Source of the DNA: Rhina ancylostomus
Taxonomy: Eukaryota
NCBI GenBank assembly: GCA_030265395.1
Contig: JARFYF010000052.1
Span: 60,676,429 to 60,740,428, forward strand
DNA: 64,000 nt
Direction of reading: 5' to 3'
In this document: positions 1 through 64,000 of the stretch, piece by piece
Position numbering within the stretch: position 1 is the first letter of the stretch
How the letters are laid out: each line of letters begins with the position of its first letter
Position numbers and translations under genes: made by a program
The notes under the pieces: generated by a model
Databases searched by the model: none
The model's input: the letters and a program-made list of their open reading frames with translations, nothing else
Told to the model about the DNA's origin: nothing

Positions 1-205
1 ACCTATCACCACCTTGTGCGCACCCTGCCTCCCCTCTTGTGTCCACCTGTCACTGCTCTGCTTTTCCCTCCTCTATATTGGGTTTCCCCTTTTCCTATCT
101 TCAATCCCAAAGTAGGGTCCTGGCCCAAAACGGTGACTACCTGCTTTTCTCCACGGATGCTGCCTGGCTTGCTGAGTTCCTCCAGCATCATCGTGTTTTT
201 CAGCA
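1..205 (+). mobile_element. Penelope-like element 3' tail / derived SINE
   Basis: ...agggtcctggcccaaaacggtgact...ggatgctgcctggcttgctgagttcctccagc, same motif as at 13420-13550, which follows a GIY-YIG remnant. Confidence 0.65.
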
Positions 206-539
206 ACATAAATACCGTTGCTAAAGAATAGTCAGAGACCAGGAGGCAAGTATTTCAGCCCCTGACTCTGCAAAGCCTTATTACCATCTGTACGTTACAA
301 ATCAAGAACGTGATAGATTACTTGCTACTTGCCTGAATAATTTTAGTGCCAACAACAGCAAGGAGCTTGATAACATCCAGTGTAAAGTGGCAATGGGATC
401 CCCATTTGCAACATTCACTCCTTGCATTACCAAAATACTCCATGCACTCACTGTGGCTATCCACACTCCATTTTGGATGCTACTGGGGGAGACTGAAGAA
501 ACTGCAGCGAGCCAAATTCATGGCACCATAGATGGCTCA

Positions 540-1640
540 GCTGCTCAGAAGGAGAGGGAAAAGAGTGGTAGAACTATAGCAGTAGGGGAACAGGTAGCTG
601 TAGACATGTCTCCAAGGTGATATGTGGCTTCCCTGTTGCCGAGGTCAAGGGTTTCACAGAATGACTACAGAGCATCCTGAAAGAGGACCATGAACAGCCA
701 CTGGTGGTGGCACCTGTTGGTACCAACAACAAAGATAATTAAAGGGATAAGGCCCTGCAGGATTGAATTTGAGTTAGGAGATGAACTATTAACCAGGACC
801 TCAAAGGTAGCAATCTCAGGACAACTTCCGGCACCGTGAGTGTAGGAACGGGAGAATAGACCCAAGGTCTTTACAGTGGCTCAGGTAGTAGAGCTATGGC
901 CTCACAGTCCTAGTGATCCAGATGTTCAGTCCTAATCTCTGGTGCTGACTGTGTGGAATTTGCATGTTCTCTGGATGCTCCAGTTTCCTCTCTCATTTCA
1001 AAGATGCATGCGTTTGAAGGTTAATTAATCACAGTAAATTGCCCTGAGGATTTAGGTGAGTGGTAGAATCTGGCAGGGGGTGGTGGGGTTTAGTTGATGG
1101 AAATCTGGGAAGAATAAAAGGGGATCAGTGNNNNNNNNNNNNNNNNNNNNNNNNNNNNNNNNNNNNNNNNNNNNNNNNNNNNNNNNNNNNNNNNNNNNNN
1201 NNNNNNNNNNNNNNNNNNNNNNNNNNNNNNNNNNNNNNNNNNNNNNNGGACACTGGAACCAGTTCTGGAGAAGGTGGGACCTTCAGAAATGGCACAGCAT
1301 ACACACAGACAGGTTCAGAACCAGTTTCTAGCAGGGCTAGTTTTTAGTGCTGTTGAGGAGAATTTAAACTAGAATGGCAAGGGGATGGAAACCTAAACAG
1401 AATGACTAGGGACAGTGAAACAAAGGCAGAAATAAAATAAAGGACAGTAGAATGAAAAAGCAGAAGGCAAGAAAACCAAGAGTGAGAGGCGATTAGAGCC
1501 AAAATACTAAACAATGTTAAGATGATTAAAAATGTCAAAAGGTTTGTATCTATTGTAAATGTTTTGTACCTTACTACATGAAATAATAAGGTAGATGAAC
1601 AATAGCACAAATAGTAGTAAGAGGCTCTGATTTGAAAGCC
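540..1640 (+). mobile_element. Decayed CR1 LINE 5' part (ORF1 SGNH esterase to start of ORF2 endonuclease), interrupted by a SINE
   Basis: Remnants resembling CR1 esterase motifs (EQPLVVAPVGTN, GHWNQFWRRWDL) and an NKVDE-like endonuclease start near 1585. Confidence 0.6.
872..1130 (+). mobile_element. tRNA-derived SINE (HE1/V-SINE-like)
   Basis: A-box-like gtggctcaggtagtagag, B-box-like gttcagtcct, core tgtgtggaatttgcatgttctc; second copy at 22572. Confidence 0.75.
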
Positions 1641-2894
1641 ATTAGAGTTGAATCTTTTGTTTATTTCTGCTACACAGCAAGTGCCTGCAGTTCACCAGAA
1701 GAACGAGTTTAAAAAGCTTATTTGTAACACTCCCTACATGCATAAGGGACATGATCTTCTACTATGATAAAATTATCTTTGCTGTCTGTAGTTTTCTGTA
1801 TTTGGAAAGTCTTTGTTATGTGTCAATTTCAAGTGTTGTTCCATTATGACTTATGAGTTTTGCTGCACCATATTGTATATCAATCACTTTGAAGCAGGAA
1901 TGTTCAGTGTCGTGTCCTTCGTTTTGTTCTCATCTTAGAAAGGAAGTGTTGGGAAAATGAAACTCTTAGTTTTAGCAATCACAAAAAATTGAGAGAGTTA
2001 TATTTTATAAGAAGCATTATTTCTTGACATGAATAAATAGACGGGCATGAAATATGTTTTCTGAACAATTTGCGTATGAAAGCATTTTTAATTTCCCTCA
2101 AAAAGAAAATGAGCCACAAACTGCCCATGGTTCTCATCAATTGATCGACTAAGAAATTGTACCTAATTTGCATGTAGCTGTGAATTTTTTACACTGTTAA
2201 GATAAAAAGAGGGCTCAAATTGAAGTTGCCTAAAGTTTTTACTGTAATCCATATTGTAAATAGAATTTTCTTCTACAAAGTTTACATTTATGAATGGTAA
2301 TTCTTTGGAACTGATCACCTTTACTTATAGTGAAGCTTTTCTCTTGATTTTTCTAATGATTTTAAAGTGAAAATGATACTTGAGGGAAAACTTGGTCATA
2401 AATAGTTTAACGTCAATGATGAACAACAGACAAAGTGCTTTACTTGTGTTGTTCAGCTTAAAAGATGTTTTCTTCCAAGTTCTGAGCATGTGCACCCCAG
2501 TCGTAAATGCATATGAAGTTATGTGTTTAAAGAATTGTTCCATGCATATAAATTCATTCATGTAATTAAGGTGTTCCAACTTTTGAAAGGAACCAAAGCC
2601 CCCAATTGGAACAGCCTGCTTATTGGCATACTTCAATATATACCACCACTTGTTAAAAGGCTGCTATCAGAGAGTTCAGAATATTTGTACTATTAAGAAT
2701 ATGGAATAGATGCAGGGTCAGGATTTCCCTTGCTTCGAAGTCAAGGTGTAGGGCTAGCTGTTAGGCTGGGAACAATTTGGCAGCATTCCAGCTGATTGGA
2801 AAAAGAACGCTTAAATTGAGCAATGATTTATTTGTTCCTTGCTTGAACTTCTCAGTAAACTTTTACTTGAACTTCTTTGAATAGGCATATTTGA

Positions 2895-3227
<333 letters not shown>

Positions 3228-3469
3228 TAGCTTTAGCTTTAAGGTAGCTTATTTAACTACCTTATATTTTATAAGGGTATTTTATCATAACCTGCTTTGG
3301 TCTTTGGACAAGCATACTTACCAAGGTTTACTCTAATGTGGTAAATCCAGTTTGTCTTAACTCTCAAGATGCACTACAACAGTTTAGTTAATTTCCAGTG
3401 GTGTAACAGTGCCAATAAGAAAAAATGAACAAATTCAGTGAATTTCAAAATATAAATAGACCTATATTT

Positions 3470-3471
<2 letters not shown>

Positions 3472-3520
<49 letters not shown>
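3472..3520. repeat. (GT)n(GA)n microsatellite
   Basis: About 21 GT units followed by 3 GA units. Confidence 0.97.
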
Positions 3521-3614
3521 TCTACAAGGCCCGAAATCTGACTGGAAACAAAGAAATTAAATTGTTTCCTGACAATGTTTAACAGTTGCGCATCAAAGGG
3601 AACTTTTAGTTTAA

Positions 3615-3902
<288 letters not shown>

Positions 3903-5863
3903 TAAGTGTTTTCTTGAACTTAATTCTGCATGTAATAATGTTGCATTTTATCCTGGATATTTGCAACCTGTCATTTGAAAAATATTTGAGATTAACATTT
4001 TGTTAGGTGAATCACATCTTAAAGATTAACAAATGTTATATTGATACATGTACCAATAGAGTTCTTATTGTAGCTTATGGAAGAATAAAAATACTTGTAA
4101 CTTTCCTGCATGAATATACTTTGCTCTCTAAGTACTAGCTTAAATAAAATACAGTTTCATTCTAAAAGAGGAAGTTATAATGGGTCAGATTGTGTTTGAT
4201 CTGACCCTGGAGCCCAGACTCTGACCCCATACTAGAGCATTGGCTACACCTGCATGCAGTGACCAGTCTCAGTGGCCTGTGGAGGAGACCTCCATTCTGT
4301 ACCCTTCTGCAAGGTGGAGCAGACTGAGAGTGACAACTAGACCTCTGATAGCTGCACATTATTAGAGGCATGGTTCATGACTCTGAGATCTCCCTAGTAT
4401 TCAGAGATATTTAAAATTAGTTTAAAAGGATTTAAGTTATTGTAAAAATAAAATCTAAAAATAATTTTTTAAAAAGTCAGTAAAAGTATTATAAATTAAT
4501 TAAAAAACATACATATAAAGTGAATTAAATTAAAAGGTCAAGAAGTTAACTTGGCCTTTTTAACGATGGTCAGTGACTTCATTCAAATGAATAGGGGGGG
4601 TTGCTTGCACCCAAATTTAAAGCTAAAGGAACGGATGAGAAGTGGCATTTGATATCCAGCATGTCTCTGGCTTCTGTGTTGTAGTACACTGATGCAGAAG
4701 TTGAAGACACACTGAATAGCAGAGGTCCAGTGGGTAGTGAGTGCCTCCCATGCAAAGCCTGATCTACCTATATATTTTTTTTAATTCACATGTGTACCAC
4801 CTGCTGGTATTAACTAGATTAGTTTGGAATATTTTTCAGAATTATTTCAGTCTTTGTGCAATTCACTTGTATGAAAGAATTCCTTTATGAAACATTCTCA
4901 GCACCTTTTCTCTTATTTTGTCATATGGTAGTTGTGTTGCAACTGAAATTTAACATCAACATTTTGTAGTTTTAAAATTCAAAATCAAGGACTATAGTCA
5001 TGTAGCAATCCATGCCATTTCATCCTTAGTGACTAAGCTGACAGTTGGTTGGGCAATAGTTATACTCAATGCCTTGTTCTTTTCCTGTTGCTCCATAAAT
5101 ATTTTCCCTTGAAGTTTCCATCTATTTGTCTTTGGAAAGTTATTTTGGAATTTGCTGCCGCCATCCAATCAAATCAGTCAACTTTACATCACTGAAACTT
5201 GTTTTCTTTTTTAAAAAAAACCTCATTAGTAATGATATATTTCCTTTTGTGCTTTCTGCTTACCGTTCCTTCTGCTATCAAGAACTGTTTTATTCTTAAT
5301 TACTCTATTTTATCCTTGTTCATTGATTTCGGATTCCTTTTTCATTGGCCACTTTCATTCTCATTTCTACTTTGATTCCTTTTTCTACATCTCATCTCTG
5401 CTTGCTCTAGTTCTGTTCTCCACAATATTACCATCCTTACCTTTGTCATAAAGCCATCTTTTTCTGTTTCATTACTGTCATGGAAGGATCCAGGCACCTC
5501 TAGCTTTGGATACCTTTTATTTCTCCCCATTATGATTGTGTACGTAAGCCATCTTCTCTATGATGGTCTCCTGTTCAGTTATGATTTTCCCTACCAGTTG
5601 TTGAATGTGAGGCAGCAACAGTATCTGCTGCATCACTAAGCCACACTCCTTTTATGATTCATTCTTCTGTTCTGTCATCTCTCCCAGTCCCCTATAGACA
5701 TTGCAGCTTCGCCATAATGTTTCATAGTGTTTCCCATTTTCCTGGCAGATTAGTTTAAACCCATTCCCAATCATCACTTATTTGTCCCAGCTCATTTGAA
5801 GTGCAAATGTCCTATTCCAGAATTGGTTCCAAGGTGCAAGGAACTGAAGCCCTCCCTTCTGCG

Positions 5864-6011
5864 ACATTTCAGCAGCAATACCTAAACTTATTTTAACCTT
5901 AATATTCCTGTTCTCACAAGCATAAAGAGTAATCCACAACATTTCAGCAGTAATACCTAAACTTATTTTAACCTTAATATTCCTGTTCTCACAAGCATAA
6001 AGAGTAATCCA
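5864..6011. repeat. Tandem duplication, 75-bp period, 2 copies
   Basis: acatttcagcag(c/t)aatacctaaac...agagtaatcca at 5864-5936 and 5939-6011, one mismatch. Confidence 0.95.
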
Positions 6012-6119
6012 GATTTAGCCTTTAAGTAGCATTCCAAGGTGTGGTTATGATTGATTACCACAATCTTAAAAATATATTTATGAATGAATTTTCACAGAAA
6101 TTATAAACCTATGCACAGT

Positions 6120-6830
6120 GCATGTATAAAAGGTGTGCAGGAACAAAGTGATCTAAATGTACATATGCATAAATCCTTGAAAGGGGCAGGGCATGTTGAG
6201 AAAGATTAGTAAAGCATGTAGGAACCTGGGATTCAGAAACAACTTTCATACTTTGGTTGTATGTGAATCCATGTTAAACCCGTACAGAGTATTGTGTCCA
6301 ATTATTAGTGGTAATACTTTAGGAAGCAATTGATGACCCTAGGGGGTTGCATAATAGTTTTCAAAGGACAGTTATAGTGATGAAAGATTTGAGCTGTAAT
6401 GTTAGTCTGGTGAAACTAATGTTAATTTCCTTGGAATAAAGAAGGTTGAGATGATATTTGAGAGCATATAGGATCATGACTAGTTTAGGTATGGTAAATA
6501 ATAAGAAGCTATTCCCATTATCAGATTGTTCCAAATAATAAAAAACATTCTGGGATAATAAAAAACATTCTGGGAAAAAGAAAGAATGTAACTTTATTAG
6601 GGCAAAGATTTTTTGTTTCTTTATTCAAAGAATAAGTTCTGGAATTCACTGCCTGTTAGGGTGGTAAGACAGAATCCTTCAAAGGGGAGTTAGGTAAGTA
6701 CTTGAGAGGATAATTTGCAGGGTTGTTGACAAAGAACAAGGGAACCAGATTGACGGGATTCACCAACTTGGAAACAGCTTAAACTTGATGGGCCAAATGG
6801 TCTCCACTTGTACCATAACAATTCTATGTT
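6120..6830 (+). mobile_element. Decayed CR1 LINE 3' end (with a 20-bp tandem duplication at 6535-6575)
   Basis: Degenerate match to the CR1 ORF2 C-terminus and 3' UTR (gagtattgtgtcca, tggaattcactgcct, gatgggccaaatggtctcc). Confidence 0.7.
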
Positions 6831-7529
6831 TTAGCACATGTGCTTGTTTTCATCATTTAAAGCATTGAAATTCAGCACTGGAGAAAAGGGGGAAACTAAA
6901 ATATATTTGTTTGTATTTTATGGTTGAAAATGTTTGTCTTGAAGCTGGAAGCATTGGCCTGGATTTTGTAGTAATGGTGAAAATGTTAGTGTTTGCCATC
7001 ATTACATTGTGCATGCGCAAAAAGTTTGCACATGCATAGTTAAAGCATAGAAACCCAGAAAGTGCTGTCATTGATATCCTGCACCTCCACTGGGTATGCT
7101 CTTGCAGATGAATTTTTTAAATTGCAGATTTGCAGAGAACGTCAATTTTAAGCAATATTCTTGTAAATGTCCTGGTCAGGGCTATCTTTTTCAATTGGGT
7201 GGAAATGGTGTTTTAAACAGTATTAAGCTTCAATTTTTACAAATATCTTTTTGGCTCTGATAAACTCCTGAGTAAAATCTAATTCCCTCATTAATTTAAA
7301 AATTCAATCTTATATTATATAACTAGTTTAATCTTATTAAAATCTTAATCTTCTGTGTACAATCCATTCTTCATTCCATGCTCTACTCTTAAAAAGCTAA
7401 CAGTCTGCTGACAGTCAAAATTCTTTAATATCATTGGTGGTATGAGATTGCTGGATGCCCTGTGTTAGGGAATAGGAACTGTATGCCAGATAGATTGTTA
7501 GATCTTTGTAAGATAAAAAAATTTTAAAA

Positions 7530-8075
7530 ACTGTTGATGCTGGAAATAAGAACTGAAAATGCTGGAGACACTCAGCAGGTCAGGTAGCATCTGTGGAAAA
7601 AGAAACCATTAACATTTCAGGTCTGGGACACTTCATCAGAAATGAGAAAGGGGAAAAGCATGTTAGTTTTCAGTAAATAAGAAGGCAGAGTAGGGAGAGG
7701 TTAAAACAAAGGGAATGGAATAAGGAAAAACTCGGCCAAGATGATGACAGGCAGAAATGGCCAGTTCTGATGCAGACAGAAAGAAAGAGTCAGCTACCTA
7801 AGGTTGTAGAATATCAGGTTCTTAAGGTTTTTCTTTTTTCTATTCATATAATCTGGCATGAGCCATAGCTTGTGTTGATAACTGACCCCATTAACCCATT
7901 TGGACTCGCCCTATCATAGACATTCCTTTGGTTCTACCCATGTCGCTCCTATCTTCTCTCCTACTGAAAACTGATCTTTCTTTCCCATTTCTGACAAAGA
8001 GCCCTGGACCTGAAACTTTACCTGTTTCTCCATCCACAGATGCCACATGACCTACTAAATGTTTCTGTTTTAATT
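7530..8075. mobile_element. Two Penelope-type tails in inverted orientation
   Basis: Minus copy ~7530-7650 (aaatgctggagacactcagcaggtcagg) and plus copy ~7975-8075 (cctgaaac...ccacagatgccacatgacc). Confidence 0.65.
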
Positions 8076-8579
8076 CTTAAATCTTTGAGTAACTTGCTTT
8101 GAGAGCAGTTTACCACAACTGATTCTGAACTTGTCATCAATCAGGTCTATTGCCCCCAGTGTCATAAGAAGGCATATTGACAGGAACCCCTCTATATAAT
8201 GTCATAAGCAGCATGTGCATGGCTTCTTTCCACAGTGATGGAAAACACTCTGATGCTGGTGGATGGTGTTTTTCATCTAGACACCAGCATCTGCAGTCCT
8301 TTGTCTCTTTCCACAGTGGATGTTTATAGATTTTCAGAACCCTATAATGTGGTTTATTCCGTGCACTCCCTAAAAAGCCTTCCTCAACTTGAATTTGGAT
8401 TTAAGAATCTGCCTTTGAAGTTTGTCTAATTTGTGACATTCCTAATTTTTAAATGGTTCTTGAATCCTCAGAAGTACAAAATATATCTTAAAAGCACTTT
8501 AATCGGTGAAAATTTGAAATATATTTGAATATGTGATAAGCTTAAGAGTAAATTCAGGTAAATGCTGTCAATATTTTTA

Positions 8580-8740
8580 ATATTCATTCAAGGGGTGTGA
8601 GCTTCATAGGCAGAGCCAGCATTAAATTGCCCATCCCTAGTTGCTCTTGAGACATTGGTGGTGAGCTGCTGTCTTGAATCACTGCAGCCCTTGAAGTGTG
8701 TTTATACCCACCATGCTGTTAGGAAGGAAGCTCAAGGTTT
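8580..8740 (-). mobile_element. 3' tail of L2/CR1-like LINE (same family as 42745-43720)
   Basis: gccagcattaaattgcccatccctagttgctcttgag...ggtggtgagctgctgtcttgaa, reverse of the tail near 43630-43720. Confidence 0.6.
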
Positions 8741-8960
8741 AAATGATTGGTAATATTACCTGTTATGCTACTGATCACTTCAATTTAAACAAGTGCATAA
8801 TGCCATTCATCTTTATGGAAGTATTGTATTACCAGTCCTTGCACTACAGGCATTGTTGTTACTATAGCACCTGTGTTTAGGTCTAGGAACATTGTCATAA
8901 CTATTTTCAAAGAACTGTGTCTTTAACTATGAGTCTCAATCTCATCTTTCATCACTGTAG

Positions 8961-9086
<126 letters not shown>

Positions 9087-9366
9087 TGAATAAATGCCCT
9101 GTCATAATATTGAAGACAGAACAATCTTAATTATAATCTCTGGTTTCTTGTGTTCTGAAAACTCACTGTTAAACATGATATGAAAATGCATGTAAAATTA
9201 CAAGATACATGAATGTAGATTGATTATAACAGAATGTTTGTGTTAAAATCAAACTGTGGCTCATGTAACTTATACAATTGTCCCTGCTTATTGTAGCAGT
9301 AAGCATTGTTTTGTGGATGAATTTATTATATAATTAATACATGTTTCAATATTATCTGTTTTTTAG

Positions 9367-9521
9367 GTTCATCAGTTAGGTTGTGAAGCAGTAATGCTCT
9401 TATTAGAGCTGAATCCAGACCAGAGTAATCTCATGTACTGGGCTGTAGATCGATGCTATACAGGTTCAAGACGTGTGGCAGCTGGATGTTTCAAGGCAAT
9501 AACCAATGTATTTCATAACAG
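9367..9521 (+). CDS. FRYL: FRYL coding exon (VHQLGCEAVMLLLELNPDQ...VFHNR)
   Basis: tttttag| and CAG|gtatga; 155 nt, phase 0 to 2. Confidence 0.95.
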
Positions 9522-10491
9522 GTATGATTTTAAACCATCATATATTGATGATGAAGCAGTAATAGGCATGTGCTCATTCGCTGAACTTGAAGTAGCTCAG
9601 TTGAACATTATGAGCATTGAATTTCTTGAATTAACAGGTTAATTCAGTCAATGAAAATATTTGGTTTTTAATTACCACAAGTTATATATGTTTACAAATT
9701 GCCCACTGGGAAGGAAATATGAATCATCTGATATTAATTAATTGATTTTTTTTATTCCATATGGTAGTCATGAGCAATTGAAATGCGTTCATATACCTCT
9801 TTTTATTCATGTGAATTGAAATTTCAAGCAATTTATAGAAAACGGTTCCCAGGAGAAATAAAATCAAATGCTGAACTAACCTGGTGCATCTCTGGGATGC
9901 TAATTATATAGACTGTATAAACTTGTTGCAGTCATACCACTCATCTTTTTTTGAATGGCACATGACATGCTGTTAGTTCATAGCGGAATCTGAGGGTGTG
10001 GTGAACTATTACAATGGGAGAACCATGGGTTGAAGTGCACAGCTCTCTCCATTGTAGGAAATAATATCAAATGGAAGGATTTTTTTACATTGTACAGACA
10101 AAATTAAATGTCAATGCCCATTTAGAAGTTACAAAACTAAAGTTCAATAAAATGTCTTATCAAGTACTCTTTTCATTTATTATATCTGTTAAAGAGCATT
10201 GACTGCAGATAATGTCTTTATTTGTCTTCAGAATATGATTTTTTAAAAATCAAGTAGCCAAACGCTGATGCATGTAGATTCCTTTGAATGTCCAGTTTAG
10301 CATTATAGTTTTTTTCTCCTTAGTTCTCTATCTTCAGGTCTTTATTTGAACCTTCATTAACGGTTGTACATATTTACTATACAAATATGGTGGAGTATTT
10401 ACCCAGTGATTGTACTGCTGGATTTAGTATTTGTGTTTGTTCATGTATCCTTTACTTGAGTTAATTATAGCAAGTCTAATTCAAAATCTAG

Positions 10492-10677
<186 letters not shown>

Positions 10678-11159
10678 TGAAAAATGCATAATGATTTAAA
10701 ATATTTTTCTTCCATTATTAAACCTTAGCAAAAATACTCTCCTAATTCTAAATCTAAATATTATGAATTTTGAAATTACTGTACTAATAATTATTATAAT
10801 AATTCACATTATAGTAATATGATTTTCTATATTTCATGTAATAATATGAAATACTATATTTCATTGTTAGTATTCTCTCCATTTCATCAACTCCAACAAA
10901 CAATTAAGACTTGTCAATTCAATGATCCATCAGTGCATGGGGAATTTCCATTTGTCACAGTTCCCTTTTTCTACACTCATTGTGAATTTAAGGATTGAAG
11001 TACATAATCTAAGGCAATTCAGCATGGTACTGAATATGTACTGAATTATTCATGATCTCTCTGAAATATTCCTGAAGTTGGCAATCTTATGCCCAACCTT
11101 GCAATTTTCTTTGGTTTGATGTCGAGATAGTTGATGAATAAGGGGGAAAACATTTGAAA

Positions 11160-11650
11160 GGAGTAACACACAAAATGCTGGAGGAACTCAGTAGGTCAGG
11201 TAGCATTTATGGAGGGAAATGGACAGTCGCCATTTCAGGTAAGTACCCTTCATCAGGACTGGAAAAAGGGGAGATAGCCAGTATAAAAGGGTGGGGGGAG
11301 GGGTTGGAACAAGAGCTGGCAGGTGANNNNNNNNNNNNNNNNNNNNNNNNNNNNNNNNNNNNNNNNNNNNNNNNNNNNNNNNNNNNNNNNNNNNAGGTGG
11401 GGTGATGGAGCCAATGGGATTTGGGGAAAGAGATGGGGTGATGGAGCCAATGGGATTTGGGGAAAGAGATGGGGTGATGGAGCCAATGGGATTTGGGACG
11501 GGGGAGTGGTGACCAGAAGTTAGAGAAATCAATATCATTCCACCAAGGTGGAATATAAGGTGCTGTTCCTCTAATCTGCATCTGGCCTCTACTCTCTACT
11601 TGGTAGAGGAGGCCATGGTAGGTTTCCAACATCTGCAGTCTCTCTTGTGT
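11160..11650 (-). mobile_element. Penelope-like element 3' portion with internal minisatellite
   Basis: Tail motif at 11160-11326; reverse strand of 11520-11620 resembles the Penelope C-terminus (RLEEQHLIFH); N gap inside. Confidence 0.7.
11399..11497. repeat. G-rich minisatellite, 36-bp unit, ~2.7 visible copies
   Basis: ggggtgatggagccaatgggatttggggaaagagat at 11399, 11435, 11471; abuts an N gap. Confidence 0.95.
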
Positions 11651-11985
11651 CAAATATTTGAACGGATCTGGATTGGTGCAAGACTTTGAGATTTTCTGTG
11701 GGAGTTCTAAGAATACACAATAAAGTGCTTTGATAATATTTCTGAATAACTAACATTTTAAAAAATTATAGAAGGTACTTGTTTAACAAACCTCATATTA
11801 GAGAAATATGATGGGCACTCCAGCATTTGATGATAGTGTCTTCGGCACCTCAACCTTGTTGCCTGAATTCTTTCGCACTACCTTTTAAAAAATTTTGGAT
11901 CATCATAGCAACAGGTGTTTTCATCTTTGGTTCCACAGTGGATGTACCATTTTTAAATTTTGTGTATTGGTTTAATTTATTGCAG

Positions 11986-12154
11986 ATACTGGAGCCCAAG
12001 CTCTTTCGCTACGCCCACAAGCTGGAAGTACAGCGAACTGACGGAATATTAAATCACCCTTCTCCATTGCCACATCTGTATTCAGTTTCTTACTATCAAT
12101 TATCAGAGGAATTGGCAAGGACTTACCCAGAGCTCACAATCTCAGTCTTCTCAG
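11986..12154 (+). CDS. FRYL: FRYL coding exon (ILEPKLFRYAHKL...YPELTISVFS)
   Basis: ttattgcag| and CAG|gtatat; 169 nt, phase 0 to 1. Confidence 0.95.
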
Positions 12155-12373
12155 GTATATTCCATTTGTTGCATTTGCAACAGTTTCTCTCTTTTGTGGA
12201 AATGGTATTTCACATTTGCTTAAGATTATCATTCTTGGGGGGGAAAAAGAAACTTTTGTTCACTTACTGTGTGCTTTTCAAAAAAAAACTTCAAATAGGT
12301 CTATTCCCTTTTATTGCCGATAATGCTTGAATAATTTTAAAAGAATCTAATTAAATTCTGTACTTTTATTGTC

Positions 12374-12554
12374 ATTGGCAAATTTGGATTTCCTTTTATA
12401 AATATGCCGTCTTTACACTAGTTATAAATATTTTATGCAGCCTTTTTACTGCCCAGATTATGACATATAATATAGATTATAAAAAGGCTGCATAACATAT
12501 TTATAACTAGTGTAAGGATGGCAGATTTATGAAAGGGAATACAAATTTGACAAT
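12374..12554. repeat. Long inverted repeat (75-bp arms, 31-nt spacer)
   Basis: 12374-12448 is the reverse complement of 12480-12554 with about 8 substitutions and no indels. Confidence 0.92.
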
Positions 12555-12739
12555 TTGAAAATTCTTGCCCTGTGAAGACATGCAAGGCCAATATCTGCCT
12601 TGTGTTGCCAGAACGATTTGCAAGAAGTAAATACTAATCCCTAGGAGTTTCTTTTCCTTAATATTCTTCAAATTTTCATCAATGCTGTGCACATTTTACA
12701 ATTGATTCAATTCAAAATGTTAAATTTTTGAAGTTATGA

Positions 12740-13552
12740 CCTGCCCATGTCATTTATCCCTACACCTCCTCCCTTACCACCATTCAGGGTCCCACGCAAT
12801 CCTACCAGATGAGGCAGTGCTTCACCTGTGAGTCCGAGGGTGTCATCTATTGCATCCGGTGCTCCTGGTGCAGCCTCCTGTATATCGGTGAGACCTGACG
12901 CAGATAGGGTGACTGCTTCATCGAGTACCTTCGCTCTGTCCGCNNNNNNNNNNNNNNNNNNNNNNNNNNNNNNNNNNNNNNNNNNNNNNNNNNNNNNNNN
13001 NNNNNNNNNNNNNNNNNNNNNNNNNNNNNNNNNNNNNNNNNNNNNNNNNNNNNNNNNNNNNNNNNNNNNNNNNNNNNNNNNNNNNNNNNNNNNNNNNNNN
13101 NNNNNNNNNNNNNNNNNNNNNNNNNNNNNNNNNNNNNNNNNNNNNNNNNNNNNNNNNNNNNNNNNNNNNNNNNNNNNNNNNNNNNNNNNNNNNNNNNNNN
13201 NNNNNNNNNNNNNNNNNNNNNNNNNNNNNNNNNNNNNNNNNNNNNNNNNNNNNNNNNNNNNNNNNNNNNNNNNNNNNNNNNNNNNNNNNNNNNNNNNNNN
13301 NNNNNNNNNNNNNNNNNNNNNNNNNNNNNNNNNNNNNNNNNNNNNNNNNNNNNNNNNNNNTGTGTGCTCCTCCCCCTCACCCCACCTTCTTGTTCTGGCT
13401 TCTGCCCTCTTCCTTTCAAGTCCCGATGAAGGGTCTCAGCCAAAACATCGACTGTTTATTTCCCTCCATAGCTGCTGCCTGACCTGCTGAGTTCCTCCAG
13501 CATTTTATGTGTTTTGCTCCAGATTCCAGCATCTGCAAAATTTCTTGTATCT
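12740..13552 (+). mobile_element. Penelope-like retroelement: GIY-YIG endonuclease remnant plus 3' tail (gap inside)
   Basis: Translates as IQGPTQSYQMRQCFTCESEGVIYCIRCSWCSLLYIGET*RR*GDCFIEYLRSV, the Penelope GIY-YIG signature with stops. Confidence 0.88.
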
Positions 13553-13569
13553 AGGTTACAGATGTTATT

Positions 13570-15340
13570 CCTTTACATAGTACACTGGAAAGAACACTTG
13601 GAAGACCTTCTCAACTACTATACTGTTCTTGACATGAGTGTCCTGGACTCCATCGCCCCAGCAACCTATTTGGGCCAGCTTTGCTGCTAATACTGACTGA
13701 CAAGAAATCAAGAAAGTCATAGGCTCTTTAAAAATTAACAAAGCCTTGGAAGCTGATGCTGACCTGCTGAAATTCTAAAACTTGGCGATTTAAGAGCTTC
13801 AGTCATACATCCACAATCTTATTGTCCCCATCTAGGAAGATGAAGATGTACAAGGAGACCTTCAGGGGTACTGTAATCGTGACTATCCTTACCAAAGGAG
13901 ATAAGCCCACTTGTGGGAACTCATGGGGAAGGTCATCATCAAGTCCTCTCAACTGCTTCTTGCAGGGAATTCCATCCATCTAGAGGCACACAGGACATGA
14001 TCTTCACTGTGACAACTCCAAGAAAAATACAGGCAGGGAACAGTACTAGCTGCTATTCACATCCTCCTTCAACCTCACTAAACTGACTAAAGACTTTACC
14101 TCCATCAATTGGGAAGGACCGTGGAACACCTCAGATTTGACTGTCCAAAGAATTTCATCTCTAAAATATATTTGCTGTGCAAGCTACTGTATAGTGCTAA
14201 TCGACTGGTCTATACAGAATCACTCTGAGTGAAGGCTACGTCATTGCACCAATGCTTTTCTCAATCTTGCTCACCTCAGTGTTGCTCCTATTCTCCAACA
14301 AACTTCCTGTGGGAGTGGAGCTAATTCTCAGAACTAATTAGAAACTGTATAACTTATGGTATTTACACTCCAGAACCAAGGTCACCAAACCTCAGCATTC
14401 AAGGTGCAAAATGTAGGTGACATTTGCATTTGGATGCACTCAGGGGCTGTGTTCCAAGACAATGTCAGCTCATTCACTGAAGCATGCAAGAGAATGGGCC
14501 TTGGACTCAACATCTGCAAGATCAAGGTCCCTAACCAACCTACTCCACCCCTGCCACCACTGCCACCAAGCTGCCCTCTGACAATAAAGGTTCACAAGAC
14601 CCTGGAAAGTCAGACTGCTACTCATATTTTTGGAGCCATCTCTCAGCACAACATTGATGAAATTTACACCAGCACAGCCTTAGCTCAGTTGAGGAAAAAT
14701 ATTTGAAAATCAAAACCCTAACCTTGGCACAAAGCTTATGGTCTACAGGGCAGCAATAATTCCTGCCTTCCTGAATGCTTCTGAGACCTGGACTACCTAC
14801 AGCAAACCTCTCAAGCAATGTACTGGAAAAAAGTATCAGCAACACTGTCTCTGGAAAATCTTTCAAATTCGCTAGAAAGATAAGTGAACCAATATCAGTG
14901 TGCTCTTCCAGGCCAACGTTGTCAGCATTGAGGCCCTGGTTACTTTTGAGTCAGCTGCATTGGACTGGGTACGTTGTTCATATGTTCAACATATAGACTT
15001 CCAAATTGGACATTCTATTCTATGCCCTCTTGTGGTAGGAGAAAACCGAGCAGCCAGAGGAAAAGATTCATTGAAATGCACAAAGCTTCCTTGAAGAAGT
15101 ACAACATCGTCACTGACTTATGAGACCCTCTAGCCCATGACTTCTTAAAGTGGAGTAGGAACCTTAGGGGCCATGCAGTGAGACCATCAGAACCTCTGTA
15201 TAAGTGGCAGTTGGGCACATCAATTCACTCTTTTGTCCCTTTCTGTCACTTCCAGCCCCTTATGTGAAGGAGTTTGCAGTTCTCATATTTTGAGGTGGCT
15301 TCACAAGCCACCTCAAAACTGGAGTGGAAGCAAGTTATCA
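13570..15340 (+). mobile_element. Decayed RTE-clade LINE (RT and C-terminal region)
   Basis: FTEACKRMGLGLNICKIKV, ASETWTTYS, QLHWTGYVVHM remnants with many stops and frameshifts. Confidence 0.8.
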
Positions 15341-15509
15341 TCTGTCTCTCAGAAGATGTGATTTCATTTTTGCTCCAACCAATATTAATGTGATACAGGA
15401 CTTGTTTCTGAAAATGTTTATAATTAATTTTAAGTGTCTTTTTTTTAAAGCTACTGAATTGACTTCAGAATATTTGGTACTGAATATGGTACTGTTTTAA
15501 CCTTCACAG

Positions 15510-15769
15510 AAGTCAGTCACAGAATCCAAACAGCACACCCTGCTGGCCGGCAAGTGATGCTGCACTACCTTCTGCCCTGGATGAATAACATTGAACTGGT
15601 AGATTTCAAACCCTTGCCTTCAGCAAAGACTGCAGATGAAGCTGATGCAGTCTACATGAAGGACAGGGAAATGATGACTAACAGCAGACGCTGGCTGAAA
15701 GGAGAAGGTTGGGGATCTCCACAAGCTACTATCATGGTGCTAAATAACCTGATGTATATGACAGCAAAA
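15510..15769 (+). CDS. FRYL: FRYL coding exon (EVSHRIQTAHPAGRQVMLHYLLPW...LMYMTAK)
   Basis: ccttcacag| and AAA|gtaagt; 260 nt, phase 1 to 0. Confidence 0.95.
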
Positions 15770-16368
15770 GTAAGTGTTCTAATATTGTTCTCTTTTCAAA
15801 GGAAGTTTGCAATATCATGAAAAGTATTTCAACACCGAATACAAAATCATTTGTTAAATATCAAAAGTTTTATCGCATGAAAAGATCATGATCTTTACAT
15901 ATGGTGCAACAAGTTTTTGCAATGAGATGCACTGCCAGGTGTAATAGACTCTTGCTTTTATTAGTCATTATCTCAAACCTGCATATGGGGCATAGAGAAA
16001 TAGGGCTGGATCTGAGATAATCTTAACCATAAAAATATAAAGTACGTTAATAAACCTGTGCTGCCAGGATGCATGAAATAGTTGTTTTTTTGTGCAGCGA
16101 TTTCTATAATCCACATTTCTCAGAAACTGGAATATTTTGTATCCTTAATTTCAATTATAATAATTTATAATGCCAAATCTTTGAAACTTGCAAAGTTTTT
16201 CATCTGTTAATTTCTACTTGATGTACGATCACAGTGATGCAAATTACTTTAATTCTTTTAACATATTAATATTGATAGTAAAAAAAAAGTACAAGTTTTC
16301 CCTGATTGTGAGAATTACTTTCCTGCCAGAGTTGATGCTCTATTTTTAAATTTTTTTTTTCCTGACAG

Positions 16369-16509
16369 TATGGTGATGAGCTAGCATGGTCAGAGATAGA
16401 GAATGTATGGACAACACTGGCAGACAGCTGGCCCAAAAATCTGAAAATAATTCTGCACTTCCTCATCAGTATGTGTGGTGTGACAAGTGAGCCCAGCCTC
16501 TTGCCTTAT
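16369..16509 (+). CDS. FRYL: FRYL coding exon (YGDELAWSEIENVWTTLADSWPKNLKIILHFL...SLLPY)
   Basis: long T tract-cctgacag| and TAT|gtaagt; 141 nt, phase 0 to 0. Confidence 0.95.
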
Positions 16510-18200
16510 GTAAGTAAATGCCTCAGAGTGTCTAAATCATTTGTTACTTCCTATTATCCTCATGTATTTGTTTGCGATTCGTAATTATTAATTGTAAGAT
16601 CTGAAATTTAATTGTTTTATGGATTTTCCTTCACAAAAAAAGTGGTTTTCACTGTATTTTTGATTTTGTATTCCTTTTTAGATGGATGTTGTAATTTTTT
16701 TTATCTGTTTGGAATCAAGTTTTTTTAGTTTTTAACCATGAGTGTTGATTAATTGAATACAGCAGAGCAGCAAAAGGGGCTACAGTTTAGGGAGGTGCAC
16801 TTTCCTTTACTTGTATATTTTCACCTCAGCATTCATTTGTTATTTTCAATTCTGCCAAACATGAAGTTTGCATGTCTTTTTACTAGAAATATTTCTAAGA
16901 ATTCTTAGAAATAAGGTCCTGTAGGCCTAACAAACTAATCCTTATTTGAAATTGATGTCCACCAAGCCAGTTTTTTTTAAATCTAATTATTTTGTAAAGC
17001 TTAATGTATTACAAACAAGATAATATTTATCAGTATCATAGTATTTTCACAATGTTTTTCTTCCCTTAATTTATATGTTTTCCTTTTCTAGGTTTGCTCA
17101 TATAGAACCTCCTGTTTTACCTTAGGCTGATGAGCACAGATTTTTGTCAGTGTTCTTATGAAATTAGCTGTGTAAATGTGTATGCAAAGGGCTGAGTTGA
17201 TTTTCTTTACAATTTCTCCTTGCTGTCCAGGGACTTGAACATATTATGTAGTTCACCAGTGCAATACTATGTAGTTTGCAATATATGTGGAATTAAGCTC
17301 TCTTGCACTGCTTCAGAGACAAAACAGGAATTTCCTGGTTTGATATTTATCCATCATTGGCCAAGTAATTCAGCCAATACCCCCATAACAAATCATCTCA
17401 CTGCCATTTGTGCGATCTTGCATTATAATTAGCTCTGTGTGTTGCAGCAGTGAATACATTTCACAAAAAAAACTCTACTGAGTTGGCCGTAAGGTGCAAA
17501 GACCATCCTGATAGTTCATTTTATACCTTGCGATCCAATGCACAAGACATTCTGGATGCAGTACAGTTTTCCACATCATCTTTACTCACATTTCTTAGTT
17601 AAGTATTGCTTAGCTACAGGGTGAATGCCATCAAGCAAGATTGAAGGTAACTATCTATCATAATGAAAGAAGAAGTGAAATGATTAAAAATTAACAGTTT
17701 CTGGAGTATTAAACCATTGAATTGTTGGGCATATTGTATTAGAGAACTCAGTATTTGCATTTGAAAATTGAAGCTGAGGAAGAAGAACATTACATGTTGT
17801 TGTGGGGCAGAAACAAAACAATAGAACAGATTATAGCACGAAAACTGGAAGTATGTAATATGTTGTAGTATTCTTGTATAAAATATAAAATTCATTATTT
17901 CTACAAAAGGAGGAAGAATAAGTTCTCCTAAAATTACTTGCAACACATCAGACCAATAATAAAGCTAACATAAGTCAACATCGTTCAATTGTGTTAAGTA
18001 TTGTGATATTGTTGAGGGTAAGATTTTAAAGTGAGTATGATTTAATGGAATAATGGCTCTGAGGATTTGAAGTTAATTCTGTTATCGCTACGAGATACTT
18101 GGCCTTAATGATCTAGCACACAGGGAAGGTAGAATGTGATGCAGTTCTCCAGAAATCACAGATTTCTTCATGATCATTACTATTTGTTATGTCTCTGCAG

Positions 18201-18369
18201 ATCAAGAAAGTAGTTGTCTATTTGGGGAGAGATAAAACAATGCAGTTGTTAGAGGAACTGGTAGAAGAACTGCAACTGACTGATCCAGTCAGCTCGGCTG
18301 TAATTCATATGGACAACCCTCCCTACTATCGCATCACCTCTAGCTACAAAATCCCCTCTATCACCTCAG
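18201..18369 (+). CDS. FRYL: FRYL coding exon (IKKVVVYLGRDKTMQLLEEL...KIPSITS)
   Basis: ctctgcag| and CAG|gtaacc; 169 nt, phase 0 to 1. Confidence 0.95.
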
Positions 18370-18598
18370 GTAACCTTGGTTTGCCAATATATATAAAGGA
18401 TTATATTATTATTTCTGGTTTTGTATATTTATCATGAAGGAATACATCCTGAAAAATTGATTGCTTTGTTTGTCTTTCAATACATAACTTTATTGTTGTA
18501 TTTTAAATAAAGAGTGTATTTTTTTTATTATAAATTGAGATTGCACTTTTTTCAGGCAACTGTTGTCCTCTCCAATTTCACTTTTTTTTAATGTGTAG

Positions 18599-18686
18599 GT
18601 ACCACTTCCAGTAGCAATACAATGGTGGCTGGACACGATGGTCATCAGGACAGTAAATTAGCAAAGGATCCTACTACTGAAGAAAA
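18599..18686 (+). CDS. FRYL: FRYL coding exon (GTTSSSNTMVAGHDGHQDSKLAKDPTTEE)
   Basis: atgtgtag| and AA|gtatgt; 88 nt, phase 1 to 2. Confidence 0.92.
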
Positions 18687-18834
18687 GTATGTATTTCAAT
18701 TTTTTTAAAATTCTGTTTAAGTTGAATTTTCTGAACATGCTGCTTTTAACAGAGCAAGCGGAGATGTTGTCACTTTTTTTCTTGTCTTTGATTTATTATT
18801 CCTGCAGTCTCTGCCTCTTCTGCTCTTTTCCCCT

Positions 18835-19225
18835 CAAGGAAGATGAGGGGGTTTTTCTCACTGTCCTGGCCAGTAGTTATCCCTCAACCAATTCCTACCC
18901 GACATGAAACATCGACAAACATCTTTTGCGTCCACGAATTGAAATCAATGGAAGAAAATTCCCCATACCAGGTATAACCTGGCGCTGTTTGACCCACTGA
19001 GTTTTTCCAGTATTCTGTTTTTTGCTCCAGATTCCAGCACCAGCAGTCTATTTTGCCTTAGAATCAAGAATCTGATTACCATTGCTGTTTGTGGGAGTTT
19101 GTTCTTTGCAACTGTGGCTGACTCATTTCTTACACTTCTGCAGTGTTTGCTCAGAAGCCTTATTTCATTGGTTTGCTTTAGGATGTCTAGAGATAATGAA
19201 ATTTATTGTATGAGTACAAGTCTTT
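18835..19225 (+). mobile_element. Deu-domain SINE (SacSINE/AmnSINE-like) split by a Penelope-tail insertion
   Basis: gtcctggccagtagttatccctcaacc ... attgctgtttgtgggagttt...gtggctgactcatttcttacac and an L2-like tail; insert at ~18900-19060. Confidence 0.55.
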
Positions 19226-21596
19226 ATTTTCTTTCCTTATTATTTTGTTAAACCTCTCTCTAACTGCTTTACTGTCTCATTAATCTCTTAAGTAGAGAAG
19301 CACATATAGCTGTCTCAGTGTTGATGTAAATGCTAGTCTTCCTTCTTTCCCTGTTGACCTTTCTCCACTGGCATAGGCAACAATGGGAATTTCCTGTTGG
19401 GGTAATTGAACTTACAGGTTTGTGTTTTAACCAGTCTATCGGAACATTACTGTTACTTCCAAAATCTTCAATCCAGAGTTGAGGAGGGAGTGTTTTATAA
19501 GTTGAGGCAAAAGTAAAAACTTCTCCTGCCCATCTTTTTTGAAGAGATCATCAACTTTGAACTTAACTGGTAGTTGACTTCTTCAAGTCATTGGCACAAT
19601 TCTGCAAGTTTGTATTGTAGTTCAAGATGTAGAAGTCTAAGGGGACCATCACAGCAAGTGCTAAAGAATTTTTTACAAGCTTAAAGGTTTGACACAATCT
19701 AGTTATCCCAAGATGTGAAATGCAGAATGAATGGAAGTATGAACAGTGAGCAAGCTAAGTGGGTGGAGTAGAACTATCGACATCTTCAAGGAGCAGTTAT
19801 TCCAACTGAACCTCAGCAGGGAACAATAGAGAGACTTGTCAGAGAAATTCCATGAACACAGAAGTCCCAACCTTACTCATAGTTGTTCTCAGGTCATCCT
19901 ACAACTATATCTGTGTGGAATGTGAAGTTGCACAATTGCCTATCATGTGCACTGAAAAATCCACTTAAATAACTTGCTCCGGGTTATACCTGGTATGGGG
20001 AATTCTCTTCCATTTATTTCAATAGAGGTGACTGGCCTCAAGGGATTGCAGCATTAATTTTTAAAATATTTTTAATTAGTTTTAATTTTTTCTTAAATGT
20101 GCTGATGATCTTAAGATACCTTTTAATGGCTTGACTTCTAATAACGTTGGGTTGTTTGGAATGTGTCAAAACATCAGAAACATCAAATATTTTCCAAAGT
20201 TTACTTAGAATTTTGTGGGCGAGTTTTTACACCCTGTTGAATTGGCATTTGTGTTATTGTTTCTTTGCTCACAGTGACAGTATTTGAGCTGATGGTTAAC
20301 AGAATTAAATTGACTGACTGTGTCATTGTCATCATTGCCTGTACTGCTATCCTTGTTTGCAGTCTTTAGATATCTGAATTTAAAAAGGGACAAGCTAGTA
20401 AATGAGAAGAGTGTGGTTGAGAGGAATGAGAATATGTATGTTGATACCATCTTTTGCATGGCATCAACAACACAGGCATCCCAAGCACAATTGTCTCTAA
20501 GGGTTAGGTGATCCAGAAAGAACATTTGCTCTCCAGTGAGNNNNNNNNNNNNNNNNNNNNNNNNNNNNNNNNNNNNNNNNNNNNNNNNNNNNNNNNNNNN
20601 NNNNNNNNNNNNNNNNNNNNNNNNNNNNNNNNNNNNNNNNTCCAGTGAGCTCATGGTGTTGTCAACTATACCACCTTGTCTTGCAAAAGAGAAAGAAGTG
20701 TGTCAGTGAATGCAGTTAAAGATAATGTGACTGGCGTAATTGAATAAAGAGCAGGGTGTGCAGTGGAAAGTGAGGCTTCCAATTGTACTCACTATGTAAG
20801 GGTAGATGAGTATTGGGGGTATGGTGACATAGTGATGTGTCTGGGATGCAGCTGATATGAAATGGAATTGAAGAAGCAGCCACTTACATTGTCCACTGTG
20901 TGGGATCATTAACCTCCCTACAGCACTCTGTCTGCCCTCATGGCTTGAGTCTTGCATTCACCTTCAAGGCTTTCTACACAATGCTGGGAAATGAATTCAC
21001 AGTTGCTGGGCCAGGTCAGGTGTTGTCCAAGATCCGAACATCCTGGGTTTCAGTAAGGATTGTAGGGCTTCATATGTGAAGGAAAAGGGAATGCTAAGTT
21101 TTTTTAACTATTTGGGTTTAGTTTCATGCTTAAAATTATTTAAAAGTATTTTCCTTAACTCATAGAAGTTTTAATTTATTTTAAATGCCTAGGTCACAAC
21201 TTTTACAGTTGGCAAAGCTAAGGAGGGTCTTTACTGACTGTCAATCAGTTTTGGAGGGTTTAAGGTAGGCCGCTGCTAAAACCATGTCACTGGAGTCCAA
21301 AACACTTGGATTGGCAAGATTGGTTTGCCAAATCTAGTTCAGGTTGGGATGGGTCCGGAGGGACTGTGGATGGCAATCGTGAGTGGGGGCTACTGGGCAG
21401 GCGAGGTTTGGCCCAATTTTGCCATGTTCACTGATTTCATTCAAGAGTCAATTCTGCATTGCGGTTCCTTTAGCCATTTTATGAAGCCGTCGTATTTAGA
21501 CCCTGATGCTTAAATTTTTGTTTCCAAATTTGGCATGCATGCATGTGAACACAGAATGTTGTGAAACTTAATTGACTACTTTCTCTATTTTATCAG

Positions 21597-21709
21597 TTAT
21601 GGACACCTTGACATCTACAGTGGACTGAATAGTAACCTAAACCGGCAGCATCACCGGCTAGAATCTCGTTACAGCAGCAGCTCTGGGGGATCCTATGAAG
21701 AGGAGAAGA
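21597..21709 (+). CDS. FRYL: FRYL coding exon (YGHLDIYSGLNSNLNRQHHRLESRYSSSSGGSYEEEK)
   Basis: tttatcag| and AGA|gtatgt; 113 nt, phase 2 to 1. Confidence 0.95.
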
Positions 21710-22088
21710 GTATGTAAATTAGTTTCAAATCACGACGCAGAGCCTGGTTTAGGTTTAATCCTCTTAAAGTTCCAAGTGTGTTTGCCACTTTGGCTGAGTC
21801 TGCTGGACAGTTATGGTTCTTAAGACTCTTGACTAAATGTTTAGAATTGATGGGAATAATAATTAGGATGTAGAGACTGCATACATACAGAATTTAAATT
21901 AGCAGAACTCTATTTGGGAGGAAGGGTATATAATTTAGTAACACAATTATGCACTTGGATTTGATTGCACAGAGTATATTGTATACAAACAGCTAAATAC
22001 TTGATATGTGTCTAGGGGGAAAATAGTTCAATCAACCAGTTAAAGAACCTGTTACTAACTCCTCTACTACATTTTGTGTATTTAAAAG

Positions 22089-22239
22089 GTGATTCCATGC
22101 CAATGTATGCAAACTGGAGGCTGAAAGTGATGGAATTCAACAAAGCAGAACCATTGCCATTTCCTCCCTCAGGTGGAAGCTGGTCACCACTGGCTGATTA
22201 TTTGCCCGAGACTGGTAACCCGGGTGTACCCTTACAGAG
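22089..22239 (+). CDS. FRYL: FRYL coding exon (SDSMPMYANWRLKVMEF...GVPLQR)
   Basis: tttaaaag| (AAG acceptor) and GAG|gtcagt; 151 nt, phase 1 to 2. Confidence 0.93.
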
Positions 22240-22571
22240 GTCAGTGAAAACTGAAGCAATCACTCCAAGCTTCCTATAAAGCTATTAAAATTAAATGATT
22301 NNNNNNNNNNNNNNNNNNNNNNNNNNNNNNNNNNNNNNNNNNNNNNNNNNNNNNNNNNNNNNNNNNNNNNNNNNNNNNNNNNNNNNNNNNNNNNNNNNNN
22401 NNNNNNNNNNNNNNNNNNNNNNNNNNNNNNNNNNNNNNNNNNNNNNNNNNNNNNNNNNNNNNNNNNNNNNNNNNNNNNNNNNNNNNNNNNNNNNNNNNNN
22501 NNNNNNNNNNNNNNNNNNNNNNNNNNNNNNNNNNNNNNNNNNNNNNNNNNNNNNNNNNNNNNNNNNNNNNN

Positions 22572-22862
22572 NTCCAGCAACTCAGGTTCAGTCCTGACCT
22601 CCAGTGCTGTCTGTGTGGTTTTCTCTGGGTGCTCCAGTTTCCTCTCATCCTTACGACGTATGGCTTGATAGGTTAATTGGCCACTATAATTTGCCCCAAC
22701 TGCCTAGGTGAGTGGTAGAATCTGGGGTGGAGTTAATGGAAAGGAGGGAAGAATCAAATAGGATTTGTGCAGGATTATTGTAAGCAGGTGCTTGATGGTT
22801 GGTGCAGACTTAGTGGGCTGAAGGACCTGTTTCCATACAGTATGATTCTCTGTGACTCTACA
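22572..22862 (+). mobile_element. tRNA-derived SINE (HE1/V-SINE-like), 5' end in gap
   Basis: ggttcagtcctgacctccagtgctgtctgtgtgg...gggtgctccagtttcctc...gtgggctgaaggacctgtttcc (CR1-like tail). Confidence 0.78.
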
Positions 22863-23294
22863 TCAAGTGATTAAACTTCCAGTGGATTGTATTTGCTTTC
22901 CACAGTTAATATGAATGTAGATTTGAAAAGCATAAAAAACCCTGCAGATTCTGAAATAAAAAAAGAAAATGCTGAAAATACTTGGAAGGTCACAAAGGCA
23001 GGAACTGAGAGATAAAGAAAGATGAGGACCCTGGAAAAGTTAGAGTTTATTCTGTGGGTCTAACCATATGAATAAGCAAAGCGAATTTAGAAATCAACTT
23101 TATTCTGTATTCATCTCATTGTTGAGCTCAAAGCTAATTTAGTAAGTGTTTGCATTAGGCAGATCATTACAATTCCTTGTGAAGAAAAGAGAATTAATTC
23201 ACAGGTGGTGGTGGCCAGTTGCTTTCCTGAAGATGAAGCAAAGTAGTGGAACTTCTGTGTTGGAGTCTGTTTTGGGCATTCTTCGTTGTATTTA

Positions 23295-24092
23295 GAGTCA
23301 CAGAGCAATACAGCTCAGATACAGGCCATTTGGCCCAACAAGTCAATGCTGACCACAGTGCTCATCCAGCTAGTCCCAATTTCCTGAGTTCGGCCCATAT
23401 CCCTCCTAAGCCCCATCCTTTCCAAATGCTTCTTAAGTGATACTATTGCACCTGTCTCAACCACTTCCTCTAGCAGCTCATTCCATATACTCACCACCCT
23501 CTGAAAAAAATTGCCCCTCGGGTCCCTTTTGAATCTTTTCCCTCTCACCCTAAATTTATGTCCCTCAGTTTTGGACTCCTGTATCCTGGGGAGAAGACTC
23601 TTACTGTCCACCTTATCTATGCCTCTCATAATTTTAAACATTTCTATAAGGTCACCCCTCATTCTCCTAAGTTCTAAGGAACAAAGACTTACTCTGGCCA
23701 ACCTCTCCCTATAACTCAGGCCCTCTAGTCCTGGCAACATCCTCATAAATCTTTTCTGTACTCTTTCCAGTTTAACCACATCCTTCCAATAACATGGTGA
23801 TCAAAACTACACTGTACTCCAAGTGTGGCCTCACCAACGACTTATACAACTGCAACATATGTCCCAACTCCTATACTTAATACCCTGACTGATGAAGCCC
23901 AGCATGCTAAACACCTTTTTCACCACCCCGTGTACCTGTGACGCTGCTTTCAATGAACTATGCACTTGTACTCCTAGGTCCCTCTGTTCCATTACACTCC
24001 CTAGTGCCCTACTATTCATAGTATAAGTCCCACACTGGTTTGATTTTCCAAAATGCATCACCTCACATTTATCTGTATTGAAATCCATTGTG
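23295..24092 (-). mobile_element. CR1 LINE 3' end (ORF2 C-terminus + 3' UTR)
   Basis: ORFs 23315..23779 and 23831..24124: FNTDKCEVMHFG, LERVQKRFMRMLPGLEGLSYRERL, RRMRGDLIE, RVVSIWNELL. Confidence 0.93.
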
Positions 24093-24488
24093 ATGTTCCA
24101 TTCCCTGGCATAAACATTTTGCAACTTATTGCATGTAAGAATTTATAAGGAAAGAAAACAAACCAGAATCTTGGATTTATCTCCAGAATGATTAATTAAC
24201 ATGTCCAATGTGGGTTTTTTTTAGCTTAGTGAATGTTTTCTGGTAAGCAACTTCATTTTATTGAGGGTGTTTTTGTGTACCATTTTTAAGCAAATTCAAT
24301 CGTTACACCTGATTAATCTGGGATGATGTAATGATTTGTCATACAATTAAATTTGATTAAGGCTGCAGAAATTCAATAGTTGAATGATGTCTCTGTTTTC
24401 AGGAAAACTTGCTGGCATTGATGGACAGTTGCACTGCATTCATATAGTTTTGAAAACATAAGTAAACTGTTTTTTGTTTATTTCCCAG

Positions 24489-24592
24489 GTGTAACATAGC
24501 AGTGATCCTTCTGACAGATCTTATAGTTGATCACAGTGTAAAGGTGGAATGGGGAAACTACATGCACCTTTTGCTTCATGCAATATTTATAG
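24489..24592 (+). CDS. FRYL: FRYL coding exon (CNIAVILLTDLIVDHSVKVEWGNYMHLLLHAIFI)
   Basis: tttcccag| and TAG|gtaaat; 104 nt, phase 2 to 1. Confidence 0.95.
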
Positions 24593-25071
24593 GTAAATCT
24601 GCTGTGAAAGTACTCTGTTTTGATTGCAGGTACAGAATGCTGAGCTTAAGATGATGTGCAGAGCGATATAATATGCATCTATAGCTCTCTACAGACATAT
24701 TTTAGCCAGGATATTAAAGAGAAACCAATGAAAAAAAAACTTCTGTTTATTACTGCAGCAAAGTCACAGTAAAGAATATGGCCATGAATTTTACAAATTC
24801 ATTTTGTAATGGAAAATCAAAAATTTAAAAAAAATTANNNNNNNNNNNNNNNNNNNNNNNGAATATGTTCCCTTTTTGGACATGCCTTTGTTATGGCACT
24901 TTAAAAATGTATGATTTTTATAAATGATTGTTTCAATTTGTATATTGAAATGCATAGATCTGTAAGGCCTATTTTATCACTTTAAATAACACAAACATAT
25001 TTAGTTTTATAACAAAAATTATTTACAGTTTTAAAAAAACTAATTCCTGATTTTCTTTCCCCTTTATACAG

Positions 25072-25257
25072 GATTTGATCACCAGCATCCTGAAGTTTAT
25101 GAACATTGTAAGCGATTGCTTTTGCACTTGCTTATAGTAATGGCCTATAACAGTAATGTTCAAGCTATGGCCTCCGTTCTCCTCAGGAACAGGGATTTTA
25201 CTGAACCTAAGGTGCTTACTGTCAAGCCAACCACTCAAATAGAGTACAGTTTTACAG
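25072..25257 (+). CDS. FRYL: FRYL coding exon (GFDHQHPEVYEHCKRLLLHLL...IEYSFT)
   Basis: ctttatacag| and CAG|gtcagt; 186 nt, phase 1 to 1. Confidence 0.95.
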
Positions 25258-25951
25258 GTCAGTGACTCTTGTATATGTCATAAATCAGTGTAAGAGTCTT
25301 TTTTGATTCTTTTGTCACTTGATTTTCAAGGTCAATTCTTAATGAGAGGTAGAGTTAAAACATAGGCTCAGTTTGGTTTAATTAGATAGCTACATTAAAG
25401 GAGGTATGCCGAGTCACTGATACCATCATAGCCAATCAAGGTTAAAATTTGATCACAGTTACTTTTGAGGAAAATGAAACATTCATAATCTGTATTTCCA
25501 ATTTTAGTATTGTTGCAATTTTCTGTTATTCTTGTTACAATAATTCCAGATATTGAGATTAGGGAAGAAATGAAGCATTGAATAGCAAGCACAATTGATT
25601 ATTTTTCTAACTGAAGCCAGGTCAGTTTGGAGGTGAACTTGCCACGAGCTCAGTCTGAAATGAACAAATCTACCCAATTAGAAAATAATGAATAGAACTG
25701 AAAAACTGACTAAAATTATCAAAAGATTATAAAAATGTTTTGTGTTTTTGTGTTGGTGTTAATCATAGTTTTCATACACCTACATCCAAAAATGTTGTTA
25801 TGAATTAATAACATTTAATGTTGTTATGGCTTAATGGGCTTGTATTCTTTTTTCTAATGCATTGTTAGCAATTGTTATTTTAACTTGTTAAATTCTAATT
25901 TTACAGCCTTTTTATCTGGAAGTTTAATGTTTTTAGAAAATATTCTTCCAG

Positions 25952-26156
25952 CAGGGGGCAGTGAATTTGCACCAGATTACCAGCCATCGCCAATGACCGA
26001 CTCAGGACTCAGCTCAAGCTCTACCTCTTCTAGCATCAGCTTGGGAACTACTAGTGCTGCCATTCCCCAGCTCACTCCCACCATCTTAAATGAGGTGGAT
26101 ATTACTGCGGATCAAGATGAGAAGGTGAAAGCACTCATTGAATTTATAACCACAAG
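25952..26156 (+). CDS. FRYL: FRYL coding exon (AGGSEFAPDYQPSPMTDSGLSSSSTSSS...EFITTR)
   Basis: ttcttccag|cag (tandem acceptor; alternative start 25955) and AAG|gtaaga; 205 nt, phase 1 to 2. Confidence 0.92.
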
Positions 26157-26649
26157 GTAAGATGCTTTGAAAATTAATGTGTACAAAACTGACATATACG
26201 AGGCTTGAAAATAGATCTCAATTAACCAGATACTGCATTTATGACAATTCCTGACCTTTTAAAAAAAAAATGCAGGGCGGTAATTTGAAATTTTGTATGA
26301 AGGTGAGCAAACCAGGTTTGAAGTTGGTGCCTGGTGTAAAAAAATACAAGAAATCCAGTGGCAAGTGATCTATGCCTATAAATTTGTTCTAAATTTTCTA
26401 AACCTTCTAGGTGTCTGTAATGGCTGTGCCACAGTACACCAAGGATGATCTGTATTCCAGAGAGTGGTACATGTTGATTTCTTTTATTACACTACTTCAT
26501 AACTAGTGTATTGCAGGCATCCATAGTCAGTTGATTGAAGAACAAGAAGGGATAAACATCTCTTGGTCTTTTCTCTTAATTCATTTGGCTCCTCAATAGA
26601 CTTTATTTCCTTAATATAAGAATGGAGGAGAAAGAAAAGAACCGGAGCC

Positions 26650-28150
26650 TGGAAAAATAAATCAGCACCATTGAAGCATCACCCCATACATAGATAATTA
26701 TCTGCCCTGCAGAATGTATAGATAATGATCAATGCTGCAGTGTGGCCTCGGTGATTTCCAGTCTGATTCAAAATGGTGCAGTTCCTTGATAATTGGTAAT
26801 AACTCATTTGAGTTGATGAATGAGCAATGAGGACTGCTTTTCATGAGATGAGTGGCATCCATAACAGAGGAAGCACAATCACTCAATGTCCAAATCATTT
26901 GCAATCTGGCTGTATCTCTTAACACATGAACATGTAGAATGTTGGGCCTTGCCATTTTGGTTTAATTACTTGCAATTTGGTTGTTTCATGCTTGTTCATT
27001 CAACTGTTTGAGACCAATGATAAGCCCTGTCACTTACTGACATAGCTGCTAACGTGTTTATGTGTTCCTCAGCTGACATCAGAGTGCACTTTACAACCAT
27101 GTCTGTGCCACCACCAGGTAGGTGGTTGCAAGGACCTGCAAAGTTCTGTATGTGCTTTGGTAATCTGCGGATCATATAAAAGATTAGCATTATCTGCTGT
27201 GCCCAGCATAAATTTGCCAACCAGTCAGAAGATTTTAAGTTGGTGAATGTGATGTGATTGAACTGCACAAGGTTTCATTTCAAGATGGTGGCTCCAGGGG
27301 GAGGTTCTCACTGAAATTTTCACTAATCAAATGATATTGTGAACTCTGAAGTTCTGAAGAAAATTGTGCACTTCCTCAAGTTCTTTTGAAAGAAGTATTT
27401 CATAACAAAGATAAATTGAATGTAGAAATTTCAACAGCAAGATGGATGGAATCATTACAAGATTTGATTTAAATCTTTGTCCCATTTTGACGAAACTTGT
27501 AAATATTGGCAAATGAAAGTGACCTGATCTCTATATAACAAAAATGGTGTTTCCTTTGCAGCAAGCAAAAATATTTGTGTCAATAAATAAGCAAAATAAA
27601 ACAGTTTTTATCAGGGAGCTTGGTGATTTTTCTCTCCCTAGTGAGAGAGGAAGGAGCAAGAAAAAGAGACAGGAATTAATTCTCATGACATTTGTCCCTT
27701 GGAATTGGGTCTGCCCCAGCTCTTGCAATGTCTTTGCCCAGAATAGTATACTTTCTCAATCTGCAAGGACAAGAAAAAAGAATAATTTGCCTTGCTGCTT
27801 ACCAAGCATACGTGTTTAGCAATTGAAGGTGCAGCTTTCCATGATATTAGATACACAGTCACTGAATAAGGAGTTCCATAACATAGATTTGAATTTGGTG
27901 GTACTCCCATTCAGTGGGGAAGAAAGGAAACGTGCATGGAGTGACGTTTTTCTGCTCTTGTATGTATGGATGTGGCACTCTTGGCCTCTCACATCCTTCC
28001 ATGCCAACATCTGCTTGCACACAAATACTAGTATTTGAGGAGATATATATCCATTCAACTGCCTTTCTTGCCCCATCCAGGAGAATCTGCATGACATCAA
28101 TTAAAAACTATTAGACATTCAATGAGGTAGCATTGTTTGACTCTGTCACT
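26650..28150 (+). mobile_element. Highly decayed PIF/Harbinger-like transposase remnants
   Basis: tcactcaatgtccaaatcatttgc = SLNVQIIC at ~26879, preceded by an NR-G-like stretch (HARBI1-type NRKGxHSLNVQ motif); weaker second echo at 27820-27900. Confidence 0.4.
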
Positions 28151-28454
28151 CACCTATGCAGAAAGGGAATTTTGATGTATTATCAGCTCTGATGATCAAT
28201 TACACAGACCTTCTGAATTTATACCCTCTTTACCCTATACCATCAATACCAAGGAAAGAAATGCCCTCAGTTTTATTGGGTCCCACATGAATATTTTTGA
28301 GGTCTCTTTTGTTGCATTCAATTATATTAAAATCAAAAATGGCACTCTTTTTCTATAGAAGTAGTTATATGAGAAATTCTATCAAAGAATATATGGGTAA
28401 ATTGCCATTAGTTGACATAATATGCGATTTAATTTGACTTCTTTTACACAGTAG

Positions 28455-28691
<237 letters not shown>

Positions 28692-28702
28692 TGAACTTTT
28701 AA

Positions 28703-28951
<249 letters not shown>

Positions 28952-29872
28952 TAATGAGAGTGCACAAGTGTATACATGTAGTTTAAGGAAATATAAGGAA
29001 AACATCTTTGTGGATTAGCATTCACTGTGGTAGAAAGTTACCTGTATGTTGATTAGCCAAAGAATAATTGGGCTGCCTGCCTGCTTTGCAAGCTCAAGTA
29101 ATAAAACACTCTTACAAATAGCAAACTAGTTTTGCTGTTTACATGGTAGTTTACAGAAATAGATTTGATGTCCTCTGTACATCTGGTATTCTTTCTCTGA
29201 AGAATACCAGGTGCTCTGTGGTATATGTTGACTTTGCTGATTTTGGCCAAGGGGGTAAATAAGGTTGCCCATTTGGCTGGGAAGAATCAACTGTGCTTCT
29301 TGCTTCTGGCCAGCACTGGAAAATTCTTTTATGTAGACAACAACCATTCTCTTTATCCCCTTCAGTTCCCTTTTTCTCAACCATTCAGCCTCTTAACAGA
29401 AATGTGTGCAACTTGAAGTGAATACAGAAGATGCTGCATGTACTCAATAGGTCAAGCGTCACCTGTAACAAATTGCTTATTTTTCTTCAGAACTGAAGAA
29501 ATTAAAGATGGTGACAGGTGGGGAAAATAGGTAAAATGGAGTCTTTGCTAGAGCAGCAGACAAAAGAAATTAATTGACCTAACAAATGACAGTACAAAGC
29601 TTTAGGGGAAAGTAGCGGATGAAGTAAAGCAAAAACCACTGAAAATATGTGTAAATAGGAGTAGCAATGTTATTGCCAACAGCTGCCTATCTAAAATAAT
29701 GTAGATAGTGGTTATGATCTGAAATTTTTGAACTGAGTGTTCTATCTGGAGCGACTTTATTTGGACATTGAGACGGTGTAAAATTCTGTAGTCAGAGTGT
29801 AAGTGTTTGAAGTTTATACTCCTATGATTTGCATTCTATGAATTCAGATTTTCTGAATGTTTCTGTTAACAG

Positions 29873-29967
29873 GGTTTTGTTATAGAACTACTGCTCACTC
29901 TTGAGTCTGCCATTGACACATTAGCAGACACAATAAAGCATTATGACCTGCTTTCTGCACTTTCTCA
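29873..29967 (+). CDS. FRYL: FRYL coding exon (GFVIELLLTLESAIDTLADTIKHYDLLSALS)
   Basis: gttaacag| and TCA|gtaagt; 95 nt, phase 0 to 2. Confidence 0.95.
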
Positions 29968-30194
29968 GTAAGTACTCTTTCATTCCATATACCATCAGTC
30001 TTTAAAAAGTAAAAATTTATTCCAAGCTGCATTATTTTGTATTTAAATGCATTTAATTTTGAGGCTGAATATTTCTTGTTGCAAAGGTTGCTCTTTTGCA
30101 GGTATGTATGTGGATTTTCTTCATGCAAAGTCACATTGATCATACTTTAGCTACAAGTCTTACTGGTAGTATAGTTTGAAAATAATAACTGTGG

Positions 30195-30760
30195 AAATTG
30201 CAGGTCAGGAAGTGCCTGTGGAGAGAGAAATGGTTAGCATTTGGGGTTGACGAACCTTTATCAAAAAGTAAGAGATGAAACAAATATTACAATGCAGAGA
30301 AAGAGGGGAGCAGAGGTGCAGATAAAAGGGATGCTAATTATACAGTGAATCACAGGAGAAATTAGACGACAAAGGGGTGATGGTGCCAGGTGAAAGACAG
30401 TTGTAATAGGACAAATAAATGAAGGAATATTCAAACTGGAAAGGGTGTAAAGTAATTATCTTAAATTACAAGGGGAAGGGAAGGGATGCTGGAAATACAT
30501 GTTGGTATTGTTGAAGGCTGTAATGTGCTTAATTGGAAGATAAGATGCTGATCCTCTGGTTTGCACTGAATATTATTTGGATAGTGTAAGAGTTCATGGA
30601 CATAGAGTTCAGAGTGGGGGTTATACGGAGAATTCAACTGAAGGCAACTAGAAAGTCATCCTTGTGGTTGAACGGCGGTACTCTGCGATGTGATCACCCA
30701 CTTGTGTTTGACTGCATCGTATTGAGAGCCCATCAAGTACAAGCAAATTGCATCACAGGA
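30195..30760 (-). mobile_element. Decayed Penelope-like element
   Basis: Tail motif caggtcaggaagtgcctgtggagagagaaa; reverse strand of 30510-30720 resembles the Penelope C-terminal/GIY-YIG region. Confidence 0.55.
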
Positions 30761-31646
30761 AAAGTGTGCTTGGGAAGATGTCATTTTTAATCTCCATGCA
30801 CTAAACTGAACTTGTGATTACAATGCTGTTAGTGGAAATTTGTGGAGTGGGTAAAGAAGGGAGAGTTAATTGCTTGAAGGATACTCTGACTTGGCTCCAA
30901 CTAAGGGAGGAAAGGGGCAGCAACCTGCATTCGGGTCACTGAACCTCACCTGCTGTTGATTCTTTGCCNNNNNNNNNNAATAACTTGCATGAGTTCAAAG
31001 TTGATAAGGGTGTAGATCTAAGGTATAATACACTGTCAGCAATTTGCATATCTTCCATTTTGACAGCTCTGCGCACCTGCTTTCAGAATATATTCTAATA
31101 ATCATGACTAATTTTTCTGCATTAGTAAATACCGTTTCCATTTGTGTAGTGTCAGTTAATCTTAAGAAAGTGTCCAAACACTTAACAAGGAGAAAAGTAA
31201 AATTCAGGAAAGGAAAATTAAAAGAGAGTGATTTGGAAAGCAAAATCAAACTATTTGGAAGAAATTTTGAAAGTGGCCTTCAGTAATGCAAATAAAGGAA
31301 TGAGCAGGAATTCTGAATGGAGAATGTATATGTGGGCAATATACAATTTTGTAGAAAATTATTGGGTACTGAATTTGGACGATCAACCATGAGCCTATAG
31401 TTTGGCAGAGCAGGCTTGAACAGCTGACTGGCCTGCTATTCCTCTTTTGAATGTTTCTGCTATTAAAGTGAAGTGAGATTAGAAGAGGATTTAAAAAGAG
31501 GACCAAAGTCATAAAGGAAATTGCTTTAAGAGCAGAAAGAAAATAGTCTTCTTCTGCATTTGTTGTCTTCACGTGGTGATGTTCAAATCTGCATGCTCCT
31601 TAAACCTGCCAAATGATCTTTTGTGTTTGTTCTTGCCTTGTTACAG

Positions 31647-32254
31647 CACACATTTGACTGATTCGTTAATGGGCACCAAGTTGGCAGCTAACAGGAAAAG
31701 CACTGGACAACTAAACCTAAGCACAAGCCCACTCAACACCAGTGGTTTCCTAACTCATTATAGTTGTCATGCAAGAAGTAACTCTTTGCGAGCCAGTCTG
31801 CTGGGAGACAGGCGTTGTGACAGACGTCGAAGTAATACACTGGATATTTTGGATGGGAGGGTGAACTATGGTAATCTAGCAAGGACTCGAAGCCTATCCT
31901 CTCTTAGAGAGGGAGAAATGCCTGACCAGCATCCAACTACTGACCCAAGTAGCCTGATGGCCACCATTTTCTGGATAGCTGCAGCCCTACTAGAGTCAGA
32001 CTATGAGTATGAATACCTTTTGGCACTAAAATTGCTCAACAAATTACTCACACATTTGCCTCTGGATAAATCGGAGAGTCGGGAGAAGATTGAGAAAGTG
32101 CAGAGCAAACTGAAGTGGACCAACTTTCCTGGACTTCAACAGTTATTCCTTAAGGGCTTTACCTCAGCTTCCACTCAAGAGATGACAGTTCACCTTCTAA
32201 GCAAACTAATTTCCATCTCTAGACACACTCTGGTGGATCCAGCTCAGGTGGCAG
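31647..32254 (+). CDS. FRYL: FRYL large coding exon (THLTDSLMGTKLAANRKSTGQLNL...LVDPAQVA)
   Basis: ttgttacag| and CAG|gtatgt; 608 nt, within ORF 31573..32298; contains IFWIAAALLESDYEYEY. Confidence 0.96.
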
Positions 32255-34998
32255 GTATGTTTCTGGTTTTGGTCTTCGAGCTTTCTTTCAGGTTCTAAAT
32301 TTGCTTTATTTTACATATGCAAATTCTTACTAAATTTAAATTTGGGGATGGTGCACCTTACGCTTTGTTCAGGAAAACTGTTAAGAAATATTCTTCTTCA
32401 TGTCTTATGAAGCCCAAATTTACCTAGATTATAACAATAAGAATACAGTGAATAACTGATTGGGAAACACTTCCTCACAGCTGTTTCTAAAAACTAATAC
32501 CTCAGATATCGACTCTTCCTTAATTTAGTTCATATTTTTGTTCTTGTGTTTTCTGATTTGTTCATTCTAGATATTCATCACCATCTATAAACCGTCTACG
32601 TAGCTGCCCCTTCCAATCTTGTGTTCTCCTCCTTTAGTTTTAGTTGTATTTCATTTTGATTTTTTTTACCAATAAGATCTTGAATATGTAAGTATATTGC
32701 TCCTAGACATTTTCCTCTTTTCTGAATGAAATATGCTAGGCTCAGGTACCTTTTGGTTGGTAGAGCTTTGATTGCCACTTACTGTACTATTGCTTGGATA
32801 TTTTTCTGACATTTGATCAGAACCATACACATATTTGTGCTGACTGGTTACAACAAATGATTTATTGTCAATTTAAAAACTTTACTTACAGCTGCTGATA
32901 TTACCTGCATTACTGATTCCAGTGTAATTTGCATTGTATCCCCGGAATCCTTCAGTATCCTACAATGTTTCTACAATGTAAAGCAATGTATTTTGCTTTT
33001 CTAGCCTCATCATTTGTCCACATGAAAAGGCAGTTTCCACTTACCCCATCTTTCCAATTTATCCAATTGTAATAAGAATTCCTTTCCCTTGTAGCTTGAA
33101 TTCCACTAGCACAACCCAATCAACACCCTGCCTATCCCCAGACACTTTTATAGTCACACACATGTACTAATTTGGACCTTTTCTCATTTGGTGTCATTCA
33201 CAATGTTAGTCAGCTTTGTTTCTAATTTATAGTTGCAGTTCATTTTTTTGCATTTATATTAAGTGGCACCAGGAGTAATCCTAATGTTACCTGATATTGA
33301 AGCATTCTAGATTTAAGATGTGAGAATTAAGTACTATTTTCTCTTTGTTTTAATCTGCTGCCTGAATTTGCTGATGAGTTTGTTTTTGTAATCTACAATA
33401 TGGTATATACACTTTTTGATATAAACATTTTTGGTAATGTGAAGCTTTTCCAAATAAAAAACAGAATTAAAAACTGTGCCTCTGGCAATAAAAGAATATC
33501 CTGTTAGTACACTACATGTGTGTGGGTAATCTTCAGTGAAATATGCCTACACATGGATATTTCCTTTATGGTGAGCTAGGTGATGGCTTGAAACGATTAG
33601 TTTTCAAATCACAGACAAATCAGCTCAGATCTTTATTAATTCCTTTGTTCCAGATATCAGCATTTTGACTGAACTGTTCAATTTTCCTCTGTATCACTTA
33701 ATTACATTGGTTCCTCACCTATCACTCAGAATGCATTCCCAGGAGGAAGAGCAGTAATAGAATTGGCACCAAAATGGGTTGTTATAGCATTATGTATAGA
33801 GAGAGGTTTGTTACCACAGAGAAATCTTTGGGTTGGGGAGAGTTGTGCAATAAACAAAGAGAGGGCTAATGTTCTTAAGGATGTACTCTCATCCAGCCCC
33901 TCGACAGTCTGTAGTGCAGCACCATTCATGTGAACAGAGTGGCAACCTGGTTTGAAAAGTTAAGTACTTTGTTTTCATATGTTTTTTTATTTTGCATATT
34001 CATAACATTTTAAATTAACTTCAGTCACTCAAATGTGACTTTAATGGAATTTATTATTTAAGTAAATTTAATATTTGTTTTTTTAATTTTTGTAGTTATT
34101 TAAATATGTTTCAACCATTTTTAAATGGTTCTGAGTATCAGAGACATTTAAACACAGTTTAAATGACCTTTGATAGCAGGGGGCTGACATTTGGCCTTGA
34201 GGGCAATTGGAGGCAGGGCCTTGGGAACCACCACCTGCAGTCTATTCATTGCTTCCAGGCCACCACATTTTATGGAGTGATTATAGTAGTGAGGCTTGGA
34301 GCTTGATTCATGGCATGGCAAAATGTAAGTGAATTCAGAAGAGTAGTGTGGGCACTGTGTGTGTGTGGATCAAGCCAAACTGAGCACTATCCAGCACCCT
34401 TTTTTATTCATGTTATTGGTGACTTCCTCTTTTTCAAAAGGGAGATCCGTTCAATTGAGTTAGAAAGGCTGTTCCTAAAAGTAAATCAAATAGGATACTG
34501 AACTTTATTTAATGCAAGATGAAAAGTGAGATTGACTTTCTGTGAAACATTAAGTGGCTGGAAGAGTATTGCACTGGTATTCTGAACGCCTTTCTAAGTG
34601 AAAATGTCTTGGAGCCATTGAACAAAGTATCACTAGGATTATACGAGAAATAAGAGATTATGTAGAAATACTGAAGATGCTTAGAGGATCAGCCTCTGAG
34701 GGCTAGTGTTGGGCAGTCTGTGGTGGAAGGTTAATGGTAATTTCAGTAATTACACAAAAGTCTATTTGTACCACTTGTGCAGCAATCTCAGTTTATACAG
34801 AGGAATTTGCTATTTTTATCAATTTATCAGTTGAAAGAGAGCTAACATTGTGCTTTTCTGTCAGTTAATTCCAATCTGTCAGAAATGAATTTCAGGTGAG
34901 CAAGTTTGATTAGTTTACTTTTAATGTATTTAGAATCAAATTTATGGGCAGTTTGTTATTAACTAAAGAAAGTTCCTACTGTTATAATTTGAATATGA

Positions 34999-35133
<135 letters not shown>

Positions 35134-35399
35134 TGAACAATCACTTATGTATTGGAATAAATAATGTCAATTATTCTTCTGAAAAGTTTTATATTTAGTA
35201 AATAGTCAAATGTTAGGACTAATGCTATCGAATGCATTAGTACTGATTAGAGCCTGTTGTGGATGCTTTTTGTTTGAAAGAAAATTATTCAATAGTTCAA
35301 GTTGGACAATTTTAATGGAAAATCCGAATACATGCTGTAGAAGTCTTCAGGAATGAATTTTAACTCATGAGAAGTTTGGGTGGGGTTTAAAACAGAAAT

Positions 35400-36155
35400 T
35401 TAGTCTACACTGATGACTTGGAAGAGAGGACTGAATATACTGTAGCCAGATTTGATGATGATACGTAAATAGGGGTGTTAGCAATTTTTGAGGAGGATAC
35501 AAAGAATCTACAAAGGGTAATGAATAAATGAAGTGAGCGAACAGGAAGTTGGCAGATGGAGTATAATGTGGGAAACTGTGTGGTTATCCACTTTTTGGAA
35601 GGAAGAATGAAAAAGCAAATTATTACTTAAATGGAATGAGTCTACAGAAGGTTCTGAGGATCCTAGTATATGAAACCTAAAAAGTTAGCATGTTGGTGAA
35701 GCAAGTAATCGGGAAGGCTAATGGAATGTTGGCTTTTATTGCAAGAGGGAAATTTTGATGCAATTTTCCAGGGCAGTGGTGAGACCACACCTGGAGTACT
35801 GCATGCAGTTTTGGTCCCATATTTAAGGAGGCAATGCAGAGAAGCAGCACTGGGGTTGATGCCTGGGATGACAGTTTTGACATATAAAGACAGATTCATC
35901 GAGAACTTGGGGGCATAGTTTCAGAATAAGAATTTTCCCATTTCAGATAGAGATGAGGGTAATGAATCTTTGGAATTCTCTACCTGAGAGAACTGTGGAG
36001 ATGAAGTCATTCAATGTCTTAAAGGCAGATACAATTAAACTGCCAGTAGGAGGAGTGATTAAGAAAGTGATTACGAAACGAAGAATGGATCGGCCATGAT
36101 ACTGAAGGGTTGAAGTAGGCTCGTGGGTTTGACTGGCATACTCTTCCTGTTATGT
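35400..36155 (+). mobile_element. CR1 LINE 3' fragment
   Basis: tggcagatggagtataatgtgggaaactgtg (WQMEYNVGNC), gtgagaccacacctggagtactgcatgcagttttgg (VRPHLEYCMQFW). Confidence 0.88.
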
Positions 36156-36417
36156 AGGAAAAATATCAGTGCATTAGAAAACTGGCTCTGAAGTTTCGTA
36201 AATGGGATGGGTGAAGGCCCATTGAAAGAAAATGTCTCCTGTTGTGTGAGAATGACAACAAAACCCAAAAAGCTTTTATTTTAATAAAAGCAATGTTACA
36301 AGAGTGTTTAAAAATATTTTTCACTGTCATCTGCTACTGCAAAATAAGTTAAGCTGAAGTAGTGGACATTATCACCATATTTAATTTTACAAGTTTCTAA
36401 GCAAAAGATAAAGTTAG

Positions 36418-36639
<222 letters not shown>

Positions 36640-36781
36640 TGAAATTTTATTTGAAATGTTAGTTTGTAGCAAGTAATACAGAAAAAGTATTTAATTCTAT
36701 AGTCAGTTAAATTACATTTTGACTCATATTGGCCAGGACCACTTTATCCTTTCTGTGGTAGAACTGGTGATCTATCATGTA

Positions 36782-37355
36782 CTGGTGAGGGCCGCACCTG
36801 GAGTACTGCATGCAGTTCTGGTCTCCTTACCTGAGGAAAGATATACTGGCTTTGGAGGCAGTGCANNNNNNNNNNCAGGTTGATTTCAGAGATGAGGGGG
36901 TTAGCCTATGAGGAGAGACTAAGTGGCCTGGTACTATACATGCTGGAATTCAGAAGAATGAGAGGGGATCTTACAGAAATGTATGAAATTATGAAATGGA
37001 TAGTTAAGATAAAGGCAGGAAGGTTGTTTCCACTGGTAGGTGAGACTGGAACTAGGGGACAATGCCTCAAGATTCGGAGGAATAGATTTAGGACGGAGAT
37101 GAGGAGAAACAGCTTTTCCCAGAGAGTAGTGAATCTGTGGAATTCTCTGCCCAGGTAAGTAGTAGAGGCAACCTCATTAAATATATTTAAGACACAGTTA
37201 GATAGATTGTTGCATTGTAGGGGAATTAAGGACTATGGGAAAAAGACAGTAGGTGGATCTGAGTCCACGGCCAGATCAGCCATGACCTTTGAAAGGCGGA
37301 GCGGGTTCAACAAGCCAGGTGGCCTGCTCCTGCTCCTATTTCTTATGTTCCTATG
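36782..37355 (+). mobile_element. CR1 LINE 3' fragment
   Basis: ORF 36880..37158 MRGLAYEERL...RRMRGDL...SQRVVNLWNSLP, then 3' UTR ending tcttatgttcctatg. Confidence 0.92.
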
Positions 37356-38020
37356 TAGTGTTCTTTTCCATTTAATTGGTTCCCAGAGTTTTGACGTCTG
37401 CCCCTTGTCCCTTGTCAATTATTTCTTCCATATATCATCCAGTAGTCTCCCATCTTTCTGCTGCTGATTTCAATCTGTAATGATCAAATTTCTTCGGATC
37501 ATAGCTTGTCGTTCTATGCAACTTTATCATAAAGGTTGAATACCAACATTGATATCTGCTTTAACGGAGAAATAAAAAACTGGTTTCTTTGCATTCTATA
37601 CATTCTGCTAGGCTTTCTACTTCCTTTATTTGTTGTCCTACCATATTGGACTTGTAAGTCAGTGGAGACTGTGATATATCAAATGTGTTTTGAGTGTCTT
37701 GCACTCCTTACTTTGGCATCGCCATTCTGTGACATGGTTACACCTGCAACTCTCACCCCTGCCACTAGATGGAAGACACAGTAAATCCCTGTATCTATGT
37801 CTGCAGCATTCTTGGGGAAATCTGATTACAAACAAAGCTTCTGGCACTGCAGCTGTTTTATAATCAAGTACATGAAAGCTGAACTTACTAAATCTTAATA
37901 CCATGTATGAAATTGTTCCTTGTGATACTTGCACTTGCATAGTTGTTAGCACTTAATTAACATGGAGTTTATGAAATGTTAGCATGATTAGTTTTAGTGC
38001 ACAAATGTACAGAGAACTGA

Positions 38021-38230
<210 letters not shown>

Positions 38231-40419
38231 TAATGTTTAATTATTTAATTATTGGTTATTATTATAATTATTGGTTTTTATAATAAATAAGTGAGAGTAT
38301 TAGTACATAACTACTGAAACATATAAAAATGGCTATTCTAATCTATTAATGGAATATCTTTTGCAATATCCAAATCTAGCTTTGTGATATAAATAAGATG
38401 CCTGCAGCCAAAAAGATAGAAAACTTTCAGTTTGTAACTTGCATTGTACCTCTGTCTGATACCTAGGGGATATAAATACAGAAAATGCTGGAAATACTCA
38501 GTAGATCAGGCCACATCTTGGGAAAGAAACGCAGATACCTAGGAGAGGTGTCTGCAACAATTGAGCATTTTGCTTAGTAGAATAAAAATCAGATTTCAGA
38601 AACTATATGCACTCATTTTCTCAGATAAATTAGTTACTGTTGAAATAGAAGGTTTTTGTGAGACTATTTAAATTATAGCTTTAAATTACATCTTTGCTTC
38701 ATTTTTGTTGTATGTCATGTTCAGTAAATAACAGTCTGAGAAGACAGCCATTTCTAGATTTATTTTTTTGCATACTGTTAAAATTATATTTAGAATGCAA
38801 CTGAAAATGTATAATTTCTTATTCAACGTATTGGGATATTTTAGTTCAGACAAGTTCGTACACAAGTTCGTTTGTCCTTTTGTTGAATCTTAGAGATCTC
38901 AAAGATTGCAACACTGGTTCTTGCATTTTGAGTAAACCAGCACCACGTGGATAAAATGTCTGAGACGTGAATCGAGACAACTGCCTTTATGTATAGTGGT
39001 TTTTCACGATGTTTATTTGTTGCCTCGGGATGACTTCAAGTCAGCATTTATGACAGTGGAGGGAACAGTATAAAACACAAACTTGTACGTCACAATATGT
39101 ACCTTAAAGGGGATTTTGCTTTTTTTGTTTTGATTTGCTTTCAAAGATTCGATTTTTTTTTTAATGCAGTGAGCTTGAGGCTGGCAGGAAGAAGAATGAA
39201 AGCATTTGTTTTTGTATAAAAGCGTATTGCTGCTTCTGCTTTTGTTAATCTTGGCACTGCAATATAAATAGTTAAAACTACATACCATGAAAACAAAATA
39301 CTGTTCAAAGAATCAGTAAATAATAAGATGAGAAGGCAGGTGTCTGAGATGATAATCTCAGCAAGGCACTTTAATTATTGTGCTGTTATCTGGAGGGGCC
39401 TGTCAGTACAGTGACCATTACTGTAAATGCTTGAATTTTTATGTCCACTCTATTAGTATTTGTCTTCCCTAGTCATAGTCATTTAACGCTGAAAGGATTT
39501 GACGAAATTTCAGCTGTCAATTGAGTGTGTGCATTTGCCCAAAGGAATAATAAATTACATGGGGTCATAGCCTTGGACAGAGTGCAAAGACAAAAATTCA
39601 GAATTTCCAATAGTAACACAAGGAAACTTCTATTACTTGAAAAGTGATAGAAATATGCTCAGAGCTGTTATTCAAATCAGACTTGGCATAAGCAGGAGAA
39701 ATTAGAACATCGAACATAGAAAAACTATGGCACAATTCAGGCCCTTTGGCCCACAAAGCTATGCCGAAATTGACATTTTTTTCTAGTTGAAGAAATAGAG
39801 CCATCTATGTTGTATTTGATTTTTTGGGGGAATATTCATTCAACCTAGAATGAAATATAAAAGCATAATTTAAAAATATATTCCATTTAAAAACTGAGGT
39901 AGAAACCAACCAATTTTAGCTATTGATCATGGAGTAGATCAGTTTTCTTTGGCTGATTTTTCTGTAACAGGAACGTTAATATTACTTTTAGATCCACTGG
40001 AGGTACCATTTGGAATGCAGGATGTGGTTCNNNNNNNNNNNNNNNNNNNNNNNNNNNNNNNNNNNNNNNNNNNNNNNNNNNNNNNNNNNNNNNNNNNNNN
40101 NNNNNNNNNAGGGACACTCACTAATAGTCCTAGTCCGTAACAGAAGTTTGAGAAAATCATGGGATCACTCCAACACTTGGAGATCAGAAAACAGAGGGAA
40201 ACGAATAGACTAAATGCTTTCTTTAAAGGAACAAAAAATGAAGAGTTACCCTCACAAAAAAAGTGTCAGATAAACCTTTTTGCAATCTGATGATTTAATA
40301 GTATCACGTTGCCATCTTGTGGTTCAGGTTCAGTGTATTTTACCTATTGGCAGCTGAGGCAGACCAACAAAGTTTTCTATGTCTATATGTACAGTCATTG
40401 TTTTATTTATTTTATTTAG

Positions 40420-40632
<213 letters not shown>

Positions 40633-40929
40633 TGAAAATTATGCTTATTGCTGATAAATTGAAACTGAACCCTCCAATCTGTGTTTATTGATCTGAAACC
40701 CTAGTTTTCCTGTATAATCTATTATGCTTTTTTTTCTGTTTTGTATTGTACAATATTACATCACACATTTATATCTGAATCAAATTTTTGCCTGTGTATC
40801 TCATTTAAAGGAGACGCTTACAAGGTTTTCTGTGAGAATGTAAATGATTGTTATTCTGTAGAGCAGTGAAAGTTCATCAGAATCATTCTGCTGACAAGCC
40901 AGTGCATTTTTTTTTTGCCAGACTTACTT

Positions 40930-41820
40930 CTACATTTGCAGAGGCTGATTGCCAGCTCTTTGACACTCCCCCTTCAATGTGATACTCAGTTCCCACCCAC
41001 CCCACCCTCATTCAGTATTCTAGAAGGACCATTCCCTCTGTGGTCCATGAGTACACTGAATTATTTCCACCAAAGTTCACTCTGCTTTGTACAGAACCCA
41101 AACACTACTTCCAATTTAGTGTTTGAAATTTGGTGTTTGTGTTGTGATTTCTTCTGCAGTGGGAAAAATAGAGTATTGGATGACCACTTTGCAGATCACA
41201 TTCATTCAGTGACCCCTGCCACTAATTCATCACCACACTTCTATTCTGTCTTTGGTCTCTTACACTGTTCCAACAAAACCCAACTTAAGCCTGAGGAGCA
41301 GCGTTACATCTCCCAACTTGGCACATTACAGTCATCAGTCTTAACACTGAATTCATATTCAATTTCAGGTAATCAGATCCAGTTTGAAAGGTGGTCAGCC
41401 TGAAACAGTAATTCTTTTTTGTCTATTCGCAGATGCTGCCTGACTTGCTGAATATTTTCAGTTCTCATTTAAGATACAGTGTGTATCCAGCATTTTTTTT
41501 TGTTAACCTTGTCGCTCTGTTTTCATTCTTCTCCTTCTGTCTACATCTCTAGGGAGATTATCTGCGATTAACAAGTCTTCACCACCCTCTCTCAGCCAGC
41601 ACCACAACTGGTTGCACCATTCAGTCTCTCCTGGTGTCCATTCAACTACAGACATTGCCATTGTTTTCTTCACTCCACCACATTGATCCCCACATCTCTG
41701 CATCTTGAGACATTTCAATGTGAACTTTCTTGGTTCTGATGGAAGTCATTGTCCTGAGAGGTTGACTCTGTTTCTCTTTCCACAGTTTCTGCCTTTACAG
41801 CACTTTCTGTTTTTACTGCA
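40930..41820 (+). mobile_element. Decayed Penelope-like element with duplicated tail
   Basis: ORF 40915..41403 ends FGLLHCSNKTQLKPEEQRYISQLGTLQ (Penelope C-terminus); tail motifs at ~41380-41460 and ~41735-41820. Confidence 0.7.
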
Positions 41821-41866
41821 AGTGTATTGTGCTGGTTTTACTTTAATACCATTTTGATCTCAATAG

Positions 41867-42061
<195 letters not shown>

Positions 42062-42261
42062 TAAATCATTTCTTCTTAAAGCCAGTGTGTTATTGACAGG
42101 GATTGATCATTGTGTTTCTGAGTATAATGATAACTGCACAGTAATTCCACCAGGCACACTCTGAGTTGAGCAGTGTCTAAGCACATTTCTATTTTTAATG
42201 GTGCCAGTGGCAAGCAGGTAGGTGCTAAAGATAAGACTGAAACATTCAATACCATGGTCAG

Positions 42262-42742
42262 CTAGAAATGTCAGAGAGTCTTACTGCACAGAAACAGTCC
42301 CTTCTGTACATGTTGTCCATGCTGACCTGTTTGCCCATCTACACTAATCCCATTTGCTACATTAGGACCATATTTTTCAGTGCCTTGCCTATTCAGGTGT
42401 CTGTCTAAATGTCTATTAAATGTGGTAATTTTATCCGATTCCACCACCTCCTTTGGCAGTGATTATATATTCCAGATACGAACCACTCTTGTTTTTTTGA
42501 AAAACAAACTTACCCCATAGATTCCCTTTAACCTATGCTTTTTTGTTTTTCATGCTCCTTCAGTGATGACTGTCCACCCTATCTATGTCTCTCTTTATCT
42601 TGTATACTTCTATCAGGTCACCCCTTAGCCACCTTTGTTCCAGGGAAAAGAAGCCCAGCCTATCCAATCTCCCCATAACTAAAATCCTCCAATCTAAGCA
42701 ACATCCTGGTGAATCTCCTTAGACTCTCTCCAGTGCAATCAG
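42262..42742 (-). mobile_element. CR1 LINE 3' end
   Basis: Same sequence family as 23295-24092 (atcaggtcacccctt, aacatcctggtgaatctcct). Confidence 0.85.
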
Positions 42743-42744
42743 TG

Positions 42745-43720
42745 CCGAGTGGATTCTCAATTTTGGCTTCCTCCTAAGGTCCCTACCATCATAGAAGCCA
42801 GTCTTCAGCCAGTTCAATTCACACGACAAGATATCAAGAAATGGCTGAGAATGCGGCATACAGCAAAGGCTAAGGGACCAGTCAGCATGTCATATGAGTT
42901 CCGAAGTCATTTACTCCTGCTTCGTCAGAGACCTTCTTTCTGTTGCAAGGTTGCACGATAGTTCAATTCCATTTACAACTCCTCAGCAAATGAAGCAGTC
43001 CATGCCTGCATTCAGCAAGACATTTACAAGATTCAGCCAGGAGCCGATAAGTGGCAAGAAACACTGCACAACAGAATAGTAATATGCAATGGCCACGTCC
43101 AACAACAGAGCCTGACCATCTGCCCTTACCGTTCAATGTGTTACTCTGACAGGGTCTACACCACGAAAATTACGGGGGTTGCCGTAGATCAAAAACTTAA
43201 TTGGACTATTATGGCTATAAGAACAATTAAGAGGTTGGATATCCTGCAACAATAATTTATCTCCTGGCACTTCACTCCAGTGTCTAAAAGGCACAAATCA
43301 GGAGTACAGTGCTGTGCAAGCAGCTCCGAAAATTCTCAAGAAACTCAGTACCTTGCAGGACAAAACCTCCATCTTAATTGGCACCCCAACCACTGCCCTG
43401 AACATTCATTCGCTTCACCACCAGTGTGCAGTGCCTCCAGCATGTGCCATCTACAAAATGCACTGCATTTACTCAACTAATCTCATTGATGGTAACCCCC
43501 ATAACCACTACTGTTAAGAAGGATGAGGATAGCGGCTTCCAGGGAAAACCACCAAATGTAAGATTCCTCCTTCATTCCTGAGTCTAAATCCTGGAATTCT
43601 CCAGCCAGCATCACTATCGAAGTATCTTAACCAGAAGGACTGCAATATTTCAAGGTGGCTGACCACTTCCTTCTCAAAGGCAATGAATTCTGGCCTTGCC
43701 AGCCACGCAGTGATCCTGAT
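42745..43720 (+). mobile_element. Deleted, decayed L2/CR1-like LINE
   Basis: SLQPVQFTRQDIKKWLR..TAKAKGP (pre-RT), LKKLSTLQDKTSILIG, IHSLHHQC; related fragment at ~260-520. Confidence 0.7.
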
Positions 43721-44784
43721 AAATGAAAGTACTTAAAAAAAAAATTCTTTTATGAAGTCTCTTCTACTCTCTTCCAGGCTTGTATGATACAGTTGATAAC
43801 CATTCACATCAAATGAATTGGAATGATGTGTCATTATAAACTATTTGTGTTTTAACACCATAAAATGTATACACAAGATAATTATTTCTATTAAGGAATA
43901 TCATATTGTTTGTTCGATAGAATTAGTGATGTTGAAGTCATGTACATGTAGTATTGCAGTTATTTTTTTAAAGTAGACTTGAGAGGGAATATTTACAGAA
44001 TAATGCCAGCTGTCCTTGGCTTACTTTAAAATAAAACAGTTATGGTTTTAACTTTACTTTAATTTGTGCAATCATTAATTATTTTAATGTGTAGTTAGAG
44101 AGCCCTCACATTGATAGAGGTCAGATACCTGTGTATCTCAGCTCCAGCAGTGATGCCTGGGGAGTACAGAAGAGAGCTGGGCGTAGGTGAATCATATGGC
44201 GAGAAAATGGATATAACATTATTTTGAAATAAAGTCATATTCTTACTCAGCCTAATTTTGCAAAGTTAAATATATATTTAAGGAAGAAGTCTGTTAATTT
44301 TCAAAATGTAATCTGATCAGATAAATCTTTTAAAAACTGCAAATACTTTCAATAACTCAAAAATTATAAAAAGCAAAAATGTAATTATAAACTTTAAAAT
44401 AGAGTTAAATAAATTACCTTTCTATTTAAGGTCATCGACCTCATTCATATGAATGGGTTTGCATATATCGCATAAAGCTGAGAGGAGCCAGATGCACTTT
44501 GTGTTCAGCCCTTTTCTTCAGCATTCCTGAACATCACTGCTGGAGTTCAGGCACATTGGCATCTGACCATCTCAAACTTTGGCATTTTAGCACATGGGCA
44601 CAAAAATCAAAGATGTGAGTGCAGGATAGCCAGCATTTCTCTACAGAATTACTGGCTCAGGGTAAGAATAATCCAGCTCATTAACAGTTTTGTGTACTTG
44701 AATTTAGTAATGGTTTGTTAACAATATCTTGAATCGTTTTAACCTTTGTGATCTCTTGAAACATTTGTGTATATTTTATTTTAG

Positions 44785-44859
44785 AGAAGAACAAGAGAGA
44801 AATTAATGAACGTCCTCTCACTTTGTGGCCAAGAAGTTGGTCTTCCAAAGAACCCCTCG
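44785..44859 (+). CDS. FRYL: FRYL coding exon (RRTREKLMNVLSLCGQEVGLPKNPS)
   Basis: attttag| and TCG|gtaggt; 75 nt. Confidence 0.95.
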
Positions 44860-44984
44860 GTAGGTTAAACCTCCTTATTTTACTTAAGGAATATTCCTAG
44901 TTTATAATCTTATACATGTATATTTGTTTATATGAGTCATTGAAAAGTTGTATTTTCTATTTTCATGGCAAGCCACAAAGTATT

Positions 44985-46550
44985 TTATTCAAAACGTCAA
45001 GAGAAAGCAAGGATAAGAGTGGACTGCCCATTGAATCAGGGATAAGAGTGAAAGGGAGTAATAAAAGTGAAGTCAAGAGTAGTACAGCATTTTATAAAGT
45101 CACAATATACTAGTGGATTTCAAGAATGAATTTGTTTTGTTAGAGGTAAGAAATAGAAAAGGAACATTGTTTAATGTAGATGTCCAAATAATGAAAAGGA
45201 GGGCCAAAACTGTGGGAGAAGCTAAGAAATTTTAAAGAATTCAACAATATTAGCATGTGTTTTCATTCATAAAAACTACAAACTGGAGAAAAACCATTGT
45301 AAAAGACAAGGTGGAAAAAGAATTACTATATTTTTACAGGAGAGCTTTCTTAATCCTTTTATCTCTAGCCCAGTAAGTAGTGGTGCTGAATTAGAAATGT
45401 TAAGTGAAACAGAAAATGCAATATGTTCAATAGGAAGAAATCTGGGTTTAAAGTAATTACAAAATGCAATAGGAATAATTAATGTGGGAGAAAGCCAATT
45501 TCAGTAGTTTGGAAGGTGAACTCACACAGATCACCTTGAATCAAAGATTAGCCAGGAAAACTAAATGTGTAAGGGCAAGTCTTCAAGGTAGTAGTTGAAG
45601 TGGGGCAGTTAAAGTCAGAAACCTCTTAGTGAAATAAAGATTGAAGTAAAACAGAAAAGGGAATTTGTAGCAAATGTCAGGTTCTGAATATAGAGCTTGA
45701 GGGTTGGGGATGGGCAGTAGTTTGGGAAGGATGAATACAAATTAAAAAAGGGATTTAAGAGAGGCAAAAAGAGAGTGTCTTGGAAAATAATAAGGAATGT
45801 AACTTATCTTGTATAAGTATAGCAGAAGTAGAATAGTTAAGGGAATGCTGGTACTGCTATAGAGACAAAAGAAATCAATGGAGGCAGAAACCATGACTGA
45901 GGCACTGAAAATGTACATTACATCAGCCTTCACAAAAGGGGGATAAGGTTAATGTTCCAGTACAAGAGAAGGGATTAGTGATACTGTATAGGTTAAAACT
46001 GAAAAGGGATGCTAAATAGGTAAGCAGCATTCTCAGTTTGACAAATCACCTAAACCATATGAAGGAAGCAAAAGCTCTGACCCCGTCCGCTTTGGATATG
46101 TGAGAGACATAAAAGGATTGGAGTATCAAGTGTGCAGAACTCACATTGAAAAGTAGGTGAAGGATAATCTTTGAACAACCAGCAAGTTGTGAGCAGTGAA
46201 AAAGCTACCATAAGCCCTTGTTATGGACATAATTAACACTTATTTGGAGAAACATGGAAAAAGAAAATGCCATCGCAGACTTGTTGAATCTGTATCCTAC
46301 CTGATTGATCTGATTCTGTTCTTTTATCGAATAGTAGCAAGAGAAGGGTATTAGTATGTGCTCCATTTGTTGCACTAAGGACTTGAAAATAAAATTGATA
46401 ATGCATCCCTAAACAAACATGTAGAAGGAGAGAAAAAGCACAAGCTGTTCAAGGAATAGTAGTAACAAAGGTGGGTAATTGGCTTAAAAGGCAGCTGGTA
46501 GTAGTCGATGATTAATTTTAGACTGGAGAATAACCTACATTAGGGTGAAT
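44985..46550 (+). mobile_element. Very decayed CR1 LINE internal fragment
   Basis: A/G-rich coding-strand bias; remnants such as MAEALKMYITSAFTK-like and endonuclease/RT linker sequence. Confidence 0.5.
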
Positions 46551-48670
46551 AGATACATTTTGGGCAGTTATGTAGAAGATTTATAAAACAAGACTAAAAT
46601 GAACAGTTCTTTTGAAGAGTTGATACTTGAACTACATATAAAATTCTTTTGAAGGTTGCCAACTAGCATTTCCCCACAGAGTTCATGTGTAACTTCAAAA
46701 ATATTTAATAGCATCTCACCAAAACCGCTCAGGCCTGATTCTGACCATGCATCCCAACATGCCTGCTCTCAAAATTACTCTCATCATTGAAAATGATGGG
46801 CCAATTCTAAATCACTAAATCCTGCCTTAATCACTTCCAAAATTTCCATGAGATAATTCAGTATCTTTCATTGTTTACCTTTATTTTCATTCTTCCTTTG
46901 AGTATGTTTTAGTTTGGATTTGCCAGTATTGAATTTGAGGTTTGTCATTTGCCTAACAATTTACATTGCCAATCTAAACACACTGCAAGACTTACCCTCA
47001 ATTCTTGCTCAATGCCCTATTTTAGTACCACCAATCCATGAGTTTAACAAACTCATAATTTTTTTTCTATATCCCAGGTCACTTATGTAAATAAAAGTCC
47101 AGGAGATGCTCTTCTGGCTGCAGTTGAACTATTTGTCACTATCTTAAATGAGGTGCATTCCTTGCAGCTTTTTTTTCTTAATCCAAATTAGCAATTCAAT
47201 CTCAGGTTTTCCCTTAGACATTCCTGAGTATTCGTTTAATTAAAAATGTTTAATGTGGAACTTGTGTCATGTGGCTTCTGGAAGTTTAAGCAAACCGTAA
47301 CGTAATAAAGGATTTTCCATTTTTTCTATTTTATGCAAGGTTTTTAAGCTTTGAAGTTTATCAAGCAGGTATCCTCCTTTCTATGAAATGCTGACTGTTT
47401 AATTATGTTAATGCAAGGAAATTTTTACACTATTTTACCCAATATTGACATATGCCTTTAATTATTTTGATTTTATTTACTACCCCTTTAAAATTTGCAA
47501 ACTATTTGCCAGGTTCCAGTGATGCAGCCACATATAAATCTTATACATTCTCTGGATCAATAATCCAAGAGTCTTAGCACTAGGGGCCATGGGGGATGAA
47601 TTGAGACACGAATTTGTGGCAATGCCACAAACTTAAGGAAAGGTTTAAGGGGGGGGAATTTGCCATTCTTCCCTGGTTTGACCTTTCTAACTCGAGGCCC
47701 GTCAATGAAATGGCCCTGTGACATCTAACCAAACCATTTAGGGCCAATTAGGTTCAGACAGTAAACAGATGCATGCTAATGAATTGCACATTGTATGACC
47801 AAATAAATAAGTAGTACAGCAAAAAATGCTCCCATTCCCATTTCTCTTCATTTCGATCAAAGTCCTGTGGTGAAAACAAAGTTTTCCCCCTTCCATATTG
47901 ACCAAATATCTTGACTTTCATCTTCATTATGTTGTACTTTAGTTGCCATGTCCCTTTTGCAAACAAATGTGGTTAGCCAAGAAGCAATATCAACTATTTA
48001 TAAAACAATGGGATTTAACTTGTCCAAGACTGCCTGCCACCTTTTCACTCATTATTCATTCCACACATCAGCTTGCTGGCCTGGTTGAAGACTGGCAGCT
48101 GCACTGAAAATTTAAATATGTAATTATCAATCAACCTGAAAGTAGTGTGCCAAAAATTAATTGTGGAACTTTCGGAGTGTTTCATCCCTTATGTTTATTC
48201 TTGTGTGAAGGATCACCGCTACCAGTTTCTCCCCTGGCACCTTCACTGAACCATCTGCTCATTCTATAACCCTGGCATTCCCTATTAGTTATTCTCCTTG
48301 AGTCAAATAAACTTGCTTCATATCTAAGTATGCTGCTTTCCACCATAACTACTCATTTTTGTCCCCAATTCATATATTTTAGCTTGCTTTTATTAATTCA
48401 GTATATTAAAATAAGAATCTTTTTATCATTAAATTTAACTTACATTCATGAAGCTTACAAATCTAAACACCATTGAAACTTGCAATACAACTTTTGTTTG
48501 TATAGCTCCTAGGACATCTTCAGCAAGGATTTTTGAACTGTTCATATATACAGCCTCAGACAATGATGAAAGCATAAAGATGCCTAAACATTGGGAAAAT
48601 GCTTCATTTTGAAAATTGCTTTTGCAAATATATCATAAGTCTGTATATAATTTCAAAACATTTTTTCTAG

Positions 48671-49021
<351 letters not shown>

Positions 49022-49519
49022 TAAAAAAAACTCCTGCAATTTAAATGTAGTCATCATTGAAAGAAATTATTATTACCCTACAGAAATATAGTAAAATAAA
49101 AAAATAGGAGATGTCCACTAAATCTACTTAAGCTGAATAAATCAAAATTAGAACAAAAGTCTACCAACAAAGTAAAATGAAAATATCATAGAAACATAAC
49201 CAGAGCACTCAGTGATTATTCCTCCTTTATTTTCTCATAAATTCCAAATCTTCATTAAATTTCCATAATACCTTTACAGTGATAATTTTGAATTGTAATG
49301 TGCCTTTAAGAACGAAAAATGTATCCAGGCACTTCGCAGAGGTGTAAAAATACAGAAGGAAGGGAGAGTTTGAAGGTATCAGTGGCATATATAAGGGTGT
49401 TGTGTAAGGATGGTTTACACCCAGNNNNNNNNNNNNNNNNNNNNNNNNNNNNNNNNNNNNNNNNNNNNNNNNNNNNNNNNNNNNNNNNNNNNNNNNNNNN
49501 NNNNNNNNNNNNNNNNNNT

Positions 49520-51050
49520 GTCAAACCTAAAAGGAACGCTCCCCACTGCAGACGACAGCAGCACACTGAGGAGACGGAGGCCGCAGGGGAGGGGTAGACT
49601 CCTCCTACATTCACTCAAAAAGACATGCAAATCCTAGTTAACAAAATCAAAGCCAGGACGGTTGCTGTGTGCAACAAGAGCTAGGATAGGACCAGGAAAC
49701 TTGCCAGGCCTGGCATGTATACAGAAATCTTCTAGTGGTGAGAATTCCTGCACAGTGGACCAATACAGGAAGAAATCAATGTCCCCAAGATATGTCAGGA
49801 TGATTTGCGTGCTATTGTTTATATTTGCAGAGTGGAGATCCTCATGGCAAAGTGTATTTAATATGGGGTTCTGAGTTGCTTAATCAAGGTGTCAGTCATC
49901 AGGAAGTATAGAAATTTTGCAGCAAGCCACTTAAGTGCCTGGATCATGGAATCATGCGTGTCAAAATCAGTGCAGGTGATGCAGAACGTGAAGCATTTTT
50001 AGGTATCATCTGGGCTTCCTTGTATGATTATTGGTGTGATGATTCAAGCATGGCAAGGGTCGCTTGGTTTGCACCAAGGGCCATGAATTTGCAGACTTAT
50101 AAAGAGAAGATTCTCTTTATCTGGGTCTCCCTTGAAGCTTGTGGTACTCTTCAGGTTCTGTCTCTTGGGATTTCAGGCTCCAGAACTCCTTGCCTCTCTT
50201 CCTCTGACACCCAACTGGTGCCTTTTGTTTCCATATCTGTTTGGCATGTACTGAAGGTACTCCCCTGGACTGATGCAGTCAACAAAATCTCATCTTGAGG
50301 AGACCAATGGTATTTTCCTCCATCATCCTGGTACTTGTATGACTTTCTTTGCACCTGTGCCCAGCAGCTGTCATTGGAGAGCCCATGATATGAGCAGCCA
50401 CAGTAGAGGGTAAGCCGCCTTGTCCCTCCAGACGTTATTGGCCACTCAAGATGTCCAGTAGTACATCCTCCCTTAGGATGAAGGAGGCATATGTGCACCC
50501 CTGAATCCTGGTGCTTGCCATGAGAAAACTCTTCTCCTGATCTGTAACAAGTTGCACATTGAGAGTTAATGGAAAGGTCTGGATTCTTAATGGGAGCCCT
50601 TATGGAAGCATGAGTTCAGTCAATGGCTGACTGCACTTGTGGGAATCCAGCAATACTGGCACATCCCACTGCCTGCGATGCCACCTATTCCTCACTGAAA
50701 GCAATGTAGGAGAAATCATTTTCTCCCATTTACAGTGCTTACTGTTGTGTTGAGCAGCAAATGGGGAGATATGAAAAAGATCTGTTGTCGCAGGTTAGAA
50801 AGAACTTGTAAGAGGAAGTTCAGAGTCAGCATGACCTTAACATCCACACAAAGAGCAGTGCTAGAGTGAAAGCATAGTGGAACGTCATGTACCTTGGTAT
50901 TTACAGCATTGGAAAACCTGGGCTTGTGAGTGTATTGGTAATCAGATGTGGTGTCTCTGAAGTCTCTCTGGAATAGGCTCCTTACAGGTAGATATAACTT
51001 TGCCTCCTGTATAAGAAGTTTGTCACCAATCAACCTTGAGTGACCACCAT
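49520..51050. mobile_element. Old DNA transposon remnant, possibly the Harbinger Myb/SANT gene
   Basis: GC-richer island; minus-strand HKPRFSNAV and plus-strand FTQKDMQILVNKIKAR resemble Myb/SANT-like N-termini of Harbinger elements. Confidence 0.3.
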
Positions 51051-52486
51051 GGCCATAATGATGTCTCTAGTTTTATCAAATCTTACAGAATTGGAGCCTA
51101 AAAATTGGGAGTTTTATGATCCAGTTCTTTAGCATATGTTTTATATCACCCTATTGCTGAATGATTTTGTGCAAACATAGTTCACTTGGTTAATGAAAAT
51201 AATAAAAGGTAGTGAAATTTATTGTGTTGATACTACAGTCTATTTCACCGACCTTGAATTTAATCAACTTTNNNNNNNNNNNNNNNNNNNNNNNNNNNNN
51301 NNNNNNNNNNNNNNNNNNNNNNNNNNNNNNNNNNNNNNNNNNNNNNNNNNNNNNNNNNNNNNNNNNNNNNNNNNNNNNNNNNNNNNNNNNNNNNNNNNNN
51401 NNNNNNNNNNNNNNNNNNNNNNNNNNNNNNNNNNNNNNNNNNNNNNNNNNNNNNNNNNNNNNNNNNNNNNNNNNNNNNNNNNNNNNNNNNNNNNNNNNNN
51501 NNNNNNNNNNNNNNNNNNNNNNNNNNNNNNNNNNNNNNNNNNNNNNNNNNNNNNNNNNNNNNNNNNNNNNNNNNNNNNNNNNNNNNNNNNNNNNNNNNNN
51601 NNNNNNNNNNNNNNNNNNNNNNNNNNNNNNNNNNNNNNNNNNNNNNNNNNNNNNNNNNNNNNNNNNNNNNNNNNNNNNNNNNNNNNNNNNNNNNNNNNNN
51701 NNNNNNNNNNNNNNNNNNNNNNNNNNNNNNNNNNNNNNNNNNNNNNNNNNNNNNNNNNNNNNNNNNNNNNNNNNNNNNNNNNNNNNNNNNNNNNNNNNNN
51801 NNNNNNNNNNNNNNNNNNNNNNNNNNNNNNNNNNNNNNNNNNNNNNNNNNNNNCATTGGTTTCAAGTAGGGTTAGGAGATTTAGAGTAAAGATTTTTTTC
51901 CTCAAAAAGAATTGATACATTGTGCAGAAGACAGGGGAATAATTATTAGTAGAATAACCAATATTATTTGAGAATTGGTCTGGTCCTGAAGTCTTAAGGG
52001 CAGGACTTAACCAGGAGCAGGTGAAAAGTGCAATGTTTTCCAAAAACAAATTAGATCAACAGTGTGTGAAAGCAAATCTTGTCAGATGTAAAGTCTCAAC
52101 AGATCTATTGCCGTAAATAATGTTAGTAGCTATATGTAAATTAGAAACCGTGATCCAATCTATTCCCAAGGTCTACTTTGTGGTATATAAAAGTATTTTT
52201 AATTATGTTGTAATATATTTGCAACATCTAATGGTGGACAATCAGTAAAGCATGCAGTTGTTTAAATTGGGTAAAAAGGGTGAAGCAACCAAAGGTTCTT
52301 ACCTTTTAATTAACAGGTGATTTTTTTTTTAACCTGAGGTATCACATCCTTATTAAACTGTCTGTTAATTTCAATGTAATTTTGTTTGTTGAGATTAAGG
52401 CGTACTCCTGTTTCTCACATCGTGCCAAATATTTCTCTTTTCTTACTTTTTAATGCTGGTCATCTCTTTTCTTCATTGCTAACCAG

Positions 52487-52495
52487 GAGCTGCAG
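52487..52495 (+). CDS. FRYL: Candidate 9-nt alternative microexon of FRYL encoding ELQ
   Basis: Long pyrimidine tract, ...cttcatTGCtaaccag|GAGCTGCAG|gtaagt; perfect donor; in a phase-0 intron, so frame-preserving (EDAE-ELQ-GESMDNF). Confidence 0.82.
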
Positions 52496-53039
52496 GTAAG
52501 TTGCAGCCTGGTGCAGTGTTTTGTAAAGTTACTGTCTTGTGTGTGATAAATGTTGAATGTTCACGGTACAGTATTACTGCGTGGGGCCTTACTGCTCTGT
52601 TTAAATATGTGTGCAAATTTTGCCTATTTGTAGGATATGACTTTGCATAATTGTAACAAAATAAAATTAGTAAGCAATACATTGAAGTAAAGAATTATCT
52701 AACAAAATTTTATGGATAATTTTTATTATTAATTATCTAACTTTTATAAATATGTAGTTATGTATTTAAAGCGCTGTTATAGGTGATAATGAGCTGCGTG
52801 TTATTTTGGTTGACTGTATGTTTAGTTCTTTGTGTGCTATCACTTGTGGGTATTTTGGTAAATCACTAAGGATTAGCAGCTGTGCAGTGTGTTTTGGGGT
52901 TAAGTGATTTATAGCACAACACCTCTAATATACAGTGCAGCACTGCTCTGGCAAAGTTTAAAATGGTCATATGAAAAGTAGCTTTAAAAATGTTCCTGCT
53001 CTTACAAAAATAATAGATTAACAAATAAAACTATTGCAG

Positions 53040-53240
53040 GGAGAAAGCATGGACAACTTCAACTGGGGTGTGCGGAGGCGTTCCTTGGAAAGCATTGAGA
53101 AGGGAGATACACCATCGCTCCAAGATTTCCATACTTTAGGAAGCACACCCAGTTTAAATTTAACTAATCAGGAGGATACTGATGAGTCATCTGAGGAGGA
53201 GGTACTGACCGTTAGTCAGATATTAACCCGCACACAAATA
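53040..53240 (+). CDS. FRYL: FRYL coding exon (GESMDNFNWGVRRRSLESIEKGDTPSLQ...ILTRTQI)
   Basis: ctattgcag| (A-rich, weak tract) and ATA|gtaagt; 201 nt. Confidence 0.95.
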
Positions 53241-54589
53241 GTAAGTTACCTTTTTTCTTGAATTACAAAATTGTATCTATTTGTATTTTTGTGACATGAT
53301 CTGCTTATAAATGTATTGATTTAAATTCAACCTAAAATCATAAAATTCATAGAAAATTTATGATACAGAAGATCATTTGAATCATTAAGTCTGTGCCAGT
53401 CATAAAAAAGATCTCTCAATCCTATCTTATACCACTTGGCATATAGCCCTGCAAGTCACAGCATGAACACATTTTAAATATGATAAGGACTTCTGCCTAG
53501 TAACAGGGTTCCAGTCACACAAACACCCATTGATTACCCTCTGGTTTTTGCCACGTAGCTAATTTTGAATCAGTTTGCTTCTTCTGCCTTGGGTTCCATG
53601 GGCTGCATTGTCAAAAGACACAAAATGTGCACTATCCTCTTCAACCCTCTTTGTTGTCTCCTCAAAACAAAAATAGTGTTAGTCAAAAATGATCCACCTT
53701 ACTAAATTGATGCTAACCATCCTTAACTAATTATTTCTAAATGAAGGTTAAACTGTCTCTTATTGATTCTAAAAATTTGTGAATCTTCAAGATTTCTTTC
53801 AATTTAATTCTATTTGATGTTTTCATACAATACCTCCTACTCCAACAAGATCTGGTATAATGTTGTACGATACTTTAAGGCTCTTGCAGAAGAAAATTAG
53901 TTTTCTTAATATAATAAAGGAAAATCATTAACTTGGAAATTTTCATGAATTATACATTTGTATAGAATATTGAATAAAATATTCATATTAAAATAAACTT
54001 TAATAAAAACATAGTAACTGTATCCTAAATCACATTATTATTTATGAATTTCCTTTAAATTTTCATATTTGGCCTTTGTCCAGTGACATTGGTGTAACAG
54101 TACATCTCTTTACTGAAAAAAAACACAATTTCTGTCTTGAGATTGTCACTTTCTGTCCCCTCTTCCCCCACTCCCACTTCCATGTTCCTTAATTAATTGG
54201 TAACGAGATTTCTCCACAGCTACCATTAGTGAACTTAATGCTGCTTTGTTGCTTTTTTGTATGGTTTGCAGAATGGATCAAGGTTTCTATTTTCCCCATA
54301 CTTAAGGAAATGGCTAACATAAAAAGGAAAAGTATAATTAATACTAGAAATCCATAAGTTTGTTAAACTAAGCGGACTCTGAAATTTCCATGAATATGAT
54401 AGAATAATTTTCATTTTGCAGTTGGATAGTTCATTATAATACGTCTAACCTATTTTATTGAATCTGTCTCTCTAAATTATGGCTTAGACTGAACAGACAT
54501 TTATGCTGGCATCTGTCGCTTGTCTGGTCCCATTGAGGCTGCCTAATTCCAGGATGTACAAGTGGCAGATTGAACACCACCACCCACAA

Positions 54590-54965
54590 TCACTTTAATT
54601 TGCCTTACTGACCTTGGGGGAGGATAGCATGGATTTATCAGAATGGACCCAGGGGTTAAGTTGAACTGGGAGTTTACATGTAATAGGATAATTTTTCTGG
54701 AATTTACAAGTTCAAAGGATGATTTGATTGGAGTTTTCAGTTTATTAAATATAGGATGGAGAGAAAAGGAAACTATTTCTGTTGGTTGGCAACTCTGGGA
54801 CTAGAGACCATTTCCTAAAAATTAGAGACAGATCTTTCAGGTTTGTTAGAAACATTTCTCACTAAGGATGGTGGAGACTTAGAACATTTCTTCAAATAGT
54901 AATTAATACCAGTACAGTTGTTAATTTAAATCTGTGATTGATAGCTTGTAACCAAAGGTATAATG
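54590..54965 (+). mobile_element. Decayed CR1 LINE 3' fragment
   Basis: ggatgatttgattggagttttc, gggactagagaccatttcctaaaaattagag. Confidence 0.65.
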
Positions 54966-56179
54966 TTAAACTGCCAAGCAAATTTTAAAAAAATGTAATA
55001 CTGGTTTAGTCCCACTATACCTGTATTCTTGAATAGTTCATTGGAAAATGCCTTGCATTAATAACTAACATTTTCTTTATATATTTCCTTAACTTGCTCC
55101 AGCCCTATACCATTCCTTCTGTTTTTCCTCAATTCTTGCTTCCTCTGCATTATTGGTTTCTTCTTCACCCACTAGCTATCCTCTCCTGCCATAGGTGATA
55201 AGATGATCCATTATCATACTGCTCAGTCACACTTCTGGTTAAATTTACACAATGTTATTTTCGAATGGTTTTACGGAAGGAAAGAGGGGTGCAGTATCTA
55301 GTGGAGAGCAAAGAACCAGAAAAGGTTTCCTCCTGTCTCCTTCAGCTCTCTCACCCATTACTTTAAATTTGCATAATGGATGTGCATAATCCTACACTGA
55401 GAATAATATATCGAGGTTAAGTAAGGAAATATTGTTAAATCAATCCGATAAAAACATTTTTCTCCCTAACCTTTACTGATGATAACCAAACCAGCTGCTA
55501 AAATCTTTTTTTAAAAAAAAACTAGTGTTTTTATTCCTTCATCTTGTTTTGGGCAGCAGTTGGATCTACTTGGGACATTAAGAACTCACTGGAGAGACAA
55601 AGCAGTATATCAATATTTCACAGATTCGTATATTTATAAAATCTTGAGCAATTTGAAAATTTGATTGTCAGCAAAACTTACTGAAGTTACATTTTTTCTA
55701 TTCATTGAGTGGCCAGCAAAGGGTAAAGACAATTCAAAGCTACTGTTGAACTCACGAAGAACCCAAACAGGCTGGCTGCTAAATAATTTATTTTGTGCTC
55801 CACACTTTGTATTCATTTCATGTTATTGGGATATTTAGATATTCTGTTTAGATGTAGTCAGAATTCTATGCAAAAATTCATGGACAAAGATTTGAGGTTT
55901 GCAGAATATTGAAAATCCTGCCTTTTATGCACATTAGTGCCCATGGTCACAGTGAACATTTTGGATATTGAGAACAGATTGCTTCAAAACACTCTAGAAT
56001 ATCTGGCATCATGCATTATCCAAGTATTTGGCATCTTCCTTGTTTTTCTGTCACCATGCCATTTAATTTTTAGTATTTCTGGTGACAATAAATATCTTTT
56101 ATTTTTTTCTTAGCTGTAGTTAACTCTGGTATTATTTATATGGTTTTATTCTCACACAAATTCTTCCATCTTCCCTTAG

Positions 56180-56350
56180 CTAAACAATGATTCAACAACG
56201 TATGATGCTGTACCAAATCATGTGGATTCCCTGTTGCAGTCAAGGGACACGACAACCAGTGTGGTGTCTGAAGAAGCACCACTGCCTAGAGCTGAGACCC
56301 CAAATTTAGAGACACTTCTTCCAGATAGCGCTAACAACCAGCTGCCTGAG
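56180..56350 (+). CDS. FRYL: FRYL coding exon (LNNDSTTYDAVPNHVDSLLQS...ANNQLPE)
   Basis: ttcccttag| and GAG|gtggga; 171 nt, phase 0 to 0; divergent low-complexity region. Confidence 0.88.
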
Positions 56351-58857
56351 GTGGGAAACAATGTGGGTAGAAATATGGGTTGGTGCATGGCTGATTTGGG
56401 ATCTTTCTAATGCTGTTTATTTCTTGTATATTTCTGCACTGAAAGCTGATCTAAAATTGCAGTTTCATAGAACCATTGAAGTTTCAATATTTTTAACCTG
56501 TGGTAGTTTTTAGACAATATGTGTGTCATAAAATCCTTGAAGGATTCTAATTAGACACATGAACTGTCTGTACAGGTTAAAAAAACTTCTTTAATTTAAT
56601 CAACTTGTTTCGCACCTTTGCTGAGGTAAAGGAGAGCCTGCAGTTTCTTGTAGTTAATCCGATGGTCATCAAGGTGATGGGTTTTTTTCTAAGCAACTAA
56701 TTCTTTGAAAAAATAAATAATGGCTTTGTTGTGTTAATCTTTTCATGGCTTTGCATTATGCTGAATGATTGGGGTTGAGATTGTGGGTACTAGCCTCAGG
56801 CTTGCTGTGTTAGCACATCGTCTATGTCATCTGTCCTTAAAATGCCTGTGTAAAGACCTGTGGAATAAGGCTGGGACTAACTCTGATTTGTAAGTATTAA
56901 CATTACTTTTATATGACAGTTGGAATCTAACACAACTTTTATAATTTTTAATAGAAACCTTTTGTTAAATAGTGAAATTCCAGTCAAATGTATTGCTGTT
57001 AAGCATTTGGCTAAATGGATTTGCATTATCAAAGTTGGGGGTTGAAATGAGAATGGTTAAGTGTTTCTCATTTTTACACTTCCTAATGCATGAGTATTAA
57101 ACACAAGCTTAATAAAGTTAAGGTGAGGTTGCATCACTGTCTTGCGAAGACTGTCCTGGTTGGAGATGCAAGAAAATAATACTGGAGAATGTCAAATGTA
57201 TTTCTGTCTACTGTCTTCGCCTTTGAATTCAACACTTAGCCTTCCTGATTTTTGAATTTACTTGTGTATTTGATTTTATAAATTGTGTAACTGGTATATT
57301 AAGACTGATGTCTTGCCATAAGTTCCATTTGAGATGTACATTGATATTATATCACGGAATCATTATAGAGTCATAAAAAGATAAAGTCATGGAAACATGC
57401 CCTTTGGTCCACCAAGTCCACACTGGCCATCAACCATCTATTTATAATAATCCTATCCTAATTCCATTTTTTATGTTAATATAAACTCTAATGTGAAAGA
57501 TTGGTACATACACCAAGGGGTACTGATAAGAAGGAAGTTTGCTACTTTCTCTTGCTACTTTTTCTGCATGATTGTTGCATGAAGAAGCCCTATATAGCCA
57601 CATTACTTAGAGTTATAAAATATGAAAGCAGGGGCATTGAATTTTACTTTCGGATATTTTTTGTAAGTCTTCATTATTTGTTGCAAAGCTTTAGAAAAAG
57701 AAAACGCATTGCATCTATAATTAATGTATTTCCATCAATCTTTGACTAAAAGGTGACCAGCAGACTGTTTCTAGAATCAACCTGGTCCAAAAGCTTGTCT
57801 GAAGTACAAAAGTTGCATGACAGTAATAATAAGGATTTCAATTACCCACCAGTAATTAGGACAAGACCAGGTTGTGGAGGATGCAGAATTCTTAAGAGTC
57901 CAATTGAGAGAACTTTTAACTAGCAGGCCTAACAAGAAAGTGGGTGGTTACTGGACTAAGTTTTCGGAAATAGTAGAAGGTGGGTCAGCAGGAGAATATT
58001 TTTAATGCAGCAGACTTAATTCAGTTTGATTTAACATTATTGTGGAAAATGGTAGAAATAAACCAGTTCAAAAGGTTTTTTAAGCTGGGCTAAAGCCAAT
58101 TTTGCTAGGCTGAGATAGGATTCAGCGAAATAGACTGACAACAGCTTCTTGAAGGTCATTGGGGAGTGGGGTGGGGGGAGAGGATGGGTAGTTTAGACCA
58201 GATATGTCTAAGTGATGAAGTGGAACTGCATCCTCCAGATGGAGGCAGAAATCTTTTTCACATATAAATGTACCTGGATGAATACTGTCATCTACAAGGC
58301 CACAGACCAAGAGCAGGGAACTGGGATTAACTAAAGTAGACCCAATAGTTGGCATGGACATCATAAACCAAATGGCATGAATTGCAGTGATTCTGTAGGC
58401 AATTTTTAGGCATATTACTCTTTCAGGAGTATTTCCTCAGTTCAGAGGAAACACTTGTAATTTACTCACTATTGTCACATCTCCTCAGGAACTTAACTAA
58501 TCATGATTATCGGTATCACCAAGCTTCCTCATCCGGATTAAAGGACCTTGTATTTCTTTATTGTCTGACCTGTCTTTAAAAACAAAACTCCTGCAACATC
58601 AGTGTTTATATTGATTACTGTCAATTGGACCCCATTTGACTTCACAAAAACATAGGCCCAGCAGTATAACCATTACCAGAATTTAAAAAGGAAGATTTTA
58701 TGCTGCCTTTTACTTAAAGCCTTAAACTGCTTCCAAGCAGCATTAAGACTCCAGTTGTTAAAATGTTGTTTTAAAATGTACATTCAGAAAATATTACCAA
58801 ATTTTGATATGCAAGTCACATCCATTGCTGTATTTTTAGTTCTGTGTTTGATTACAG

Positions 58858-59066
58858 GATGTCACAGTGGCTGTGAAGGATGAACTGGCCAGCACTGTTA
58901 ATGAAGACACAGGTTCAGACATCAACCATGAATCCCAGAGGTTTCAAGAGTTTCTTGCTCCAGGGAGTTCACCAGAGTCCATCTGTGAAGAAGATGTCAC
59001 GCTTGCTCTTAAAGAGCTGGATGAGAGATGTGAAGAGGAGGAGGCAGATTTTTCAGGGCATTCAAG
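58858..59066 (+). CDS. FRYL: FRYL coding exon (DVTVAVKDEL...PESICEEDVTLALKELDERCEEEEADFSGHS)
   Basis: gattacag| and AAG|gtagtt; 209 nt, phase 0 to 2. Confidence 0.93.
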
Positions 59067-59789
59067 GTAGTTAAATCCATATTATTCATTTAATAAAATG
59101 AAAGAGGATATGAATTACTTTTTTCCAGCAAGTGTTCATCTTCATAATACTATTTTTGCTATCTGTTTTAAAAGGATTAAAATGATTGCTACTTCTTTAC
59201 AGGCACTTTGCAACATATGTACATTATTGAAGTCTTAATACTTGATAGGAATAGAAAAATAAATGCTGATCCCAAATAATTTTAAATTAAGGCAACATAA
59301 CATGTTGAAAAACAGAAAAAAAACTGCAGATACTTGAATTCTGAAATAAACAATATGCTGATCGTGCTCAGCTGGTCATGCAACATCTCTGTGGAGAAAC
59401 AATTAAAATTTCAAATTAATGAAAAGCTAGAAGAAAAGAGGTAGGAAAAAAAAGAAAAGATGGGGTGGAGACCAAGAAAGACTAAATGTTGCAAACATTG
59501 GTGGTGCTGGGTGTGAGAGGGTGAAGACTAGTTAATTACTTGTTGACTGGGGAGGATTTAAATATAAACATGGATGAGTAGAAGATAGGAAAATGAAACA
59601 TTGTTAGAATCATAGGATATCTGAAATAAAAGATTGTTGGAAACACCTAGTGGGTCAGGTTACATCTGTGGAGTGAAGAAAAACTGAGTTAATATTGCAG
59701 GTTGTTGGACTTGCCAATTCTGACGCAAACTGGAAAAGGCTGGTTATCTAAAATCTGCTTGGCACTACCCTGCCAAGTACTGATTCATA

Positions 59790-60920
59790 CTGAAGGAGGA
59801 AAAAGAGACGACCCTTACTTGAGTGGAAGTGGAGCAGACTTATGAAAACAAACCTGTAAGGGAAATACAGCAATGTCACACCTGTTTTAGTGTTGCATGC
59901 TGCCAAAGGGTATCGATAAAGAAGCAAGGAACAGATTCTACCTCATAACAAGATGGAGTGTGAGAGAGTACCACATCATGAGCTAACTATCATGAAAAAT
60001 CTGAATTCCAAGGTCAATAAGAGTAACGTAAATAACAGCAGGGAAGATATGCATGTGACATAATGAATTTAAAAAAGATATTTACTGATTTTTGCAATGT
60101 GAACAACCTAGTCNNNNNNNNNNNNNNNACATTATTTCAACATTGTGAAATTCACAAGTTGACAAAGTGTTCTCCACGTGGCAATGGTCAGAACCAGGTT
60201 GACCATATGATCTTCAAAGACAAATTGAGATGCTCTCTGATGAATATTAAGGTGAGAAGGGGAGAAGATGTTGGCAGCAGCCACTATTTATGACATCCTC
60301 CATCAAGCTAAGACTGAGAAGTTCAGTAAATAGTACAGCTAATAAAGCTGCTGCCTCACAGCTCCAGTAGCATTAGCCAGAATAGTGTAACAAGCCAAAG
60401 CACCCAGAACAGAGTCAACAAAGCCAGAAACGCATAAAGAACTTAAATATAGTGTGAGAATCATCACACTCCAACACTTGCACCAAACTGAAGGTTTATC
60501 ACAGCTGCATACTTTCAACATTGCACTATAGTGCAAAATGCAGGGGACCTGAGAGTATGATGTGTCCAAACTATCTTCAATTCATCCAACCCACCTTGAA
60601 AAAATCCTCCATATATTTGGCCCAGAACCACCTCAGATTGAAATCATCTTGTAGTGCAGCCAGGAAGATATGATCACCATCATTACCATAGACATTGGAG
60701 ATGGATTGGCTATGTGCATTGGATGGAAGCCTATTCCATCAATCGAAGCACGTATAAAATGGTTAAATGAAGGCAAGTGAAAATGAGGCTACTCGAAAAT
60801 AACATTGCCAAGAACTATATGGGACATTGCTGAGGAAACATTGAAAGATCTGCCAAAAACGGAGTGGAAGAGTGTTATCATGGGCCTAAACACAAAAAGG
60901 CATAATGAGCGGTAAGTAAC
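59790..60920 (+). mobile_element. RTE-clade LINE remnant (APE endonuclease and C-terminus, internally deleted)
   Basis: ORF 60063..60293 TLFQHCEIHKLTKCSPRGNGQNQVDHM...VRRGEDVGSSHYL; later HWRWIGYVHWM. Confidence 0.82.
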
Positions 60921-61159
60921 TATGTTTTACATTATAGAGGTAACTAGATTAAAACAAAAAACCCAGGCTGCAGATGCAAATCCAATTTAAATTGATGATT
61001 CTTGTACTATTTCTGATTTGAAAACAAGACTGTTTAGATCTCTTCTCGCCATGAGGATTTCAAAAGTATGGAATACCTTCTTCCCATCGTCTTTTTGTCC
61101 AACGAGGCTCAGTACATGGACCTCTGGCTATTGTCGCATACATTAATGATTTATAGACT

Positions 61160-61830
61160 CAAAAGGAGGGACGTGATATAGAAATTTGCATGTTGAAGCA
61201 ATTTGCATGTGATACAAAAATTGACGGTGTAGTTGACAGAGGAGGAAAGCTTTTGATATCAGGATAATGATAGTCCAGTTCGATTGAGCAGAAAAATAGC
61301 AAATGAAATTTAATCAGAGAAGTGTGGAGGAGCAGATTGACACTGGAGTGTATGTCCACAGATCTTTAAAGGTTGGAGGGCAGGTTAATGATTTGGTCAA
61401 AGGTCATATGGAATGCTTTCCTTTATGAACTGGAGCACAGAATATAAGATTTCTAAAATTATATGCAATATTTGTTAGGCCACAGTTTGGGTATTGTGCT
61501 CAGCTCCAGTCGCCACATTATAAGAAGGATTGCACTGAATGGAGATTTACAAGGTTGGAAATTTTTAGCTTTCTGGTAAGATTAGATAGGCTGGAATTGT
61601 TTACTTTGGAACATTGGAGGCCAAGGAAAGACTTAACTGAGATGTATAAAAATTACCTGAGGCCTGGATAGGATAAATAAGAAGGACATATTTCCCTTAA
61701 TTAACTGAGGAGTCAGAAACCAGGAGTTATAGATTTAAAGTATTGTGTAGAATGATTAGAGGAAAAATCAAATCACCTGGAGGGTAGTAGGAATCTGTAA
61801 CTCACTGCCTAAAACGGTGGTAGAGACAAT
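61160..61830 (+). mobile_element. CR1 LINE 3' fragment
   Basis: KFACDTKIDG, gttaggccacagtttgggtattgtgctcag (VRPQFGYCAQ), gacttaactgagatgtataaaa. Confidence 0.85.
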
Positions 61831-63881
61831 GGTAGGGTTTTGGGAAAATTTGTGCTATATGAATTGCAAATTTGCTGAGTTTTCGTTGTATTCCCTGCTT
61901 AGCTGTGTCTAAAATATGGCTATTCACTTTGTTTCATTTGGTATCCTTTCATCCTTGATATGTCCAAAACAGCCCTGCTGAAATTTATTATGAAATTGGT
62001 GCATCCTTTAGATGAGAAGGCATAACATTTGTCAAGAGAATTCTGAAAGGCTTTTTAGGAGAAATTCAGCCAGTTTTGAATGAAGCTCACATCATTTTTT
62101 CAGTAGTTTTGTGGCCCTGCATTAAATTGACTGATGGGAGTTGGCAGTGTCATTGGTTTGCACTGAAATCAATCATTGTTATTATTTTGTTCATTTATTT
62201 AACCATGGCAATTTTTAAAATCCATTTTTTGTATTAAATACAGAAGACACATTACAGCAAGAGATAACTTTCTCTTTCTGAGTTAGAAGAAGTCGTATAT
62301 CATCTTACAGGAAAAAAATGGATTACCATGAGATGCTGAGGAACTTCACAAATGTGAAACCTATAAAATTGATTGAGCTTGTAAATGGACATCCTTTGAT
62401 GCATCCAACTTCTTGAACTAGACCATACTCAAGTTAATTAAAATTACTGTCTAGGACTACAAAAGGTCTTTTGCCTTTTGCAGGAGAAAGTGTTTTACAT
62501 ACTGCATACATCTACCACTGTGTTAATCTGCCTGCTAATGAACTGTAAATGTTCAGCTGCATTTCAAATGAAGTACTGCTTTACATTAATCGGATTGTTG
62601 TCTGCACTAAGTAGAAATAGTCACAGATATATTTATTCTGCTTGTTTTGTAAGAATTTTCAGTAAATTTGAACAGTGAGTATACTATTTACAGTTTATGA
62701 TTTTCTAGAGTGTGTAAATTTGTTTCATTTTCCATTTTTCTTTGTAATGAAAATACATCGGAGAATTGCACATTATGTTGGCATTTTATTCACTTAACCC
62801 AAAAGTTTTAAAATAGTGAGCCTGATTTGAGAATAATCAGTTCATTAATTGTATTGATTGTAAAAGATTCTGTGAACTAATATTTAATTTCTGATTAAAT
62901 ATAAAAGAAGAATTTTGCGCCAGATAAAATTTGTTTGGACTGAAGTGAAAATGGTATCATTGCTCCTTGCAGTATGCCTTTAAGAATGTCAGTTGTGTTT
63001 CTGCCTGAAACAAAAAAACAGAACAGAATCTGAGAATACTCTGGCATTTCCACCGTTGTTTGCACGTTTCAAATAATATTTGACAATTATCATTAATCTT
63101 CAGAAGTTGCTTGATTCTAAATGTACTAAGGAAAAAGCTACAAAAGGAAATCCATATTCAAAGGATTCATAAATAATCACAAGCTGTTAAGCTGTATTCA
63201 AAAATTAGGAAATGTATCCCATTTGTATTTATATCTGTCATATTTTAAAACTCCTGAATCTCAGTACTGTTTTCTTTTAAGCTGGGCATGTGGGCAGGTT
63301 TGAATAATGGACTGCTTTATGACTCCTGTCAATATTATGAGATGGCTAAGTCTTGGTCAAGGCAGGATTATTGTTTTATTATTGTGCTAAAATGTGGGCT
63401 CAAGTTAGGTTTTAAGTTGATCACTGCTTTTAATTAAATATTCTTCTGGTTTTTATTTACAGTATTTGCCAGCAGTGAAATCTGTTTATTAGCTTTTTTT
63501 TGAGTTATACCTTTATTGTGCTGCTATTTTCCAACAAAACAGTCCAAGTTTTAGGAAAGCATCGTTGCCCAATGTAAGCCTCTTTTAGTTTTAGTATATC
63601 TTTTGATACTTTAACAAAATGTTTTCTTGAATGGTGTATGTTGTACAGTATCACAAAGGGAGGGAAAAATTGTTCTTTAGAGTTGAAATATTGAAGAAAA
63701 TATACTTTCAGGAACATATTGTTTCCAGTGCAATAATAAAATATATTGTAACAATGCTTTGGGAATGTAACAAGGCATCAGTGAAAATTTAAATGAACCA
63801 TCATCTGAAATAAATAGAATGTAGATTTCTGCCTACTTAATTTAGTACCTTTACATTGTGCACCCTCTGTTTCATTTTCAG

Positions 63882-64000
63882 TCAAGATGAGGGAGATCAG
63901 GAAGGATATACTGAGATCCAAATCTTACAACCACCATCACCCTTCCTCTCTGCTATCTTGGCTGCTTTCCAACCAGTGGCTTATGAGGATGAGGAGGAAG
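63882..64000 (+). CDS. FRYL: FRYL coding exon, truncated by window end (QDEGDQEGYTEIQILQPPSPFLSAILAAFQPVAYEDEEE)
   Basis: ttcattttcag|; phase 2 matches the previous exon; PSPFLSAILAAFQP motif. Confidence 0.94.

What the first reader, a model, noticed from the sequence alone, without database searches (positions are those of the whole stretch)
52430..52501. 9-nt in-frame microexon (ELQ) with neural SRRM3/4-type architecture in FRYL
Seen: an extended pyrimidine tract (~52432-52475), TGC at 52477-52479 only 7 nt before the exon (another at 52454), then AG|GAGCTGCAG|GTAAGT with a perfect donor. It sits in the phase-0 intron between ...VELEDAE and GESMDNF..., so it inserts E-L-Q without shifting frame. 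The ~700 nt around it lack recognisable repeats. Known: SRRM4/nSR100 and SRRM3 activate 3-27 nt neural microexons through UGC motifs near the 3' splice site, and I recall ELQ-containing FRY/FRYL isoforms at this junction in bony vertebrates (unverified). Inference: the microexon dates to at least the jawed-vertebrate ancestor and would likely be missed by annotation.
Basis: partly seen in the sequence, partly recalled or inferred. Interest (0 to 1): 0.75.

Follow-up and report, generated by a model that had tools for sequence, protein, structure and literature searches.

The report
Known FRYL neural microexon, ray copy
A nine-base exon hidden in an intron of the FRYL gene of what is likely a ray would add three amino acids (Glu-Leu-Gln) and matches, in place, length and peptide, a microexon already listed as switched on by the neuronal splicing factors SRRM3/4 in human, mouse and zebrafish, so it is likely used the same way here and is ordinary apart from being absent from the shark and ray FRYL gene models examined.

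Summary
A 9-nt exon at 52487-52495 (E-L-Q) sits in the phase-0 intron between the VELEDAE and GESMDNF exons of a batoid-like FRYL gene. It has a set-back pyrimidine tract, a UGC at -10 and a consensus donor, and is the only such site among 62 candidates on both strands. It is the ortholog of a catalogued SRRM3/4 target: human HsaEX0026467 (PSI 0 to 90.7 with SRRM4), mouse MmuEX0019673 (ELQ, eMIC-dependent), zebrafish DreEX0033622. ELQ occurs at this junction in 46 of 401 junction-spanning proteins, in both FRY and FRYL, including a bamboo-shark FRY model and a lamprey model, so it predates the FRY/FRYL duplication. It is in 0 of 39 chondrichthyan FRYL models seen, and inclusion in this lineage is not shown: one contig from another organism shows only the skipped form. 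The insertion falls in a predicted disordered linker between two conserved motifs whose spacing is fixed in 25 of 30 diverse Furry proteins. The scan held no earlier FRYL note, only a like HOOK3 case. Real, known kind, low interest.

The parts
48671..48847 (+). Upstream constitutive FRYL exon (177 nt, ends ...[13 protein letters not shown]), phase-0 donor at 48848
   Evidence: Exon chain against Pristis FRYL P0271; covered by a 10,705-nt contig of run X5 that leaves the window sequence on both sides of this exon
48848..52486 (+). Intron upstream of the microexon, 3639 nt (mouse counterpart 3177 nt)
   Evidence: mouse length worked out by hand from the FullCO field
52305..52436 (+). Intron stretch matched at about 90% by a short contig of another organism; weak hint of flank conservation
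   Evidence: run X1, one 159-nt contig at depth 2.3, 10 other letters and 3 gap letters
52412..52418 (+). Predicted distal branch point (A at 52417, 70 nt before the exon); an alternative candidate A lies at 52453
   Evidence: Motif scan only; not tested
52432..52476 (+). Long UC-rich pyrimidine tract set back from the acceptor, with a TGC at 52454-52456 inside it
   Evidence: pyrimidine fraction 0.84 against at most 0.74 at 28 constitutive acceptors
52477..52479 (+). Proximal UGC motif (-10 to -8), predicted SRRM3/4 response element
   Evidence: role inferred from 10.1101/2024.09.17.613571
52485..52486 (+). Acceptor AG of the microexon
52487..52495 (+). 9-nt frame-preserving microexon coding Glu-Leu-Gln
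   Evidence: same peptide at the same junction in 46 homologs; mouse exon listed as ELQ
52496..52501 (+). Donor with a full match to the six-base consensus
   Evidence: 4 of 28 constitutive donors match as well
52496..53039 (+). Downstream intron, 544 nt (mouse counterpart 493 nt); its acceptor is the poorest in pyrimidines of the 28 mapped (0.35 at -20..-4)
53040..53240 (+). Downstream constitutive FRYL exon (201 nt, starts GESMDNFNWG...)
   Evidence: the X5 contig runs from the upstream exon straight into sequence coding this exon's start

Best explanation
This is the cartilaginous-fish ortholog of the 9-nt ELQ microexon of FRYL, which is likely skipped in most tissues and likely spliced in by SRRM3/SRRM4 in neurons and endocrine cells, where it would add three residues to a predicted disordered linker of the Furry-like scaffold protein. 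Shown here: the exon, its splice signals, its frame, the same peptide at the same junction in other vertebrates, and the skipped transcript in another organism's run. Shown in print for orthologs: SRRM3/4 dependence and neural/endocrine inclusion. Inferred: by default the spliceosome cannot define so short an exon with its pyrimidine tract set back from the AG, so 48847 joins 53040; where SRRM3/4 is present it acts through the UGC at -10 and the UC-rich tract, helps early 3' splice-site recognition and the exon is included. Inferred and least sure: the three residues lengthen, from 12 to 15, the acidic spacer between two short conserved motifs (F-x-x-F-D-F-L and D-N-F-N-W) and so tune a protein contact of FRYL rather than its fold.
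For: Architecture unique in the window and unlike the 28 constitutive acceptors. Peptide match far above chance. 46 of 401 junction-spanning proteins carry ELQ, 1 carries ELL, 354 have no insertion, and no other insertion was seen; paddlefish isoforms P0303 and P0167 differ by these three residues alone. Mouse Fryl chr5:73,050,867-73,050,875 is listed as ELQ (PMC12626420 supplementary file 1) and as eMIC-dependent MmuEX0019673 (PMC8797185 table S2), with flanking introns of 3177 and 493 nt against 3639 and 544 nt here. Human HsaEX0026467, 9 nt: PSI 0 to 90.7 on SRRM4 expression in HEK293, 5.67 in progenitors to 50.5 in day-50 neurons (PMC7935315). Zebrafish DreEX0033622, 9 nt, paired with HsaEX0026467: neural dPSI 71.9, dPSI -47.8 on eMIC loss (PMC12626424). 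Mouse Fry has a 9-nt eMIC-dependent exon too; a bamboo-shark FRY model (P0348, XP_043548639.1) has ELQ. AlphaFold2 gives pLDDT under 50 across the junction with and without ELQ.
Against: No inclusion was seen in this lineage: 0 of 39 junction-spanning chondrichthyan FRYL models have ELQ, among them four 'isoform X1' models (only 15 of 136 and 15 of 81 members of the two big clusters were listed), and the one spliced contig among 4 runs shows the skipped form (tissue unknown, contigs drop rare forms). 6 of 7 chondrichthyan FRY models lack it as well. PMC12626420 scores the zebrafish exon No/No for UC repeat and UGC and prints it in a different cDNA context. A UGC is neither required nor sufficient: it is found in 74-79% of dependent microexons. 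The protein-level effect has no direct support; no solved structure covers the region.
Confidence: 0.9

Rival explanations
1. The exon is a true ortholog but is silent or barely included in chondrichthyan FRYL: a weakly used relic, with the neural ELQ form supplied mainly by the paralog FRY.
For: 0 of 39 chondrichthyan FRYL models seen carry ELQ although the 18-nt QMEVLA microexon is modelled in sharks and rays; the only spliced contig is the skipped form. ELQ is commoner in FRY-type (38 of 129) than in FRYL-type (8 of 265) proteins held, though one search used a FRY query with ELQ and a FRYL query without it, which biases this.
Against: All signals are intact and strong after a very long separation from bony fishes; a 9-nt exon is hard for gene-model pipelines, and FRYL models of coelacanth (0 of 10), gar (0 of 13), turtles/crocodilians/bird (0 of 15) and frogs (0 of 15) lack it too although it is used in zebrafish, mouse and human.
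Confidence: 0.06
2. The exon is used but its control in this lineage rests mainly on other factors (PTBP1 repression, RBFOX, NOVA) rather than SRRM3/4.
For: The UC-rich tract is also a possible PTBP1 site and YCAY words lie upstream (factor preferences recalled); many dynamic neural microexons lack UGC dependence (PMC12871342).
Against: The ortholog responds to SRRM3/4 in three species; no TGCATG within 300 nt on either side; the UGC lies between tract and AG as in dependent exons.
Confidence: 0.03
3. A chance arrangement of AG, nine bases and a donor-like word in intron DNA.
For: Raw AG-n-GTRAG arrangements are common: 62 in the window, about 26 per shuffled strand.
Against: Expected 0.0014 for AG-ELQ-GT in this intron, plus the rare acceptor architecture and the orthologs in print.
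Confidence: 0.01

Closest known systems
Human FRYL microexon HsaEX0026467 (hg38 chr4:48523488-48523496), mouse Fryl MmuEX0019673 (mm10 chr5:73050867-73050875), zebrafish fryl DreEX0033622
   Same: Same gene, 9 nt, peptide ELQ (mouse and zebrafish), similar long-upstream, short-downstream intron layout to mouse; SRRM3/4-dependent in all three.
   Different: Here in a cartilaginous fish, where it is in none of the 39 FRYL models seen and where inclusion and regulation have not been measured. Zebrafish intron lengths are the other way round (238 and 1633 nt from the FullCO field).
FRY paralog 9-nt microexon (mouse MmuEX0019666, chr5:150461389-150461397)
   Same: 9 nt, eMIC-dependent; FRY proteins carry ELQ at the same junction from shark to mammals.
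   Different: Other paralog (upstream residues LEDGE, FRVFR); that the mouse Fry 9-nt exon is ELQ is inferred from length and the protein models, its sequence was not seen.
FRY/FRYL 18-nt microexon (HsaEX0026468, QMEVLA-type)
   Same: Same host gene and regulator class.
   Different: A different exon near the C-terminus, outside this window; it is modelled in sharks and rays, and it is the FRYL event in the supplement of PMC13387927 and the fryl-1/frya exon deleted in zebrafish in PMC12626420.
SRRM3/4 (eMIC)-dependent neural microexon programme
   Same: 3-27 nt, frame-preserving, strong donor, distal tract and branch point, UC-rich element plus UGC before the AG.
   Different: No departure found.

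Membership tests
SRRM3/4-dependent neural microexons | 3-27 nt, frame-preserving exon with canonical AG and GT | tested here: met
   9 nt, phase 0, no stop
SRRM3/4-dependent neural microexons | Strong 5' splice site | tested here: met
   Full six-base consensus match, shared by 4 of 28 constitutive donors; no MaxEnt score computed
SRRM3/4-dependent neural microexons | Long pyrimidine tract set back from the AG, long AG-free zone, distal branch point | tested here: met
   0.84 against at most 0.74; AG-free zone 87 nt against median 42.5; branch point only predicted
SRRM3/4-dependent neural microexons | UGC between tract and AG, with an upstream UC-rich element | tested here: met
   TGC at -10; UC repeats at 52434 and 52463; 1 of 28 constitutive acceptors has a TGC in -25..-4
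SRRM3/4-dependent neural microexons | Included in neural tissue and skipped elsewhere in this species | tested here: inconclusive
   Skipped form in one contig of run X5, another organism, tissue unknown; no inclusion seen; no run was laid across the exon itself
SRRM3/4-dependent neural microexons | Inclusion depends on SRRM3/4 | not testable with these tools
   Shown in print for the human, mouse and zebrafish orthologs only
SRRM3/4-dependent neural microexons | Deep conservation in vertebrates | tested here: met
   ELQ at this junction in mammals, birds, reptiles, amphibians, ray-finned fishes, coelacanth, a shark FRY and a lamprey model
Ortholog of FRYL HsaEX0026467 / MmuEX0019673 | Host gene is FRYL, not FRY | tested here: met
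   tblastn blocks 80-100% identical to Pristis FRYL P0271, 44-81% to Polypterus FRY P0119
Ortholog of FRYL HsaEX0026467 / MmuEX0019673 | Same junction, length and peptide | tested here: met
   Camel FRYL P0067 has ELQ between LEDAE and GESM; mouse 9-nt exon is ELQ; intron lengths 3639/544 against 3177/493
Ortholog of FRYL HsaEX0026467 / MmuEX0019673 | Alignable flanking intron DNA in bony vertebrates | not tested
   No vertebrate genomic DNA was at hand for alignment

The most novel reading that the evidence does not exclude
The ELQ exon is a neuron-specific ruler switch in the Furry scaffolds: it lengthens a spacer that has stayed at 12 residues in 25 of 30 diverse Furry proteins between F-x-x-F-D-F-L and D-N-F-N-W; the first motif has the look of the phospho-mimetic hydrophobic motif that docks on AGC kinases (resemblance recalled, untested), so inclusion would retune how FRY/FRYL hold or activate NDR/STK38 kinases in neurons. 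An amphioxus Furry model has six extra residues at the same place (P0459), so the slot may have been open to a microexon since the chordate ancestor.
Probability: 0.12. Interest if true: 0.55.

Novelty: new member of a known kind. Interest (0 to 1): 0.15.

Why it matters
It adds a cartilaginous-fish copy to a catalogued SRRM3/4 target and corrects shark and ray FRYL gene models that appear to lack it. With the FRY paralog and the lamprey model it dates this exon to before the FRY/FRYL duplication. That fits the known deep conservation of vertebrate neural microexons and would not surprise a specialist. The one open question it touches is how FRY/FRYL engage NDR kinases (called open in PMC6087429): the exon marks a conserved two-motif linker as a place to test.

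Tried and rejected
Sequencing runs: no RNA holder listed on record (13 runs, 8 guessed as RNA). PMC13387927 names FRYL as an SRRM4 target but its supplement row is the 18-nt exon, so it was set aside. PMC12871342 studies a FRY microexon in chick and human, but which of the two could not be told; its supplement was too large to read. PMC10987577 had no readable supplement; supplements of the bioRxiv preprint 10.1101/2024.09.17.613571, which lists vertebrate orthologs including elephant shark, were not seen and may already hold this exon. Paper searches with no hit: microexons + chondrichthyan, microexons + lamprey + zebrafish + srrm3 + srrm4. Solved structures: only a TetR chain at E 0.002 on another part of the protein, taken as chance. 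Folding with and without ELQ gave no ordered structure at the junction, so no conformational effect can be read. 'Furry' + 'PIF pocket' found one paper, PMC4428629, whose passages do not describe the motif. A 15-nt SVVFS insertion of paddlefish, sturgeon and bowfin FRYL has no matching exon in intron 22241-24486 (that script stopped with an error after this step and the rest was redone). The repeat test did not discriminate. Look-alike stretches among earlier scan findings: none. No complex prediction was run: no NDR kinase sequence was at hand.

Full report
The window holds the middle part of one large gene on the + strand. tblastn blocks are 80-100% identical to sawfish (Pristis) FRYL, a little less to shark FRYL, and 44-81% to a FRY paralog, so the gene is FRYL and the animal is most likely a ray or relative (inference from protein likeness). 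An exon chain of 28 junctions places an upstream exon at 48671-48847 and a downstream exon at 53040-53240, joined in phase 0 as ...VELEDAE / GESMDNF....

The candidate exon 52487-52495 codes E-L-Q, has an AG at 52485-52486 and a donor at 52496 with a full match to the six-base consensus. TGC lies at 52477-52479 and 52454-52456. Of 62 arrangements YAG, 3-27 nt in threes, GTRAG on both strands of the window, this is the only one with a pyrimidine fraction of 0.70 or more, a TGC in -22..-4 and no AG in -40..-3; 1 of 200 order-3 Markov windows held such a site. Those thresholds were chosen with the site in view. A test free of them: the intron has 19 AG-9nt-GT stretches and one codes exactly the peptide that homologs insert at this junction, against 0.0014 expected. 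Compared with the 28 constitutive acceptors the site has the richest set-back pyrimidine tract (0.84; maximum of the others 0.74), an AG-free zone of 87 nt (median 42.5, maximum 100) and a near TGC, which 1 of 28 has. Branch-point-like adenosines lie 70 and 34 nt upstream; a third, 5 nt before the exon, is too close to serve this acceptor (distance rule recalled). The lack of repeats in the flanks is true but does not tell them from a control piece of the intron.

Homologous proteins show the exon in use elsewhere. Of the 611 proteins held, 401 span the junction by the pattern used (210 do not: fragments, unspliced frames, invertebrates): 354 have no insertion, 46 have ELQ and 1 has ELL. These shares are biased by the queries: one search used a skipped FRYL form, a FRY form with ELQ. 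FRYL-type carriers are camel, a nightjar relative, two snakes, three paddlefish isoforms and a lamprey model; paddlefish P0303 and P0167 differ by these three residues only. FRY-type carriers number 38 and run from coelacanth and teleosts to frogs, reptiles, birds and mammals, with one shark, Chiloscyllium plagiosum XP_043548639.1. The same insertion in both paralogs puts the exon before their duplication; the lamprey model suggests the vertebrate ancestor, with the caveat that it and the shark FRY entry are single automated models that may be homology-guided. Two hagfish models show the skipped form.

Against use in this lineage: 0 of 39 junction-spanning chondrichthyan FRYL models have ELQ (33 sharks and rays; 6 chimaera), including isoform X1 of Carcharodon, Cetorhinus, Mobula birostris and Pristis; only 15 of 136 and 15 of 81 members of the two large clusters were listed. 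6 of 7 shark FRY models lack it. But the FRYL models listed for coelacanth (0 of 10), gar (0 of 13), turtles and kin (0 of 15) and frogs (0 of 15) lack it as well, so absence from models is weak evidence. Of 13 runs listed, 4 were laid on 48600-52470. A 10,705-nt contig of run X5 covers the upstream exon and goes straight on into sequence coding GESMDNFNWG: the skipped transcript exists in another organism. One 159-nt contig of run X1, depth 2.3, matches intron 52305-52436 at about 90%, a weak hint of flank conservation. No inclusion was seen; tissues are unknown, contigs drop rare forms, and no run was laid across the exon itself.

The literature settles what the exon is. In PMC7935315 (passages of the main text and supplement rows seen) human FRYL HsaEX0026467, chr4:48523488-48523496, 9 nt, goes from PSI 0 to 90.7 on SRRM4 expression in HEK293, from 0 to 69.5 in MCF7, and from 5.67 in progenitors to 50.5 in day-50 neurons. 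In PMC8797185 (passages and supplement rows) mouse Fryl MmuEX0019673, chr5:73050867-73050875, and Fry MmuEX0019666, both 9 nt, are classed eMIC-dependent; the Fryl coordinates give introns of 3177 and 493 nt (my subtraction), close to 3639 and 544 nt here. PMC12626420 (passages and supplement rows) lists that same mouse interval as ELQ, and a zebrafish 9-nt exon as ELQ. PMC12626424 (passages and supplement rows) pairs zebrafish DreEX0033622 with HsaEX0026467: neural dPSI 71.9, dPSI -47.8 on eMIC loss, PSI 73.2 in neural tissue, 96.5 in endocrine pancreas, 6.6 in muscle and 3.3 or less in the ten other tissue groups. The two zebrafish entries are the same interval once the 100,900-base offset seen for the 18-nt exon is applied (my arithmetic). 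One discord: PMC12626420 scores the zebrafish exon No/No for UC repeat and UGC and prints it inside another junction; 0 of 220 proteins spanning that junction have an insertion, so I take the placement as a slip, which I could not check. The FRYL event in PMC13387927 (one passage and one supplement row) is the other, 18-nt exon. The rules for the architecture come from 10.1101/2024.09.17.613571 (passages and section 10) and PMC12871342 (passages and the figures-and-tables section): strong donor, distal tract and branch point, UGC near the AG, the UGC helpful but present in only 74-79% of dependent exons. No paper on this exon in cartilaginous fishes came up (searches), but supplements that could not be read (the bioRxiv preprint's ortholog tables, which include elephant shark; PMC12871342; PMC10987577) may hold it.

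How it most likely works. Shown: the exon, its signals and frame, the orthologs' dependence on SRRM3/4, the skipped form. Inferred: in cells without SRRM3/4 the exon is too short and its acceptor too weakly set up to be defined, and 48847 is joined to 53040; in neurons and endocrine cells SRRM3/4, acting through the UGC and UC-rich tract, brings about inclusion. At the protein level AlphaFold2 models of FRYL C-terminal fragments with ELQ (camel P0067) and without (P0048) both leave the junction in a long stretch of pLDDT under 50, and no solved structure covers it. The insertion lies between two short motifs, F-x-x-F-D-F-L and D-N-F-N-W. Among the 150 best representatives of 50%-identity clusters, 30 hold both motifs and 25 of these space them by 12 residues; the others have 7, 10, 11, 15 (ELQ) and 18. 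The 18 is amphioxus, with six extra residues at the same place. The motifs are also the most invariant columns of alignment A1, but I picked the distant rows for having them, so that is not independent. The likeliest effect is a change in a short-motif contact. FRYL associates with NDR1 by an unknown surface (PMC6087429, passages); the first motif looks like an AGC-kinase hydrophobic-motif mimic (recalled, not tested; PMC4428629, passages, does not mention it). In zebrafish most single microexon deletions had little or no larval phenotype (PMC12626420 abstract); the data rows I saw there were for the 18-nt fryl-1 and frya exons, and I saw none for a mutant of the ELQ exon in a search that was not exhaustive.

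Verdict. Real, correctly read, and already catalogued in three vertebrates as an SRRM3/4 target. What is added is a batoid copy missing from the gene models seen, an age before the FRY/FRYL duplication, and a testable idea on the linker. The scan's earlier notes hold no FRYL finding; a like case in HOOK3 was judged known. Interest 0.15.

Noticed in passing
P0459 (Branchiostoma floridae Furry model), residues about 2430-2440; equivalent to the window junction 48847/53040: Amphioxus has six extra residues (ending in Gln) at the same junction where vertebrates insert ELQ; could be an 18-nt microexon or an acceptor shift in an old gene model.
   Followed up: no
window 48800-48830 and 53049-53070: Two short motifs on either side of the microexon (F-x-x-F-D-F-L; D-N-F-N-W-G-V-R-R-R-S) are kept from invertebrates to vertebrates inside a predicted disordered region; the first resembles an AGC-kinase hydrophobic-motif mimic and the second ends in a basic kinase-site-like run (both resemblances recalled).
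   Followed up: partly
window 56350-56363: Two donors 12 nt apart after the LNND exon; the second adds V-G-N-N, an indel seen between manta ray isoforms.
   Followed up: partly
window 53017-53039: The constitutive acceptor after the microexon is the poorest in pyrimidines of the 28 mapped (0.35 at -20..-4) yet is used.
   Followed up: no
window intron 22241-24486: Paddlefish, sturgeon and bowfin FRYL have a 5-residue SVVFS insertion at this junction; no matching 15-nt exon was found here, though 22301-22572 is N.
   Followed up: yes
P0113 (Dissostichus eleginoides FRYL model): The only variant peptide, ELL instead of ELQ, among 47 insertions.
   Followed up: no
PMC12626420 supplementary file 1, row fryl-2: The zebrafish ELQ exon is printed inside the cDNA of a different junction and scored as lacking UC repeat and UGC; no protein held has an insertion there (0 of 220), so the primers listed may not span the exon.
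   Followed up: partly
window 51272-51853 and 11 other runs: Twelve runs of N in the window; a 582-base one lies about 630 nt upstream of the microexon.
   Followed up: no
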